NCBI GenBank assembly: GCA_009693905.1 | Contig: SHWG01000001.1 | Coordinates: 2,682 to 66,681 of the forward strand | Length of the DNA stretch: 64,000 bases | DNA from: Rhodospirillales bacterium | GTDB lineage: Bacteria; Pseudomonadota; Alphaproteobacteria; Rhodospirillales; 2-12-FULL-67-15 | Direction of reading: 5' to 3' | Shown here: one piece after another, positions 1 through 64,000 of the stretch | Layout: each line of letters starts with the position of its first letter | Numbering within the stretch: position 1 is the first letter of the stretch | Translations under genes and position numbers: made by a program | Notes under the pieces: generated by a model | Database searches by the model: none | What the model saw: the letters and a program-made list of their open reading frames with translations, nothing else | What the model was told of the DNA's origin: nothing

Positions 1-151
1 GATGACCGAGGGCCGAACCCGCCACCTGCCGGTGATGGAGGGCGGCCGGCTCGCCGGCATGATCAGCATCGGCGACGTGGTCAAAAGCCGGCTCGAGAAC
101 GCGGAGCTGGAGGCGGCGGGCTTGCGCGACTACATCACCGCCGTGGGCTGA
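1..151 (+). CDS. CBS-domain protein, C-terminal fragment (5' end outside window)
   Basis: Open frame from the window edge (frame of nt 2) reads ..RHLPVMEGGRLAGMISIGDVVKSRLENAELE.., typical of the end of a CBS pair. Stop TGA at 149-151. Confidence 0.55.
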   Translation, partial: MTEGRTRHLPVMEGGRLAGMISIGDVVKSRLENAELEAAGLRDYITAVG

Positions 152-326
152 GCCTCTCCGGTCCCCAGGGCCATCACCGCCGCCAGCGGAGGCTAGCCCG
201 GTCGCCCCCTCGCCCGCGCCCTTTACGCCAGCGTCGAGCTGGAGGAGGATATCCCGGTCGAGCACTACAAGGCGGTGGCGGAAGTGATCGGGTTTGTCAT
301 GCGCCTCAAGGGAAAGTTGGGCTGAC

Positions 327-2480
<2,154 letters not shown>

Positions 2481-2511
2481 CTCCGGGGCCATCGCCCTCA
2501 TAATTAGCCGT

Positions 2512-2526
2512 GAACCCATCGCGAAC
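2512..2526. promoter_or_regulatory. LexA/SOS box of the alphaproteobacterial type (GAAC-N7-GAAC) upstream of recA
   Basis: gaac ccatcgc gaac read directly, about 140 nt upstream of the recA ATG and next to an AT-rich promoter-like stretch (2527-2570). Confidence 0.6.
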
Positions 2527-2580
2527 GCATCTGAAATAATATAATTGTATCAATAATTTATAAAATTCTGTGGACGATGA

Positions 2581-2595
2581 GAACAAACCACGTAC
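2581..2595. promoter_or_regulatory. Second, imperfect SOS-like box (GAAC-N7-GTAC)
   Basis: gaac aaaccac gtac; one mismatch to the direct-repeat consensus, 72 nt upstream of recA. Confidence 0.3.
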
Positions 2596-2666
2596 ATTGG
2601 CGGCGAGGCGTCCTAGGCAAGAAACATTGGAACCCCCGTCACCCTATGAAATAAGTGAGGCACGTC

Positions 2667-3770
<1,104 letters not shown>

Positions 3771-3804
3771 GCGCGGGCGACTAAATTTCTTCTGGCTGGC
3801 TAGA

Positions 3805-3835
3805 GGGCCCCGCGCAAGCGGGGCCCGTTCTTTTT
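3805..3835 (+). terminator. Rho-independent terminator after recA
   Basis: gggccccgc-gcaa-gcggggccc (9-bp GC stem, GNRA-like loop) followed by gttcttttt. Confidence 0.75.
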
Positions 3836-3954
3836 GGGGCGCGTTGTCGGCCCCATCCTGGACACCCGGGCCCCGCGGGCGTTAAAACCCCTGGCCGCGC
3901 CGAAGCCCTCGGGGCCCTTTGGATTCCGGGTGTTTCCGTCCTACATTGCCAACC

Positions 3955-6633
3955 ATGCACAGCGTCAACGACATCCGCCGCGCCTTTCTCGACTATTTCG
4001 CCCGCCACGGCCACGCGGTGGTCGAGTCCTCGGCCCTGTTGCCGCGCAACGACCCGACCCTGATGTTCGTCAACTCCGGCATGGTCCAGTTCAAGAACGT
4101 CTTCACCGGCCTCGAAACCCGGCCCTACAAGCGCGCCGTCACCTCGCAGAAATGCGTCCGCGCCGGCGGCAAACACAACGACCTTGAGAACGTCGGGCAC
4201 ACCGCCCGCCACCACACCTTCTTCGAGATGCTCGGCAACTTCTCCTTCGGCGATTATTTCAAGGACGTGGCGATCGAACTCGCCTGGAACCTGGTGACCA
4301 AGGAGTTCGGCCTCGATCCGGATCGCCTCGTCATCACCGTCCACACCTCGGACGAGGAAGCCGCCGGCCATTGGCGCAAGATCGCGGGGCTCCCCGATGC
4401 TAGGATCATCCGGATTCCGACTTCCGATAATTTCTGGTCGATGGGCGAAACCGGCCCGTGTGGCCCCTGCACCGAGATCTTCTACGACCACGGCGCCCAC
4501 ATTCCGGGCGGCCCGCCCGGGACGCCTGAGGCCGAGGGCGACCGCTTCATCGAGATCTGGAACCTGGTTTTCATGCAGTTCGAGCAGGTGGACGCGACGA
4601 CGCGCCGGAACTTGCCCAAGCCCTCGGTCGATACCGGCATGGGCCTGGAGCGCATCGCCGCCGTCCTGCAAGGGACGAATGACAATTATGCCATCGATCT
4701 TCTGCGCGGGCTGATCGAGGAATCTGCCCGCGCCTCGGGCGTCGACCCGGACGGTCCGCACCGCGTTTCGCACCGGGTCGTCGCCGATCACCTGCGCGCG
4801 GCCTGTTTTCTCATCGCCGATGGCGTACTGCCGTCGAACGAAGGCCGCGGCTACGTGCTGCGCCGGATCATGCGCCGGGCCATGCGCCACGCCCAATTGA
4901 TCGGCTGTTGCGAGCCCCTGCTGCACCGCCTGGTGCCGGCGTTGGTCGCGGCGATGGGCGTCGCATTCCCCGAACTCGAACGGGCCGAGCCGCTGATGAC
5001 CGAAGCGCTGAAGCTGGAAGAGACCCGCTTCCGCCAGATGCTCGAGCGCGGCCTCAAACTCCTGGACGAGGCGACCGGGAGCATGGCCAAGGGCGCCAAG
5101 CTCGACGGCGAAACCGCGTTCAAGCTCTACGATACTTTCGGCTTTCCTCTCGATCTCACCCAGGATGCCTTGAAAGGGCGCGGCCTTGGCGTCGACGAAG
5201 CCGGGTTCCAGGCGGCGATGGCGCGCCAGCGCGAAGACGCGCGCAAGGCCTGGACCGGTTCGGGCGAGGCGGCGACCGAACAGGTCTGGTTCCAGGTCCG
5301 CGACGAGGCCGGCGCGACCGAGTTTCTCGGCTACGCGACCGAAACCGCGGAAGCGAAGATCGCCGCGCTGGTCAAGGGCGGCGCGTGCGTCGCCGAAGCG
5401 CGTGCCGGCGACGAGATCGCGGTGGTCGTCAACCAGACGCCCTTTTACGGCGAATCCGGCGGCCAGATCGGCGATACCGGGCGGATCAAAACCGCCACCG
5501 GGGCCGAGGCGACGGTGCGGGACACCCAGAAGAAGGCGGGCGAAGTCCACGTCCACATCTGCCGGGTCGAGAAGGGGACATTCAAGCTCGGCGACCCGGT
5601 GACGCTTGCGGTCGACGGCGAGCGCCGCCGGGGCCTGCGCGCCCACCATTCGGCGACGCACCTGCTCCATGAGGCGCTCAGGCGAAGGCTCGGCCCGCAC
5701 GTGACCCAGAAAGGCTCGCTGGTCGCGCCCGACCGGCTGCGCTTCGATATCAGCCATCCCAAAGCGCTCGGCGCGGACGATCTCGCCGCCGTCGAGGCCG
5801 ACGTCAACCGCCAGATCCGGCGAAACGAAGCGGTGGTCACGCGCCTGATGGACCCGGAGGAAGCGGTCAAGGCCGGAGCGATGGCCCTGTTCGGGGAGAA
5901 ATACGGCAGCGAGGTGCGCGTGGTGGCGATGGGAGCGGGCGCCGAGTCCGGCGCGGGGGGCGCCAAGGGCGACGTCGCGGCGCATCCGTTTTCGGTCGAA
6001 CTCTGCGGCGGAACCCACGTCGGGCGCACCGGCGACATCGGTCTTTTGCACATCGTCGCGGAAAGCGCGGTCGGCGCGGGCGTGCGCCGGATCGAGGCGG
6101 TGACCGGCGAAGCCGCGACCGGTTACTTCCAGGCCCAGGAATCGCTGCTCCGCCAGGCCGCCGATACGCTCAAGGTGCAGCCGGCCGAAGTGCCGGCCAG
6201 GCTCGCGGCGCTCCTGGACGAGCGGAAGAAACTCGAGCGCGAGTTGACCGAGACGCGCCAGAAGCTCGGCGTCGGCGGGACCGGAACCCAGGAGGTCCAG
6301 GAGATCAAAGGCGTGCGATTCGTCCCCCGTCTGCTCGAAGGTGTGCCCGCGCGCGATCTCAAGCCGATGGCCGACGTCATCAAGCAGCGGATCGGCTCGG
6401 GTGTGGTCGCGCTGGTCTCGGTCGAGGAGGGCCGGGCCTCGCTGGTGGTCGGCGTCACCGACGATCTCACCCAAAAAATCAGCGCCGTCGACTTGGTTCG
6501 CGCCGGCGCCGCCGCGGTCAACGGCAAGGGCGGCGGCGGCCGGCCCGACATGGCCCAGGCCGGCGGCCCGGACGGCGCGCGTGCGGCGGACGCGCTCAAG
6601 GCGATCGAAGCGGCGTTGGCGGGCGGAGCTTGA
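3955..6633 (+). CDS. alaS: Alanine--tRNA ligase
   Basis: [20 protein letters not shown].., [10 protein letters not shown]-like motif, editing-domain HSATHLLH, C-terminal DHHA1-like region. About 892 aa from the ATG at 3955. Confidence 0.97.
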
Positions 6634-6635
6634 CC

Positions 6636-7490
6636 ATGGACCGAAAACGCTTTCAGGGCACCGATACCTTCATCGCGACCGAGGATTTGCGAATCGCGGT
6701 CAACGCCGCGGTCGCGCTCGAGCGGCCGCTCTTGATCAAGGGCGAGCCCGGCACCGGCAAGACGGTGCTGGCGCACGAGATCGCCCGTGCGCTCGAAGCG
6801 CCGCTGATCGCCTGGCACATCAAGTCCACGACCAAGGCGCAACACGGGCTTTACGAATACGACGCGGTGGCGCGTCTGCGCGATTCCCAGCTCGGCGACG
6901 CGCGGATCCACGACATCCGCAACTACATCCTCAAGGGCAAGCTCTGGCACGCTTTCGAGTCGGCGGCGCGCCCGGTGCTGCTGATCGACGAAATCGACAA
7001 AGCCGACATCGAGTTCCCCAACGACCTGTTGCTCGAACTCGACAAAATGGAGTTTCACGTCTACGAGACCGGTGAAATGGTGCGCGCCCGGCTGCGCCCG
7101 GTGATCGTCATCACCTCCAACAACGAAAAGGAACTGCCCGACGCGTTCCTGCGCCGCTGCTTCTTCCACTACATCAGCTTTCCCGACCGCGAGACCATGG
7201 CGCGGATTGTGGATGTCCACTTCCCCGGCATCCAGAAGCGCCTGGTGCGCGAGGCCTTGACCCTGTTTTACGAAGTGCGCGAGGTGCCCGGGCTCAAAAA
7301 ACGCCCTTCGACCTCGGAGCTGTTGGATTGGCTCAAGCTGCTGCTGGTCGAGGGAATCCCGCCCGAGGCGCTGCGCGCGTCCGACCGACGCTCGCTGATT
7401 CCGCCCTTGCACGGCGCGCTCTTAAAGAACGAACAAGACGTGCAGCTATTCGAGCGCCTCGCCTTCATCAACCGGCGCGAGGAACGTTAA
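6636..7490 (+). CDS. MoxR-family AAA+ ATPase
   Basis: Walker A GEPGTGKT, Walker B LLIDEIDKA, then ITSNNEKELPDAFLRRC. ATG at 6636 lies 7 nt after ggcggag; the frame opens at a TTG at 6630 overlapping the alaS stop. Confidence 0.85.
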   Translation: MDRKRFQGTDTFIATEDLRIAVNAAVALERPLLIKGEPGTGKTVLAHEIARALEAPLIAWHIKSTTKAQHGLYEYDAVARLRDSQLGDARIHDIRNYILKGKLWHAFESAARPVLLIDEIDKADIEFPNDLLLELDKMEFHVYETGEMVRARLRPVIVITSNNEKELPDAFLRRCFFHYISFPDRETMARIVDVHFPGIQKRLVREALTLFYEVREVPGLKKRPSTSELLDWLKLLLVEGIPPEALRASDRRSLIPPLHGALLKNEQDVQLFERLAFINRREER

Positions 7491-7499
7491 GGCGCCGCC

Positions 7500-8687
7500 G
7501 TGTTCGCCAACTTCTTTTTCGAATTGCGCGCCCACAAGGTTCCGGTGTCCTTGCGCGAGTACCTGACTCTGATCGAGGCGATGGACCAGGACTTGGCCGG
7601 CGGATCGGTCGAGGATTTCTACTACCTCGCCCGCGCCGCGCTGGTGAAGGACGAGCGCAATCTCGACAAATTCGACCGGGTCTTCGGCCAGGTCTTCAAG
7701 GGCCTTTCCGGGGCACACGCCGAGGGCGGGGACGCGCTCGCCGCTTCGATTCCCGAGGAATGGCTGCGCAAAATCGCCGAGCGGGTGCTGACCGAGGATG
7801 AGAAAGCCCTGGTCAAGTCCTTGGGCGGTTTCGAGCGTCTGATGGAGACGCTCCGGAAGCGCCTCGCCGAACAGCAGGGCCGCCATCAGGGCGGCGGCAA
7901 GTGGATCGGCACCGCCGGCACCTCGCCCTACGGCGCCTACGGCTACAACCCCGAAGGCGTGCGCATCGGGCAGGACGAAAACCGCCACCATCGCGCGATC
8001 AAGGTCTGGGACAAGCGCGGATTCAAGAACCTCGACGACCAGGTCGAGATCGGGGTCCGGAACATCAAGCTGGCGCTCCGCCGGCTCAGGCGCTTCGCCC
8101 GCGAGGGCGCGGCGGCGGAACTCGATCTTCCCGATACCATTCGCGCGACCGCGCGCCGGGGCTGGCTCGACGTGCGCCTGGTGCCGGAGCGGCACAACGC
8201 CGTCAAGGTCCTGCTGTTTCTCGACATCGGCGGTTCGATGGACCCGCACGTGCGGGTGATGGCGGAGCTGTTTTCGGCGGCGCGCTCCGAGTTCAAGCAC
8301 CTCGAATACTTCTACTTCCACAATTTTCTCTACGAGCGGGTGTGGCGGGACAACCACCGCCGCCACGCCGAGACGATCCCGACCACCGAAGTGCTCCGCA
8401 CCTTTCCCGCCGACTACCGGGTCCTGGTCGTTGGCGACGCGGCCATGAGCCCCTACGAGATCACGCATCCGGGCGGCAGCGTCGAGCATTGGAACCAGGA
8501 GCCGGGCGTGGTGTGGATGCAGCGGCTGCTCGACGTTTACCCCCGGGCGGTCTGGCTCAATCCGGTTCCGCCGGCGTGGTGGGAGACCACGGCGTCGGTC
8601 GGCATGGTGCGGCGGATCATGGGCGGGCGGATGTACCCGACCACCCTCGAGGGTCTGGACCGGGCCATGCGCGAACTCGCGCGCTGA
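7500..8687 (+). CDS. VWA-domain protein, CoxE-like partner of the MoxR ATPase
   Basis: GTG start. N-terminus FANFFFELRAHKVPVSLREYLTL and C-terminal vWA-like LLFLDIGGSM are typical of CoxE/VWA partners. Starts 9 nt after the ATPase gene. Confidence 0.8.
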   Translation: MFANFFFELRAHKVPVSLREYLTLIEAMDQDLAGGSVEDFYYLARAALVKDERNLDKFDRVFGQVFKGLSGAHAEGGDALAASIPEEWLRKIAERVLTEDEKALVKSLGGFERLMETLRKRLAEQQGRHQGGGKWIGTAGTSPYGAYGYNPEGVRIGQDENRHHRAIKVWDKRGFKNLDDQVEIGVRNIKLALRRLRRFAREGAAAELDLPDTIRATARRGWLDVRLVPERHNAVKVLLFLDIGGSMDPHVRVMAELFSAARSEFKHLEYFYFHNFLYERVWRDNHRRHAETIPTTEVLRTFPADYRVLVVGDAAMSPYEITHPGGSVEHWNQEPGVVWMQRLLDVYPRAVWLNPVPPAWWETTASVGMVRRIMGGRMYPTTLEGLDRAMRELAR

Positions 8688-8720
8688 TTAAGACCGGCGG
8701 GCGCGCGGGCGCGGCGCGCG

Positions 8721-9254
8721 TTACTGGAACAGCTTGTCGATTTCGTCCTGGGTGGCGCCCCGGCCCTCGAGTTGCGGCCCGGCGAGCAGCTTTTCGTCGG
8801 CGGTCTTTTCCCGGTCGGGCTTGACGTCGATCTTTTCCAGCTCGTCGCGGTCCCAGACGCTGATCAGAACGCTGATGTGCTTCTCGACGTAGGCCAGCGA
8901 CTTGGCGACCTTGTTGATGCGCTGGCCGGTGATGTCCTGGAAGGTGCAGGCCTCGAACACCGCCGCCGCGTTGTCGGAAATCTTGTCGAGCTTGGCGGCG
9001 AGCGCCTTGTCCGGGATTCCCTTCTTGACCTCGGCGACGATGTTGTCGTTTTCCTCCATCGCCCCCATGATCGTGTTGGTCGCCGCCGCGGTCGCCTTGA
9101 CGATGGCGTCGAGCTGCTCGGAGATGCTGCCAAAGCTGTGATCGGTCTCGGCCGGCTTGTGCAGCGCGGCGATCTCCTGGCGCACGCGCTGAATGTACTG
9201 AAAGAGCCCGATGAGCTCGGTCTTCAGGACCTTGATTTCGGCTTCGCTCGTCAT
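8721..9254 (-). CDS. CheZ-like protein phosphatase
   Basis: Helical protein with ACTFQDITGQRINKV, matching the CheZ catalytic-Gln motif (QD.TGQ). ATG at 9254 is preceded by gggagggg. Confidence 0.65.
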   Translation of the reverse strand: MTSEAEIKVLKTELIGLFQYIQRVRQEIAALHKPAETDHSFGSISEQLDAIVKATAAATNTIMGAMEENDNIVAEVKKGIPDKALAAKLDKISDNAAAVFEACTFQDITGQRINKVAKSLAYVEKHISVLISVWDRDELEKIDVKPDREKTADEKLLAGPQLEGRGATQDEIDKLFQ

Positions 9255-9383
9255 CGAACCCCTCCCGGACGCGGCTTTTGAGTACCGCGTCGGCGGGCAC
9301 AATGTTGGGTGGGCCGAAAGCCTTTGTCAAACCGGGGATTTTCCCTAACGCCCCGGAGCGCACCCCCAGGAACAAAGGGGATT

Positions 9384-9744
9384 TCAGGACTTGGAGCCGG
9401 GGCCGGAATTCTTGCCGCGGGCGCGCAGCGAGCGCTCGATTTCGTCGGGCGGAATGCCCATCGCCTTGACGGCGGTGATCAGGAGTTTCGCCTTGGCATC
9501 CTCGCTGAGGTTATCGAAAAGGTGTTGCTTGGAACGCTGGGTTGCGAGCGCGTTGCGAATCAGTTCCCGGCGCGCGTCAGTCAGTTCGTGGTTGCGCGTC
9601 GGCGGCGACTTGGCCGGGGCCGGCGTGGCGGGGGCGGCGCTTTTCGCGGGATTAAGTTGCTGGGCGACGTCCGCCGCCTCGAGCGCCTCGCGCGCGCTTG
9701 TCGAGCACGAGGGCGAGCAGAGCCTTGGACACGAACCGGAACAA
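9384..9744 (-). pseudogene. Small protein gene apparently interrupted by a frameshift at a (CG)4 run
   Basis: GGAGG-N6-TTG start at 9744 gives MFRFVSKALLALVLDKRA.., stopping at 9652. The coding-looking frame ..EALEAADVAQQLNPAK..ELTDARRELIRNALATQRSKQHLFDNLSEDAKAKLLITAVKAMGIPPDEIERSL (to 9384) is offset by one nt. The frames meet at cgcgcgcgc, 9689-9697. Confidence 0.35.
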
Positions 9745-9787
9745 CGGCGCCTCCCGGGTCGCGCGGGCTTAACCCCGCGCGCGATAC

Positions 9788-9832
9788 ATGAGCGCCCCTC
9801 TCGGGGCGCCGCGGGCGAAAGCCCGCGCTCAT
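9788..9832. repeat. REP-like structured element (two GC hairpins closed by an outer stem)
   Basis: atgagcgc [gcgcccc-tctc-ggggcgc] c [gcgggc-gaaa-gcccgc] gcgctcat. The same hairpin pair recurs at 26641-26730. Confidence 0.6.
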
Positions 9833-9905
9833 TAAAGGTGCCGCCTCCGGCGACAGCGGGATTTCCAGGTTCACCCGCTTCTCGGAGGAGCATCGCATGG
9901 CATGG

Positions 9906-9921
9906 TTAACGATGGGTTAAC
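9906..9921. promoter_or_regulatory. Perfect CtrA-type box TTAA-N7-TTAAC
   Basis: ttaa cgatggg ttaac (also reads GTTAA-N7-TTAAC). Lies 63 nt upstream of the pyk ATG, in the divergent intergenic region. Confidence 0.45.
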
Positions 9922-9983
9922 GGTCGTGAAAACGGCCGAGGCGGTCTTGCTCGTCCGCGCTTTGAGGGCCTAATGTCCGATCC

Positions 9984-11399
9984 ATGCGACGCCGCCGCAA
10001 CGCCAAGATCATCGCCACCGTCGGCCCGGCCTGCTCGACCGAGGTCATGTTGGCCAAGCTGTTCGAGGCCGGGGCCGACGTTTTTCGCCTCAATTTCAGC
10101 CACGGCAATCACGAGGACCACAAAACCCGCTACGACATCATCCGCGGCCTCGATGCGCGGTTCGGCCGCCCGATTGGGATTCTTCTCGACTTGCAAGGGC
10201 CCAAACTCCGGGTCGGCGAATTCAAGGGCGGTCGGGCGTTGCTGGTGGCGGGGCGAAAATTCCGTCTCGATCTCAACCCGGGCTTGGGCGATCAGGACCG
10301 CGCGCCCCTGCCGCACCCCGAGGTCTTCCGCTCGCTCGCGCCGGGAACCGATCTGCTTCTCGATGACGGCCGCCTGCGGCTCAAGGTTGGCAAATGCGGC
10401 ACCGACTTCGCCGAGACCGAGGTGATAGTTGGCGGCGAGCTTTCCGATCACAAGGGGCTGAACGTTCCGAGCGCGGTGCTCGATGTTTCCTCGCTGACGC
10501 GCAAGGATATCGAGGATCTGAACTATGGGCTCGAGCTCGGCGTGGACTGGGTCGCGCTTTCCTTCGTGCAGCGGGCCGAGGACGTCGCCGAGGCGCGCCG
10601 GCTGATCGCGGATCGCGCCGGAATCATGACCAAGCTGGAAAAACCGGCCGCGATCGAACACTTGGACGAGATCGTGGCGCTCTCCGACGCGGTGATGGTC
10701 GCGCGCGGCGACCTTGGCGTCGAGTTGCCGCCCGAGGACGTGCCCGGAATCCAAAAGCGCATCATCCGCGCCTGCCGCCAGGCGGGCAAGCCGGTGGTGG
10801 TGGCGACGCAGATGCTCGATTCCATGGTCCACTCGCCGACGCCGACGCGGGCCGAGGCCTCCGACGTCGCGACCGCGGTTTACGACGGCGCCGACGCGGT
10901 GATGCTCTCGGCGGAGACGGCGGTCGGCGAATACCCGACCGAATCCATCTCCATGATGGATCGGATCATCTATCGGGTCGAACGCGATCCGCTCTATCGC
11001 AAGATCATGGAGACCGAGCATCACGACCCCGAGGCGACCGCGGCGGACGCCATCACCGCCGCCGCGCGGCAGGTGGCGAAGACCATCTCGGCGGCGGCCA
11101 TCGTCACCTTCAGCTCGACCGGTTCGACCACGCTCCGCTGCGCGCGCGAGCGCCCGAGCGTGCCGATCCTCGGCCTGACGCCGCGCGCCGCCACGGCGCG
11201 CCGCCTGGCGCTCGCCTGGGGAGTCCACTCGGTCCAAGTCGAAGACCTACACAGCTTCAGCGAGATGGTGACCAAGGCCGTCGCCGCAGCTTCGCACGAA
11301 GGCTTCGCCAGGACTGGCGAGAAAATCGTGGTGACCGCAGGCCTTCCTTTCGGCACGCCCGGCGCCACCAATATCCTGCGCATCGCGCTGGTGCAGTAA
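9984..11399 (+). CDS. pyk: Pyruvate kinase
   Basis: KIIATVGPA, FRLNFSHG, MVARGDLGVE, ATQMLDSM. Confidence 0.95.
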   Translation: MRRRRNAKIIATVGPACSTEVMLAKLFEAGADVFRLNFSHGNHEDHKTRYDIIRGLDARFGRPIGILLDLQGPKLRVGEFKGGRALLVAGRKFRLDLNPGLGDQDRAPLPHPEVFRSLAPGTDLLLDDGRLRLKVGKCGTDFAETEVIVGGELSDHKGLNVPSAVLDVSSLTRKDIEDLNYGLELGVDWVALSFVQRAEDVAEARRLIADRAGIMTKLEKPAAIEHLDEIVALSDAVMVARGDLGVELPPEDVPGIQKRIIRACRQAGKPVVVATQMLDSMVHSPTPTRAEASDVATAVYDGADAVMLSAETAVGEYPTESISMMDRIIYRVERDPLYRKIMETEHHDPEATAADAITAAARQVAKTISAAAIVTFSSTGSTTLRCARERPSVPILGLTPRAATARRLALAWGVHSVQVEDLHSFSEMVTKAVAAASHEGFARTGEKIVVTAGLPFGTPGATNILRIALVQ

Positions 11400-11427
11400 C
11401 CGGGGCGCGCGCGCCCGAGTATCTTCG

Positions 11428-12303
11428 ATGTTCGAGACGCTGGTTACCATCATCGCGCCCGTGCTCATCTGCGCCGCTATCGGCTATGCCTGGGCGAAGA
11501 GCGGCCGGCGCTACGACGTCGAAATCGTCACCGTCCTCGCCACCAGCATTTCGCTTCCGGCGCTGGTGTTCACGACCCTGGTCGAGACGCAAATTGAGAT
11601 CGCCGCGCTCGGAAAAATGGTCGCGGCCGCGGTCGCGGCCACCGGCCTGTTCGGCGCGGTCGGCGCCGCGGTTTTGAAGCTGGCGCGAATTCCGCTGCGC
11701 TCGTTCCTGCCGGCGATGATGTTTCCCAACGTCGGCAACATGGGGTTGCCGCTTGCCGCCCTCGGGTTCGGCGAAGCCGGCCTCGCGCTCGCCATCGTCT
11801 TCTTCGCGGTCTCGGTCGTTCTCCAGATCACCATCGGCGTCGCGCTCGCCGCGGGCACCGTCTCGCCGCGTGCGTTGGTGCGCATTCCCGCTCTCTACGC
11901 GGTCGCCGGCGCGATCGTCATCCTGGCCGGCGGACTGGAAGCGCCGGCCTGGCTCCTCAATACGACCCGGATTCTTGGCGGGATGCTGGTGCCGCTGATG
12001 CTGATCACGCTCGGCGTTTCGCTCGCCGGGCTCAAGGTCGGTAACCTCGGCCGCGGCCTGGGGCTCGCGCTGCTGCGCTTTGCGCTCGGGATCGGCGCCG
12101 GCTTGGGCGTCGGGTATGCGCTCGGGCTGGAAGACACGGCGCGCGCGATCCTGATCTTGCAAGCGGCGATGCCGGTCGCGGTCATCAATTTTCTGTTCGC
12201 GCAGCGCTACGGCACCGACCCGGCCGAGGTCGCGGGGCTGGTTGTGATCTCGACGCTGTTCGGCTTCGCCACGCTGCCGTTCCTGATCGGGGCGCTGTTG
12301 TGA
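11428..12303 (+). CDS. AEC (auxin efflux carrier) family transporter
   Basis: Polytopic membrane protein of about 291 aa. N-terminus MFETLVTIIAPVLICAAIGY and C-terminal ILQAAMPVAV are typical of the AEC family. Confidence 0.8.
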   Translation: MFETLVTIIAPVLICAAIGYAWAKSGRRYDVEIVTVLATSISLPALVFTTLVETQIEIAALGKMVAAAVAATGLFGAVGAAVLKLARIPLRSFLPAMMFPNVGNMGLPLAALGFGEAGLALAIVFFAVSVVLQITIGVALAAGTVSPRALVRIPALYAVAGAIVILAGGLEAPAWLLNTTRILGGMLVPLMLITLGVSLAGLKVGNLGRGLGLALLRFALGIGAGLGVGYALGLEDTARAILILQAAMPVAVINFLFAQRYGTDPAEVAGLVVISTLFGFATLPFLIGALL

Positions 12304-13187
12304 GCGCGCCGCCGGGCGCGCAGGCGTCAAGGATGAGCCTCGCCGCCGGGTTCGGCGCGTTTCTGATCTGGGGCTTGATTCCGATTTTCTTCAAGGCGAT
12401 GGCCGAGGTGCCGGCGCCTGAGATCGTCGCCCACCGCATCGTCTGGGCGGCGCTGCTGATCGCGGTGTTCGTCTGGGTGACGGGGCAGGGCGCCCGGACG
12501 ACGGGTCTCCTCGCGCATCCGCGCCTGCTGCTCGGGCTCGCGGTCTCGTCCGGACTGCTCACGCTCAACTGGCTTGTGTACATTTGGGCGGTCAACAGCG
12601 AACGGGTGCTCGAAACCAGCCTCGGCTACTTCATCAACCCGCTGGTCAATGTCGCTCTCGGGGTCGCGTTTCTCGGCGAACGGCTGCGATTGGTGCAGTG
12701 GCTCGCGGTCGCGTTGGCGGCGGTCGGGGTCGGGATCATGGCCGCCGGGCACGGCGCGCCGCCGTGGATCCCGCTGGTGCTCGCGGTTTCGTTCGGCCTT
12801 TACGGCCTGATGCGCAAGATCATGCCGGTGGATCCGGTCGGCGGCCTGTTGATTGAAACCCTGATCATGACTCCGGTGGCGTTCGGGTATCTCGTCTGGC
12901 TCGGCGGGACGGGCGAAGGGGCGTTTCGCGCCGGGTCGCCGACGCTCGACGCCATGCTCATGGCGACCGGGGTGGCGACCGCGGTTCCGATGACGCTGTT
13001 CGTGATCGCTGCCCGCGGCCTCCGCCTCGCCACCCTCGGATTCATCCAGTACCTCGCGCCCAGCACCACGTTCGTGCTCGGCGTGTTCCTGTTCCGGGAG
13101 CCGTTAACACCGTCCCTGCTGGCGACGTTCGCCTTCGTCTGGGCGGGGCTCGCGCTTTATAGCGTCGATTTGCTCCGCCGGCGCTGA
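12300..13187 (+). CDS. rarD: EamA-family transporter RarD
   Basis: FLIWGLIPIFFK..VPAPEIVAHRIVW; ten predicted TM segments. GTG at 12300 overlaps the upstream stop (GTGA); alternative ATG at 12333. Confidence 0.8.
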   Translation: MSAPPGAQASRMSLAAGFGAFLIWGLIPIFFKAMAEVPAPEIVAHRIVWAALLIAVFVWVTGQGARTTGLLAHPRLLLGLAVSSGLLTLNWLVYIWAVNSERVLETSLGYFINPLVNVALGVAFLGERLRLVQWLAVALAAVGVGIMAAGHGAPPWIPLVLAVSFGLYGLMRKIMPVDPVGGLLIETLIMTPVAFGYLVWLGGTGEGAFRAGSPTLDAMLMATGVATAVPMTLFVIAARGLRLATLGFIQYLAPSTTFVLGVFLFREPLTPSLLATFAFVWAGLALYSVDLLRRR

Positions 13188-13191
13188 CGAA

Positions 13192-16100
13192 TCATTCCGC
13201 TGCTTTGGCGCGGGGCCCGGGCGCGCGTAAACGCCCAAGCAGTTCCGCTTCGGCCGCCTTGGCCTTGGCGATGGCGGCGGCCTTGACGTGGCCGAAGCCG
13301 CGGATTTTGAGCGGCCCGGCGGCGAGCTCGATGGCGGGCGCGTGGGTTGCAGGCGTCAACCGTTCGATCAGTTCGGCGACGAGAGTTTCGTATTCGGCGA
13401 TCAGGCGGCGCTCGCCCCGGCGTTCGGCGGTTCGGCCGAACGGATCGAAAATCGTGCCGCGCAGGACCTTGAGCGGGGCCAAAAATCGCATTGCCGTCAG
13501 CATCCACGGGCCGAAGGCCCGCTTGACCGGCGCGCCGGTCGCCGGGTCGCGCTCGCCCAAAAACGGCGGCGCGAGATGGACCACGAGTCTCGGTTCGCCC
13601 GCGAAGGTTTCGGCGAGCGCGCGGGCGAACCGGCCATCGCTGTAGAGCCGGGCGACCTCATATTCGTCCTTGTAGGCGAGCAGCTTGTAATACGCCTGGG
13701 CGACCGCGCGCGCGAAGCCGTCGTGGCCGGGCGTGCGCTCGGCTTCGGCGGCGCGGGCGGTTGCAACGAGAGCGCGATAGCGCCCGGCGTAGGCCGCGTC
13801 CTGATAGGCGGCAAGATCGGCGGCGCGGCGGGCGACGAATCCATCGAGACCGCCCATGTCCGCCGGCGACGGCGCGACGGCGGGAAGCCCGGCGGCGTGG
13901 GCAACCGCGAGCGCGTCGAGCGCCAGCATCCGGCCCCAGGCGAAGGCGCGGCGGTTCATTTCCGGCGCGACGCCGTTGAGAACGATGGCTTGCTCGATGG
14001 CGGCGGGTCCGACCGGAAGCAACCCTTTCTGGCAGGCGAACCCGAGCAGCAGCAGGTTGGCGCCGGCGGAATCGCCGAGCAGCGCCTGGGCGAGGCCGTT
14101 GGCGTCGAGGTAATCGGGCGCATGCCCGGGATTGACGGCGGCGATCGCGGCCCGCAAGTGCGCCTCGGGAAAATCGGCGTCGGGGTCGTGGGTGAACGCG
14201 GCGGTCATGGTTTCGTGGGCGTTGACCACGGCCCGCGCCCGTTCGGGCGCGAGGGTGGGGAGCGTCTCGCCGCTCGCGGCGGTGATGAGATCGCAGCCGA
14301 GCAGGAAGTCGGCCTCGCCCGCGCCGATGCGCGCGGCGTTGAGGGTTGCCGGCGCGGCGGCGATACGGACGTGGCTGTAGACCTCGCCGTTTTTCTGGGC
14401 GAGCCCGGCGACGTCGAGGATGGAAACGGCTTTGCCTTCGATATGCGCCGCCATGCCGAGCAGCGCGCCGATGGTGACGACCCCGGTGCCGCCGATGCCG
14501 CTGACGACGATACCGTAAGCGCGCGCGCACGGAACCCGCTTGGGCTCGGGCAGGGCTTCGGGCGGCGCGAGCTGGGCCGCGCGGCGCCGGCGAAGCGCGC
14601 CGCCCTCAAGCGTGACGAAGCTCGGGCAGAAACCCTTGCGGCAGGAATAATCCTTGTTGCAGGCGGATTGGTCGATGGCGCGCTTGCGGCCCAGTTCGGT
14701 TTCGACCGGAGCGATGGCGACGCAGTTGGACTGGACGCCGCAGTCGCCGCAGCCTTCGCACACCGCTTCGTTGATAAAAACGCGAATCGGCGGGTCGGGC
14801 ATCGTGCCGCGCTTGCGCCGGCGGCGTTTTTCCGCGGCGCAGGTTTGGCCGTAGACCAGCACGGAAACGCCCGGCCATTCGCGCAAGGTCCGCTGCACCT
14901 GGTCGAGTTCGTCGCGGGAATGGACGGTCGTGTTGGGCGCAAGATCGGGATGGCCGCGATAAAGCTCCGGCTCGTCGGCGACGACGGCGATGCGCTCGAC
15001 GCCCTCGGCGCGCACTTGGGCGGTGATGCGCGGCACGTCGAGCGGGCCGTCCATCGGCTGGCCGCCGGTCATGGCGACGGCGTCGTTGTAGAGAATCTTG
15101 TAGGTCATGGTGACGCCCGCGGCGACGGCGGCGCGAATGGTGAGCAAGCCGGAATGGAAATAGGTGCCGTCGCCGATGTTGACGAAGATGTGCGGCGTGG
15201 CGGAAAAGGGCGCCTGGCCGATCCAGGCCGCTCCCTCGCCGCCCATGTGGGTAAAGGTCGCGGTGTCGCGGTCCATCCAAATCGCCATGTAATGGCAGCC
15301 GATGCCGGCGAGCGCGCGCGAGCCTTCCGGCACGCGGGTCGAGGTGTTGTGCGGACACCCGGCGCAGAAGTAGGGGATGCGCTTGGGAATGTTCGCTGGC
15401 CCGGTGCGGCGCTGCTCGACGCCGTCGAGCCGCGCGATCCTGGCCGTGATCGCGTCGGCGCCGCCGAGGCGGGCTAAACGCGGGGCCAGCGCGCGGGCGA
15501 TCGCCTCCGGCCCGATCTCGCCCGAAGGCGGAAACAACCACTCGCCCTTTTCGTCGCGTTTGCCGACGACGCGGGGCGCGTTGGCGCCGAGGCCGTAGAG
15601 ATGTTCCTTGATTTGCGGCTCGAGCAGCGCGCGCTTTTCTTCGACGACGACGATGTCTTCGAGCCCGTGCGCGAAACGGCGGATCGTGTCGCCGTCGAGC
15701 GGCCAGGCGAACCCGATCTTCAACAGGCGCACCCCACGCGCCGCCGCCCAGGCCGCGTCGATGCCGAGGAGCGCGCAGGCCTCGCCGAGATCGCGACTTG
15801 TCTTGCCGCTGGTGATCAGGCCGAGCCGCGCGTGCGGGCTATCCCACACCACCCGGTCGAAGTTGTTGGCCCGGGCGAAGGCCGCCGCCGCCGGAATCTT
15901 GAAGCGGTAAAGGCGTTCCTCCTGCTCCATCGGCGGGTCGGGCCAGCGGGTGTAGAGCCCACCCGGCGGAAGGGCGACGTCGGGAAGCGGAGCGGGTCGG
16001 GCGCGGGCGGGGTCGAGGGTGACGGACGCCGACGCGTCGATCACGTCGGAAACCGCCTTGAGGCCGACCCAGCAGCCGGAAAAGCGCGAGAGGGCGAAGC

Positions 16101-16656
16101 CGAGCAGGCCGAAGTCGAGCAGCTCCTGCACATCCGAGGGATGGAGCAGAGGCATGCCGGCGTCGACGAGCGCGAAGTCGCTCTGGCTCGGCACGGTCGA
16201 GGATTTGCAAGCGGGATCGTCGCCGGCGAGCGCGAGCACGCCGCCGAGGCGCGAGGTCCCGGCGAGGTTGGCGTGGCGGAAGGCGTCGCCGGAGCGGTCC
16301 ACCCCCGGGCCCTTGCCGTACCAGACGGCGAAAACGCCATCCTTGAGCGCGTCCTTGAACAACGGAAGCTGTTGCGTGCCCATGATGGCGGCGGCGGCGG
16401 TTTCCTCGTTGACCGCGGCATGGAAGCGGACGCCGGCTTGGGCGAGGAATGCCTCGGCGCGCCAAAATTCCTTGTCAACGCTTCCCAAAGGCGAGCCGCG
16501 GTAGCCGGTGACGTAGCCCGCGGTGGCGCACCCGGCTTCGGCGTCGCGCCGACGCTGCTCGAGGCACAGCCGGACCAGCGCCTGGGTCCCGGTCATGAAA
16601 GCGCGGCCCTCGACCAGCCGATACTTGTCGTCGAGCGCTACGTGGACGTGTGTCAT
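13192..16656 (-). CDS. Indolepyruvate/2-oxoacid:ferredoxin oxidoreductase family protein (fused alpha/beta)
   Basis: MTHVHVALDDKYRLVEGRAFMTGTQALVR.., TPP-binding region, ferredoxin-like CEGCGDCGVQSNC. 1154 aa from the ATG at 16656. The ORF-track extension to 17268 crosses an intergenic repeat. Confidence 0.9.
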   Translation of the reverse strand: MTHVHVALDDKYRLVEGRAFMTGTQALVRLCLEQRRRDAEAGCATAGYVTGYRGSPLGSVDKEFWRAEAFLAQAGVRFHAAVNEETAAAAIMGTQQLPLFKDALKDGVFAVWYGKGPGVDRSGDAFRHANLAGTSRLGGVLALAGDDPACKSSTVPSQSDFALVDAGMPLLHPSDVQELLDFGLLGFALSRFSGCWVGLKAVSDVIDASASVTLDPARARPAPLPDVALPPGGLYTRWPDPPMEQEERLYRFKIPAAAAFARANNFDRVVWDSPHARLGLITSGKTSRDLGEACALLGIDAAWAAARGVRLLKIGFAWPLDGDTIRRFAHGLEDIVVVEEKRALLEPQIKEHLYGLGANAPRVVGKRDEKGEWLFPPSGEIGPEAIARALAPRLARLGGADAITARIARLDGVEQRRTGPANIPKRIPYFCAGCPHNTSTRVPEGSRALAGIGCHYMAIWMDRDTATFTHMGGEGAAWIGQAPFSATPHIFVNIGDGTYFHSGLLTIRAAVAAGVTMTYKILYNDAVAMTGGQPMDGPLDVPRITAQVRAEGVERIAVVADEPELYRGHPDLAPNTTVHSRDELDQVQRTLREWPGVSVLVYGQTCAAEKRRRRKRGTMPDPPIRVFINEAVCEGCGDCGVQSNCVAIAPVETELGRKRAIDQSACNKDYSCRKGFCPSFVTLEGGALRRRRAAQLAPPEALPEPKRVPCARAYGIVVSGIGGTGVVTIGALLGMAAHIEGKAVSILDVAGLAQKNGEVYSHVRIAAAPATLNAARIGAGEADFLLGCDLITAASGETLPTLAPERARAVVNAHETMTAAFTHDPDADFPEAHLRAAIAAVNPGHAPDYLDANGLAQALLGDSAGANLLLLGFACQKGLLPVGPAAIEQAIVLNGVAPEMNRRAFAWGRMLALDALAVAHAAGLPAVAPSPADMGGLDGFVARRAADLAAYQDAAYAGRYRALVATARAAEAERTPGHDGFARAVAQAYYKLLAYKDEYEVARLYSDGRFARALAETFAGEPRLVVHLAPPFLGERDPATGAPVKRAFGPWMLTAMRFLAPLKVLRGTIFDPFGRTAERRGERRLIAEYETLVAELIERLTPATHAPAIELAAGPLKIRGFGHVKAAAIAKAKAAEAELLGRLRAPGPRAKAAE

Positions 16657-16680
16657 GCCGGCCCTCCCGATAGGGAAGGT

Positions 16681-16818
16681 TAGAGCATGACCTTCCAATA
16701 TGGAACCGCCTGCGCCGGGCGCGGCGAAAAGAATGTTTCCGCCCGGCGGCGCAGGTCGCCCAAATGGAAGACAGGGCGCGATGCGCGCCGCGGGGTCTTT
16801 GGGTTTAGGCGCTTGCGC
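16681..16818. repeat. Composite dispersed repeat in the intergenic region
   Basis: 5' part tagagcatgaccttccaatatggaaccgcctgcgccgg resembles the left end of the 26587 element. 3' part (16726-16818) is about 80% identical by eye to 40173-40263. Confidence 0.5.
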
Positions 16819-16899
16819 GCCCTGGCGGCGGGGCGGGGTTGCAAAAAACGCGGGAGGCTGTATACCGAAAGAAATAAGGGTTTTCGGGATTCTTTCGGC

Positions 16900-17880
16900 A
16901 TGACCGTTCTCGTCACCGGCGCGGCCGGGTTCATCGGTTTTCATGTCGCCCAGGCCCTGCTGGCGCGGGGCGAGTCGGTGCTTGGGCTCGACAATCTCAA
17001 CGCTTATTACGACGTCAAGCTGAAGGAGGCGCGGCTCGCGATCTTGCGCGCGGCCAAGGATTTTTCCTTCGTCCAGGCCGACGTCGCCGACCCGGAAGCG
17101 CTCGCCGCCGCGATAGCCTCGCGCCCCGCGCTCGATCGCATCGTCCACCTCGCCGCCCAGGCCGGCGTGCGCCATTCGATGAAAGACCCGCATGCCTACG
17201 TCCGCAGCAACGTCGGCGGACAGGTCGTCCTGCTGGAGGCCTGCCGCCGCCTCAAGGGCCTGCGCCATTTCGTTTATGCGTCTTCGTCTTCGGTTTACGG
17301 CGCGAACTCCAGGCTACCGTTCTCGGTTCACGATCGGACCGACGCGCCGCTTTCGCTCTACGCCGCGAGCAAGAAGGAACAGGAGTTGATCGCGCACGCC
17401 TACGCCCACATCTGGCGCCTGCCGGTGACGGGCCTCCGTTTCTTCACCGTCTATGGGCCGTGGGGCCGGCCCGACATGGCGGCGTACATCTTCGCGCGCC
17501 GGATCGTGGCCGGCGAACCGATCCCGGTCTTCAACAACGGCGACATGCGCCGCGACTTCACCTTCATCGACGACATCGTCGCCGGGGTGATCGCCGCGCT
17601 CGACCGACCGCCCGCCGACGACGGCCGTCATCCGCCGGCGAAGCTCTACAATCTCGGCAACAGCCGCTCCGAGCCGTTGCCGCGCTACATCGCCTTGATC
17701 GAGGAAGCGCTGGGACGCAAGGCGGCGAAGGAGCATCTGCCGCTCCAGCCGGGCGACGTCAAGGAAACCTACGCCGATATCGAGGACAGCCGCCGCGATC
17801 TCGGCTTCGAGCCGCGGGTCTCGATCGAAGAGGGGATTCCGCGCTTCATCGCCTGGTTCCGGGAATACCATGGGCTCTAA
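16900..17880 (+). CDS. NAD-dependent sugar-nucleotide epimerase (UDP-glucuronate 4-epimerase-like, SDR family)
   Basis: VTGAAGFIGFH Rossmann motif, catalytic YAASK; 326 aa. Confidence 0.88.
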   Translation: MTVLVTGAAGFIGFHVAQALLARGESVLGLDNLNAYYDVKLKEARLAILRAAKDFSFVQADVADPEALAAAIASRPALDRIVHLAAQAGVRHSMKDPHAYVRSNVGGQVVLLEACRRLKGLRHFVYASSSSVYGANSRLPFSVHDRTDAPLSLYAASKKEQELIAHAYAHIWRLPVTGLRFFTVYGPWGRPDMAAYIFARRIVAGEPIPVFNNGDMRRDFTFIDDIVAGVIAALDRPPADDGRHPPAKLYNLGNSRSEPLPRYIALIEEALGRKAAKEHLPLQPGDVKETYADIEDSRRDLGFEPRVSIEEGIPRFIAWFREYHGL

Positions 17881-17883
17881 CGT

Positions 17884-19686
17884 TTAGGCGTACAGTGCCT
17901 CCAGGCGCGCGCCGTAGATCTCCCGCACCTTGTGGCGGCGGATCTTCATCGTCGGGGTCAACATCTCGTTTTCGATGGTGAACGGCTCGGCGGCGACGAG
18001 GGTGCGCCGGATTTTCTCGAGCGGCGAAAGCCCGGCGTTGACCCGCTCGACCACGGCCGCAAGCGCGGCGGCGAGGTCCTTGTCGGCGGCGAGCGCCTTG
18101 GCATCTCCGGTCTTTCCCCGGGCCTGCGCCCACGCCTGGAGCCAGTCGGGGTCCGGCACCAGGAGCGCGACCAAATGCGGATGGCGGTCGCCATGGACCA
18201 TCGCCTGGGCGATCTCGTCCTCAAGCGTGAGCAAGCCCTCGACCCGTTGTGGCGAGATATTGTCGCCGCCGGAATTGACGATGATGTCCTTCTTGCGGTC
18301 GGTGATGACGAGATGCCCGTCGGCATCGAAATGGCCGACGTCGCCGGTGTGCAGCCACCCGTCGCGGATCGCCTCGCGGGTCGCGGTTTCGTTTTTCCAG
18401 TAGCCCTCCATCACCAACTCGCCGCGAACCAGGATTTCGCCGTCGGGGCCGATCCGGACCTCGGTCGCATCGAGCGGCGGCCCGACCGAATGCATCTTGG
18501 CCGCGTTCGGGCGGTTGACGCTGATGACGGGCGCGGATTCGGTTTGGCCGTAGCCTTGGAGAATGCGCAGGCCGAGCGCGGTGAAGAACATCCCGATCTC
18601 GGGGTTGAGCGGCGCTCCGCCCGAGACCAGCGCCTTCAGCCGCCCGCCGAAGCGGGTGCGGACCTTATCGCGCACCAGCCGATCCAAAATCGCGTCGAGA
18701 AGACGCTGGCCGAGGCTTAGGGACTTGGGAGCCTCGAATCGCCTGCGCCCCAATTCGAGCGTCTTGGCGAACAGGCGGCGGCGCAAGACGCTGCTTTTAG
18801 CGACGCCGCGGGTGATGCGCGAGTGCAAGCTTTCGTAGAGCCGCGGCACCGCGGTCATGATGGTCGGGCGCGTCTCGATCATGTTGGAGGCGAGCGCCTC
18901 GATGCCCTCGGCGTAGTAAATTTCGGCGCCGATGGAAATGGGAAAGAACTGTCCGGCGGTGTGCTCGTAGGAGTGCGAGAGCGGCAGGAAGGACAGGAAC
19001 ACTTCCCGGTCGATCCCGAGTTCGGCGAGCGCGAGCGCCGCGCCCCGGCAGTTGTGAAGAATGGCGCCGTGGCTCAAGACCACGCCCTTGGGCACTCCGC
19101 CGGTGCCGGAGGTGTAGATGACGCAAGCCGGGCGGGTGCGCGGCCACGACCAGGCTTTCTCGACCACGTTCTCGTGGCGGGCGCGGCCGGTCTCGATCAT
19201 CTGGTCGAGGGCGACGAGGCGCAAGCGCCGCGCCGGCGCCGCGGGCGGCGGGTCCATGGCGGCGACGAAACGCAGCTCGGGCGCGCCCTCGGCGGCGGCG
19301 AGAACCCTCTCGGCGAGCCGGCGCTGGGAAACGATCGCCCCCTTCGCGCCGCTGTCTTTCAAGACATGGGCATGATCGGCGACGGTGTTGGTGACGTACG
19401 CCGGCACCGTGATCGCGCCGATCGACATGATGGCGAGATCGGCGATCGTCCAGGCCGGGCGGTTTTCGGACACCAGCACGACGCGGTCACCCGGTTCGAC
19501 CCCGGCGGCGATCAGCCCGCGGGCGAGCGCGCTGACGCGAGCCGCCGCGTCGCCCCAGGTCAGCGGCCGCCAGACGCCGGCGCGCTTCGCCCACAGGAAC
19601 GGGTGCTCGCCGAGGCGGTCCACTTGATCGAAGAACATGGCCGCGAGGTTCGGCCACCGCTCGAACTGACCGCGATCGGTGCGCAT
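17884..19686 (-). CDS. Long-chain-fatty-acid--CoA ligase (AMP-binding family)
   Basis: YTSGTGGVPKGVVLSH, GYGQTE, WLHTGDVG. ATG at 19686 is preceded by ggagag. Confidence 0.9.
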   Translation of the reverse strand: MRTDRGQFERWPNLAAMFFDQVDRLGEHPFLWAKRAGVWRPLTWGDAAARVSALARGLIAAGVEPGDRVVLVSENRPAWTIADLAIMSIGAITVPAYVTNTVADHAHVLKDSGAKGAIVSQRRLAERVLAAAEGAPELRFVAAMDPPPAAPARRLRLVALDQMIETGRARHENVVEKAWSWPRTRPACVIYTSGTGGVPKGVVLSHGAILHNCRGAALALAELGIDREVFLSFLPLSHSYEHTAGQFFPISIGAEIYYAEGIEALASNMIETRPTIMTAVPRLYESLHSRITRGVAKSSVLRRRLFAKTLELGRRRFEAPKSLSLGQRLLDAILDRLVRDKVRTRFGGRLKALVSGGAPLNPEIGMFFTALGLRILQGYGQTESAPVISVNRPNAAKMHSVGPPLDATEVRIGPDGEILVRGELVMEGYWKNETATREAIRDGWLHTGDVGHFDADGHLVITDRKKDIIVNSGGDNISPQRVEGLLTLEDEIAQAMVHGDRHPHLVALLVPDPDWLQAWAQARGKTGDAKALAADKDLAAALAAVVERVNAGLSPLEKIRRTLVAAEPFTIENEMLTPTMKIRRHKVREIYGARLEALYA

Positions 19687-19786
19687 GATCGTCTCTCCGG
19701 ACCCGAGGTGTGCGGGCGGCCCGTTTCCCGTTGCCTCAAGCTTAATCCACCCGTATAGGACTGGCGTTGCAAGGAGATTTTCGCTC

Positions 19787-21553
19787 ATGGCCCGGCCCCA
19801 TAAAGCCCTGCCGCGCTGGTCGCTCGCCGACCTCTACGCCGGACCCGACGATCCCCGGCTCGAAGCCGACGTCGCCTGGGTGGCGGAACGGTCGCGGGAA
19901 CTCGAGCGGCGTTTCCAGGGGCGTGTCGCCCTGCTCGCCGGGAACGAGCTCGGCGGGGCCATTGCCGCCTATGACGCGATCGCCGACCGCCGGGAGAAAA
20001 TCCTCGCTTTCGTTTCGCTCCGTCACGCCGCCGATCTCGCCGATCCGGAGACCGGGCGGCTGTTACAGAATACGACCGAGCGCCTCACCGATCTCGCCCG
20101 GCACACCCTCTTCCTGACGCTGGAGCTGAACCGGATGGAGGAAGACGCGCTGACCCGCGCCCAGGCGGACCCGGCGGCGCGGCGCTACGCGCCGTGGATC
20201 CGCGAGGTGCGCGCGTTTCGCGACCATCAGCTTTCCGACGAGCTGGAAAACTACGAGCTCGATCGATCCGCGACCGGCGGGGCCTGGCCGCGCCTGTTCG
20301 ACGAAACCGTGGCGGCGATGCGGTTTCGCGTCGGCCCGCGGCTTCTCACGATTTCCGCCACCCTCGATCTTCTCTCCAATCCCCGCCGGGCGGTGCGCCG
20401 GCAAGCCGCGCGCGCCCTGGCCGCGGGGCTTGCCCCGCGCGGGCCGCTGTTTGCGCTCGTCCTCAACACGCAGGCCAAGGACAAGGAGATCGAAGACCGC
20501 TGGCGCAAATATCCGAGCCCGCTCGCGCAGCGCAACCTCGCCAACCAGGTCGAGGACAAGGTCGTGGACGCGCTCGTCGGCGCGGTGCGCGAATCGTTCC
20601 CCCGCCTTTCGCATCGCTATTACAAGCTGAAGGCGCGCATGCTCGGGCTCAAATCGCTCGAATACTGGGATCGCAACGCGCCGCTGCCCAAGGTCCCGGT
20701 TCGCGCTTATAGCTGGAGCGCGGCCGAGGATATCGTGCTCGGCGCCTACCGCGCCTTTTCGCCGCGCATGGCGGAGATCGCGGGCAGGTTCTTCCGCGGC
20801 GGCTGGATTGACGCCGCGCTCGCGCCGGGCAAGGATTCGGGCGCTTTCTCCCACCCCACCGCGCCCTCGGTGCATCCCTACATCCTGCTCAATTATCACG
20901 GCCGCGCCCGCGACGTGATGACGCTCGCGCACGAACTCGGCCACGGCGTGCATCAGGTTCTGTCCGCGCCCCAGGGCGCGTTGATGGCCGATGCGCCGCT
21001 GACGCTGGCCGAGACGGCTTCGGTTTTCGGCGAGATGCTGGTTTTTCAAGCGATGCTCGGTGCGGAATCGAACCCGGCGCGGCGGCGGGTGTTGCTCGCG
21101 GGCAAGATCGAAGACATGCTGAACACGCTTGTCCGCCAGGTCGCTTTTCACGAATTCGAGCGCCGTTTCCACGACGCCCGGCGCTCGGGCGAGATCACGC
21201 CCGAGCGCATCGGCGCGATCTGGCTCGAGGTCCAGCGCGAAAGCCTCGGCCCCGCGTTCCGCTTCGCCCCCGAATACCGCTGGTTCTGGGCCTACATCCC
21301 GCATTTCGTCCATTCGCCGTTCTACGTCTATGCCTACGCCTTCGGCGATTGCCTGGTGAACGCGCTCTACGCCGTCCATCGCGGCGGCCATCCCGGCTTC
21401 GAGGGAAAGTATCTCGACATGCTCGGCGCGGGCGGGACGCTCCGGCACCGCGAGTTGCTCGCCCCCTTCGGCCTCGATGCGGGCGAACCCGCGTTCTGGC
21501 GCCGCGGCCTCGACGTCGTCGCCGGACTGATCGACGAATTGGAGGCGGCGTGA
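19787..21553 (+). CDS. pepF: M3-family oligoendopeptidase F
   Basis: Zinc motif HELGHGVH; about 588 aa from the ATG at 19787. Confidence 0.88.
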   Translation: MARPHKALPRWSLADLYAGPDDPRLEADVAWVAERSRELERRFQGRVALLAGNELGGAIAAYDAIADRREKILAFVSLRHAADLADPETGRLLQNTTERLTDLARHTLFLTLELNRMEEDALTRAQADPAARRYAPWIREVRAFRDHQLSDELENYELDRSATGGAWPRLFDETVAAMRFRVGPRLLTISATLDLLSNPRRAVRRQAARALAAGLAPRGPLFALVLNTQAKDKEIEDRWRKYPSPLAQRNLANQVEDKVVDALVGAVRESFPRLSHRYYKLKARMLGLKSLEYWDRNAPLPKVPVRAYSWSAAEDIVLGAYRAFSPRMAEIAGRFFRGGWIDAALAPGKDSGAFSHPTAPSVHPYILLNYHGRARDVMTLAHELGHGVHQVLSAPQGALMADAPLTLAETASVFGEMLVFQAMLGAESNPARRRVLLAGKIEDMLNTLVRQVAFHEFERRFHDARRSGEITPERIGAIWLEVQRESLGPAFRFAPEYRWFWAYIPHFVHSPFYVYAYAFGDCLVNALYAVHRGGHPGFEGKYLDMLGAGGTLRHRELLAPFGLDAGEPAFWRRGLDVVAGLIDELEAA

Positions 21554-22905
21554 AAACGGATCGCACCGGCACGGAAAATTCCTTGCGCGGACGGATGAAG
21601 CGCTATGCCCGGGTCGGCACGGCGATGGGCGGCATCGCCGCCAAGGCGGCGGGCCGCCGCCTGATCGGCCGGCGCACCGACGTCGCCGCCGAGGCGCTCG
21701 CGCTCAAGACCGTTCTCGGCGCGCTCAAGGGGCCGCTGATGAAGGTCGGGCAGATTCTTTCGACCGTGCCCGACATGTTGCCGCCGGAATACACCACCGA
21801 ACTCGCGCATCTTCAGACCAACGCGCCGAGTATGGGCTGGGCCTTCGTGCGCCGGCGGATGGCGGCGGAACTGGGGCCGGATTGGCAATCCCGCTTCCGC
21901 GCCTTCGAGCCGGTTGCCGCCGCCGCCGCCTCGCTCGGTCAAGTGCATCGGGCCACGTCCCGGGACGGCCACGCGCTCGCTTGCAAGATTCAATACCCCG
22001 ACATGGGCGCGGCGGTGGAGGCCGATCTCGCCCAACTCAAGGTCGCCTTTGCCCTCTATCGCCGCTTCGACCGGGCGATCGAGCCCGCCCGCATCCACGA
22101 GGAATTGTCGGCGCGCTTGCGCGAGGAGCTCGACTACCGGCGCGAGGCGCGCAACATGCGTCTCTACGACGCGATGCTGCACCCCGAGAAAAAAGTCCAT
22201 GTGCCCGAGCCGGTCGCGGCGCTCTCCACCGGGCGGCTCCTGACCATGAACTGGCTCGAGGGCAAGCCACTCAAAAGCTTCGTCGACGCGCCGCTCAAGC
22301 TCCGCAACACCGTCGCCTACAACATGTTTCGCGCCTGGTACGTGCCGTTCTACGGCTACGGCGTGATTCACGGCGATCCGCACCTCGGCAACTACACGAT
22401 CCGGCCGGACGGAGATATCAATCTGCTCGACTTCGGCTGCATCCGCGTATTCAAGCCGTCGTTCATCCGCGCGGTCATCGACCTCTACCGCGCGCTCCGC
22501 GACGGCGACGAGGACCTCGCGGTTTCCGCCTACCGCACCTGGGGATTTAAGAACCTGGACCGGAAGCTGATCGCCATCTTGAGCCAGTGGGCGCGGTTCC
22601 TCTACGCCCCGTTGATGGAAGACAAGGCGCAGAAAATCCAGGATACCGGCGACACCGCTTTTGGCGCCCGGGTCGCGGGCAAGGTCCATCGCGAACTGCG
22701 CGAGTTCGGTGGGGTCATGCCGCCGCGCGAATTCGTCCTCATGGACCGCGCCGCGGTCGGGCTGGGCAGCGTGTTCACGCACCTCCATGCGGAGATCAAC
22801 TGGCACCGCCTGTTCCACGACTTGATCGACGGCTTCGACGAGAAGGCGCTGGGCGAGCGCCAGCGCAAGATGCTCGCCCGGTTCGACATCCCGCCCGCGG
22901 ATTAA
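21550..22905 (+). CDS. ABC1/AarF/UbiB-family atypical kinase
   Basis: GPLMKVGQILSTVPDMLP, AAASLGQVHRA, IHGDPHLGN. GTG at 21550 overlaps the pepF stop (GTGA), with ggagg upstream. Confidence 0.82.
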   Translation: MKTDRTGTENSLRGRMKRYARVGTAMGGIAAKAAGRRLIGRRTDVAAEALALKTVLGALKGPLMKVGQILSTVPDMLPPEYTTELAHLQTNAPSMGWAFVRRRMAAELGPDWQSRFRAFEPVAAAAASLGQVHRATSRDGHALACKIQYPDMGAAVEADLAQLKVAFALYRRFDRAIEPARIHEELSARLREELDYRREARNMRLYDAMLHPEKKVHVPEPVAALSTGRLLTMNWLEGKPLKSFVDAPLKLRNTVAYNMFRAWYVPFYGYGVIHGDPHLGNYTIRPDGDINLLDFGCIRVFKPSFIRAVIDLYRALRDGDEDLAVSAYRTWGFKNLDRKLIAILSQWARFLYAPLMEDKAQKIQDTGDTAFGARVAGKVHRELREFGGVMPPREFVLMDRAAVGLGSVFTHLHAEINWHRLFHDLIDGFDEKALGERQRKMLARFDIPPAD

Positions 22906-22978
22906 CGGCCCGGTTGACGCAACCCTCTCCGGGCGGGACAATCGTTCCAGGGACGAAAAGCCCCCGAAGGATGGCGAC

Positions 22979-23557
22979 GTGGAAAGACTCAACGTCAAAA
23001 AGGATACGTTCATCTTTCGCGAGGGCGACAAGGGCGATGCCGCGTACGTGGTCGATGCCGGCTCCGTCGCCATCGTCAAGACCGTCGAAGGCACCGAGAT
23101 GCGGCTCGCGACCGTCGGGCTTGGCGGGATGTTCGGCGAAATGGCAATCCTCGACGGCTCGCCGCGCATGGCGGGCGCGCAGGCGCTGGAAGATTCGATC
23201 CTTGTCGTCGTGCCGCGCCGGACCATCGATGCAAAACTCAGCAAGTCCGATCCGTCTCTCGGCACGATATTTCGGGTTTTGGTCCAGAATCTGCGCAACG
23301 TCCATCACGCCTACATCAAGCGCGCGCGCGGCGCCGAGGATTTTCTCAACCTGATCGAATACAATCTCGCCAGCCTCTCGGCTTATATGAGCAAGACCGA
23401 GGACCGCGATCTCGCGGCCGCCACGAAGACGTCGCTGATGGCGATCCAGTTGGCGCTGAACGATCTCAAGCGCCAGTTCGCCGGGCACGAAGACCAGCGG
23501 GGCAGCGTTTTGCACGAGGCTGAAATGGTTGTTCCCCGGATGAGGCCGAAGGCCTGA
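22979..23557 (+). CDS. Cyclic-nucleotide-binding domain protein without a recognisable output domain
   Basis: cNMP-binding fold: FREGDKGDAAYVVDAGSVAI..GGMFGEMAILDGSPRMAGAQA. GTG start. C-terminal ~80 aa unassigned. Confidence 0.75.
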   Translation: MERLNVKKDTFIFREGDKGDAAYVVDAGSVAIVKTVEGTEMRLATVGLGGMFGEMAILDGSPRMAGAQALEDSILVVVPRRTIDAKLSKSDPSLGTIFRVLVQNLRNVHHAYIKRARGAEDFLNLIEYNLASLSAYMSKTEDRDLAAATKTSLMAIQLALNDLKRQFAGHEDQRGSVLHEAEMVVPRMRPKA

Positions 23558-23641
23558 GGGCGAGTTAACCTTGACATTTGCGCTCGGCTTCGTTGGTTTA
23601 AGGGCACGCCTTCCCCAGAGAACGCCTTCGGAAACTTTGTC

Positions 23642-24781
23642 ATGAAAATCGCCATCCCCAAGGAACGCCGGCCGGGCGAGCGCCGGGTGGCGGTTTCTCC
23701 AGATGTCGTCAAGAAACTCGCGGCGCTCGGCCTGGAAATCGCGGTCGAGACGGGCGCGGGCGACGGCAGCTCGTTTGCCGACGCGGCGTACAAGTCCGCC
23801 GGCGCCGAGATCGCGCCGAACGCGGCCGCCGCGCTCGGCGCCGCCGACATGGTCTGGAAGGTGCGCGCGCCCGAAGCCGGCGAGATCGCGGCCATGCGCA
23901 AGGACGCGATCCTTGTCGCCCACATGGCGGCGCTCACGGAGCGCGCCGGAATCCAGGCCTGCGCCGACGCCGGCCTCACCGTTTTCGCCATGGAGCTGAT
24001 GCCGCGCATCACCCGCGCGCAAGGCATGGATGTTCTTTCCTCTCAGTCGAATCTCGCCGGCTACCGGGCGGTGATCGAGGCGGCGTCCGAATTCGGCCGC
24101 GGGTTTCCGATGATGATGACGGCGGCGGGGACGGTGGCGCCGGCCAAGGTGTTCGTCATGGGGGTCGGCGTCGCCGGGTTGCAGGCGATCGCCACCGCCA
24201 AGCGCATGGGCGCGGTGGTCACGGCCTACGACGTCCGCGCCGCGACCAAGGAGCAGGTCGAAAGCCTCGGCGGCAAATTCGTGGTGGTGGACGCGGAAGC
24301 GATGAAGACCGCGCAGACCGCCGGCGGCTACGCCAAGGAAATGACCGAGGACTACCGGAAGAAAGAACAAGCGGTTATCGCCGAGCACATCAAGAAGCAG
24401 GATATCGTTATTACTACCGCGCTGATCCCGGGCAAGCGCGCCCCGGTGCTGGTGACGGAGGAAATGGTGCGCTCGCTCGCGCCCGGTTCGGTGATCGTGG
24501 ATTTGGCGGTCGAGGCGGGCGGCAACTGCGCCGGTGCCGAGGCGGACAAGATCGTGGTCAAGAACGGCGTCAAGATCGTCGGCTACACCGACATGTCGAG
24601 CCGCATCGCCGCCGATTCAAGCGCGCTCTACGCGCGCAACCTGCTCAATTTCCTGACGCCGCTGCTCGATAAGCAGACCCATGCGCTCGCCATCAACTGG
24701 GACGACGAGATCGTCAAGGGCACGCTGGTCGCGCGCGACGGCCGGATCGTGCATCCCTTGCTCGCGTCGGGAGGAAACTGA
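23642..24781 (+). CDS. pntA: NAD(P) transhydrogenase subunit alpha part 1
   Basis: [17 protein letters not shown].., [18 protein letters not shown] dinucleotide fold. Confidence 0.95.
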
Positions 24782-24782
24782 C

Positions 24783-25196
24783 ATGGACATCGGCCAGGTC
24801 GTCGAGCACGCTTCCCGTCTCGCCGCCGAGGCGGCGAAACTGGCGGCTTCCGCCGGCAAGCTCGCGTCCGAGACGGCGCCACTGGCCGCAAGCCAGGGCC
24901 CGATCGGCGATCCCTTCCTTTCGCTCTTCACCGTGTTCGTGCTCGCCTGTTTCGTCGGCTTCTACGTGGTTTGGAGTGTGACGCCCGCGCTCCACTCGCC
25001 GCTGATGTCGGTGACCAACGCCATTTCCTCGGTGATCGTGGTCGGCGGCCTGCTCGCCGCCGGACCCCAAGAGATGAATTTCGCCAAGGTGATGGGGTTC
25101 CTCGCGGTGACGCTGGCCTCGGTCAACATCTTCGGCGGATTTATCGTCACCCAGCGCATGCTCGGCATGTTCAAGAAAAAGGCGAAAAAGCCATGA
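24783..25196 (+). CDS. pntA: NAD(P) transhydrogenase subunit alpha part 2 (membrane)
   Basis: [35 protein letters not shown]; starts 2 nt after part 1. Confidence 0.92.
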
Positions 25197-26590
25197 GCGC
25201 GAGCCTGAGCGGTTTCGCCTACCTGATCGCCTCGGTGCTGTTCATTCTGGCGCTCCGGGGCCTGAGTTCGCCGGAAAGCGCGCGGACCGGCAACATGTTC
25301 GGCGTCGCCGGCATGGTGGTGGCGGTGGTCGCGACGCTCGCCGACCCCGGGGTCCTGTCCTTCGGGATGATCGTGCTCGCGATCCTGATCGGCGGTTCGA
25401 TCGGAACCGTGGTCGCGCTCAAGATCAACATGACCGCGCTGCCCCAGCTCGTCGCCGCGTTCCACAGCTTGGTCGGCCTGGCGGCGGTGTTCGTGGCGGC
25501 GGCGGCCTTCCATAACCCTGAGGCCTTCGCGATCGGCGTGCCCGGCCGGATCATGACCGCGAGCGTGATCGAGCTGTCGCTCGGCACCGCCATCGGCGCG
25601 GTGACGTTCTCGGGCTCGGTAATCGCGTTCGCCAAGCTGCAAGGGATCATGAGCGGCGCGCCGATCGTTTTCTCCGGCCAGCACAAGCTCAACGCCGCGA
25701 TCGGCGCCGTGATCGCGGTTTTGATCGTCGTCTTGATCTTCAGCCAGTCGGGCTCGGTGTTCTGGCTGCTGGTCCTGTTTTCGTTCCTGATCGGATTCCT
25801 GCTCATCGTCCCCATCGGAGGGGCGGACATGCCGGTCGTGGTGTCGATGCTGAACTCGTATTCGGGCTGGGCCGCCGCCGGCATCGGCTTCACGCTCTCG
25901 AACCCGGCCCTGATCATCGTCGGCGCGCTGGTCGGCTCCTCGGGCGCGATCCTGAGCTACATCATGTGCAAGGGGATGAACCGCTCGATCGTCAACGTGC
26001 TGCTCGGCGGCTTCGGCGGCGTGGCGGCGGGTCCGGCCGCCGCCGGCGGCGCGGGCGACCGCGGCGTCAAATCGGGCGGCGCCGAGGACGCGGCGTTCCT
26101 GCTCTCGAACGCCGCCAAGGTCATCATCGTGCCCGGCTACGGCATGGCGGTCGCCCAGGCCCAGCACGCGCTCCGCGAGATGGCCGACCGGCTCAAGGCC
26201 GCGGGCTGCGAGGTCCGCTACGCGATCCACCCGGTGGCGGGCCGCATGCCCGGGCACATGAACGTGCTGTTGGCCGAAGCCAACGTGCCCTACGACGAGG
26301 TATTCGAGTTGGAAGAGATCAACCACGAGTTCGCCACCGCCGACGTCGCCTACGTCATCGGCGCCAACGATGTCACCAACCCGGCGGCCAAGTCCGACCC
26401 CAAGAGCCCGATCTACGGCATGCCGGTCCTCGACGTCGAGAAGGCGAAGGCGGTGCTGTTTATCAAACGCTCGATGGCTTCGGGCTACGCCGGAGTGGAC
26501 AACGAGCTGTTCTTCCGCGGCAATACCATGATGCTGTTCGGCGACGCCAAGAAAATGACCGAAGAGATCGTCGCCGCCCTCGGCTCCTAG
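25193..26590 (+). CDS. pntB: NAD(P) transhydrogenase subunit beta
   Basis: ATGA overlap with the preceding gene. [30 protein letters not shown]. Stop TAG at 26588-26590 lies inside the left inverted repeat of the downstream element. Confidence 0.95.
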
Positions 26591-26988
26591 AGCATTATCC
26601 GACCAAATGGAACCGCTGCGCCGGAGGGATTTTGCGTCGCGGGCGAAAGCCCTCGCCAATTGTTGGGCCGCCCCTCTCGGGCGGCGGGCGAAAGCCCGCG
26701 CCAATTGTTGGGCCGCCCCTCTCGGGCGGCGGGCAGGAGAAGGGCGAAGCGCGTAGCCCGGCCTACGCGCGAGCCGTTCGACGAACCCGCGCCGCAAAAG
26801 CCCCCGGCCCTGCGGGTTGCGCTGGTCGAAACGCCGAAGGCGTTTCGACGGTGCCCGTTCGACCGCGCTGCGGTCGAACCGTTGCGCCGCTCGGCCGATG
26901 CGGAGGCATCGCCCTTCGCGCCGCGCCTGGCGGGTCGCCTCGCCACGGCACAACGCAGTCGATTTCATTTGGTCGGATAATGCTCTAG
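26587..26988. mobile_element. MITE-like non-autonomous element, 402 bp, perfect 23-bp terminal inverted repeats
   Basis: Left ctagagcattatccgaccaaatg (26587-26609) is the exact reverse complement of right catttggtcggataatgctctag (26966-26988). The interior has only hairpins and tandem repeats, with no credible ORF. Confidence 0.6.
26641..26730. repeat. 45-bp tandem repeat x2 inside the MITE-like element
   Basis: gggcgaaagccc(t/g)cgccaattgttgggccgcccctctcgggcggc twice, with one mismatch. Contains the gccgccc-ctct-gggcggc and gcgggc-gaaa-gcccgc hairpins. Confidence 0.85.
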
Positions 26989-27320
26989 ACCTGAAGCTTC
27001 AACTGGCCGGGCTTGGCCGCGCCGCGCCGGTCGGCTTTCCGGGCGCCGCGCGCTTTGAGCTTCGCGTTCTCGTCCTTGAGGAACCGGGCTTGGAGGGCGA
27101 GCCGCACCGCCTGGGCCGAAATGCCCTGGACGCCGTGGACGAACCAATCTTGGACGGTGCGCGGGTGGCAATCGAGAATTTCGGCGAGCCGGCCGGCGTA
27201 ACGGGCGAGGCTTTGCCCTTCGCCGAACAGGACGATGCAGGAGGCGTGCACGTCCTCGGGTTTCATCCGCGACGGCGGGCGAGCATGTTTTGCGGAAGTT
27301 TTGAAACGCGATTGCGCCAT
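26985..27320 (-). CDS. Hypothetical small protein, possible helix-turn-helix DNA-binding protein
   Basis: 111 aa. The segment YAGRLAEILDCHPRTVQDWFVHG looks like an HTH; basic C-terminal tail. The stop (cta, 26985-26987) lies in the right inverted repeat of the element. Confidence 0.45.
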   Translation of the reverse strand: MAQSRFKTSAKHARPPSRMKPEDVHASCIVLFGEGQSLARYAGRLAEILDCHPRTVQDWFVHGVQGISAQAVRLALQARFLKDENAKLKARGARKADRRGAAKPGQLKLQV

Positions 27321-27333
27321 GGCGCGCTTTCCC

Positions 27334-27348
27334 CTAGCAGCCTGCTAG
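27334..27348. promoter_or_regulatory. 15-bp palindrome just upstream of the small HTH-like gene
   Basis: ctagcag c ctgctag, 14-28 nt upstream of the ATG at 27320, next to its RBS. Confidence 0.3.
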
Positions 27349-27404
27349 TCCATGCCCGAGACTATCACCAAACCGGCGCGGCCGGGGAGGGGCTCGTCCT
27401 CCCG

Positions 27405-27635
27405 TCAACAGCAGTCTTTTGCGCTTTTGCCGCCTTGCGCCTGAATCGGCGGGCAGGGAACCGTACCGTAGGAGCAGAACACGCAGCAATCGCCGGGTTT
27501 GGGTTTTAGCATCATCGCGCAGCCGGGGCAGGTCCAGCGGACCAGGCAATAATCCTCGGGCATGCGTTCCGCGGCCGTACGCGCGCACGCGGGACAGGTC
27601 AAAACCGAATCGAGAATCGGGGTGGCGCCGGTCAT
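27405..27635 (-). CDS. GDCCVxC-domain cysteine-rich protein
   Basis: MTGATPILDSVLTCPACA..WTCPGCAMMLKPKPGDCCVFCSYGTVPCPP..KDCC; 11 Cys in 76 aa. The start at 27635 is chosen because the upstream extension overlaps the rpsU terminator. Confidence 0.72.
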   Translation of the reverse strand: MTGATPILDSVLTCPACARTAAERMPEDYCLVRWTCPGCAMMLKPKPGDCCVFCSYGTVPCPPIQAQGGKSAKDCC

Positions 27636-27654
27636 GGAACGCATTATAGCCCCC

Positions 27655-27688
27655 AAAAACACGAACGCCGCCGAGAGGTTCGGCGGCG
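27655..27688 (-). terminator. Rho-independent terminator after rpsU
   Basis: On the minus strand: cgccgccga-acctc-tcggcggcg followed by ttcgtgttttt. Confidence 0.6.
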
Positions 27689-27713
27689 GGTTCGGTCGAT
27701 CGGTCGGGTTCTT

Positions 27714-27917
27714 TTAAAACCCTTCGCGTTCGAGGCGCTTGCGTTCCAGCTTGCGGGTGCGGCGGATGGCTTCGGCTTTTTCGCGGGCCCGGCGCTCCGA
27801 GGGTTTTTCGAAGGCGCGGCGGATCTTCATTTCCCGGAACACACCCTCGCGCTGAAGTTTCTTTTTCAGGACCTTGAGGGCCTGATCGACATTGTTGTCG
27901 CGAACGGTAACCTGCAC
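27714..27917 (-). CDS. rpsU: 30S ribosomal protein S21
   Basis: [31 protein letters not shown]..; 67 aa. Confidence 0.97.
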
Positions 27918-28083
27918 GGTGCTTTATCGCCTCCAGCGTATGTAAGCCGTTGATAACTTGGAAAACCCACTTTCCGGAACCGCCCGGGAGCAGGAGGGCT
28001 GGGCTTCTATCATGCCCGGTCCGGCTTGAAAAGGCTCGATGCGGCGGGTTAACTGGCCTTCCCTTCGGTCTGGAGCTTTATCC

Positions 28084-28671
28084 TTGGCCATCCTCAAGAT
28101 CGCCCGCATGGGTCATCCGGTCCTGGCCACCCCCGCCCGGCCGGTCGAGAACCCCGCCGCGCCCGAAATTCGCGCCCTGATCCGGGACATGGAGGAAACC
28201 ATGCTTGACGCCCCGGGAATCGGCTTGGCCGCGCCCCAGGTGCATGTGCCGCTCCGGATCGTCGTGTTCCTGGTGCCGGAGAGGCCGGGCGAACTGGAGC
28301 CGCGCGCGGACGCGGCGCGCGACGGCGCGGACGAAGATCCGGCGCGGGTGCCCGACGGTCTCAACGTCCTGATCAACCCCGTGATCGAGCCGCTCGGCGA
28401 GGAAATGGAAGAAAACTGGGAGGGATGCCTTTCGGTTCCCGGCATGACCGGGCGGGTTCCCCGCTTTGTCCGCATCCGCTATTCGGGTCTGGACGTGGAG
28501 GGACGACATTTCGCGCGCGAAGCCGCCGGCTTTCACGCCCGCGTCGTCCAGCACGAGTGCGACCATCTCGACGGCATTCTCTATCCCCGGCGGATGCGCG
28601 ATCTTGCGAGCTTCGGGTTCGTCGAGGAAATCCGCAAGACCCACGGGGCGGACGCGGGCAACGAGGAATAG
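28084..28671 (+). CDS. def: Peptide deformylase
   Basis: GIGLAAPQV, EGCLSVPG, QHECDHLDG. TTG at 28084 (AILKIARMGHPVL) lies 8 nt after ggag; alternative ATG at 28108. Confidence 0.9.
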   Translation: MAILKIARMGHPVLATPARPVENPAAPEIRALIRDMEETMLDAPGIGLAAPQVHVPLRIVVFLVPERPGELEPRADAARDGADEDPARVPDGLNVLINPVIEPLGEEMEENWEGCLSVPGMTGRVPRFVRIRYSGLDVEGRHFAREAAGFHARVVQHECDHLDGILYPRRMRDLASFGFVEEIRKTHGADAGNEE

Positions 28672-28675
28672 ACGA

Positions 28676-29428
28676 ATGGCCAAGCGCAAGACGAAGAATA
28701 GAACGACGCGCGGGGCGCGCGCGGAGCGCACGACGGACGTCGCGCGCCTGCGGGACAAAATACTCACCGCCAGCCTGCGCCACGTCGCCTTCGACGGCTG
28801 GACGGCCAAGGCGATGGCCGCCGGCGCCAAGGATGCCGGAGCGGGCGCCACCGGTCTCGTCCGCGCATTCCCGGGCGGCCCCAAGGACGCGGCGCGGCAT
28901 TTTGGCGCGCTGACCGATCGCCGGATGACGCAAGCGCTCGGCCGCCAATTGCGCCGCACGCCGTTGCGGACCCACGAGCGGGTCGCGGCGGCGGTGCGCG
29001 CGCGGCTGCGTATTCTGGCTCCGCATCGGGAGGCGGTTCGGCGCCTGCTTGCCTTCCTCGCGCTCCCGTTTAACGCGACCTTGGCGGCGAAGCTTCTCTG
29101 GCGTTCGGCCGACGCGGTCTGGCGCGCGGCCGGGGACACCTCGACCGATTTCAACTATTACACCAAGCGCTCCTTGCTCGCGGGCGTTTACGGCTCGACG
29201 CTGCTCTTCTGGCTCGCGGACGAAAGCGGGGATTTCGCCGCGACCGACGCTTTTCTCGAACGGCGGATCGCCGACGTCATGAAGATCTTTTCGGTGCGCG
29301 CGCGGCTCAAGTCGGTCGGGGACGGCTTGGCCATGGCGCGGGCTTTGAGCGAAAAGTTTGGGCAATTCGTCCCGCCCGGGCTATGGCGCCGGTTCGGGCA
29401 AGGGTTCCGGCCCCGCCGGTCCGCCTGA
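28676..29428 (+). CDS. COQ9-family protein ('rpsU-divergently transcribed protein')
   Basis: LRDKILTASLRHVAFDGWT..; position near and divergent from rpsU fits the family name. 250 aa. Confidence 0.7.
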   Translation: MAKRKTKNRTTRGARAERTTDVARLRDKILTASLRHVAFDGWTAKAMAAGAKDAGAGATGLVRAFPGGPKDAARHFGALTDRRMTQALGRQLRRTPLRTHERVAAAVRARLRILAPHREAVRRLLAFLALPFNATLAAKLLWRSADAVWRAAGDTSTDFNYYTKRSLLAGVYGSTLLFWLADESGDFAATDAFLERRIADVMKIFSVRARLKSVGDGLAMARALSEKFGQFVPPGLWRRFGQGFRPRRSA

Positions 29429-29499
29429 GCGGAGTCGGGATAGGCTCCGGCCGGTCCGGCGTGGTATCCTCGCCTGCCCTTGGAGCGGAGGCGCGATTT

Positions 29500-30534
29500 A
29501 TGAGTTCCTGGGATTTTGGCGACAAATCCGGCGCGCCGGCCGGCCGGCCGGCCACGGAAGATGCTCAGGCTGGCGGGGGCGTCGCTTTTCCGTTCGCGCC
29601 CGCCGCGTCGGCGCCGATCCTGGTGCCCGGATTGGGCGGCGGGGAAGCGGCGAAACCGGTGATGGACGAAGATTCTGTTTTTGGCCCGCCTACCGGTGGG
29701 ACCGCCGCCGGCTTCGCGCCCGCGGCGGCGTCGGACGCGCTCGCCGATCATTTTCTCGCCTGCTGCCGGCTTGGGCGCTATCTCACCGTCGCCCAGGGCA
29801 ACCGTTTCGTCATTACCGACGATTTCCGCGCGTCGCCCGCCCAGGCTCCCGCCGACGCGGCGGCGATGGCCGCGATCTATTCGCGCGACTTCCTGGTGGC
29901 GGAATCGGCGCTGCTGCCGCTCGGGCGGACGGCGGGGCGGCTGGAGGGCGCGGAGCGCGCGAAGTTCGAACGTCTGTTCGATCTGATCGAGGCGCACGCG
30001 CTTGCGCCGGCGGTGAAGTCGTCGGCGCACGCGATGCTGGAGCGGGATTTCAGCCTGATCGATCTCCGGGCGATCGAGGGCGATCTCGATCTTCGCCTCA
30101 GCCCGGCCAGAACGCGCTACCGCGAGTTTCTGGCCATCGTCGCTCGGTTGATCCAGGGCGACGTCGCGGCGCGCGACTTCGTCCAGGAATTCGTCGATTT
30201 CACCCGCACCGTGGCGGGACGGCTCGATTTCGGCATCTATAGCTTCTGCATCGACCGCATTTTCGGCAGCCCGCGCGTGCCCGAAGGCGTCAAGCGGGTG
30301 CTGGCGGTGGAAATCATCAAGTACCCGCCCTTGGTCCGGCGCGAACTGGTCACCAACATCCTGACGCTTCCGGGCCAGCCGCCCGAACTGGTGGCTTTCG
30401 TCCGGCGGCTTCTCAACGACCGGCTCGAGCGCGCGCACTTGATCGAGATCGAACTGCTCGAGGCGGTGAAGGCCTCGCGCCTCACCATGGGCGAGATCGA
30501 AACCCGGCTCAGGCGCGAAATCCGGCCAGCGTAA
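29500..30534 (+). CDS. Hypothetical protein (Ala/Gly/Pro-rich N-terminus, helical C-terminal ~230 aa)
   Basis: Coding-like GC3 over 344 aa from the ATG at 29500 (ORF opens at 29383). No motif I recognise. Confidence 0.55.
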   Translation: MSSWDFGDKSGAPAGRPATEDAQAGGGVAFPFAPAASAPILVPGLGGGEAAKPVMDEDSVFGPPTGGTAAGFAPAAASDALADHFLACCRLGRYLTVAQGNRFVITDDFRASPAQAPADAAAMAAIYSRDFLVAESALLPLGRTAGRLEGAERAKFERLFDLIEAHALAPAVKSSAHAMLERDFSLIDLRAIEGDLDLRLSPARTRYREFLAIVARLIQGDVAARDFVQEFVDFTRTVAGRLDFGIYSFCIDRIFGSPRVPEGVKRVLAVEIIKYPPLVRRELVTNILTLPGQPPELVAFVRRLLNDRLERAHLIEIELLEAVKASRLTMGEIETRLRREIRPA

Positions 30535-30567
30535 TCCGCTCTAGCGGCTGCGGGTTCTCTTGTTGGC

Positions 30568-30642
30568 TCAGGCGAGCACGGCGGCGAACAGCGTGAACGC
30601 CGCTATCGAGACAACGAGAAAAGCCAGTTCTCCCCCGGTCAT
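30568..30642 (-). CDS. Candidate 24-aa hydrophobic micro-protein
   Basis: Hand translation gives MTGGELAFLVVSIAAFTLFAAVLA*. The ATG is preceded by ggaagga at 8 nt. Confidence 0.3.
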   Translation of the reverse strand: MTGGELAFLVVSIAAFTLFAAVLA

Positions 30643-30684
30643 GAATGGGTTCCTTCCGCTCAGGGTTCGGGTTTCGGGTCCACT

Positions 30685-30752
30685 AAATCCATAATTTGAA
30701 TATGGATATAATGCCCGAAAACGAAATTGACCTCAAATAAATTATGGGATTT
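30685..30752. repeat. AT-rich inverted repeat between purK and the micro-ORF
   Basis: aaatccataattt (30685-30697) pairs with aaattatgggattt (30739-30752) with one extra g. Embedded in a locally AT-rich segment. Confidence 0.4.
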
Positions 30753-30763
30753 GGGACGGGCTC

Positions 30764-31897
30764 TTAGCCGGGATTTTTGCGGCCGAGGGAGCCCTTGGGG
30801 TAAAGGCGGGTGACGTGGCCCATCTTGCGCCCCGCGCGCGCTTCGGCTTTGCCGTAGAGGTGCAGACAGGTGCCGGGCTCGGCTGCGAGCGTGGGCCACT
30901 CCTGCACATCCGCGCCGATCAAGTTGGTCATGATCGCGTCCGAGTGGCGCTCGACCGAACCCAAGGGCAGGCCCATGACGGCGCGCACCAACTGCTCGAA
31001 TTGGCTGACGGGGCAGGCATCGAGGGTCCAGTGGCCGGAATTGTGCGGCCGGGGCGCGACCTCGTTGACCAGGAGCCGGCCGTCGCGGGCGACGAACATC
31101 TCGACCGCGAGCAGGCCGACGATTCCGAGCGCCTCGGCGAGCTTCGCGGCGGTCGCGCCCGCGGTTTTCGCCAACGCCGGCGATATGCCGGCCGGCGCGG
31201 TGGTGGTGTCGAGGATGTGGTGCGTGTGCACGTTCTCGACCGCCGGATAGGCGGCCGTGGCGCCATCGATCCCGCGCGCGATGATGACGGAAATCTCGCG
31301 CTCCATATCCACGAACGCTTCGAGAATGCCCCGATCCGCGCCCATGCTTTTCCAGGCGGCCGCAAGATCGTTATGCGAAGGCATGCCTGACGGCATGACG
31401 CCGGGCGCGATCTTCACCTGGCCCTTGCCGTCGTAACCGAGGCGCGCGGTCTTGAACACCGCCGGAAGGCCGATTTCGCGGGCGGCCTGGGCGAGCGAAC
31501 CGGAATCGTTCACCGCCCGCCACGGCGCGGTGGCGATGCCCTGCTGGTTGATGAACGTCTTTTCCGCGATCCGGTCCTGGGCGATGGCCAGCGCGTCCGC
31601 GCCCGGGCGCGTGGGCTTGATCCGGGCGAGGCGGCGGACGCTTTCGGCCGGGATGTTCTCGAACTCGAAGGTGATCGCGTCCACGGCGCGGGCGAAGGAT
31701 TCGAGCGCGCGCTGGTCTTCGTACGGCGCGACGGTGGCCCGTTCCGCCACCTGTCGGGCGGGCGAATCCGCCTCGGGCGAGAACACGTGGCAGCGATAGC
31801 CGAGCCGGGCGGCGGCGAGCGCGGTCATGCGGCCGAGCTGGCCGCCTCCAATGACGCCGAGAACGCTTCCGGGTGGAAGAGGGGCGCGCGGGGTCAT
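30764..31897 (-). CDS. purK: N5-carboxyaminoimidazole ribonucleotide synthase
   Basis: VIGGGQLGRM, ATP-grasp core; directly downstream of purE. Confidence 0.93.
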   Translation of the reverse strand: MTPRAPLPPGSVLGVIGGGQLGRMTALAAARLGYRCHVFSPEADSPARQVAERATVAPYEDQRALESFARAVDAITFEFENIPAESVRRLARIKPTRPGADALAIAQDRIAEKTFINQQGIATAPWRAVNDSGSLAQAAREIGLPAVFKTARLGYDGKGQVKIAPGVMPSGMPSHNDLAAAWKSMGADRGILEAFVDMEREISVIIARGIDGATAAYPAVENVHTHHILDTTTAPAGISPALAKTAGATAAKLAEALGIVGLLAVEMFVARDGRLLVNEVAPRPHNSGHWTLDACPVSQFEQLVRAVMGLPLGSVERHSDAIMTNLIGADVQEWPTLAAEPGTCLHLYGKAEARAGRKMGHVTRLYPKGSLGRKNPG

Positions 31898-31913
31898 CGC
31901 GTAAGGGGCCGGA

Positions 31914-32468
31914 TCAGCGCCGACGTTGGCGGCCCGCGCCGCCGGACTTGGCCTTCGGCCGGCTCGCGATGGCGGCGGTCTGGGCCGCGCGCCAGGCGTC
32001 GAGCCGGGCGCGGACGCGGGCGTCCGAGAGCGCCAACACCGCCGCCGTCAACAACGCCGCGTTGATCGCGCCCGAGCGTCCGATCGCGAGCGTGCCGACC
32101 GGAATTCCGGGAGGCATCTGGGCGATGGCGAGCAGGCTGTCGAGCCCTTTGAGGGTTTTTGATTCGACCGGAACGCCGAAAACGGGAAGGGCGGTCAGCG
32201 CTGCGGCCATGCCCGGCAGATGCGCCGCGCCGCCGGCCCCGGCGATGATCGCCTTAAGCCCGCGCCTGCGCGCGCCTGTGGCATAGGCGTAAAGCCGTTT
32301 CGGAGTGCGGTGCGCCGAGACGATTCGCGTCTCGAAGCGAATGCCAAGCGCCTTCAGGGTCTGGGCGGCGTGGCTGAGCGTCTCCCAATCCGACTGGCTG
32401 CCCATGATCACGCCGACCTCGACCCTGCCCCGGCGGGTGGTTTTACGCTTGGTTCGGGAGGGGGGCAT
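31914..32468 (-). CDS. purE: N5-carboxyaminoimidazole ribonucleotide mutase
   Basis: [31 protein letters not shown]. Confidence 0.95.
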
Positions 32469-32611
32469 GGGGACGCTTCCTCGTTTCGGGAAGCGGGGGA
32501 TTATAGGCCGGGGCCGGGGCCTGACAAGCCTAGCAACCCATTAACCCTTGTTGGACTATAATGGTCGGCGGGGACCGCTTCGGTCGGGGCGTGGCCCTCG
32601 AGGAGTGTGCG

Positions 32612-33400
32612 ATGGACAAGGAAAGCGGTCCGGCTCCCATCGAATCGTCGCGCGATGGCCGGCGACAAGGTTCTTACGCCCAGCCGCGCCGCAAGGGTGC
32701 GGGCGAGGAAAAACCGAGCGACGAAAGCGGGCACAGGGATAGCGCGGGGTCCGCCGCGCCGGCCGCGCGCGACGAAGCGATCGCCGTGACCATCGCCGGC
32801 CTTCCCGTCGACAAGCTCTCGCCCGAAACCGAGCGGGTGATCGAAACCCTGCTCGCCGACCTCGGCCGCCTGCGCGGCGAGCTCGACGTGACGCTGCGCC
32901 GCCTTGCTCAACTCGAACAGATCGCGGATCACCACCCGTTTTTTTCGATCCTGAGCCGCGAGGCCTTCCGCCGCCAGCTCGCGCACGCGTTGGAACGGGC
33001 CGATCGCTTGGCGATTACGCCGAGTCTTTTCCTCGTCAGTCTCCTCAACGGCGACGCCATCCGGCGAGAATTCGGCATCGTTGCGCGCGACAAGGCGCTC
33101 GTCCACCTGTGCGCCGCGCTGCGGGAAACCCTGCAAGCGGATGATATCCTTGGCAGCCTGACCGGCAACGACATGGCGGTGCTGGTGTTCGTCGCCGCCG
33201 ATGCGGGGCTCCGCGCCCGTGGCGCCGCGCTCGTTCGGGCGATCGCGGAACGTCCGTTCTTTTGGGGCGAGCGGCGGTTGGAATTGAGCGTCGCAACCGG
33301 CTTCGCGGCGCTGATGCCGGGGATCGCCGGGCCGAGGTCCGACGTCGACAGCGCGATCGCTGCGGCCGACGCCGACCTGACGGCCGGAATTCAGGGGTAG
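32612..33400 (+). CDS. GGDEF-like domain protein with a degenerate active site
   Basis: GGDEF-fold pattern (HHPFFSILSREAF..LFLVSL..) but LTGNDMAV occupies the place of GGDEF. gaggag RBS precedes the ATG at 32612. Confidence 0.6.
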   Translation: MDKESGPAPIESSRDGRRQGSYAQPRRKGAGEEKPSDESGHRDSAGSAAPAARDEAIAVTIAGLPVDKLSPETERVIETLLADLGRLRGELDVTLRRLAQLEQIADHHPFFSILSREAFRRQLAHALERADRLAITPSLFLVSLLNGDAIRREFGIVARDKALVHLCAALRETLQADDILGSLTGNDMAVLVFVAADAGLRARGAALVRAIAERPFFWGERRLELSVATGFAALMPGIAGPRSDVDSAIAAADADLTAGIQG

Positions 33401-33418
33401 ACCCTAAAGCATGATCTT

Positions 33419-33619
33419 TCAGGCGATGATATCGGGAAGCAGCAGGTTTTCGATGGTCGTGATCTGATCCTTGAGCAGAAGCTTGCGCTTTTTCAGGCGC
33501 TGGAGCTGAATCCGATTATGGCTGTCCGATTCGATCAGGCGCCCGATCACGTCGTCGAGATCGCGGTGTTCCAGCCGCAAGGCCTCGAGTCGTTCCTTGA
33601 GGGCCTGTGGGTCATGCAT
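33419..33619 (-). CDS. DUF465 (YdcH-like) small protein
   Basis: LEALRLEHRDLDDVI..RIQLQRLKKRKLLLKDQI. Confidence 0.8.
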   Translation of the reverse strand: MHDPQALKERLEALRLEHRDLDDVIGRLIESDSHNRIQLQRLKKRKLLLKDQITTIENLLLPDIIA

Positions 33620-33864
33620 GGCGAATGTTCATCCCCCCGGCCGATACCCATTTTTTTGAATGATACCAAATCGTTTCCTCGGCGGCGCCTGGGATCAACC
33701 GCCGCCGAACCGTTATGGTGGAATCGAAACCTGACTTCGGCTATCATACTCAACCGCGTCGGGAACGAGAACGGTCCCGATATCCCCCAAGAAAAGGCGG
33801 GCCCGCGAGGGGGTCGTTGGGCGCGGCATTCCGAGGTCAGCACCGTGGACAGAGGGAATCATCC

Positions 33865-34032
33865 ATGAGCCATCAGGAGAGACTCGAAGCTCTCAAGGCT
33901 CGGCACCAGGCGCTCGAAAACGCGCTGGCCGAGGAAACCACCCACTCCCACCCGGACGAAGTCCGAATACACACCCTCAAAAAGCAAAAACTCAGAATCA
34001 AGGACGAGATCGCGGGCCTTTCCGCCCCCTGA
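33865..34032 (+). CDS. DUF465 (YdcH-like) small protein, second copy
   Basis: LEALKARHQALENAL..RIHTLKKQKLRIKDEI; 55 aa. Confidence 0.75.
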   Translation: MSHQERLEALKARHQALENALAEETTHSHPDEVRIHTLKKQKLRIKDEIAGLSAP

Positions 34033-34139
34033 TCTTTGGTCCCCTACTCGGCGTGCGCGGCCTTCTCTCGTGACGAGCGGGGAGGGGTTGGCGTGCGCGC
34101 TCTTGGTGTTCCTCGGGCTGGCGGGGTAGGGCATTCGCC

Positions 34140-35789
34140 CTACGCCTCCTTCGCCATCTCGCGCAGCTTGTATTTCTGGATTTTCCCGGTCGAGGTCTTG
34201 GGCAGCGGGCCGAAGACGACGTGGCGCGGGCATTTGAATTTGGCCATCCGCTCGCGGCAAAACGCGATGATTTCGTCCACGCCCGCGGACTTGCCCGGCT
34301 TGAGTTCCACGAACGCGCACGGGGTTTCGCCCCATTTCGCGTCCGGCTTCGCCACCACGGCGGCGAACAGCACGGCGGGATGCGCCGCGATCGTCCCTTC
34401 GACCTCGATCGAGGAGATGTTTTCGCCGCCCGAGATAATAATATCCTTGGAGCGGTCCTTGAGCTGGATGTAGCCGTCGGGATGGCGGACGCCGAGATCG
34501 CCCGAGTGGAACCAGCCGCCCTTGAAGGCCGCGGCCGTGGCCTTCGGGTTCTTGAGATAGCCTTTCATCACGATGTTGCCGCGGAACATGACCTCGCCCA
34601 TGGTCATTCCGTCGGCGGGCACCGGGGCCATGGTGTCCGGGTCCATCACGGCGAGGCCTTCGAGGGCGTGGTAGCGCACGCCTTGGCGGGATTTAAGCTT
34701 GGCCTGCTGCTCGATCGGCAGCGCGTCCCATTCCGGGTGCCACGAACAGATCACCGCCGGGCCGTAGGTTTCGGTCAGTCCATAAACATGAGTGACGTTG
34801 AACCCGGCCTGCTGCATGTCGGCCAGCGTCGCCGCCGGCGGCGCCGCCGCCGCGGTCATCACCTGGACGGTGTGCGGCAGGGGCTTTTTCTCGGCCGCGG
34901 TTGCGTTGACGACGGAATTGAGCACGATCGGCGCGCCGCAGAAGTGCGTGACCTTATGTTCGGCGATGGCGGCGTAGATGTTGGCCGCGCTGACGCGCCT
35001 CAAGCACACGCTGGTCCCGCCGATGGCGGCCAGCGACCAGGGGTAGCACCAGCCGTTGCAATGGAACATCGGCAGGGTCCAGAGATAGACCGGATGATGC
35101 CCCATGTTCCAGCCGACGATGTTCGAGAGCGCGTTGAGATAGGCGCCGCGGTGGTGATAGACCACGCCCTTGGGATTCCCGGTGGTTCCGGAGGTGTAGT
35201 TGAGCGAGATCGCGTCCCACTCGTCGGCGGGCATGGTCCAGGCGAAGTTCGGGTCGCCCTCGGCGAGGAACGATTCATAGTCGGTCTCGCCCAGACGTTC
35301 TCCGCCCGCTTCGGCCTCGCTGTCGGCGATATCCACGACCAGGATTTTGCGCTTGACCTGGGCGAGGGCGACTTTGACCACGTTTGCGAATTCGGTGTCG
35401 GCGAGCAGCACCGTGGCTTCGCCGTGGTCGAGGCAGAAGGCGATCGTGGCGCCGTCGAGGCGGACGTTGAGGGTGTTGAGGACGGCGCCGAGCATGGGCA
35501 CGCCGAAACTCGCCTCGTAGATTTCAGGCGTGTTGGCGGCCATGACCGCGACCGTGTCGCCGGGGCCGACGCCGCGGCGGGCCAGCGCGCTCGCGAGCCG
35601 GCGGCAGCGGGCGTAGGTTTCCTTCCAGCTAAACCGCTTCCGCCCGTGGATGACGGCGACGCGGTCGGGATAGGTCCCGGCCGCGCGCTCCAGGAACGAA
35701 AGCGGGGAAAGCGGCGCGAAATTGGCGGCGTTGCGCTCCAGGTCGCGCGCATGAATGGACGGGGAGCGGGGGCGAGCGGGGGATGGCAT
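34140..35789 (-). CDS. Acyl-CoA synthetase (medium-chain, AMP-binding family)
   Basis: LNYTSGTTGNPKGVVYHHRG, YGLTET, WFHSGDLG; 549 aa from the ATG at 35789. Confidence 0.9.
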   Translation of the reverse strand: MPSPARPRSPSIHARDLERNAANFAPLSPLSFLERAAGTYPDRVAVIHGRKRFSWKETYARCRRLASALARRGVGPGDTVAVMAANTPEIYEASFGVPMLGAVLNTLNVRLDGATIAFCLDHGEATVLLADTEFANVVKVALAQVKRKILVVDIADSEAEAGGERLGETDYESFLAEGDPNFAWTMPADEWDAISLNYTSGTTGNPKGVVYHHRGAYLNALSNIVGWNMGHHPVYLWTLPMFHCNGWCYPWSLAAIGGTSVCLRRVSAANIYAAIAEHKVTHFCGAPIVLNSVVNATAAEKKPLPHTVQVMTAAAAPPAATLADMQQAGFNVTHVYGLTETYGPAVICSWHPEWDALPIEQQAKLKSRQGVRYHALEGLAVMDPDTMAPVPADGMTMGEVMFRGNIVMKGYLKNPKATAAAFKGGWFHSGDLGVRHPDGYIQLKDRSKDIIISGGENISSIEVEGTIAAHPAVLFAAVVAKPDAKWGETPCAFVELKPGKSAGVDEIIAFCRERMAKFKCPRHVVFGPLPKTSTGKIQKYKLREMAKEA

Positions 35790-35870
35790 CGGCGTCGCTT
35801 TCAGTCGGCAGGCGGGGACTTTGCCACAAACCCGGCTGGTACAAAATGACGTTTTGCCGCAAATTAGCAG

Positions 35871-35943
35871 CCTCACCCTTCGACAGGCTCAAGGCGTGAG
35901 GCCAAAACCAAAGCCCCTCATGCTGAGCTTGTCGAAGCATGAG
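35871..35943. repeat. REP-like double hairpin repeat
   Basis: cctcac..ccttcgacaggctcaagg..gtgagg, and ctcatgc-tgagcttgtcgaa-gcatgag. Translates to the familiar junk peptides SLSKHE and RQAQGV. Confidence 0.6.
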
Positions 35944-35981
35944 CAAGGGCAAGCCAACGGGGGGCAACGACAGGGGCGAAC

Positions 35982-37895
35982 ATGTCGAATCCATATGACA
36001 TCGCGTACGCGCGCTCGATCGAAGACCCGGAAGGATTCTGGGGCGAGGTCGCGGAGGATATCCGCTGGACCCGCAAGTGGTCGAAAGTGCTCGATTCCTC
36101 CAATCCCCCGTTCTACCGCTGGTTCGTCGGCGGCGAGTTGAACACTTGCTTCAACGCGGTGGACCGGCACGTGGAAGAAGGCCGCGCCGACCAGCAGGCG
36201 CTCATCTACGACAGCCCCGTCATCGGCCAAATCCGCAAATTCACCTACCGGGAGCTCCAGGACATCGTCGCCCGCACCGCCGGCATGCTCGCGGCGCACG
36301 GGGTGGGCAAAGGCGACCGGGTTATCCTTTACATGCCGATGGTGCCGGAAGCTGTATTCGCCATGCTCGCCTGTGCCCGGATCGGCGCGGTGCATTCGGT
36401 CGTTTACGGCGGCTTCGCCTCCAACGAACTCGCGGTCCGGATCGACGACGCCAAGCCGAAGGCCATCATGTCGGCGTCCTGCGGGATCGAGGTCAATCGG
36501 GTGATCCCCTACAAAGGCCTGCTCGACGGCGCGATCGACATCGCCAAGCACAAGCCCAACTTCTGCATCGTCTTGCAGCGGCCGCAAACCAAGGCCGATC
36601 TTAAGGCCGGCCGCGATTTCGACTGGGCGGCGGAACTCGCCAAAGCCAAACCCGCCGCCTGCGTGCCGGTGGCGGCGACCGATCCGCTTTACATCCTCTA
36701 CACCTCCGGCACGACCGGCCAGCCCAAGGGCGTGGTCCGCGACAACGGCGGCCATTGCGTCGCCCTCAAATGGACGATGAAAACGGTCTACGACATGAAT
36801 CCGGGCGAGGTTTACTGGGCGGCTTCCGACATCGGCTGGGCGGTCGGGCATTCCTACATCGTCTATGCGCCGCTGTTTCACGGCTGCACTTCGATTCTCT
36901 ACGAAGGCAAGCCGGTCGGCACGCCGGACGCGGGCGCCTACTGGCGGGTGATCGCCGACCACGGGGTCAAGGCGCTGTTCACCGCGCCGACCGCGTTCCG
37001 CGCCATCAAGCGCGACGACCCGAACGCGGAATTGATCGAGAAATACGATCTTTCGCGTTTCAAGATCCTGTTTCTCGCTGGCGAGCGGACCGATCCCGAC
37101 ACGCTCGCGTGGGCGGAAAGGGCGCTCGGGAAACCCGTCATCGACCATTGGTGGCAGACCGAATCGGGCTCGCCGATGGCGGCCAACTTCATGGGCTTGC
37201 ACCGGTTTCCGGTCAAGCCCGGCTCGCCGACCAAACCGGTGCCGGGCTGGAAGATCGACGTGCTCGACGACAACCGCCAAATCGTCAAACCGGGCACCAT
37301 CGGCTCGATTTGCTGCAAGCTGCCGCTGCCCCCGGGCACGCTGCCGACGCTCTGGAACGCGGACGAGCGCTACAAGAAATCGTACCTCGCCAGATTCCCC
37401 GGCTATTACGAGACCGCGGACGCGGGTTACAAGGACGAAGACGGCTATATCTACATCATGGCCCGCACCGACGACATCATCAACGTCGCCGGCCACCGGC
37501 TCTCGACCGGGGCGATGGAGGAGGTCCTCTCTTCGCATCCCGATGTCGCCGAGTGCGCCGTGATCGGCGTCGCCGACGCCCTCAAGGGCCAAGTACCGTT
37601 CGGCTTCCTGGTGTGCAAGGCGGGTGTCAAGCGCGCGCCCGAGGACGTCGTGCGCGAGGTGGTGCAACTGGTCCGCGACAAGATCGGGCCGGTGGCCGCC
37701 TTCAAGACCGCGACGGTGGTCAACCGCCTGCCCAAGACCCGCTCGGGAAAAATCCTGCGCGGGACCATGCAGAAGATCGCCGACAGCGAGTCCTACAAGA
37801 TGCCGGCGACCATCGACGACCCGGCCATTCTCGACGAGATCGCCGCGGCGCTGGCCAAGCTCGGCTACGCCAAGGAGAGCAAGCGCCAGGCGTGA
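35982..37895 (+). CDS. prpE: Propionate--CoA ligase
   Basis: SIEDPEGFWGE..PPFYRWFVGGELNTCFNAVDRH, YTSGTTGQPKGVV, C-terminal LPKTRSGKILR. Confidence 0.88.
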   Translation: MSNPYDIAYARSIEDPEGFWGEVAEDIRWTRKWSKVLDSSNPPFYRWFVGGELNTCFNAVDRHVEEGRADQQALIYDSPVIGQIRKFTYRELQDIVARTAGMLAAHGVGKGDRVILYMPMVPEAVFAMLACARIGAVHSVVYGGFASNELAVRIDDAKPKAIMSASCGIEVNRVIPYKGLLDGAIDIAKHKPNFCIVLQRPQTKADLKAGRDFDWAAELAKAKPAACVPVAATDPLYILYTSGTTGQPKGVVRDNGGHCVALKWTMKTVYDMNPGEVYWAASDIGWAVGHSYIVYAPLFHGCTSILYEGKPVGTPDAGAYWRVIADHGVKALFTAPTAFRAIKRDDPNAELIEKYDLSRFKILFLAGERTDPDTLAWAERALGKPVIDHWWQTESGSPMAANFMGLHRFPVKPGSPTKPVPGWKIDVLDDNRQIVKPGTIGSICCKLPLPPGTLPTLWNADERYKKSYLARFPGYYETADAGYKDEDGYIYIMARTDDIINVAGHRLSTGAMEEVLSSHPDVAECAVIGVADALKGQVPFGFLVCKAGVKRAPEDVVREVVQLVRDKIGPVAAFKTATVVNRLPKTRSGKILRGTMQKIADSESYKMPATIDDPAILDEIAAALAKLGYAKESKRQA

Positions 37896-37897
37896 GG

Positions 37898-38602
37898 TTA
37901 GGAGACGCGCTCGCCCGAATTGGCCGGCGCGGCCGGTGCCGGCTCGGCAGGTTCCGTTGGGGCGGGGAGCGGCGGCGGGGCGGCAGCGGCCTGAGTGGCG
38001 GCTTGGGCGGCGGCGATCTCCGCCGCGTCGTGGGCCGCGGCCTGCTGGGCGATTTTGTCCGCGCGGGCGAGCGCATTGCGCGCGCGGGTGCGGGCCAACG
38101 TGATCGCTTTCTCGAGATCGGCGCTGGAACAAAGCCCGAGGTTGACCGGGTTCTGCGGCTTGATGTTGGGCGAGTTCCAGTGCGACCGGTCGCGCACCGC
38201 GGCGATGGTCGTCTTGGTGGTGCCGAGCAGGCGCGAAATCTGGCCGTCGCCCAGCTCCGGATAATTCTTCAAAAGCCAGGCGATGGTGTCGGGGCGCTCC
38301 TGGCGCTTGGCGACCGGGGTGTAGCGCGCGCCGGTGGGCCGGGCCTTGGGCTGCGGAATGGTCGGCTTCAAGGCTTTGAGGCGCGTGTTCGGGTTCTTCT
38401 GGCAACGCGCGACCTCTTCCAGCGTCAGATCGCCCGCGGCGAGGGGATTGGTCCCGTGCATGCCGCCGGCGACCTCGCCGTCGGCGATGGCCTGAACCTC
38501 GAGCGGATGCAGGCCGCAATAATCGGCGACCTGGTCGAAGGTGAGCGACGTGTTTTCGACGAGCCAAACGGCCGTGGCCTTTGGCATCAGGGGGCGTGCC
38601 AT
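37898..38602 (-). CDS. DUF1013-domain protein (alphaproteobacterial TrcR-type putative cell-cycle regulator)
   Basis: MARPLMPKATAVWLVENTSLTFDQVADYCGLHPLEVQAIADGEVA.. plus an Ala/Pro-rich tail. ATG at 38602. Confidence 0.8.
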   Translation of the reverse strand: MARPLMPKATAVWLVENTSLTFDQVADYCGLHPLEVQAIADGEVAGGMHGTNPLAAGDLTLEEVARCQKNPNTRLKALKPTIPQPKARPTGARYTPVAKRQERPDTIAWLLKNYPELGDGQISRLLGTTKTTIAAVRDRSHWNSPNIKPQNPVNLGLCSSADLEKAITLARTRARNALARADKIAQQAAAHDAAEIAAAQAATQAAAAPPPLPAPTEPAEPAPAAPANSGERVS

Positions 38603-38638
38603 TGTCTCGGAATTCCTAATCTCGGGCTGAATGGGCAC

Positions 38639-38668
38639 TTTATACCGTCCGGGGAGGCGGTAGGTCAA
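38639..38668 (-). promoter_or_regulatory. Sigma70-like promoter candidate for the DUF1013 gene
   Basis: Minus strand: TTGACC (38668-38663), 18-nt spacer, TATAAA (38644-38639), about 37 nt upstream of the ATG. Confidence 0.3.
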
Positions 38669-38730
38669 ACCTGGAAAGGGGGGTCGGCGAAAAAAAATTC
38701 GAGGAAAATCGGCCGCGATTAGCCCGGTTG

Positions 38731-39723
38731 TCACGTTGTGAGGATGATCTTGCCGATGTGCGCGTTGCTTTCCATCAGCCGGTGCGCGTCGGCGGCCCGC
38801 TCGAGCGGGAAGGTGGCGTGGATGACGGGGCGGATATCCCCCGCCTCGATCAGCGGCCAGATGGTCGTACGCAGCGCCTCAGCGATGCGGCCCTTGCTCG
38901 CTGTGCTCTGGATGCGCAGCGTCGAGCCGGTGTAGGTGAGCCTTTTCAGCATGAGCGGCATGAAGTTGACCTCGGCCTTCGCGCCTTTCTGGAATCCGAT
39001 CTGGACGAGCCGGCCCTCCGGCGCGAGAGCGCGGATGTTGCGCTCGATGTAGTCGGCGCCGACCATGTCCAGGATCACGTCGACGCCGCGGCCGCCGGTC
39101 AGTTCCTTGACCGCCTCGACGAAATCCGTGGCGCGGTAGTTGATCGCCGAGGCGGCGCCGAGGCGCTCGCAGGCGGTGCACTTTTCGGCGCTGCCGGCGG
39201 TGGCGAAAACCCGGGCGCCAAGCCGGCTCGCCATTTGAATCGCGCTTGTGCCGATGCCGCTCGAGCCGCCGTGAACCAACAGAGTCTCGCCCGCCACGAG
39301 CCGGCCGCGCTCGAAAACGTTGGTCCAGACGGTGAAGAATGTCTCAGGCAGGCCGGCGGCCTCGACCGGCGACAAACCCTTGGGGATCGGCAGGCATTGC
39401 GGCGCGGGCGCGGCCACGTACTCGGCGTATCCGCCGCCCGAGACCAGCGCGCATACCGGATCGCCGACGTTCCAGGCGCCGGCCCCGGCGCCCAGGGCGG
39501 CGACGGTGCCCGCGACCTCGAGGCCGGGAATATCGCTCGCCCCCGCGGGCGGCGGATAGCCGCCCTGGCGCTGCAACACGTCGGGACGATTGACCCCGGC
39601 CGCGCCGACCCGGATCAGAATCTCGCCGTCGCCCGCGGCGGGGCGGGGACGGGTCGTTGCTTTGAGCACCTCGGGCGGGCCGCCCTTGCCTGCAATTTCG
39701 ACGCAGCGCATGGTTTCGGTCAT
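38731..39723 (-). CDS. qor: NAD(P)H:quinone oxidoreductase (zinc-independent MDR, PIG3/Qor type)
   Basis: GVNRPDVLQRQGGYPPP, VHGGSSGIGT. Confidence 0.88.
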   Translation of the reverse strand: MTETMRCVEIAGKGGPPEVLKATTRPRPAAGDGEILIRVGAAGVNRPDVLQRQGGYPPPAGASDIPGLEVAGTVAALGAGAGAWNVGDPVCALVSGGGYAEYVAAPAPQCLPIPKGLSPVEAAGLPETFFTVWTNVFERGRLVAGETLLVHGGSSGIGTSAIQMASRLGARVFATAGSAEKCTACERLGAASAINYRATDFVEAVKELTGGRGVDVILDMVGADYIERNIRALAPEGRLVQIGFQKGAKAEVNFMPLMLKRLTYTGSTLRIQSTASKGRIAEALRTTIWPLIEAGDIRPVIHATFPLERAADAHRLMESNAHIGKIILTT

Positions 39724-39799
39724 CGGGAGCCTCCAGATCGCGGATGTTTGCTATTATGATGGGGCCGTCTGGGCAAGGGAAACGTTCGGGAGCGATCGC

Positions 39800-39985
39800 A
39801 TGGACCCGGAAGACCTGGAACCGCGCGCGCGGAAGCCCGCGCCGAAGAACCTCGACGAGATGTCGGTGGCGGCGATCGAGGAATACATCGCCGGGATCGA
39901 GGCGGAAATAGCGCGGGCGCGGGCGGCCATTGCCGCCAAGCGATCCTTCCGTCAGGGCGCCGAGACGTTTTTCAAGAAGAAGTAG
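39800..39985 (+). CDS. DUF1192 small protein
   Basis: NLDEMSVAAIEEYIAGIEAEIARARAAIAAK; 61 aa. Confidence 0.7.
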   Translation: MDPEDLEPRARKPAPKNLDEMSVAAIEEYIAGIEAEIARARAAIAAKRSFRQGAETFFKKK

Positions 39986-40038
39986 TCGTCCGATCCGATC
40001 GTTGCTTGCGGCGTCGCGGGCAAGAAGCCCGCGCCCAA

Positions 40039-40332
40039 CTAGAGTCGCCGCCTCCGGCGTCGCGCGGCGATGAACATCAGCCAGCCCGCGAACGGCAGGA
40101 ACGTCACCACGATCAGCCAGCCGAGCCGGGGTCCGAACGGGCAACGCGCGCCCGGAACCGCCTTCCAGCCGCCCCCACCCGGCGGCGCAGGCCGCCCAGA
40201 CATAAGACCGGGCGCGGAAAGTTCCGCCGGGTCTTTGGTTTTAGGCGCTTGCGCGCCCGGGGCGAACACGACATGCGTCGCCGGCAGGACGATGCCGAAG
40301 ATCAGAACGGCCCAGGCGATCAATTGGTCCAT
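40039..40332 (-). CDS. Small two-TM membrane protein, PLDc_N-like, with a ~31-aa insert
   Basis: WAVLIFGIVLPATHVV..[insert]..RLGWLIVVTFLPFAGWLMFIAARRRRR resembles the PLD-nuclease N-terminal domain pattern. The central APGAQAPKTKDPAELSAPGLMSGRPAPPGGG is encoded by the dispersed repeat. Confidence 0.5.
   Translation of the reverse strand: MDQLIAWAVLIFGIVLPATHVVFAPGAQAPKTKDPAELSAPGLMSGRPAPPGGGGWKAVPGARCPFGPRLGWLIVVTFLPFAGWLMFIAARRRRRRL
40173..40263. repeat. ~90-bp dispersed repeat copy lying inside the small membrane-protein ORF
   Basis: cccggcggcgcaggccgccca..gggtctttggttttaggcgcttgcgcgccc aligns with 16726-16818 (cccggcggcgcaggtcgccca..gggtctttgggtttaggcgcttgcgcgccc). Confidence 0.55.
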
Positions 40333-40375
40333 GGCGGGGGTCCGGAAAAGCTCGAGTTTGGGCGGGGGGCGCCCG

Positions 40376-40391
40376 TTAAGCCTAATTTAAC
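40376..40391. promoter_or_regulatory. Perfect CtrA-type box TTAA-N7-TTAAC
   Basis: ttaa gcctaat ttaac (also reads GTTAA-N7-TTAAC), 44 nt upstream of the divergent membrane-protein ATG and about 70 nt upstream of an orphan terminator. Confidence 0.45.
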
Positions 40392-40409
40392 GGATGGGCT
40401 TTATACAGG

Positions 40410-40488
40410 GCAGCAGGATGACAATGTTCATCCCGTCAATTAGACGCCTCCCTGTCAACTCGCCGCCCCGCAAGGGGCGGCTTTTTTT
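40410..40488 (+). ncRNA. Candidate small RNA (5' end approximate)
   Basis: CtrA-type box, then hairpin ggatga-caatgt-tcatcc, then single-stranded gacgCCTCCCtgtcaac, then a strong terminator. No ORF ends before the terminator; the next + strand gene is 200 nt away. Confidence 0.3.
40462..40488 (+). terminator. Orphan Rho-independent terminator
   Basis: gccgcccc-gcaa-ggggcggc followed by seven T. Confidence 0.7.
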
Positions 40489-40691
40489 GGCTTTTCAGCG
40501 GGTTCCCCGAGCCATCCCGCAAGGGCCGGGGATGGCCCTTGCGCGACCGGACCCGCCGCGCCTAGAGTTTGCCCGTGTTTGGGTCGAGGCGAGTTCGACA
40601 GGGACGAAGCTTTACCAACAAAAGGGCCGCCGGGTTCAAGGCGGCCCTAACTGTTTCCGGCGGAGGCGACGGCCGCCAGCGCGAGAATCGC

Positions 40692-41171
40692 ATGAAAGCG
40701 AAACGGCAAGGCAAGACGACCGCGAAACCCTCCGCCAACCCGGCCCCGGAAACCCGCGCGCGCTATCCCCATTTCATGCCGCTGCAAACGCGCTGGGCCG
40801 ACAACGACGTCTACGGCCACGTCAACAACGTGACCTACTACGCCTACTTCGACACGATCATCAATTGCTACCTGATCGAGAAGGGCGGGCTCGACATCGC
40901 GGGCGGCGACGTGATCGGCTTCGCGGTCGAAACCATGTGCCGCTACCTGAAGCCGCTCGCCTATCCCGACGCGCTCGACGCCGGCCTCAGGGTCGGGCAC
41001 CTCGGCAATTCGAGCGTGCGCTACGAAGTCGGTATATTTCGTCGGGGCGAGAACGAAGTTGCCGCCGCCGGCCACTTCGTCCACGTGTTCGTGGATCGCC
41101 GCACCGGCCGGCCGGTGGCGCTGCCGCCGGTTCTCCGCCGCGCGTTGGAACGAATCCGGGTTCAGACCTGA
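40692..41171 (+). CDS. Acyl-CoA thioesterase, 4HBT/YbgC-like hotdog fold
   Basis: [21 protein letters not shown]; 159 aa from the ATG at 40692. Confidence 0.82.
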
Positions 41172-41180
41172 GTTGCGCCC

Positions 41181-42698
41181 CTACCGTGGCGCGACGGCCG
41201 GGCGGGCCGCGGCCACCGCGGGACGCGGCGCTGGCGCCGGGGCGGCGGCGGGGCGGTGCGCGGCGGCGGTGCGCTCGGCTTTTTGGCGGGCGGACACATC
41301 CTCGTCCCACACAACCTCGTAGAGAGTGATGTCGCCGTCGAAGCCCTTCATGGCATAGCCGCCGCGATTGACGAATTTGTAATTCTTGCCGGCACACACC
41401 ATGCGCACCGAATCGGGCACGAAGATTTCGTTGGCCTTGGCCTTGTCGGTGATGCGCGCGGAGAGCTGCACGGTCGAACCGAACAGGTCGCCGTCCTCGG
41501 CGATGGGCTCGCCTGTATTCAGGCCGATCTTCAATTGGAGCGGCAGATCGGGGTAATCGCGGCAGTGGGCGGTGGTGTCCTTCTGAATCTGGATCGACGC
41601 TTCCACCGCGCCGGAAGCCTGGGCGAAGGACGCCATGATGCCGTCGCCGGTGTGCTTGATTTCGCGGCCGTTGAAGCGCGTCAGGGCCTGGCGAACGATG
41701 CGGTTGTGGGCGCGGACCACTTGCTGGGCCACCTGCTGGCCGCGCTCCTGGGTGAGTGCGGTCGAGCCGACCATGTCGGTGAACATGACGGTGATGACCT
41801 GGGATTGCTCCTCCTTCGGCTTCGGTTTCGACCAGTCGCCGATGGCGGCGGTGAGGTGCTTCAAGCCCTCGCCCTCGTCGGAGAAATAGGTGTTCATGGC
41901 GTTGCGGCCGGCCTGGAACATTTGCATGTAGCGCGCGTCCTGGAGGAGATAGCTTTCGTAGTTTCCGGCGAAGCCGAGCGCGTGATCGGGCTTGAAGCCG
42001 AGCGCCTGGACGGCGTCGCCGAGAATCCGGGTTTTCGCCATCGTGTCGAGATCTCTTTTCTGGGAAAGGATTTCGCACGCGCCGGCGAGGAACAGGTTGA
42101 GGCCGAACTTGGTGTAGCTGTCGAGCTTCTTGTGGGTGGTGGAAACCTGCTCCAGCGTGCGCCCCAAAAAGCGGAGGATGTAGGTCTTCTGCTTTTCGAC
42201 GTGCGGATTGAGCGGCGCGCCGCCGGTTTCCGCCGGCGCGGCCGCGGCTTCGGCGGGCGCGGCTCCGGCCTCGGCTTCGGCCATCGGCGATTCCTGGGCT
42301 TCCTTGGCCGCGTGATCCTGGAGAATTTCGGCCGCCGCCTCGCGCAGTTTCCGGGCGAGATCGTCGGGCGTGGGCTCGGGCCCTTCCTGCGGCATTTCCA
42401 CTTCGCTCGGCGCCGGCCGGGCGATCGGTTTCTTGGCCGGCTTCGGCTTGGCTCCGAACGCGGGCATTTCCTTTTGGTGCTCGGGGACGGCGATGCCCTT
42501 GCCGCCGAGCAGGATGGACGATGTGAACCCGGCGACCACCAGGAACGAGAGGACGAAGACGCCAAAGTAGAAGTTGTCGCCCGCATGCCCGACCACCGAA
42601 ATTCCCATGAAGGTCGGACCGGTGATGAACTGGCTGAGACCGAAGGCGGATCCCATCCCTCCGATGGCGCCGACGATCAGCACCGCCAGCAGCCGCAA
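41181..42698 (-). CDS. Membrane-anchored class III adenylate/guanylate cyclase
   Basis: N-terminal TM segments and an Ala/Pro/Glu-rich linker. Cyclase core VMFTDMVGSTAL..KHTGDGIMASF..KIGLNTGEP..GSTVQLSARI. Confidence 0.85.
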   Translation of the reverse strand: MRLLAVLIVGAIGGMGSAFGLSQFITGPTFMGISVVGHAGDNFYFGVFVLSFLVVAGFTSSILLGGKGIAVPEHQKEMPAFGAKPKPAKKPIARPAPSEVEMPQEGPEPTPDDLARKLREAAAEILQDHAAKEAQESPMAEAEAGAAPAEAAAAPAETGGAPLNPHVEKQKTYILRFLGRTLEQVSTTHKKLDSYTKFGLNLFLAGACEILSQKRDLDTMAKTRILGDAVQALGFKPDHALGFAGNYESYLLQDARYMQMFQAGRNAMNTYFSDEGEGLKHLTAAIGDWSKPKPKEEQSQVITVMFTDMVGSTALTQERGQQVAQQVVRAHNRIVRQALTRFNGREIKHTGDGIMASFAQASGAVEASIQIQKDTTAHCRDYPDLPLQLKIGLNTGEPIAEDGDLFGSTVQLSARITDKAKANEIFVPDSVRMVCAGKNYKFVNRGGYAMKGFDGDITLYEVVWDEDVSARQKAERTAAAHRPAAAPAPAPRPAVAAARPAVAPR

Positions 42699-42708
42699 TA
42701 GAATTCCG

Positions 42709-43092
42709 CTAAGCGTGCTTCGTCCCCTCTTCGCCGCCGCCTTGGGCTTGGCCGCCGGCCGCGCCCCCCGGGCCGCGCGGAGAGGGTTCGGGCTCCGCTT
42801 CGGCGTAGCTGGAGGCGCGCGGTTGCGGCGGGGCCGTCCGGCCCGGAGCCGTCTTGGCCGGGGCCGTCTCCATCTTGAGGCCCGCGCTCTTGTAGATGAT
42901 GTACTCGGAGCTGGAACCGCGCGCCTGATCGTAAACGTCCTTGACGACCTTGACCGCGCTGATGCCCGGGGTCTTTTCGAGCGACTTGGCTTCCTCGACC
43001 GCGGTGTCCTTTTTGGACACCGGAAAGCGGGCGTGGATGGTCCATCGCCCGTTTTGCTGGACCATGATCTCGAGATTGGTTTGAAGCCCCAT
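42709..43092 (-). CDS. Hypothetical protein upstream of the cyclase (folded ~80-aa N-domain plus disordered tail)
   Basis: MGLQTNLEIMVQQNGRWTIHARFPVSKKDTAVEEAKSLEK... Stop lies 10 nt before the cyclase start. Alternative ATG at 43137. Confidence 0.5.
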   Translation of the reverse strand: MGLQTNLEIMVQQNGRWTIHARFPVSKKDTAVEEAKSLEKTPGISAVKVVKDVYDQARGSSSEYIIYKSAGLKMETAPAKTAPGRTAPPQPRASSYAEAEPEPSPRGPGGAAGGQAQGGGEEGTKHA

Positions 43093-43390
43093 GGCGTACT
43101 CTGCGGCCGTATTCCCTTGCCGGGCGGGCACGATCACCCGCCCGGAAATTCCCGGTGCACGACGGCCAGGGGAGGCCGGAATTCTCTCCGGGATTTCCCG
43201 CGGGCGTTCGATTCTCGCCCAAGAGCAATTCTCGGCGCCGTTTTCTGGCGACCGTGTTCGGAAATGATCTTAACAAAAACATCCCGTCGGGAAACCCCCA
43301 TATGTCGATAACAATCGGGATTCGTTGAGATTTTCCAGCGCGACAGGGAAAAGATGGTAAATTCTCGGCCGGCGGGGCCAAGGGCGGGCG

Positions 43391-43615
43391 TCAACCCTTG
43401 AGGCCGAAGCTCTTGAAACGCTTGTTGAATTTCGCGAGCTGGCCGCCGCTGTCCACGAGCCGGTGGACGCCGGTCCAGGCGGGATGGGTCTTGGGATCAA
43501 TATCGAGTTTGAGCGTATCCCCGGCCTTGCCGTAGGTGGACCGGGTCTTGAAGCTCGATCCATCGGTCATGACGACCGAGATCTCGTGATATTCCGGATG
43601 AATGTTCTTTTTCAT
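43391..43615 (-). CDS. rpmE: 50S ribosomal protein L31
   Basis: [33 protein letters not shown]. Confidence 0.95.
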
Positions 43616-43733
43616 GCGTTTGCTCCCGCGCGCGGGCGGCCTATATACAGACGACCCCCGGACCGCGCAAGGGGGCGAAGGGGAACCCCGGGAGGGGCGC
43701 GGAAAATGCAGCTTTCAGGGGCAGCGACAGAGC

Positions 43734-44060
43734 ATGACCGAAGCGGAATTTGAACGGCTCAGCGTCGCGACGCTTGCCCGCTTCGCCGAAATGCTGGAGC
43801 GGAAACTCGGCGACGCCGCCGAGGTCGATTTCCAAGACGGCATCCTCACCGTCGTCCTCGAACAGGGCGGCACGTACGTCATCAACCGGCACACCCCCAA
43901 CCGCCAGATCTGGCTGTCCTCGCCCCGGAGCGGGGCCGCTCACTACGGCTTTGACGCCGGCTGCAAAGCCTGGATCGACACCCGTTCGGGCCGCGCGCTC
44001 AGCCTCGTGCTCGGCGAAGAACTCGGTCCGATCGCGTCCGAACCGCTCGTCTTCGATTGA
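43734..44060 (+). CDS. cyaY: Frataxin homologue CyaY
   Basis: DFQDGILTVVLEQGGTYVINRHTPNRQIWLSSPRSGAAHY. Confidence 0.85.
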   Translation: MTEAEFERLSVATLARFAEMLERKLGDAAEVDFQDGILTVVLEQGGTYVINRHTPNRQIWLSSPRSGAAHYGFDAGCKAWIDTRSGRALSLVLGEELGPIASEPLVFD

Positions 44061-44061
44061 T

Positions 44062-45216
44062 TCATTTCTTGAGCACGCGCGGCGCGAGAACGGCCAGCAA
44101 CACCATGAGCAGCGCGCCGCCGAAATAAGGCGCGTCCTTGCTGATCAGGCCGAAGATCGCGCCCGCCCAGGCGGGCCCGAGCACGCGCCCAAGGGTGGCG
44201 GACGAGCGCGCGAATCCCATGACCCCGCCGCGCTCCCGTTCTCCCGCCTCGAGCGATATCAGGCTGTTGAGCGCGGGCGAAACCAGGCTGAACCCCGCGC
44301 CCGCCAGCGCCATCGCCGGGACGAGGGCATAAACGTTCCCGGCGAAAGGAATGGCGCCAAGCCCGAGCGCCAGCAAGATCGCGCCGATCAAAACCAAACG
44401 CCGTTCGCCGAAGCGCGCCGTCAGGCGCCCGATCGCTCCGCCCTGGATGGCGGCGCTGAGAATTCCGATGAAGGCGAAGAGATAGCCGTTTTGCTCCGGC
44501 CCCCAGCCGAACTGGCGCTGGGACCAAATGGCGAAGGTCGCTTCCATGCCGGCGAAGACGAAGGTCGCGAGAAACATCAGCCCGATCATCCCGTTCAGGC
44601 GCGGGCGCCGGAGCATTTCAAGCCACGTTCCGGACGCCGGCGCGCCCGGCCCTCGCGCCCGCGCTTCGGGGGACAGCGATTCGGGCAGACGAAACCAGGC
44701 GAGCGCGAAGGCCAACGCCGAAAGCAGGGCGGCGGCGAGCGCGGGGGTTTGAAAATCCGCCGCCGCCGGGTCCGGGCCGGCGAGCAGGCCGCCGATCGCC
44801 GGTCCGGCGATGAAGCCGAGACCGAAGGCCGCGCCGACGATCCCCATGCCGCGGGCGCGCGTCTCGGGTGCGGTGATGTCGGCGATGTAGGCAAACGCGG
44901 TCGAGATGTTGCCGGCCATGAACCCGGTCAAGATGCGCACCGCGAACAGCCCTGCCAGGGTCTCGATCGAGGCGAGCGCCACGTATCCGGCGACCATGCC
45001 GAGTAGCGTCACCAGCAGCACCGGCCGCCGCCCGATCCGGTCGCTGATCCGCCCCCACACCGGCGCCGCCACCAGTTGCGCCGCGGAATAGGACGCCATC
45101 ACCAGCCCGACCTCGAAGGGCGATGCGCCGAAATGCTCGGCGAAAAACGGCAACAGCGGGATGATGATTCCGAAACCGATCAAGTCCACGAGGACGATGA
45201 GGAATAAAGCGGACAT
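44062..45216 (-). CDS. MFS transporter (TetA/TCR-like)
   Basis: DLIGFGIIIPLLPFFAE, GRISDRIGRRPVLL motif A; 12 TM pattern. Confidence 0.85.
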   Translation of the reverse strand: MSALFLIVLVDLIGFGIIIPLLPFFAEHFGASPFEVGLVMASYSAAQLVAAPVWGRISDRIGRRPVLLVTLLGMVAGYVALASIETLAGLFAVRILTGFMAGNISTAFAYIADITAPETRARGMGIVGAAFGLGFIAGPAIGGLLAGPDPAAADFQTPALAAALLSALAFALAWFRLPESLSPEARARGPGAPASGTWLEMLRRPRLNGMIGLMFLATFVFAGMEATFAIWSQRQFGWGPEQNGYLFAFIGILSAAIQGGAIGRLTARFGERRLVLIGAILLALGLGAIPFAGNVYALVPAMALAGAGFSLVSPALNSLISLEAGERERGGVMGFARSSATLGRVLGPAWAGAIFGLISKDAPYFGGALLMVLLAVLAPRVLKK

Positions 45217-45250
45217 GGGTGTGGGGGAAATGGAGCGCGGAGGGAATGGG

Positions 45251-46402
45251 TCAGCGTTCGGTGAGCTTGATCTCGATCCGCCGGTTGCGGCGATAGGCGA
45301 TCTCGTCGCGCCGTTCGTCCAGGGGATGATACTCGCCGAAACCGGCGGCGGCGAGTCGGTTGGCGGGCAGCCCTCGCGTCATCAGGAACCGGAGCACCGA
45401 AAGGGCGCGGGCCGACGACAGTTCCCAGTTGGAGGGATAGCGGGGCGTGGCGATGGGAACGCGGTCGGTGTGCCCGTCGATTCTGAGCACCCAATCGATG
45501 TCGGCGGGAATTCGCTGGCTGAGCTCGGCGAGCAGGGCGGCGAGGCGGGCGAGCTGCTCGGCGCCGCCGGCGCCGATATCGGCCGAGCCGGTCTCGAACA
45601 GGACTTCGGATTGGAGCACGAACCGGTCGCCGACGATGCGAATGTCGGGATGATCGCCCAGCACCTCGCGCAACCGGCCGAAGAACTCGGAGCGGTAACG
45701 GGAAAGCTCCTGCACTTTGCCGGCGAGCGCGGCATTGAGCCGGCTGCCGAGCGCGCTGACCTGCGCTTTTTGCTCGGCCGTAAGTTTTTCGGAGGCTTGC
45801 AGCGCCTCGTTGAGGCGCGCGAGCTGCTCGTTGAGCGCGGCCATCTGGCGATTCAGCAGCGCGACCTGGGCTCGCGCGCTCTCGGAAACCTTTCGTTCCT
45901 CGATCAAGTTCCGATCCGTGGTCTCGACCCTGGCGGCGAGGCCGGCGGCCTTCTTTTCCAATTCGTCGCGCAACGCCGTGAGCGCGGCGATGTCGGCGAC
46001 CACGCGCGCGACTTTTTCCTGGGCCTCGGCGGTGGCGGCGCGCGACGCGCGCAAGTCGCGATCGGTCTCGTCGAGCTTGAGCCCGAGCGCGCGGGTCCGC
46101 TCCGCCAAATCGTCGCGGGCGGAGACCGAAGACTCGAACTCCTGGGACATTTGCGCGATGTTGCCGCGCAGTTCCTGGTTCGCCTTGCGCTCGAGCGACA
46201 GGAGTTCGGCCAGATCCCCCATGTCGCCCTGGAGCCGGCGCAGCGCGTTGTCGCGCCCGAGCAGCGCCTCGCCGAGAAAAAACTGGGCGAGCACGAACAG
46301 GGTCAAAAGGAAAACCAGCGCGAGCAGGAGCGTCGTCAGGGCGTCGACGAAACCGGGCCAGATGTTGACGTCGCGCTGCGAGCGGCGGGAGGCGAGGGTC
46401 AT
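45251..46402 (-). CDS. MotB-like protein: TM helix with conserved Asp, long coiled coil, OmpA-type peptidoglycan-binding domain
   Basis: NIWPGFVDALTTLLLALVFLL (compare TolR in this window: NVTPMVDVMLVLLIIF). About 190 aa of heptad-like sequence. C-terminal GHTDRVPI..NWELSSARALSV..NRRIEI. Confidence 0.75.
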   Translation of the reverse strand: MTLASRRSQRDVNIWPGFVDALTTLLLALVFLLTLFVLAQFFLGEALLGRDNALRRLQGDMGDLAELLSLERKANQELRGNIAQMSQEFESSVSARDDLAERTRALGLKLDETDRDLRASRAATAEAQEKVARVVADIAALTALRDELEKKAAGLAARVETTDRNLIEERKVSESARAQVALLNRQMAALNEQLARLNEALQASEKLTAEQKAQVSALGSRLNAALAGKVQELSRYRSEFFGRLREVLGDHPDIRIVGDRFVLQSEVLFETGSADIGAGGAEQLARLAALLAELSQRIPADIDWVLRIDGHTDRVPIATPRYPSNWELSSARALSVLRFLMTRGLPANRLAAAGFGEYHPLDERRDEIAYRRNRRIEIKLTER

Positions 46403-46415
46403 GACCGTGCCCGGC

Positions 46416-47561
46416 CTAGCGCCCGCCGGCGTCGGAGGCCGCCGCGATGGTCCGGGCGAGCAACTTGATTTCGCTGCGAACCTGGCCGACCAGGTGCTCC
46501 CGCCCGGCGCGGGTTTCCTCGACCAGCTTGGAGAGCTGGAGATCGAGGTTGCGGATGTGGCCCCGGGTCACGTCGTCCATTCCGCCCGCGCCGCCGCGCC
46601 CGCCGGCGTCCGCGATCTTGGCGAGGATTTGCTTCAATTCGTTGTGCGATTCGGCGAGCGCGCGCATCAAGCTCTGTTCGGTGCGCATGTGGTCGGTAAG
46701 CGTCGAAAGCCCGGTCCCGAGCGCGGTCAAGGCGGCGTGGCCTTGGGCGCGGGTTTCCTCGCCGCGCGCGATGGTGCGCTGGAGGCCATCGAGGCTCTCG
46801 GCGGTTTGTTCGAGCAAGGCCTGGACGTAGGACGGAACCGATTGATCGCCGTCGGTCGAAGCAAGGCCGCTGGAGAGCCGCGTCTGGCCCGCGAGCCAAT
46901 CCTCGAGCTCGGTGAAGAAGTGGTTCTGCGCCTGGCCGGCCTGAAGATCGAGGAAGCCGAGCACGAGCGACGCCGCCAAGCCGAACAGCGAGGACGAGAA
47001 CGCGGTGCCCATGCCCGCAAGCGGGGATTCGAGGCCCTTCTTGAGATCGGAGAACATCGCGGCCGCGTCGCCCGAGCCGACGCTGAGCCCCGCGATCACG
47101 TTGCGGATCGAGGACATGGTTTCGAGCAGCCCCCAGAAGGTGCCGAGCAGGCCGAGAAAGATGAGCAGCCCGACCATGTAGCGCGAGATGTCGCGCGATT
47201 CGTCGAGCCGGGCGGAGATGCCGTCGAGCACCGATCGGGTGGCGAGCGCCGAGAGGGTGAGCCGTCCGCTCCGCTCGCGCAGCATGGCGGCCATCGGCGC
47301 GAGCAGCCGGATCGGGCGGGAATCCGAAAGCTGCGACCGGTCGCTGCGGAAACTCTCGAGCCACGTCAGCTCGGGGTAGAGCATCAAGACTTGGCGGAAA
47401 TTGAACAGGATGCCGAGGAGAAAGACGCCGAGGATCAACCCGTTGAGCGGAGGATTGGCGAGAAAGGCGTTGCGGATCGGCGCGAACGAGAACGCGACCA
47501 ACACGAACCCCACGGCCAGAAACACCGCCATGCGGATGAGGAAACGACGCGGACGAGCCAT
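46416..47561 (-). CDS. MotA/TolQ/ExbB-family channel protein with a ~170-aa C-terminal coiled-coil tail
   Basis: TM helices include LLIFLGLLGTFWGLLETM and GMGTAFSSSLFGLAASLVLGFLD. The tail is helical and rich in L, E, R and Q. Stop lies 13 nt before the MotB-like start. Confidence 0.75.
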   Translation of the reverse strand: MARPRRFLIRMAVFLAVGFVLVAFSFAPIRNAFLANPPLNGLILGVFLLGILFNFRQVLMLYPELTWLESFRSDRSQLSDSRPIRLLAPMAAMLRERSGRLTLSALATRSVLDGISARLDESRDISRYMVGLLIFLGLLGTFWGLLETMSSIRNVIAGLSVGSGDAAAMFSDLKKGLESPLAGMGTAFSSSLFGLAASLVLGFLDLQAGQAQNHFFTELEDWLAGQTRLSSGLASTDGDQSVPSYVQALLEQTAESLDGLQRTIARGEETRAQGHAALTALGTGLSTLTDHMRTEQSLMRALAESHNELKQILAKIADAGGRGGAGGMDDVTRGHIRNLDLQLSKLVEETRAGREHLVGQVRSEIKLLARTIAAASDAGGR

Positions 47562-47611
47562 GCTTCGCCCTCTTTGGAATGTTCGACCGGCGGGATCGCG
47601 GCGACGGTCCG

Positions 47612-48727
47612 TCAGCGATCGCCGAACGACAGATCGACCCGGTTCGCGGGTAGGTCCGGAACCTTGTCGCCAATGGCGCGCACGTCGATCCGGGTGGAGC
47701 GCACGCCGTTATCGATCAGGAACGTGCGCACGGCCAGCGCGCGCGAGAGCGCGAGCCGCCTAGCCGCGCTGGAGGATAGATCGTCCCCGGCGGCGTAGGC
47801 AACGAGCTGCAACCGCAAGCTCTCCTGCGCCTTCATGCGCTCGGCGAGTTCCTTGAGGCCGCCGTGCGCCGACGCCGGAAGCGCGCTCGCGCCGGCGGCA
47901 AACGCGATCTGCATGGCCCGGGCCGCGCCCGGGGCGACGGGAAGCGCGGCCTGGCTCGGCGCCTGGGCCGCGGGCGCTGGCTGTTGTGCCGCGGGCGCTG
48001 GCGGGGCCGAGGCCGAGGCGGGAGGCGGAACGGGAAGGGAGGCGACCGGATCCGGAGCGGGCGGAGCGATGGGGCGCGGCGCGGGGGCGGCCGGCGGGGC
48101 CGCGGCCACGGGCGGAGGCGGCGGCGGCGCGGCGGGTTGCGCCACGGGCTCGGTGGCGTGTGCCGGTGGCGGCGAAGGCGAGGGCGCCGGCATAACCGCG
48201 ACGACCGGCGGCGCCGGCGGCAGCATCGGGATTCCGGGCGGCGGGGCGGGAGCGGCGGCGAGCCTTTCGACCGGGGCCCGAGGCGCCCGCGCCGGAGCCT
48301 GGGCGGCTGCCTGGGGGGCGGTCCCGCCGGGAGGCGGGCCGACTTTAGCTTGCCGCACGGATTCGCTCGTGGCGGCCCGGCTCTTGGCCGCGGGCGCGGG
48401 TGGCCGCGCGAGCTGGGCGGTTTGGCCGGAGGGCGCGCCCAGGCCATGGAAGCGGGAGCGCGGCATTTCGGGTCCCGGCATTTGCAAGGGGCCGCCGGCG
48501 CGGGGAACGACCCCGGCCGCGGGCAGGGGCGCGGTGCGCCGGCCAAAGCCGCCGTCGTCGATCACGCTCAAGTCGATGAAAACCGAGGCGTCGTCGTAAT
48601 AGGGGCCGGCGCCCTGGGCGGCGGCGTCGGAAGCGAACGCGAGGGCGGCGAAGACTAGGGCAACGCGCGCGCTCAAGCTTCCCGCACGATCTTCACGCCG
48701 GCTCGACATTGATTTCTTATATCCCAT
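47612..48727 (-). CDS. Secreted proline-rich protein with a degenerate OmpA-like C-terminal domain
   Basis: Signal-peptide-like ARVALVFAALAFASDAAAQ, about 150 aa of Pro/Ala low complexity, then LQLVAYAAGDD..ARRLALSRALAVRTFLIDNGV..ANRVDL. ggagg precedes the ATG at 48727. Confidence 0.62.
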   Translation of the reverse strand: MGYKKSMSSRREDRAGSLSARVALVFAALAFASDAAAQGAGPYYDDASVFIDLSVIDDGGFGRRTAPLPAAGVVPRAGGPLQMPGPEMPRSRFHGLGAPSGQTAQLARPPAPAAKSRAATSESVRQAKVGPPPGGTAPQAAAQAPARAPRAPVERLAAAPAPPPGIPMLPPAPPVVAVMPAPSPSPPPAHATEPVAQPAAPPPPPPVAAAPPAAPAPRPIAPPAPDPVASLPVPPPASASAPPAPAAQQPAPAAQAPSQAALPVAPGAARAMQIAFAAGASALPASAHGGLKELAERMKAQESLRLQLVAYAAGDDLSSSAARRLALSRALAVRTFLIDNGVRSTRIDVRAIGDKVPDLPANRVDLSFGDR

Positions 48728-48830
48728 TTCCGCCTCCCCCGAACCTTGAGGCGATTCTAAACCAAACTCACCATAAACCAAGGCCATCGCGCCGCACAAC
48801 CGCATAAGGCCGGCGGCGAGATGCGTTCAT

Positions 48831-48910
48831 CTCGTCATTCCCGCGAAAGCGGGAATCCAGCTTTTTTTCAAGTACCTGGACCCCCGCTTGCGCGGGGGTG
48901 ACGATTCCCG
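48831..48910. repeat. REP-like repeat (family shared with 57296-57420, opposite orientation)
   Basis: Hairpins attcccgc-gaaa-gcgggaat and cccccgc-ttgc-gcggggg around a T7 run. Translates to the junk peptide PAQAGVQ..LDSRFRGNDE. Confidence 0.6.
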
Positions 48911-48927
48911 CCGAACGCGACCTGCCT

Positions 48928-49722
48928 CTAGCGGCAAGCGCGCAGCAGCTCTCCGAGAGAATCATGGAGCGAATCGTTGGCGGCGAGAATGTCGCCGCTC
49001 GCCATCATGGTCGGTCCGCCGGCGAGATCGGTGACGAACCCGCCGGCCTCGCGCACCAGCACGATGCCGGCGGCCATGTCCCACGGCTGCAAGCCGGTTT
49101 CCCAGAAACCGTCGTAGCGGCCGGCGGCGATGTAGGCGAGATCGAGCGCCGCCGAGCCGAACCGCCGCACCCCGGCCGAGACCGCCATCACCCGGGCGAG
49201 CTGGCGCAGGAACAGCTCGTGGTCGCGCCGGCCGGAAAAGGGAATCCCGGTGGCGAACAGCGCAATATCCATGTCCCGGCGCGCCGCGACCCGGAGCCGC
49301 CGACCGTTGAGATACGCGCCCTGGCCTTTTTCCGCCCAGTAGAGCTCGTCGCTGATCGGGTTGTAGATGACGCCCGCGATCAGCTCGCCATCGCGCTCGA
49401 GCGCGACCGAGACGGCGAAGTGGGGAATGCCGTGGAGAAAATTGGTGGTCCCGTCGAGCGGATCGACGATCCAGCGGTTTGACGTATCGGCTCCCACGCT
49501 TGCGCCGCTTTCTTCCATCAGGAAACCGTAGTTTGGGCGAACGCGGCTGAGTTCCTCGCGCACGACCCGCTCGGCCTTGTGGTCGGCTTGGGACACGAAG
49601 TCGGACGGGCTTTTCTTGGCGACCTGGAGATGTTCGACCTCGCCGAAGTCGCGCACCAGGGCGCGGCCCGCTTTCTTCGCGGCGGCGGTCATGACGGTGA
49701 TCAGGGCCGAGCGCGGGGTCAT
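48928..49722 (-). CDS. suhB: Inositol monophosphatase family protein
   Basis: FLMEESG, WIVDPLDGTTNF, WDMAAG. Confidence 0.9.
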   Translation of the reverse strand: MTPRSALITVMTAAAKKAGRALVRDFGEVEHLQVAKKSPSDFVSQADHKAERVVREELSRVRPNYGFLMEESGASVGADTSNRWIVDPLDGTTNFLHGIPHFAVSVALERDGELIAGVIYNPISDELYWAEKGQGAYLNGRRLRVAARRDMDIALFATGIPFSGRRDHELFLRQLARVMAVSAGVRRFGSAALDLAYIAAGRYDGFWETGLQPWDMAAGIVLVREAGGFVTDLAGGPTMMASGDILAANDSLHDSLGELLRACR

Positions 49723-49735
49723 CGGTCGTTCTCTT

Positions 49736-50302
49736 TCAAGACTTGGCGCGCTCGACGTAAGCGACTTCCTCGGTGTTGACGACGACGCGGGTGCCCGCCT
49801 CGACGAACGGAGGCACCATGATGCGCACGCCATTCGACAACATCGCCGGCTTGTAGGACGAGGCCGCGGTCTGGCCCCTGACCACCGGATCGGCCTCGGT
49901 CACTTCCAGCACCACCGTCTGCGGCAGATGCACGGCGACCGGACGGCCCTCGATCAAGTCCACGCTGACGTGCATGTTTTCCTGCAGAAACGCGGCCGCC
50001 GCGCCGAGCAGTTCCCGGGGCAGCGTGGTCTGCTCGTAGTTTTCCGAATCCATGAAGGTCAGCATGTTGCCCTCGGCGAAGAGATAGGCGTATTCGCGCG
50101 AGTCGACGCTCAGCTTCTCGACCGTGTCCTGGGTGCGCCAGCGCTCGTTGCTCTTGACGCCGCTCGCGACGTCGCGCATCTCGACCTGGATGAACGCGCC
50201 GCCCTTGCCCGGCTGAATGAGCTGGATCTTCAGCACCGACCATTGCTTGCCCTCGTGCTCGATGACGTTGCCGGGGCGGATGTTGTTGGCCTGGATTTTC
50301 AT
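49736..50302 (-). CDS. efp: Elongation factor P
   Basis: MKIQANNIRPGNVIEHEGKQW..IQPGKGGAFIQVEMRD; the modifiable Lys is in the PGKGGA loop. Confidence 0.97.
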   Translation of the reverse strand: MKIQANNIRPGNVIEHEGKQWSVLKIQLIQPGKGGAFIQVEMRDVASGVKSNERWRTQDTVEKLSVDSREYAYLFAEGNMLTFMDSENYEQTTLPRELLGAAAAFLQENMHVSVDLIEGRPVAVHLPQTVVLEVTEADPVVRGQTAASSYKPAMLSNGVRIMVPPFVEAGTRVVVNTEEVAYVERAKS

Positions 50303-50356
50303 GGCGGCGCTTTCTATCAGCCGCGCCCGGGGCTGGCAACGCCTAGGGGCGAAGAA

Positions 50357-51328
50357 TCATTCCGGCGGATAGCGATGCGCGCCCCCCGAGGTGTCCTTAA
50401 CCCATCCTTCGCCGTCGGGGCCATGGCCGGGCTCGACCGGAACCTTGCCGTGGCCCCCCGGGATATCGAGCACGTAGGTGGGGAGAGCGAGGCCCGAGAC
50501 CCGACGGCGGAGCTCGGCCATCAGGGCGCGGCCCTCGCCGACGGTGGTGCGGAAGTGGGCCGCCCCCGCCACCATGTCGCAGTGGTGCAGGTAGTAAGGC
50601 TTGATCCGGGCGGCGACGAGGGCCTCCATCAGCTCGGCCAGCGCGTCGGCGGTGTCGTTGACGCCGCGGAGCAGCACGGTCTGGGCGAGCACCGGAATCC
50701 CGGCGTCGAGAAACATCCGGGTTGCGGCCAGGGCTTCGCGGGTGAGTTCGCGGGCGTGATTGCAATGAACGGCGAGGTACATGGCTTTTTGGGTCGCGAG
50801 CGCGGCGACGAGCGCCGTCGTCACCCGCGACGGCGCCGCGATCGGGACGCGGCTGTGGACGCGGATGGTGGCGAGATGCGGGATCGCGTCGAGCGCGGCC
50901 GTGAGGCGGGCCAGGCGCTCCGCCGACAGCACCAAGGGATCGCCGCCGGTAAGGATGACTTCGCGGATGGGCGGGTGCGCGCGGATGTACCCGAGCGCGG
51001 AGTCGAGCTCGGGTTCGTTCAAGCTGCGGGGCTGGCCGAGCGCGTGGCGGCGGAAGCAGAACCGGCAATGGACCGCGCAAACCTCAGTCGGCATCAACAG
51101 CACCCGGTCGGGATGGCGATGGACGAGACCGCGCATCGGCGAATGCGCGGCGTCGCCGATCGGGTCTGCCCTCTCGCCGGGGCTTGAGATAAGCTCGTCG
51201 GCCGAGGGCACGTACTGGCGCGCGATCGGATCGGCCGGACTCGAGGGATCGAGGAGCGCGCGGGTCTCCTCGGATATCAGTTCCGGCCAGAAATCGGCGG
51301 GCGTGGTTTGCGGCGCGATCTTATTCAT
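50357..51328 (-). CDS. epmB: EF-P beta-lysylation protein EpmB (lysine 2,3-aminomutase family, radical SAM)
   Basis: CAVHCRFCFRR (CxxxCxxC), LTGGDPL. ATG at 51328 (MNKIAPQ..). Confidence 0.85.
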   Translation of the reverse strand: MNKIAPQTTPADFWPELISEETRALLDPSSPADPIARQYVPSADELISSPGERADPIGDAAHSPMRGLVHRHPDRVLLMPTEVCAVHCRFCFRRHALGQPRSLNEPELDSALGYIRAHPPIREVILTGGDPLVLSAERLARLTAALDAIPHLATIRVHSRVPIAAPSRVTTALVAALATQKAMYLAVHCNHARELTREALAATRMFLDAGIPVLAQTVLLRGVNDTADALAELMEALVAARIKPYYLHHCDMVAGAAHFRTTVGEGRALMAELRRRVSGLALPTYVLDIPGGHGKVPVEPGHGPDGEGWVKDTSGGAHRYPPE

Positions 51329-51343
51329 GGGAAACCGACAATA

Positions 51344-52381
51344 GTGGCAACCGAATCCGAACCCTGGTGGAAGCCGGAGCAATTGGCAAGGCGCCAAGGC
51401 GCCCTGGAAGCGCGCGGGCGCATGGTCCGCGGCGTGCGGGGGTTCTTCGAGGCGCGCGCGTTCGCCGAGGTCGAAACCCCGGCGCTGCAGGCGAGCCCGG
51501 GAATGGAAGCGCACTTGCGCGCCTTCCGAACCGAACTCCGCGAGCCGTTCGGCCAGGGCCGCCGCGCGCTTTATCTCCACACGTCGCCGGAATTCGCCAT
51601 GAAAAAGCTGCTCGCGGGCGGGATGGAGCGCATCTTCCAGATCGCCCGGGTGTTTCGCAACGAGGAGCGCTCAGGCCTCCATCATCCCGAATTCACCCTG
51701 CTCGAATGGTACCGCGCCGGGGCGACGCTCGCCGATCTCATGGACGAGTGCGAGGCGCTGGTGCGGGCGTGCGCCGACGCCGCCGGAACCACGGCGCTGA
51801 CTTGGCAAGGGCGCGCGAGCGATCCGCGATTGCCCTGGCGGCGATTGAGCGTCGCCGACGCCTTCCGGGAATACGCCGGGTTCGACGTGCTGGCCCTTGC
51901 GGGCGATGTGCCGGGGATTCGCCGCGCGGCCAAGCGGATCGGCATCACGCCGGGGCCGCGCGACGATTGGGACGACATTTTTTTCCGCGTGTTCCTGGAA
52001 AAGATCGAAATGCACCTCGGCGTTCCGGCGCCGACGATCCTGCATGGCTATCCGGCAAGCATGGCGGCGCTGGCGAAGCTCGACGAGCGCGACCCGCGCG
52101 TGGCCGAGAGGTTCGAGGTTTACGTCGCCGGCATGGAACTCGCCAACGCCTTCGCCGAACTCACCGATCCGGTCGAGCAACGCCGACGTTTTGAAGTGGA
52201 TAACGCCAAGCGCGAAAAATTGTTCGGCGAGCGCTATCCGGTGGACGCGGATTTCATCGCCGCGCTGGAGGCCGGGTTGCCCGCGGCGGCCGGGATCGCG
52301 CTCGGCTTCGACCGCCTCGTCATGCTGGCGACGGGCGCGGAAACGATCGAAGACGTGCTCTGGGCGCCGGTGGCTAAGTAG
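51344..52381 (+). CDS. epmA: EF-P--(R)-beta-lysine ligase EpmA (LysRS class II paralogue)
   Basis: [37 protein letters not shown] at 51344 is preferred because the ATG at 51308 would overlap the divergent epmB 5' end. Confidence 0.82.
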
Positions 52382-53042
52382 AAGCCTTTATCGCCGCGTT
52401 GAACGCCTTGACCGCCGCCGCCGGGCCTTGGGCGTGGTCCCACACCGCCGACACGGCGGCGATGAAGTCCGCGCCGGCCTTCACCAGGGGCGCGCAGTTC
52501 TCAGGCGTGATGCCGCCGATGGCGACGCACGGGACCACCGTGATCTCCGCCCACCACTCGATCAGATCGAAACCGGCCCGCGTTTTGGGCGTTTTGGTCC
52601 CGGTCGGGAAAAACGCGCCGAAGGCGACGTAATCGGCGCCTTGTTCGGCCGCGGCGATGGCGAGATCGCGGGAATCGTGACAGGTGACGCCGACGACGCC
52701 GTCCGGGCCCATCGCTTGGCGCGCGTCGGCGTAAGGGGCGTCTTCCTGGCCGATGTGGACGCCATGGCAGCCGGTGGCGGCGGCCAAGTCGGGGCGGTCG
52801 TTCAAGATGAACGTCGCGGCGCGGGCCTGCGCGATCGGCAAAAGGGTTTCGACCGCGCGCCGGATGTCGTCGTCGGATGTGTCTTTGAGGCGGAGTTGGA
52901 GCGCGGCCACATCGCCGCCGTCGAGCGCCGCTTTCAAGGCTTCGGCGAACGCCGGCAGGAAGATCCGGGGCGGGGTGACGAGATAAAGCCGGGTCCCGCC
53001 GGTAGGCGGGGGCGAATTAGAGTCTCCGCGTGCGTTAGCCAT
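52374..53042 (-). CDS. thiE: Thiamine-phosphate synthase
   Basis: LYLVTPP.., [29 protein letters not shown]. Confidence 0.88.
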
Positions 53043-53451
53043 GGTTCAGCCACGCCCGCGCGGAGGACAAGGGATCGGCGACGCCGAGATCGAGCGCGCC
53101 GCGGACTTGCGCGCGCCGAGCGCACAAAACCTTCGCCCCATGCTGCCCCGCGATATCCTCGATCTTGGCGCGGACCTCGTCGGCGACATCGAGCATGACC
53201 GTTTGCACCCCTTCGCGCAGCGCGGCCAGCGCCACCCCGGGATCGCGCCCGCAATCGAGGATCGCGCTTTCGAGGGCGTCCGGCTCGGCGCGAACCGCCT
53301 CGGCCACCAATTCCCGCCACACCGCCGGCCCGAGCGCCGCCGCCGCGCCCGGCGCGCCGATCAGACACACCCGACGCTTGCGCTCGCGCGCGGCCTTTAA
53401 CGCGGCCTTCGCCTGCCCGAGATCGTGGACGACGAAAGCGGCCGGACTCAT
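53035..53451 (-). CDS. Conserved-looking hypothetical protein
   Basis: 138 aa with coding-like GC3. An 8-nt overlap with the thiE start suggests co-translation. No motif recognised. Confidence 0.5.
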
Positions 53452-53458
53452 GTCCCCG

Positions 53459-54466
53459 TCACTTGGCGTTGGCCATCGCCACCGCCGTATCGGCCATGCG
53501 GTTGGAGAAGCCCCACTCGTTGTCGTACCAGGCGAGCACGCGGACGAAGTCGCCGCCGACCACCTGGGTCTGGGTCAGATCGAAGGTCGAGCTGGCAGGG
53601 TTGTGGTTGAAATCGATCGAGACCAGCGGCTGGTCGTTGAGCCCGAGCACGCCCTTGAGCCGGCCGTTGGCGGCTTCGGTCATCGCCGCGTTGATCTCCT
53701 CGACGGTGGCTTTCTTGCGGGCGAGGAACTTGAAGTCGACCGCCGAGACGTTCGGGATTGGCACCCGGAGCGAGGTGCCGTCGAGCTTGCCCGCGAGTTC
53801 CGGCAGCACCAGTCCGACCGCCTTGGCCGCGCCGGTCGAGGTCGGGATGATCGAGAGCGAAGCCGCCCGCGCCCGGCGCGGGTCCTTGTGCAGGGTATCG
53901 ACGGTGCGCTGGTCGCCGGTGAAGGCATGGATGGTGGTCATGTAGCCTTTTTCGATGCCGAAGGCCTGGTTGAGCACATCGGCGACCGGGGCGAGACAGT
54001 TGGTGGTGCAGGAGGCGTTGGAAACGACCGTGTGCGCGCCGGTGAGCTTCGCGTGATTGACGCCGTAAACGACGGTCAGATCGACGCCTTCCGCTGGCGC
54101 CGAGACGAGGACTTTCTTGGCGCCCGCGGCGAGGTGGGCGGCGGCGGCTTTACGGTCGGTGAACAACCCGGTGCATTCGAGCGCGATCTCGACGCCGAGC
54201 TTCTGCCACGGCAGCTTGGCCGGGTCCCGCTCGGCGACGACCCGGATGGCCGACTTGCCGATGGTCATGACATCGCCCTTGACCGTGACCTCGGCGGGCA
54301 TCGGGCCGTGGACCGAGTCGTAGCGAAGCAGGTGGGCGTTGGCCTCGGCCGAGCCCAAATCGTTGATCGCGACCACCTCGATGTCCCGGCGCCCGGATTC
54401 CAGGATCGCCCGCAACACCAGCCGGCCGATGCGCCCGAAACCGTTGATCGCCACCCGTACCGCCAT
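53459..54466 (-). CDS. gap: Glyceraldehyde-3-phosphate dehydrogenase
   Basis: INGFGRIGR, SNASCTTNCLAP, WYDNEWG. Confidence 0.97.
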   Translation of the reverse strand: MAVRVAINGFGRIGRLVLRAILESGRRDIEVVAINDLGSAEANAHLLRYDSVHGPMPAEVTVKGDVMTIGKSAIRVVAERDPAKLPWQKLGVEIALECTGLFTDRKAAAAHLAAGAKKVLVSAPAEGVDLTVVYGVNHAKLTGAHTVVSNASCTTNCLAPVADVLNQAFGIEKGYMTTIHAFTGDQRTVDTLHKDPRRARAASLSIIPTSTGAAKAVGLVLPELAGKLDGTSLRVPIPNVSAVDFKFLARKKATVEEINAAMTEAANGRLKGVLGLNDQPLVSIDFNHNPASSTFDLTQTQVVGGDFVRVLAWYDNEWGFSNRMADTAVAMANAK

Positions 54467-54685
54467 CGTATCCCCCGATTGAATGATCGTGCGAAGCCCG
54501 CGAAACTCGCGCACCTTCGAGCGAACGGCCCGGCCCGTCAACGATATTTTACGGCGGTTGACGGTGCGCGCCGCGGCTACCTATGCTGCTTCGTGCGCGG
54601 GACGCGCGCGCAAGCCGGTATGCCGTGCGAATGCACGCCCACCGGCGTGACGCATCGGAACTTTCGGCCGGCGGGGGAGAGACCG

Positions 54686-54922
54686 TTGAAGGAAACATCA
54701 TCGCGGGCGCCGGCCCGCAAGTCGGGCCGGCTCGGGGCCGCCGAGGACCGGCTCGACGCGGCGCTGGACCGGCTCGACGCGGCGCTCGCGGAGCGGACCG
54801 GGGACCCGGGGTCCGTGACGCGGTTGCAGGAGGAAAACGCGGCGCTGCGGCAAATCCGCGACGGCGTGTCGGAGCGCCTCGACGCCGCCGTCGAGCGCCT
54901 GCGCCGGGCGCTCGCGCACTAG
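54686..54922 (+). CDS. Small coiled-coil protein upstream of zapA (DUF4164/ZauP-like by position)
   Basis: LDAALDRLDAALAE..LQEENAALRQIRDGVSERLDAAVERLRRAL. TTG at 54686 follows gggggagag; alternative ATG at 54620. Confidence 0.5.
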   Translation: MKETSSRAPARKSGRLGAAEDRLDAALDRLDAALAERTGDPGSVTRLQEENAALRQIRDGVSERLDAAVERLRRALAH

Positions 54923-54937
54923 GGAGGGATTGGACCC

Positions 54938-55291
54938 ATGGCCCAGACCGCGGTTCGGATCAACGGACGCTCGTACCCGATCGTCTGCGACGACGGCCAG
55001 GAGGCGCACCTGGCCAAGCTCGCCCTGTTCATAGACAAGCGGATCGAACAGCTCGCCGCCGCGGTCGGGTGCTCGGACGATGCCCGCCTTCTGGTGATGG
55101 CGAGCCTCTTGGTCGCCGACGAGCTGATGGACGCCCAGGCGGAATCGCAAACCGTCCGCGCCGGGGCGGACAAAAGCCCGGCGATGGCCGCGGCCGCGGC
55201 CGCGGCCGAGGACGCGGTCGCGCAGCGCATCGAGCGGATCGCGGTGCGGATCGAGGGCCTGGCCGAGCGTTTGGAGCAGGCTTCGGCCTGA
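54938..55291 (+). CDS. zapA: Cell division protein ZapA
   Basis: VRINGRSYPIVCDDGQEAHLAKLALFIDKRIEQL..LLVMASLLVADEL. Confidence 0.85.
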   Translation: MAQTAVRINGRSYPIVCDDGQEAHLAKLALFIDKRIEQLAAAVGCSDDARLLVMASLLVADELMDAQAESQTVRAGADKSPAMAAAAAAAEDAVAQRIERIAVRIEGLAERLEQASA

Positions 55292-55300
55292 CTGGGCCCG

Positions 55301-55909
55301 ATGACTCTCGACGCGGACAAGAAATCCGTCCGCACGGAAGCGGCTGAGCGCCGGAACGCGGCCTTTGCCGCCGATCCAGGCGCGGGCGAGGCGTTGGCCC
55401 GGCGGGTGATCGAACGAGCCCGAGCGCTCGGGCTAGGACCCGGCGTCGCGGTTTCGGCTTATTGGCCGATGCGCGAGGAAATGGACGCGCGGCCCCTGAT
55501 GCGGGAACTCGCCCGGATCGAATGCGTGGTGGCGCTTCCGGTGGTGATGGGCAAGGGAAAACCCCTCGTCTTCCGGCGCTGGCGGCCGGAAACGGTCCTG
55601 CGTTCGGGCCCCTTCGGCTTGAGCGAACCCAATGAAGGCGACCCCGAGGTGACGCCCCGGATCGTGTTCGCGCCATTGCTTGCCTTCGATCGGCGGGGCC
55701 ATCGCATCGGCTGGGGGGCGGGGTTCTACGACCGCACCCTTGCGGACTTGCGCTCGCGCGGCCCCGCCTTGGCGGTCGGCGTCGCCTATGCCGCCCAGGA
55801 GCTTGCCCATGTGCCCGCCGGCCTGCACGATCAGCCGCTCGATTGGATCGCGACCGAGCGCGAAGTGACCCGACTTTCGGGTCACTCCCGCGCAAGCGGG
55901 GGTCTATAA
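55301..55909 (+). CDS. 5-formyltetrahydrofolate cyclo-ligase
   Basis: K..VR..AAERR, VSAYWPMREEMD, GYGAGFYDR-like RIGWGAGFYDRTL. Confidence 0.85.
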   Translation: MTLDADKKSVRTEAAERRNAAFAADPGAGEALARRVIERARALGLGPGVAVSAYWPMREEMDARPLMRELARIECVVALPVVMGKGKPLVFRRWRPETVLRSGPFGLSEPNEGDPEVTPRIVFAPLLAFDRRGHRIGWGAGFYDRTLADLRSRGPALAVGVAYAAQELAHVPAGLHDQPLDWIATEREVTRLSGHSRASGGL

Positions 55910-55912
55910 CCC

Positions 55913-56734
55913 ATGCGGATTCTGATTTTAGGCGACGTGGTCGGAAGCTCAGGGAGGAAGGTGGTGGCCGAGCACGTGCCGCGCCTGCGCCGCGAGCTCG
56001 ATCTCGATTTCGTCATCGTCAACGGCGAGAACGCGGCGCACGGCTTCGGCATCACCGGGCCGATCTGCGCCGAGCTTTACGCCGCCGGGGCCGACGTCAT
56101 CACCACCGGCAATCACGTCTGGGACCAGCGCGAAATCGCGGCCTACATCGAGAACGATTCGCGCCTCCTGCGCCCGCTCAATTATTCGCAGGGCGCTCCG
56201 GGGCGCGGCAGCGGCGTGTTCGCCGCCCGCGACGGGCACCAGGTGATGGTGATTCATCCCATGGGCCGGCTCTACATGGAGCCGCTCGACAATCCCTTCA
56301 CCGCGGTCGAAGCCGCGCTCGCCAACCACCGCCTCGGCGCGTCGGTGGCGGCAATCGTGGTCGATATCCACGCCGAGGCGACGAGCGAGAAGATGGCGAT
56401 GGGGGTCTTTCTCGACGGCCGGGTCTCGGCGGTGGTCGGCAGCCACACCCACGTGCCGACCGCGGACGCGCGCGTGCTTCCCGGCGGCACCGCCTATCTC
56501 ACCGACCTCGGCATGTGCGGCGACTACGATTCCGTGATCGGCATGGAAAAGGGCTTGGCGACGGAGCGGTTCGTGCGCAAGGTCATCGGCGGCCGGCTCG
56601 AGCCCGCCGAAGGGCCGGGCGCGCTCGCCGGGCTTTATGTCGAGACCGACGACGCGACCGGGCTTGCCCGGCGGGTCGAGCCGGTCAGGATCGGCCCGGG
56701 ACTCGCGCAAGCGATCCCCGAACGGGGACGATAA
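55913..56734 (+). CDS. YmdB-like metallophosphoesterase (TIGR00282 family)
   Basis: MRILILGDVVG, VNGENAAHGFGIT, TGNHVWD, GSHTHVPTAD. Confidence 0.85.
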   Translation: MRILILGDVVGSSGRKVVAEHVPRLRRELDLDFVIVNGENAAHGFGITGPICAELYAAGADVITTGNHVWDQREIAAYIENDSRLLRPLNYSQGAPGRGSGVFAARDGHQVMVIHPMGRLYMEPLDNPFTAVEAALANHRLGASVAAIVVDIHAEATSEKMAMGVFLDGRVSAVVGSHTHVPTADARVLPGGTAYLTDLGMCGDYDSVIGMEKGLATERFVRKVIGGRLEPAEGPGALAGLYVETDDATGLARRVEPVRIGPGLAQAIPERGR

Positions 56735-56753
56735 CTCGAAAGGAAAGATCGTC

Positions 56754-56990
56754 ATGCCGACACAACTGGAAAAAGCCCGGGCCTTTCGCGCGCTGCACGA
56801 GCGGCCCGGCGTGTTTGTCGTTCCCAATCCCTAGGACGCGGGCACCGCCAAGCTGCTCGCTTCGCTCGGCTACGAATCGCTAGCGACCACCAGCCTCGGC
56901 TTCGCCAACACCCTTGGGCGGGTGGATGGCGCGAACGCGGTGAATTTGGGCGAAGTCCTGGATAATTGCCGCCTGATCGCGTCGCGCCGC
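56754..56990 (+). pseudogene. Isocitrate lyase/PEP mutase family gene remnant: in-frame TAG and 3' truncation
   Basis: MPTQLEKARAFRALHERPGVFVVPNP*DAGTAKLLASLGYESLATTSLGFANTLGRVDG..GEVLDNCRLIA. The TAG at 56832-56834 sits where the family has the Trp of N(P/I)WDAGSA. Similarity ends after about 75 codons. Confidence 0.7.
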
Positions 56991-57151
56991 AAGGGGCCGG
57001 GATACATGATCTCGAATCCGCGCTGGACTAGGCGACGGTAGATCGGCGAGCGCGGATGGCTCGTGTCCCAATAGGGCCGGGCCTTCATCAGCTCCTCGAT
57101 GGCCTCGGGCGTGAGCGGGTCGGGTAGTCTGGGTACGGGCATGGTGGGCAT
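56870..57151 (-). CDS. Orphan small ORF (only the first ~55 codons look independent of the antisense pseudogene)
   Basis: MPTMPVPRLPDPLTPEAIEELMKARPYWDTSHPRSPIYRRLVQRGFEIMYPGP.., with ggaggattcc upstream. The 3' half reads antisense through the pseudogene, so the true end is uncertain. Confidence 0.3.
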   Translation of the reverse strand: MPTMPVPRLPDPLTPEAIEELMKARPYWDTSHPRSPIYRRLVQRGFEIMYPGPLRRDAIRRQLSRTSPKFTAFAPSTRPRVLAKPRLVVASDS

Positions 57152-57174
57152 GGAATCCTCCCTGGTTCCGGGGG

Positions 57175-57290
57175 AAGATATAGAACATATAAGGAACTAA
57201 ATATCAAGATTAAAATCTGTTATTGAAAATAATTCTTGTAATATGCCAGTATATAGGATATATAACCCATAAACGCCAGATATACGGGCC
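57175..57290. other. Strongly AT-rich island
   Basis: Hand count: 26 G+C in the 100 nt 57181-57280, against a very GC-rich background. No ORF. Confidence 0.8.
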
Positions 57291-57295
57291 GCTTG

Positions 57296-57420
57296 CCCCT
57301 CCCCGTCACCCCCGCGGAAGCGGGGGCCATGCTTTTGAAAAAACTGGATGCCCGCTCAGCTAAGGGCATGACGAGTGGAGAACGAGGCCCCAAACCCTGC
57401 CCCCGCTCAAAGCGGGGGGA
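57296..57420. repeat. REP-like repeat (same family as 48831-48910)
   Basis: Hairpins cccccgc-ggaa-gcggggg (57309-57326), atgccc..gggcat (57348-57369) and cccccgc-tcaaa-gcggggg (57400-57418). Aligns with the reverse complement of the 48.8-kb copy. Confidence 0.6.
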
Positions 57421-57677
57421 CGAGGAACTGTGAGCCATGATGCGCGATGATGAGAGATTTTCGGGTTTTCAGGCCTGTTTCGAGCGTTTTCAACGCGTTG
57501 GGGCCATTTTGCCTGATGAAACCCCCTTGAACATGGGTCCGACTTACCCGAAACCCTCTCGAAGCCCGCATCGTCGCGCCCTGAATGGGATTCTAGATGT
57601 GGTATGCTCCGTGCCCCTTGGGGGCCGAGATGATGGGTTTTGTGGGCAACATTAACGAATTGCAGGACACTTGGATC

Positions 57678-58427
57678 ATGGCCGGTCATTCCCAGTTCAA
57701 GAACATCATGCACCGCAAGGGCAAGCAGGACGCCAAGCGGGCCCGGGTGTTCACCAAGATCATCCGAGAGCTGACCGTGGCGGCGCGCTCGGGGCTCGCC
57801 GATCCCGCGCTCAACCCGCGCTTGCGCGCGGGCGTGATGGCGGCGCGCGAAGTCAACATGCCCAAGGACACCATCGAGCGCGCGATCAAGCGCGGCTCGG
57901 GCGACGAGGAGGGTTCGGGCTTCGAGGAAGTGCGCTACGAGGGTTTCGGCCCGGGCGGCGTCGCCCTCATCGTCGAGGCGCTGACCGACAACCGCAATCG
58001 CACCGCCGGCGATATCCGCACCACCTTCGGCCGTCACGGCGGCAACCTCGGCGAGACCGGCAGCGTCGCCTTCATGTTCGAGCGGGTCGGCCTGGTGCGC
58101 TATCCGGCGGCGCGCGCAAGCGCGGACGCGATGTTCGAGGCCGCGCTCGAAGCCGGCGCCACCGACGTACGCTCGAACCGGGACGGCCACGAGATTTTCT
58201 CCGCGCCGGGCGAGTTCAACGCCGTGCGCGAGGCGCTGGAAAGGAAATTCGGCGAGGCCGCCGAGGCCCGGCTCGACTGGCGGCCGACCGGCGCGGTCGC
58301 TGTCGCCGGGGAGGCCGCCGAGAATTTGTTCAAGCTGCTCGAAGCCCTCGAGGACAACGACGACGTTCAGCGCGTCGCCGCCAACTTCGAGATCTCCGAC
58401 GACGTCCTGGCGCGCCTGAGCGCCTGA
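57678..58427 (+). CDS. YebC/PmpR-family transcriptional regulator
   Basis: [25 protein letters not shown]. Confidence 0.95.
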
Positions 58428-58450
58428 ACGCCGAAACGGAACGGAACGGG

Positions 58451-59029
58451 ATGAATGCGATGAGACTGATCGGACTGGACCCGGGCTTGCGCGTCACCGG
58501 CTGGGGGGTGATCGAGATGGACGGCAACCGTCTCCGCCACGTCGCCGACGGCGGCGTGCGGAGCGACGGGGATTTGCCCCTGGCGATGCGCCTGGCGCAG
58601 CTTTACGACGGCTTGGCCGAGGTCATCGGCCGCTTCCGGCCGATCGAGGCGGCGGTCGAGGAAACCTTCGTCAACGTCAATCCCGCCGCCACCCTCAAGC
58701 TCGGCCAGGCGCGCGGCGTCGTGCTGCTCGTGCCGGCGCGTCTCGGGCTCGCGGTCGCGGAGTATTCGCCCAATCTGGTCAAGAAATCGGTGGTCGGCGC
58801 CGGGCATGCCGCCAAGCAGCAGGTGCAGATGATGATCCGCGCGCTGCTGCCCGGTGCGGCGCTCGAAAGCGCCGACGCGGCCGACGCGCTCGCCGTCGCC
58901 ATCTGCCACGCCCACCATCGCGGCACCGATAACGCGATCGCCCGCGCGCTCGGCCATGAGGCGCGCGGGCTCGACCCCGCGCGCGTCCAGCCGGTAGGCG
59001 GGCCAACGAAAGCGGAGCGCACGACATGA
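58451..59029 (+). CDS. ruvC: Holliday junction resolvase RuvC
   Basis: [36 protein letters not shown]. Alternative ATG at 58460. Confidence 0.9.
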
Positions 59030-59676
59030 TCGCCAAGCTGCGCGGCACCGTGGATCAGATCGGCGACGGGTTCGCGGTCGTGGACGTGGGCGGGGTCGGC
59101 TATCGGGTCGCGTGCGCGGCCGGCACGCTCGGCCGGCTGCGGGCGGGCCAGACGGTGAGCCTGCACGTCGAAACCCAGGTCGGCGACGACTACATTCGCC
59201 TGTTCGGATTCCTGGAGGAAGCCGAACTCAACTGGTTTCGCCTGCTGACCACGGTTCAGGGCGTGGGCGCCAAGACCGCGCTCGCGATTCTTTCCGCGCT
59301 CCGGCCCGACGAAATCGCCCGCGCCATCGCCGCCGCCGACAAGACCGCGCTTTCGCGCGCGCCCGGCGTCGGCGGCAAGCTCGCCGCCCGGATCGCGGCC
59401 GAGCTGCGCGACAAGGTCGGCGCGCTGGCGCTGGGTGCCGCCGCGCGCGTTTCCGGCGCGGCGGGGACGGTTGCGGGAGTCGGGCTGGAAGGCCCGGTGG
59501 CGGACGCGGTTTCAGCGCTCGCCAATCTCGGCTACGCGCCCGCGGACGCCCTCGGCGCCGTCGCCCGCGCCGCCGAAACCCAAGGCGCGAAAATCTCGGT
59601 CGAGGAACTGATCCGCGCCGGCTTGGCCGAACTGTCGGGGGCCCGGACCTTGGCCGCCGGAGGGCGCGGGCGATGA
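59026..59676 (+). CDS. ruvA: Holliday junction DNA helicase subunit RuvA
   Basis: [30 protein letters not shown]; ATGA overlap with ruvC. Confidence 0.93.
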
Positions 59677-60725
59677 AACCGAAACTCCAAGCCGACCGTG
59701 TCGTCGCCGCCGGCAATGCGCGCGAGGACGCCCCCGAAGCGTCCTTGCGCCCGCAGACGCTTGAGGATTTCACCGGCCAGGCACAGGTCCGCGCCAATCT
59801 CAAGGTTTTCATCCAGGCGGCGCGGACGCGGGGCGAGGCGCTCGACCACGTTCTCTTCCACGGGCCGCCGGGGCTCGGCAAGACGACGTTGGCCCAAATC
59901 GTCGCCCGCGAGCTCGGCGTCGGTTTTCGCGCCACTTCCGGTCCGGTGCTGGCGCGTGCGGGCGATCTTGCCGCCATTCTCACCAATCTCCAGCCGCGCG
60001 ACGTGCTGTTCATCGACGAGATTCATCGCTTGAACCCGGTGGTCGAGGAAATCCTCTATCCGGCGCTGGAGGACTTCCAGCTCGACCTGATCATCGGCGA
60101 GGGCCCGGCGGCGCGCTCGATCCGGATCGACTTGACGCCGTTCACCCTGATCGGGGCGACGACGCGCTCAGGGCTGATCACCTCGCCCTTGCGCGAGCGG
60201 TTCGGGATTCCGATGCGGTTGGTGTTTTACACCCCCGACGAGTTGAGCCAGATCGTGCGCCGGGGCGCGGGCATTCTCGGATTCGACCTGACCCCCGACG
60301 GCGCCGCCGAGATCGCGCGTCGCGCCCGCGGCACGCCCCGGGTCGCCGGGCGGCTGTTGCGCCGGGTGCGGGATTTCGCCGCCGTCGCCGGGGCGGGCGC
60401 GGTGGACGCTCGTGCCGCCGACGCGGCGCTCGGCCGGCTCGAGGTGGACGGGCGCGGGCTCGACGCCATGGACCGGCGCTATCTCGCCTGCATCGCCGAG
60501 AACTACGGCGGCGGCCCGGTCGGAATCGAAACGCTGGCCGCCGCGCTCTCGGAAGAGCGCGACACTCTCGAAGAAGTGATCGAGCCCTATCTCATCCAAC
60601 AGGGCTTCGTCATGCGCACCCCGCGCGGGCGGGCGCTCGCCGCCGAAGGCTACCGGCACATGGGCCTGAAGCCGCCGGCCACGCTCGCGCAACTGGCGCT
60701 GCCGGGCGAGAGCGGCGATGACTAG
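59673..60725 (+). CDS. ruvB: Holliday junction DNA helicase RuvB
   Basis: [46 protein letters not shown]; ATGA overlap with ruvA. Confidence 0.97.
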
Positions 60726-60830
60726 GCCCGGGATGGATTCCCCTCCGGCCCTTGCCGGAACCGCGCAACGACCTATCTTTCCGCTGCGCGTTTATACGAT
60801 ATTAACGGCCCCGAACGGTAGGATCGAGCA

Positions 60831-61562
<732 letters not shown>

Positions 61563-61565
61563 GCG

Positions 61566-62057
<492 letters not shown>

Positions 62058-62066
62058 AGCAGGGTC

Positions 62067-62939
62067 ATGCGCCGAAATGTCGTTCTTTCGCTGTTCTTTC
62101 ACGCGACGGTCATCGTCGTCGCGGTCGTCGGGCTGCCGGATATCGGCAAGCGCGACTTGAATCTCGACCGCCCGATCGTGGTCGACATTCTCAACGTCGC
62201 GCCCGAGACCAACGCGCCGCCGCCGCCGCGCGCCGAGACGAAGCCGGAGCCGCCCAAGGCCGCGCCGCCGCCGCCACCGCCGCCCAAGGTTGCGCCGCCG
62301 CCGCCTCCGCCGCCGCCTCCGCCCAAGCCCACGGCCGAACCCGCGCCGGCGCCGGCGACCAAGCCCGAACCGGTCAAGGAGAAGCCGAAAGAGGAAGCCC
62401 GTCCGCCCGAACCCCGGCTTGCCAAGGTGCAACCGAAGCGCAAGCCGCCGCCGCCCGACGACATGGCTTCGGTCCTCAAGACGCTGGAGGAGAACAAGCA
62501 GCGCCCGGCCAAGACCGACAAAACCGCCAAGGATCGCAAACCGACACCGCCGCCGGAGGAGAAATTCGACCTCGCCGAAATTCAGAAGACGCTGACCCAA
62601 AAGCCGCGCATGCACGATCCCACCAAGGCGCTGTCGATCAGCGAGATCGACTTGGTGCGCCAGCAAATCGCGCAATGCTGGAACCTGCCCGCCGGGGCCA
62701 AGGACGCCCATCGCATGACCGTGGACATCCGGGTGGCGATGAACCTCGACGGCACGGTGCGCGAGGCCACCCTGCGCGAGCAAGCGCGGGTGCAGGCCGA
62801 CCCGTTCTACCGGGCGATGGCGGAAAGCGCGCTCAGGGCGGTGTTGAATCCGCGCTGCCAACCCTTCAAGCTGCCACCGGACCGCTATGACGTGTGGCAG
62901 ATCATGGAACTGAAGTTCGACCCGAGGGAAATCCTGTAA
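62067..62939 (+). CDS. tolA: Cell envelope integrity protein TolA
   Basis: N-terminal TM helix, Pro/Lys/Ala-rich spacer, TonB-C-like end. Position between tolR and tolB. Confidence 0.78.
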
Positions 62940-64000
62940 TGGAATGCTTGAGCCGCAAAGGACGGAACCGGCGCCAGGCGGCCCGGTTGATCGCGACCGG
63001 CGCCGCGCTCGGCGCGATCGGGGCGCTGAGTCCGGCCCGGGCCGAACTGCGCATCGACATCACCCGCGGCACGGTCGAGCCGATGCCGATCGCCGTTACC
63101 CCTTTTCTCGGCGGCAACCCCGCCGAGCAAAACCACGGCCGCAACGTCGCCCGGGTCATCTCCGCCAACCTGGAGCGCTCCGGCCTGTTTCGCCCGATCG
63201 ACCCCAAGGCCTTCATCCAATCCGCGGAATCGCTCGGCAACCTGCCGCGCTTCGGCGATTGGCGCGTGATCAACGCGCAAGCGCTGGTCCAAGGCCGGGT
63301 TCAGATCGTTCCCGACGGAAGGCTCAGGGCCGAGCTCCGGCTCTGGGACGTGTTCGCCGAACAACAGATGGTCGGGCTCGCCTATCACACGGTGCCGGAC
63401 AACTGGCGCCGCGTCGCGCACATCATTTCCGACGCCATCTACAAGCGCGTCACCGGCGAGGACGGCTACTTCGACACCCGCATCGTCTACGTCGCGGAAA
63501 GCGGACCGATGCGCAAGCAGATCGGGCGCGTCAAGCGGCTCGCGATCATGGATCAGGACGGCGAGAACCACCGCTTCCTCACCGACGGCAGCTCGCAGGT
63601 TCTGACGCCGCGCTTCTCGCCGACGCTGCAGGAAATCACCTATCTGTCCTATTACCAAAACGTGCCGCGGGTGTATCTGTTCAACATCGACACCGGACGC
63701 CAGGAGGTCGTCGGCGATTTTCCCGGCATGACGTTCGCTCCGCACTTCTCGCCCGACGGCAAGAAGGTGATCATGACCATGGCCCAAGACGGCAATTCGG
63801 AAATCTACACGATGGATCTCCGCACCCGGACCGTGACGCAGCTTACGTTCCACTCCGCCATCGACACCTCGGCCACCTATTCGCCCGACGGCGGCCAGAT
63901 CGTGTTCAACTCCGACCGGGGCGGCAGCCAGCAGCTTTATGCCATGGACGGCAACGGCCGCAATGTCCGCCGAATCAGCTTCGGCGCGGGCAAGTACGCG
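62940..64000 (+). CDS. tolB: Tol-Pal system beta-propeller protein TolB (3' end outside window)
   Basis: My translation from the ATG at 62940 (TAATG overlap with tolA) gives a signal peptide, [18 protein letters not shown], and repeats FSPDGKKV and [10 protein letters not shown]. No stop occurs before the window end, so it is absent from the ORF track. Confidence 0.93.

Follow-up and report, generated by a model that had tools for sequence, protein, structure and literature searches.

The small RNA family BjrC1505 (Rfam RF02356) was first described in Bradyrhizobium japonicum, where Madhugiri et al. reportedly obtained Northern evidence for it in 2012. Northern blots have also confirmed that it is expressed in Methylorubrum extorquens. 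The sole target proposed for it, acetolactate synthase, is a prediction, and in the literature searched we found no regulator or mechanism assigned to the family. A short 5′ hairpin, a CCUCCCU anti-Shine-Dalgarno stretch, and a terminator make up another described RNA, MmgR/suhB (RF00519, alpha-r8), and MmgR is under nitrogen-related control (NtrC/AniA). RNAs that act as sponges or derive from attenuators are also established, among them rnTrpL of S. meliloti and the enterobacterial SroC and 3′ETS-leuZ. In Caulobacter crescentus, the 182-nt RNA CcnA (CCNA_R0094) is encoded at the replication origin, its locus carrying DnaA and CtrA boxes, and pairs through a CCCC loop with G-rich ribosome-binding regions (PMC8959179); a homolog in S. 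meliloti was not clearly found by its authors (PMC8959179). Six non-coding RNAs with CtrA motifs are listed for Caulobacter, where full CtrA motifs have their 5′ base around −35, with ctrA P2 (−39) as an example (PMC4287350).

Here, we analyzed a candidate small RNA in a 64,000-nt stretch of DNA (the window) from a Rhodospirillales-type MAG. Judged by sequence, this RNA is a divergent short-form ortholog of BjrC1505 and not a new class. The two share the core hairpin GACG-CCUCCC-UGUY, a terminator directly after it, the qor neighborhood, the geometry of box and −10 hexamer, and an end-to-end alignment to the family model. However, described BjrC1505 RNAs have two 5′ hairpins and Hyphomicrobiales hosts, whereas the window RNA has a single hairpin, and its clade carries a cis-encoded complementary leader that is missing from canonical BjrC1505 loci. 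CcnA resembles the window RNA in the CtrA box of its promoter and in its C-rich loop (CCCC, compared with CCUCCC here), but its described locus and size set it apart: the window RNA has a predicted length of about 75 nt, shares no synteny with CcnA, and has qor, DUF1192, a membrane ORF, and a thioesterase gene as neighbors instead of the replication origin. MmgR/suhB follows the same plan as the window RNA but differs in flanking genes and promoter, and the window scores only 18.6 bits (E = 0.26) against RF00519, which has a 41-bit cut-off. One relative (L145) gives a weak match to SorX (29.5 bits); both this match and that to MmgR/suhB reflect a common layout in which a C-rich stretch lies between a hairpin and a terminator.

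The element and the BjrC1505 family

The element lies in the 360-nt gap between the membrane ORF and the thioesterase gene. Its parts are as follows.

40376–40390, plus strand: CtrA-type full box TTAA-N7-TTAA, TTAAGCCTAATTTAA
40402–40407, plus strand: putative −10-like hexamer TATACA, 11 nt past the box
about 40414–40488, plus strand: predicted small RNA of about 75 nt, from promoter geometry, fold z score, and a sub-threshold RF02356 match
40416–40433, plus strand: 5′ stem-loop GGAUGA-CAAUGU-UCAUCC, arms at 40416–40421 and 40428–40433
40443–40464, plus strand: seed region GACGCCUCCCUGUCAACUCGCC, holding the anti-Shine-Dalgarno CCUCCC at 40447–40452
40462–40488, plus strand: intrinsic terminator, stem at 40462–40481 with eight G-C pairs and a GCAA loop, T7 at 40482–40488

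The genes around it are the following.

37898–38602, minus strand: PF06242 TrcR (“transcriptional cell cycle regulator”) gene
38731–39723, minus strand: qor (gene call on the source contig)
39800–39985, plus strand: DUF1192 gene (gene call on the source contig)
40039–40332, minus strand: 97-aa membrane ORF, divergent from the small RNA
40692–41171, plus strand: 4HBT thioesterase gene, the next gene on the same strand

An earlier note on this DNA had read the element as a small RNA of 70–80 nt, and the box, hairpin, CCTCCC, and terminator all lie where it had placed them. Positions 40413–40488 fold at −31.1 kcal/mol, compared with −18.2 ± 3.0 kcal/mol for shuffled sequences (z = −4.3), and 40376–40488 is very probably the gene of an approximately 75-nt regulatory RNA. 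Its 5′ end would fall at 40413–40415 and its 3′ end within the U-run; a start near 40414 agrees with the length proposed before. The gene calls in the window also bear out the described surroundings: no real gene ends 5′ of the terminator, the 97-aa ORF on the minus strand is divergent, and the thioesterase gene begins on the plus strand at 40692. The membrane ORF itself (70–78 aa in relatives) has no Pfam family, is specific to the window’s clade, and has 15 homologs among 5.8 billion proteins.

At Rfam gathering thresholds, the window gave no match. A permissive scan of 40200–40800 recovered RF02356 over 40371–40487, spanning model positions 1–140, with 32.9 bits (E = 1.9e-4), below the 50-bit gathering cut-off. 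The core GACG-CCUCCC-UGUC is identical to the RF02356 consensus, the terminator follows it directly, and the seed columns are invariant in 99 aligned homologs among the matches listed. The two canonical 5′ stem-loops (GUCC/AUCCAG and GAGUGG...CCACUC) are absent from the window, where the single hairpin at 40416–40433 stands in their place, and the cmscan alignment skips 16 model positions. The distance from box to core is correspondingly 50 nt in the window compared with 62–70 nt in canonical members, since one 5′ hairpin is present instead of two.

Scanning for the exact core TNGACGCCTCCCTGTNA in one genome per species returned at least 120 loci. Among the matches listed, 109 including the window carry a terminator hairpin after the core, and these come almost entirely from Hyphomicrobiales together with a few Rhodospirillales-type MAGs; the 12 listed matches without a terminator, from unrelated phyla, look like chance matches in coding sequence. 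Eight representative loci exceed the Rfam cut-off as BjrC1505 (54.6–129 bits), from Bradyrhizobium, Stappia, Microvirga, Parvibaculum, Mesorhizobium, Brucella (formerly Ochrobactrum), Devosia, and one uncultured alphaproteobacterium. None of the 10 Rhodospirillales-type loci passes it; the window version is thus part of a branch below the threshold, which database pipelines would leave unannotated. In a Microvirga MAG (L083), a 6S RNA gene (7189–7345, 83 bits) lies ∼2.7 kb from the BjrC1505 homolog, probably by coincidence.

Gene order points the same way. With the window proteins as tblastn queries, qor was found inside the 8-kb locus of at least 66 homologs, often together with trcR, and DUF1192 was found in the closest homolog loci. 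Further relatives were collected by way of qor in metagenomes and by way of 97-aa ORF homologs and their contigs. They form a graded series with the clade order trcR, qor, DUF1192, membrane ORF, small RNA, (leader), operon, and cyclase. The alignment with the nearest relative (L124), whose qor is 85% identical, extends over DUF1192, the membrane ORF, the small RNA, and the downstream leader. The module can be lost: another relative (L211, 2380–2520) has neither the small RNA nor the leader, and its membrane ORF directly adjoins a MerR-thioredoxin pair. Taken together, it is highly likely that 40376–40488 is a small RNA gene of the BjrC1505 lineage. The small RNA reading of the earlier note is thereby tied to a Northern-confirmed family, which that note missed, as it did the complementary partner site downstream.

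Promoter and CtrA-type box

The sequence TTAAGCCTAATTTAAC occupies 40376–40391, and with the flanking bases G40375 and C40391, the box becomes the palindrome GTTAA-N7-TTAAC. TTAA-N7-TTAAC occurs at two sites in the 64-kb window compared with 0.01 expected from shuffles, which argues against a chance match. Among the matches listed, 105 homologs have enough upstream sequence, and TTAA-N7-TTAA with at most one mismatch is present in 103 of them (perfect in 50 and with one mismatch in 53), nearly always 62–70 nt before the core. The background in the rest of the same loci is 0.016% for a perfect box and 0.5% for one mismatch per 130-nt stretch. The box that the earlier note had singled out thus holds a fixed promoter position across the listed homologs and is perfect in every close relative.

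We built a promoter profile from 99 homologs among the matches listed, anchored on the box. Conservation begins sharply at the box, with information near zero upstream of it, and the pattern reads TT(A/T)AC-N6-TTAAG, an 11-nt spacer, a −10-like hexamer, about 7 unconserved nucleotides, and then the first RNA hairpin. The 11-nt spacing from box to hexamer is the same in every homolog. The hexamer is CATTAC, TATGAC, or TATTAC in canonical members and TAGTTT, TACCTT, TACTTT, or TAGCGT (TAnnnT) in short forms; that of the window, TATACA, is weak. Every locus of the window’s clade has a perfect box, with a varying 7-nt spacer (GCCTAAT, GCCTTAT, TCCATTT, TGCGCTG, AACAAAA, and others). Half-sites that are fixed around a free spacer indicate a protein site rather than RNA structure.

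Applied to the window box, the −39 placement of ctrA P2 would make 40415 the start, one base ahead of the hairpin. Conversely, the 5′ base of the box fits −35 to −39 if the start is at 40414–40415, a position that is itself inferred, with the hairpin about 7–8 nt past the hexamer. This geometry would match that of CtrA-activated Caulobacter promoters and suggests that CtrA would bind here. We regard control of the small RNA by CtrA as reasonably probable.

The RNA could be real and yet owe nothing to CtrA, its TTAA repeats being bound by TrcR or another OmpR-family protein or being merely AT-rich or UP-like, in which case there would be neither a CtrA site nor cell-cycle control. Small RNA genes often adjoin their regulators, and trcR is syntenic with the small RNA in many loci. 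Moreover, the Bradyrhizobiaceae box, TTTAC-N7-TTAAG, departs from the consensus by one mismatch in its first half-site. Against this stands the motif itself, which is the exact CtrA full consensus, with fixed half-sites, a free 7-nt spacer, and the position expected of a CtrA promoter. Conservation of the box also spans two or more orders whose members are known to read this motif with CtrA (e.g., Methylosinus). A promoter independent of CtrA is therefore an unlikely reading, and the CtrA-type promoter is preferred.

Several observations border on this promoter. The palindromic box lies 44 nt upstream of the membrane ORF’s start codon, with no −10-like hexamer past the box on the minus strand. 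The trcR gene stays linked to qor and the small RNA in many loci; in the window, it has no CtrA-type box upstream, and one preprint names trcR as a putative CtrA target. The window holds just one further perfect TTAA-N7-TTAAC (GTTAACGATGGGTTAAC, 9905–9921), likewise palindromic, in the gap between the pyruvate kinase gene (start at 9984, plus strand) and a minus-strand unassigned ORF that is followed by a CheZ-like phosphatase (8721–9302); it is 63–78 nt upstream of the pyk start codon. We found no report linking a CtrA motif to BjrC1505 in the literature searched, the family’s 2012 description lying outside that search. The family-wide CtrA-type promoter is accordingly a lead for which we found no earlier description.

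RNA structure and 5′ boundary

Because the column alignments were out of structural register, helix pairs were counted by script. In canonical members among the matches listed, the closing pair of hairpin 1 is G-C in 52, A-U in 34, G-U in 4, and A-C in 1 (Fisher p = 2e-19, a value that overstates independence, since the sequences are related). Hairpin 2 has the compensatory variants GAGUGG/CCACUC, GGACGG/CCGUC, and AGUAGA/UCUACU. Among the short-form RNAs, the single 5′ helix is kept in nine of nine, as GGAUGA/UCAUCC in the window and as GGGAUGA/UCAUCCC, GGGACG/CGUCCC, GGGAUGG/CCGUCCC, or GGAUGGU/ACCAUCC elsewhere; one position passes from U-A to C-G through a U·G intermediate, and another changes from A-U to G-C. 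An alignment register giving four compensatory pairs between the window and L124 was dropped for a more parsimonious one with two covarying positions. Across the family, the terminator stem is kept, and its inner pairs covary to some extent. When 99 homologs among the matches listed were aligned with MAFFT and folded with RNAalifold, only the anti-Shine-Dalgarno hairpin and the terminator emerged, the 5′ part being misaligned.

All versions fold as a 5′ domain and a terminator, with CCUCCC between them in a weak hairpin or an open stretch (z scores of −3.8 to −5.8). In L068 and L126, the same outer stem (GGAUGAGGC...GUCUCAUCC) encloses an inserted inner hairpin, and the 5′ hairpin of the window looks like a deletion derivative of this larger domain. 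The search of relatives that the earlier note had suggested thus finds the layout of box, hairpin, and terminator conserved, with compensatory changes in the 5′ hairpin. The CCUCCC stretch that it had described is likewise present. However, it is not simply single-stranded, as had been thought: across the BjrC1505 family, it is displayed in the loop of a short GACG/UGUC hairpin. A frame containing AUG within the small RNA was considered as a small ORF and rejected, as it has no stop and is not conserved.

Where the RNA begins bears on what the box is. The 140-nt RF02356 model starts on the upstream side of the box; should this boundary derive from a mapped 5′ end, the box would be part of the transcript and not of the promoter. 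The RNA would in that case have the Rfam boundaries (∼117–140 nt, from about 40371), the TTAA repeats would form a 5′ RNA domain, and the promoter would lie further upstream. Model positions 1–44 do align to 40371–40412 of the window, that is, to the box and −10 region, and in one homolog (L030), the match to positions 1–44 (7380–7423) begins 44 nt before the predicted start. Nevertheless, conservation upstream of the box is close to zero, the changes seen around the box are not complementary, several pairs in the window part aligned to these positions are flagged as non-canonical by cmscan, and covariation begins only at the first hairpin past the −10. An RNA with the Rfam boundaries is therefore extremely improbable. 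Since conservation starts at the box and covariation past the −10, positions 1–44 of RF02356 are probably promoter DNA rather than RNA, consistent with the shorter transcript starting near 40414. Published data sets did not bear on the point: the Methylosinus TSS supplements contain neither the box motif nor the core, BjrC1505 has no entry in the parts searched of the dRNA-seq and sORF supplements for B. japonicum, and the M. extorquens preprint gives no size for BjrC1505.

The leader of the neighboring operon and a proposed mechanism

Downstream of the small RNA terminator, three further features precede the thioesterase gene.

40538–40566, plus strand: putative sigma-70-like promoter of the leader (CTTGCG at 40538–40543, 17 nt, CCTAGA at 40561–40566)
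40588–40604, plus strand: anti-seed GGCGAGUUCGACAGGGA, complementary to 40450–40464 of the small RNA with one bulged C
40623–40648: G+C-rich leader hairpin after an A-rich stretch, terminator-like on both strands

The anti-seed, GGCGAGTTCGACAGGGA (40588–40604), lies ∼100 nt past the small RNA terminator on the same strand and is the complement of CCCUGUC-AACUCGCC with a bulged C. The same layout is found in 14 Rhodospirillales-type loci (the window, L124, L125, L126, L145, L068, L199, L112, L204/205, L206, L208/209, and L210), with a complementary site of 16–25 nt in the leader. In the 13 other loci, CTTGAC or CTTGCC, a spacer of 17–18 nt, and a −10-like hexamer stand at a constant distance before the anti-seed. 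The predicted duplex of seed and anti-seed in the window has −35.7 kcal/mol compared with −20.3 ± 3.6 for shuffled sequences; across the 14 loci, predicted duplexes range from −31 to −46 kcal/mol against −14 to −21 (SD ∼3.4) for shuffled sequences, placing them 4–7 SD below. Canonical family members have no comparable complement anywhere in their 8-kb loci, and two loci (L212 and L061) keep the small RNA where the leader element is absent.

Two types of seed and anti-seed covary: CUGUUAAACUCGCC pairs with GGCGAGUUUAACAG, and CUGUC-AACUCGCC pairs with GGCGAGUUCGACAG. The change is from U-A to C-G in one column, with U·G intermediates in L125 and L145, and the covariation amounts to one or two columns in related sequences. 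The bulged base of the anti-seed varies freely (C, or A in L205), and a distal GAGGC:GCCUC pairing is present in most leader loci. On balance, we lean slightly toward the anti-seed being a genuine pairing partner of the small RNA.

The next gene’s start codon follows the hairpin by 20–45 nt in L210, L208, L199, L124, and L204, too close for a further promoter to fit between them, and we thus read the element as the 5′ leader of the operon. This operon always ends in the thioesterase, while its first gene varies: the 4HBT thioesterase may stand alone, follow an alpha/beta hydrolase, or follow a Cys/Met PLP enzyme and the hydrolase, so that it is the sole or last gene. The U-run of the leader hairpin is good on the small RNA strand in L145, L124, L126, and L199, and in L145, the hairpin was called as a terminator (12-bp stem, U7). 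For the window, the minus strand has the better U-run. RNAfold of the leader alone gave the formed hairpin and no obvious antiterminator.

We considered and rejected three other identities for this region. A second small RNA on the minus strand (40617–40723) had weak Rfam matches, and relatives do not conserve what precedes the hairpin in that orientation. A degenerate inverted paralog of the small RNA would have no promoter or terminator that way round, yet the leader is conserved at 61–85% qor identity. Lastly, a small ORF or type I toxin would need a start codon past the anti-seed, which resembles a Shine-Dalgarno sequence, and there is none.

Two further observations concern the surroundings. 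Between the small RNA terminator and the leader promoter, a G+C-rich hairpin (CCATCCCGCAAGGGCC / GGCCCTTGCG...) at 40510–40555 extends over the −35; it resembles RsmW weakly (24.2 bits) and is unconserved in relatives. At the other end of the operon, the thioesterase gene (plus strand) and an adenylate/guanylate cyclase gene (minus strand) converge at 41171–41181, with ∼9 nt between their stop codons and no terminator. Given its better U-run on the minus strand, the leader hairpin might also halt antisense read-through from the cyclase gene.

The element could instead be the start of one long thioesterase leader or attenuator, in which read-through transcripts pair seed and anti-seed intramolecularly. 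A same-strand operon does lie downstream, a conserved complementary sequence follows at 63–210 nt, and the operon leader has its own terminator-like hairpin. However, the small RNA terminator is strong (eight G-C pairs and U7), and a separate sigma-70-like promoter is conserved between the small RNA and the anti-seed. Moreover, canonical members lack the anti-seed and have unrelated genes downstream, and L212 and L061 have the small RNA without the leader element. We therefore consider a single long leader very unlikely and retain a separate small RNA that may act on the operon’s leader.

A short-form BjrC1505 ortholog with a CtrA-box promoter, encoding a trans-acting RNA of about 75 nt with a partner in the neighboring leader, is in our view a likely explanation of the whole locus. 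The TTAA-N7-TTAA box over the −35 region and the −10-like hexamer would start transcription at about 40414, and phosphorylated CtrA would activate this promoter. The resulting ∼75-nt RNA would consist of the 5′ hairpin, an exposed C-rich seed, and the strong intrinsic terminator, and its anti-Shine-Dalgarno seed would pair in trans with G-rich ribosome-binding regions of mRNAs. In the window’s clade, a further pairing would take place in the thioesterase operon’s leader, immediately before the terminator-like hairpin. Such pairing would couple expression of the operon to CtrA activity or titrate the small RNA: termination or stability of the operon mRNA may be altered, a terminated leader may titrate the small RNA, or the read-through transcript may fold on itself. 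As with known sponges and attenuator-derived RNAs, a short terminated leader complementary to a trans-acting small RNA could titrate it or be regulated by it; in contrast to them, the candidate partner here lies directly downstream of the small RNA gene, on the same strand, in an operon leader. The interpretation offered by the earlier note is supported as a whole, CtrA dependence and cell-cycle timing being the parts of it that we infer.

The conserved complementary leader in the neighboring operon is, like the promoter, a lead without an earlier description that we could find. We also entertain, as a doubtful extension, that membership of the BjrC1505 lineage in the CtrA regulon is ancient and common to Hyphomicrobiales and Rhodospirillales, and that the lineage is a functional counterpart of CcnA in groups for which searches gave no CcnA homolog, with a clade-specific module of small RNA and anti-seed leader. 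The lineage is a candidate for the CcnA-like activity sought outside Caulobacterales. Short forms are missed by Rfam annotation, and the range of BjrC1505 is wider than databases show. The CtrA-type box at the promoter across more than 100 species provides a direct, testable regulator hypothesis for this widespread RNA; if it is true, an anti-Shine-Dalgarno small RNA joins the conserved cell-cycle and motility regulon. The seed and anti-seed pair next to the gene is a natural target ready for experiments on how the small RNA acts. If the pairing is genuine, a CtrA-timed small RNA would switch the thioesterase operon, or the terminated leader would serve as a sponge that sharpens the small RNA pulse.
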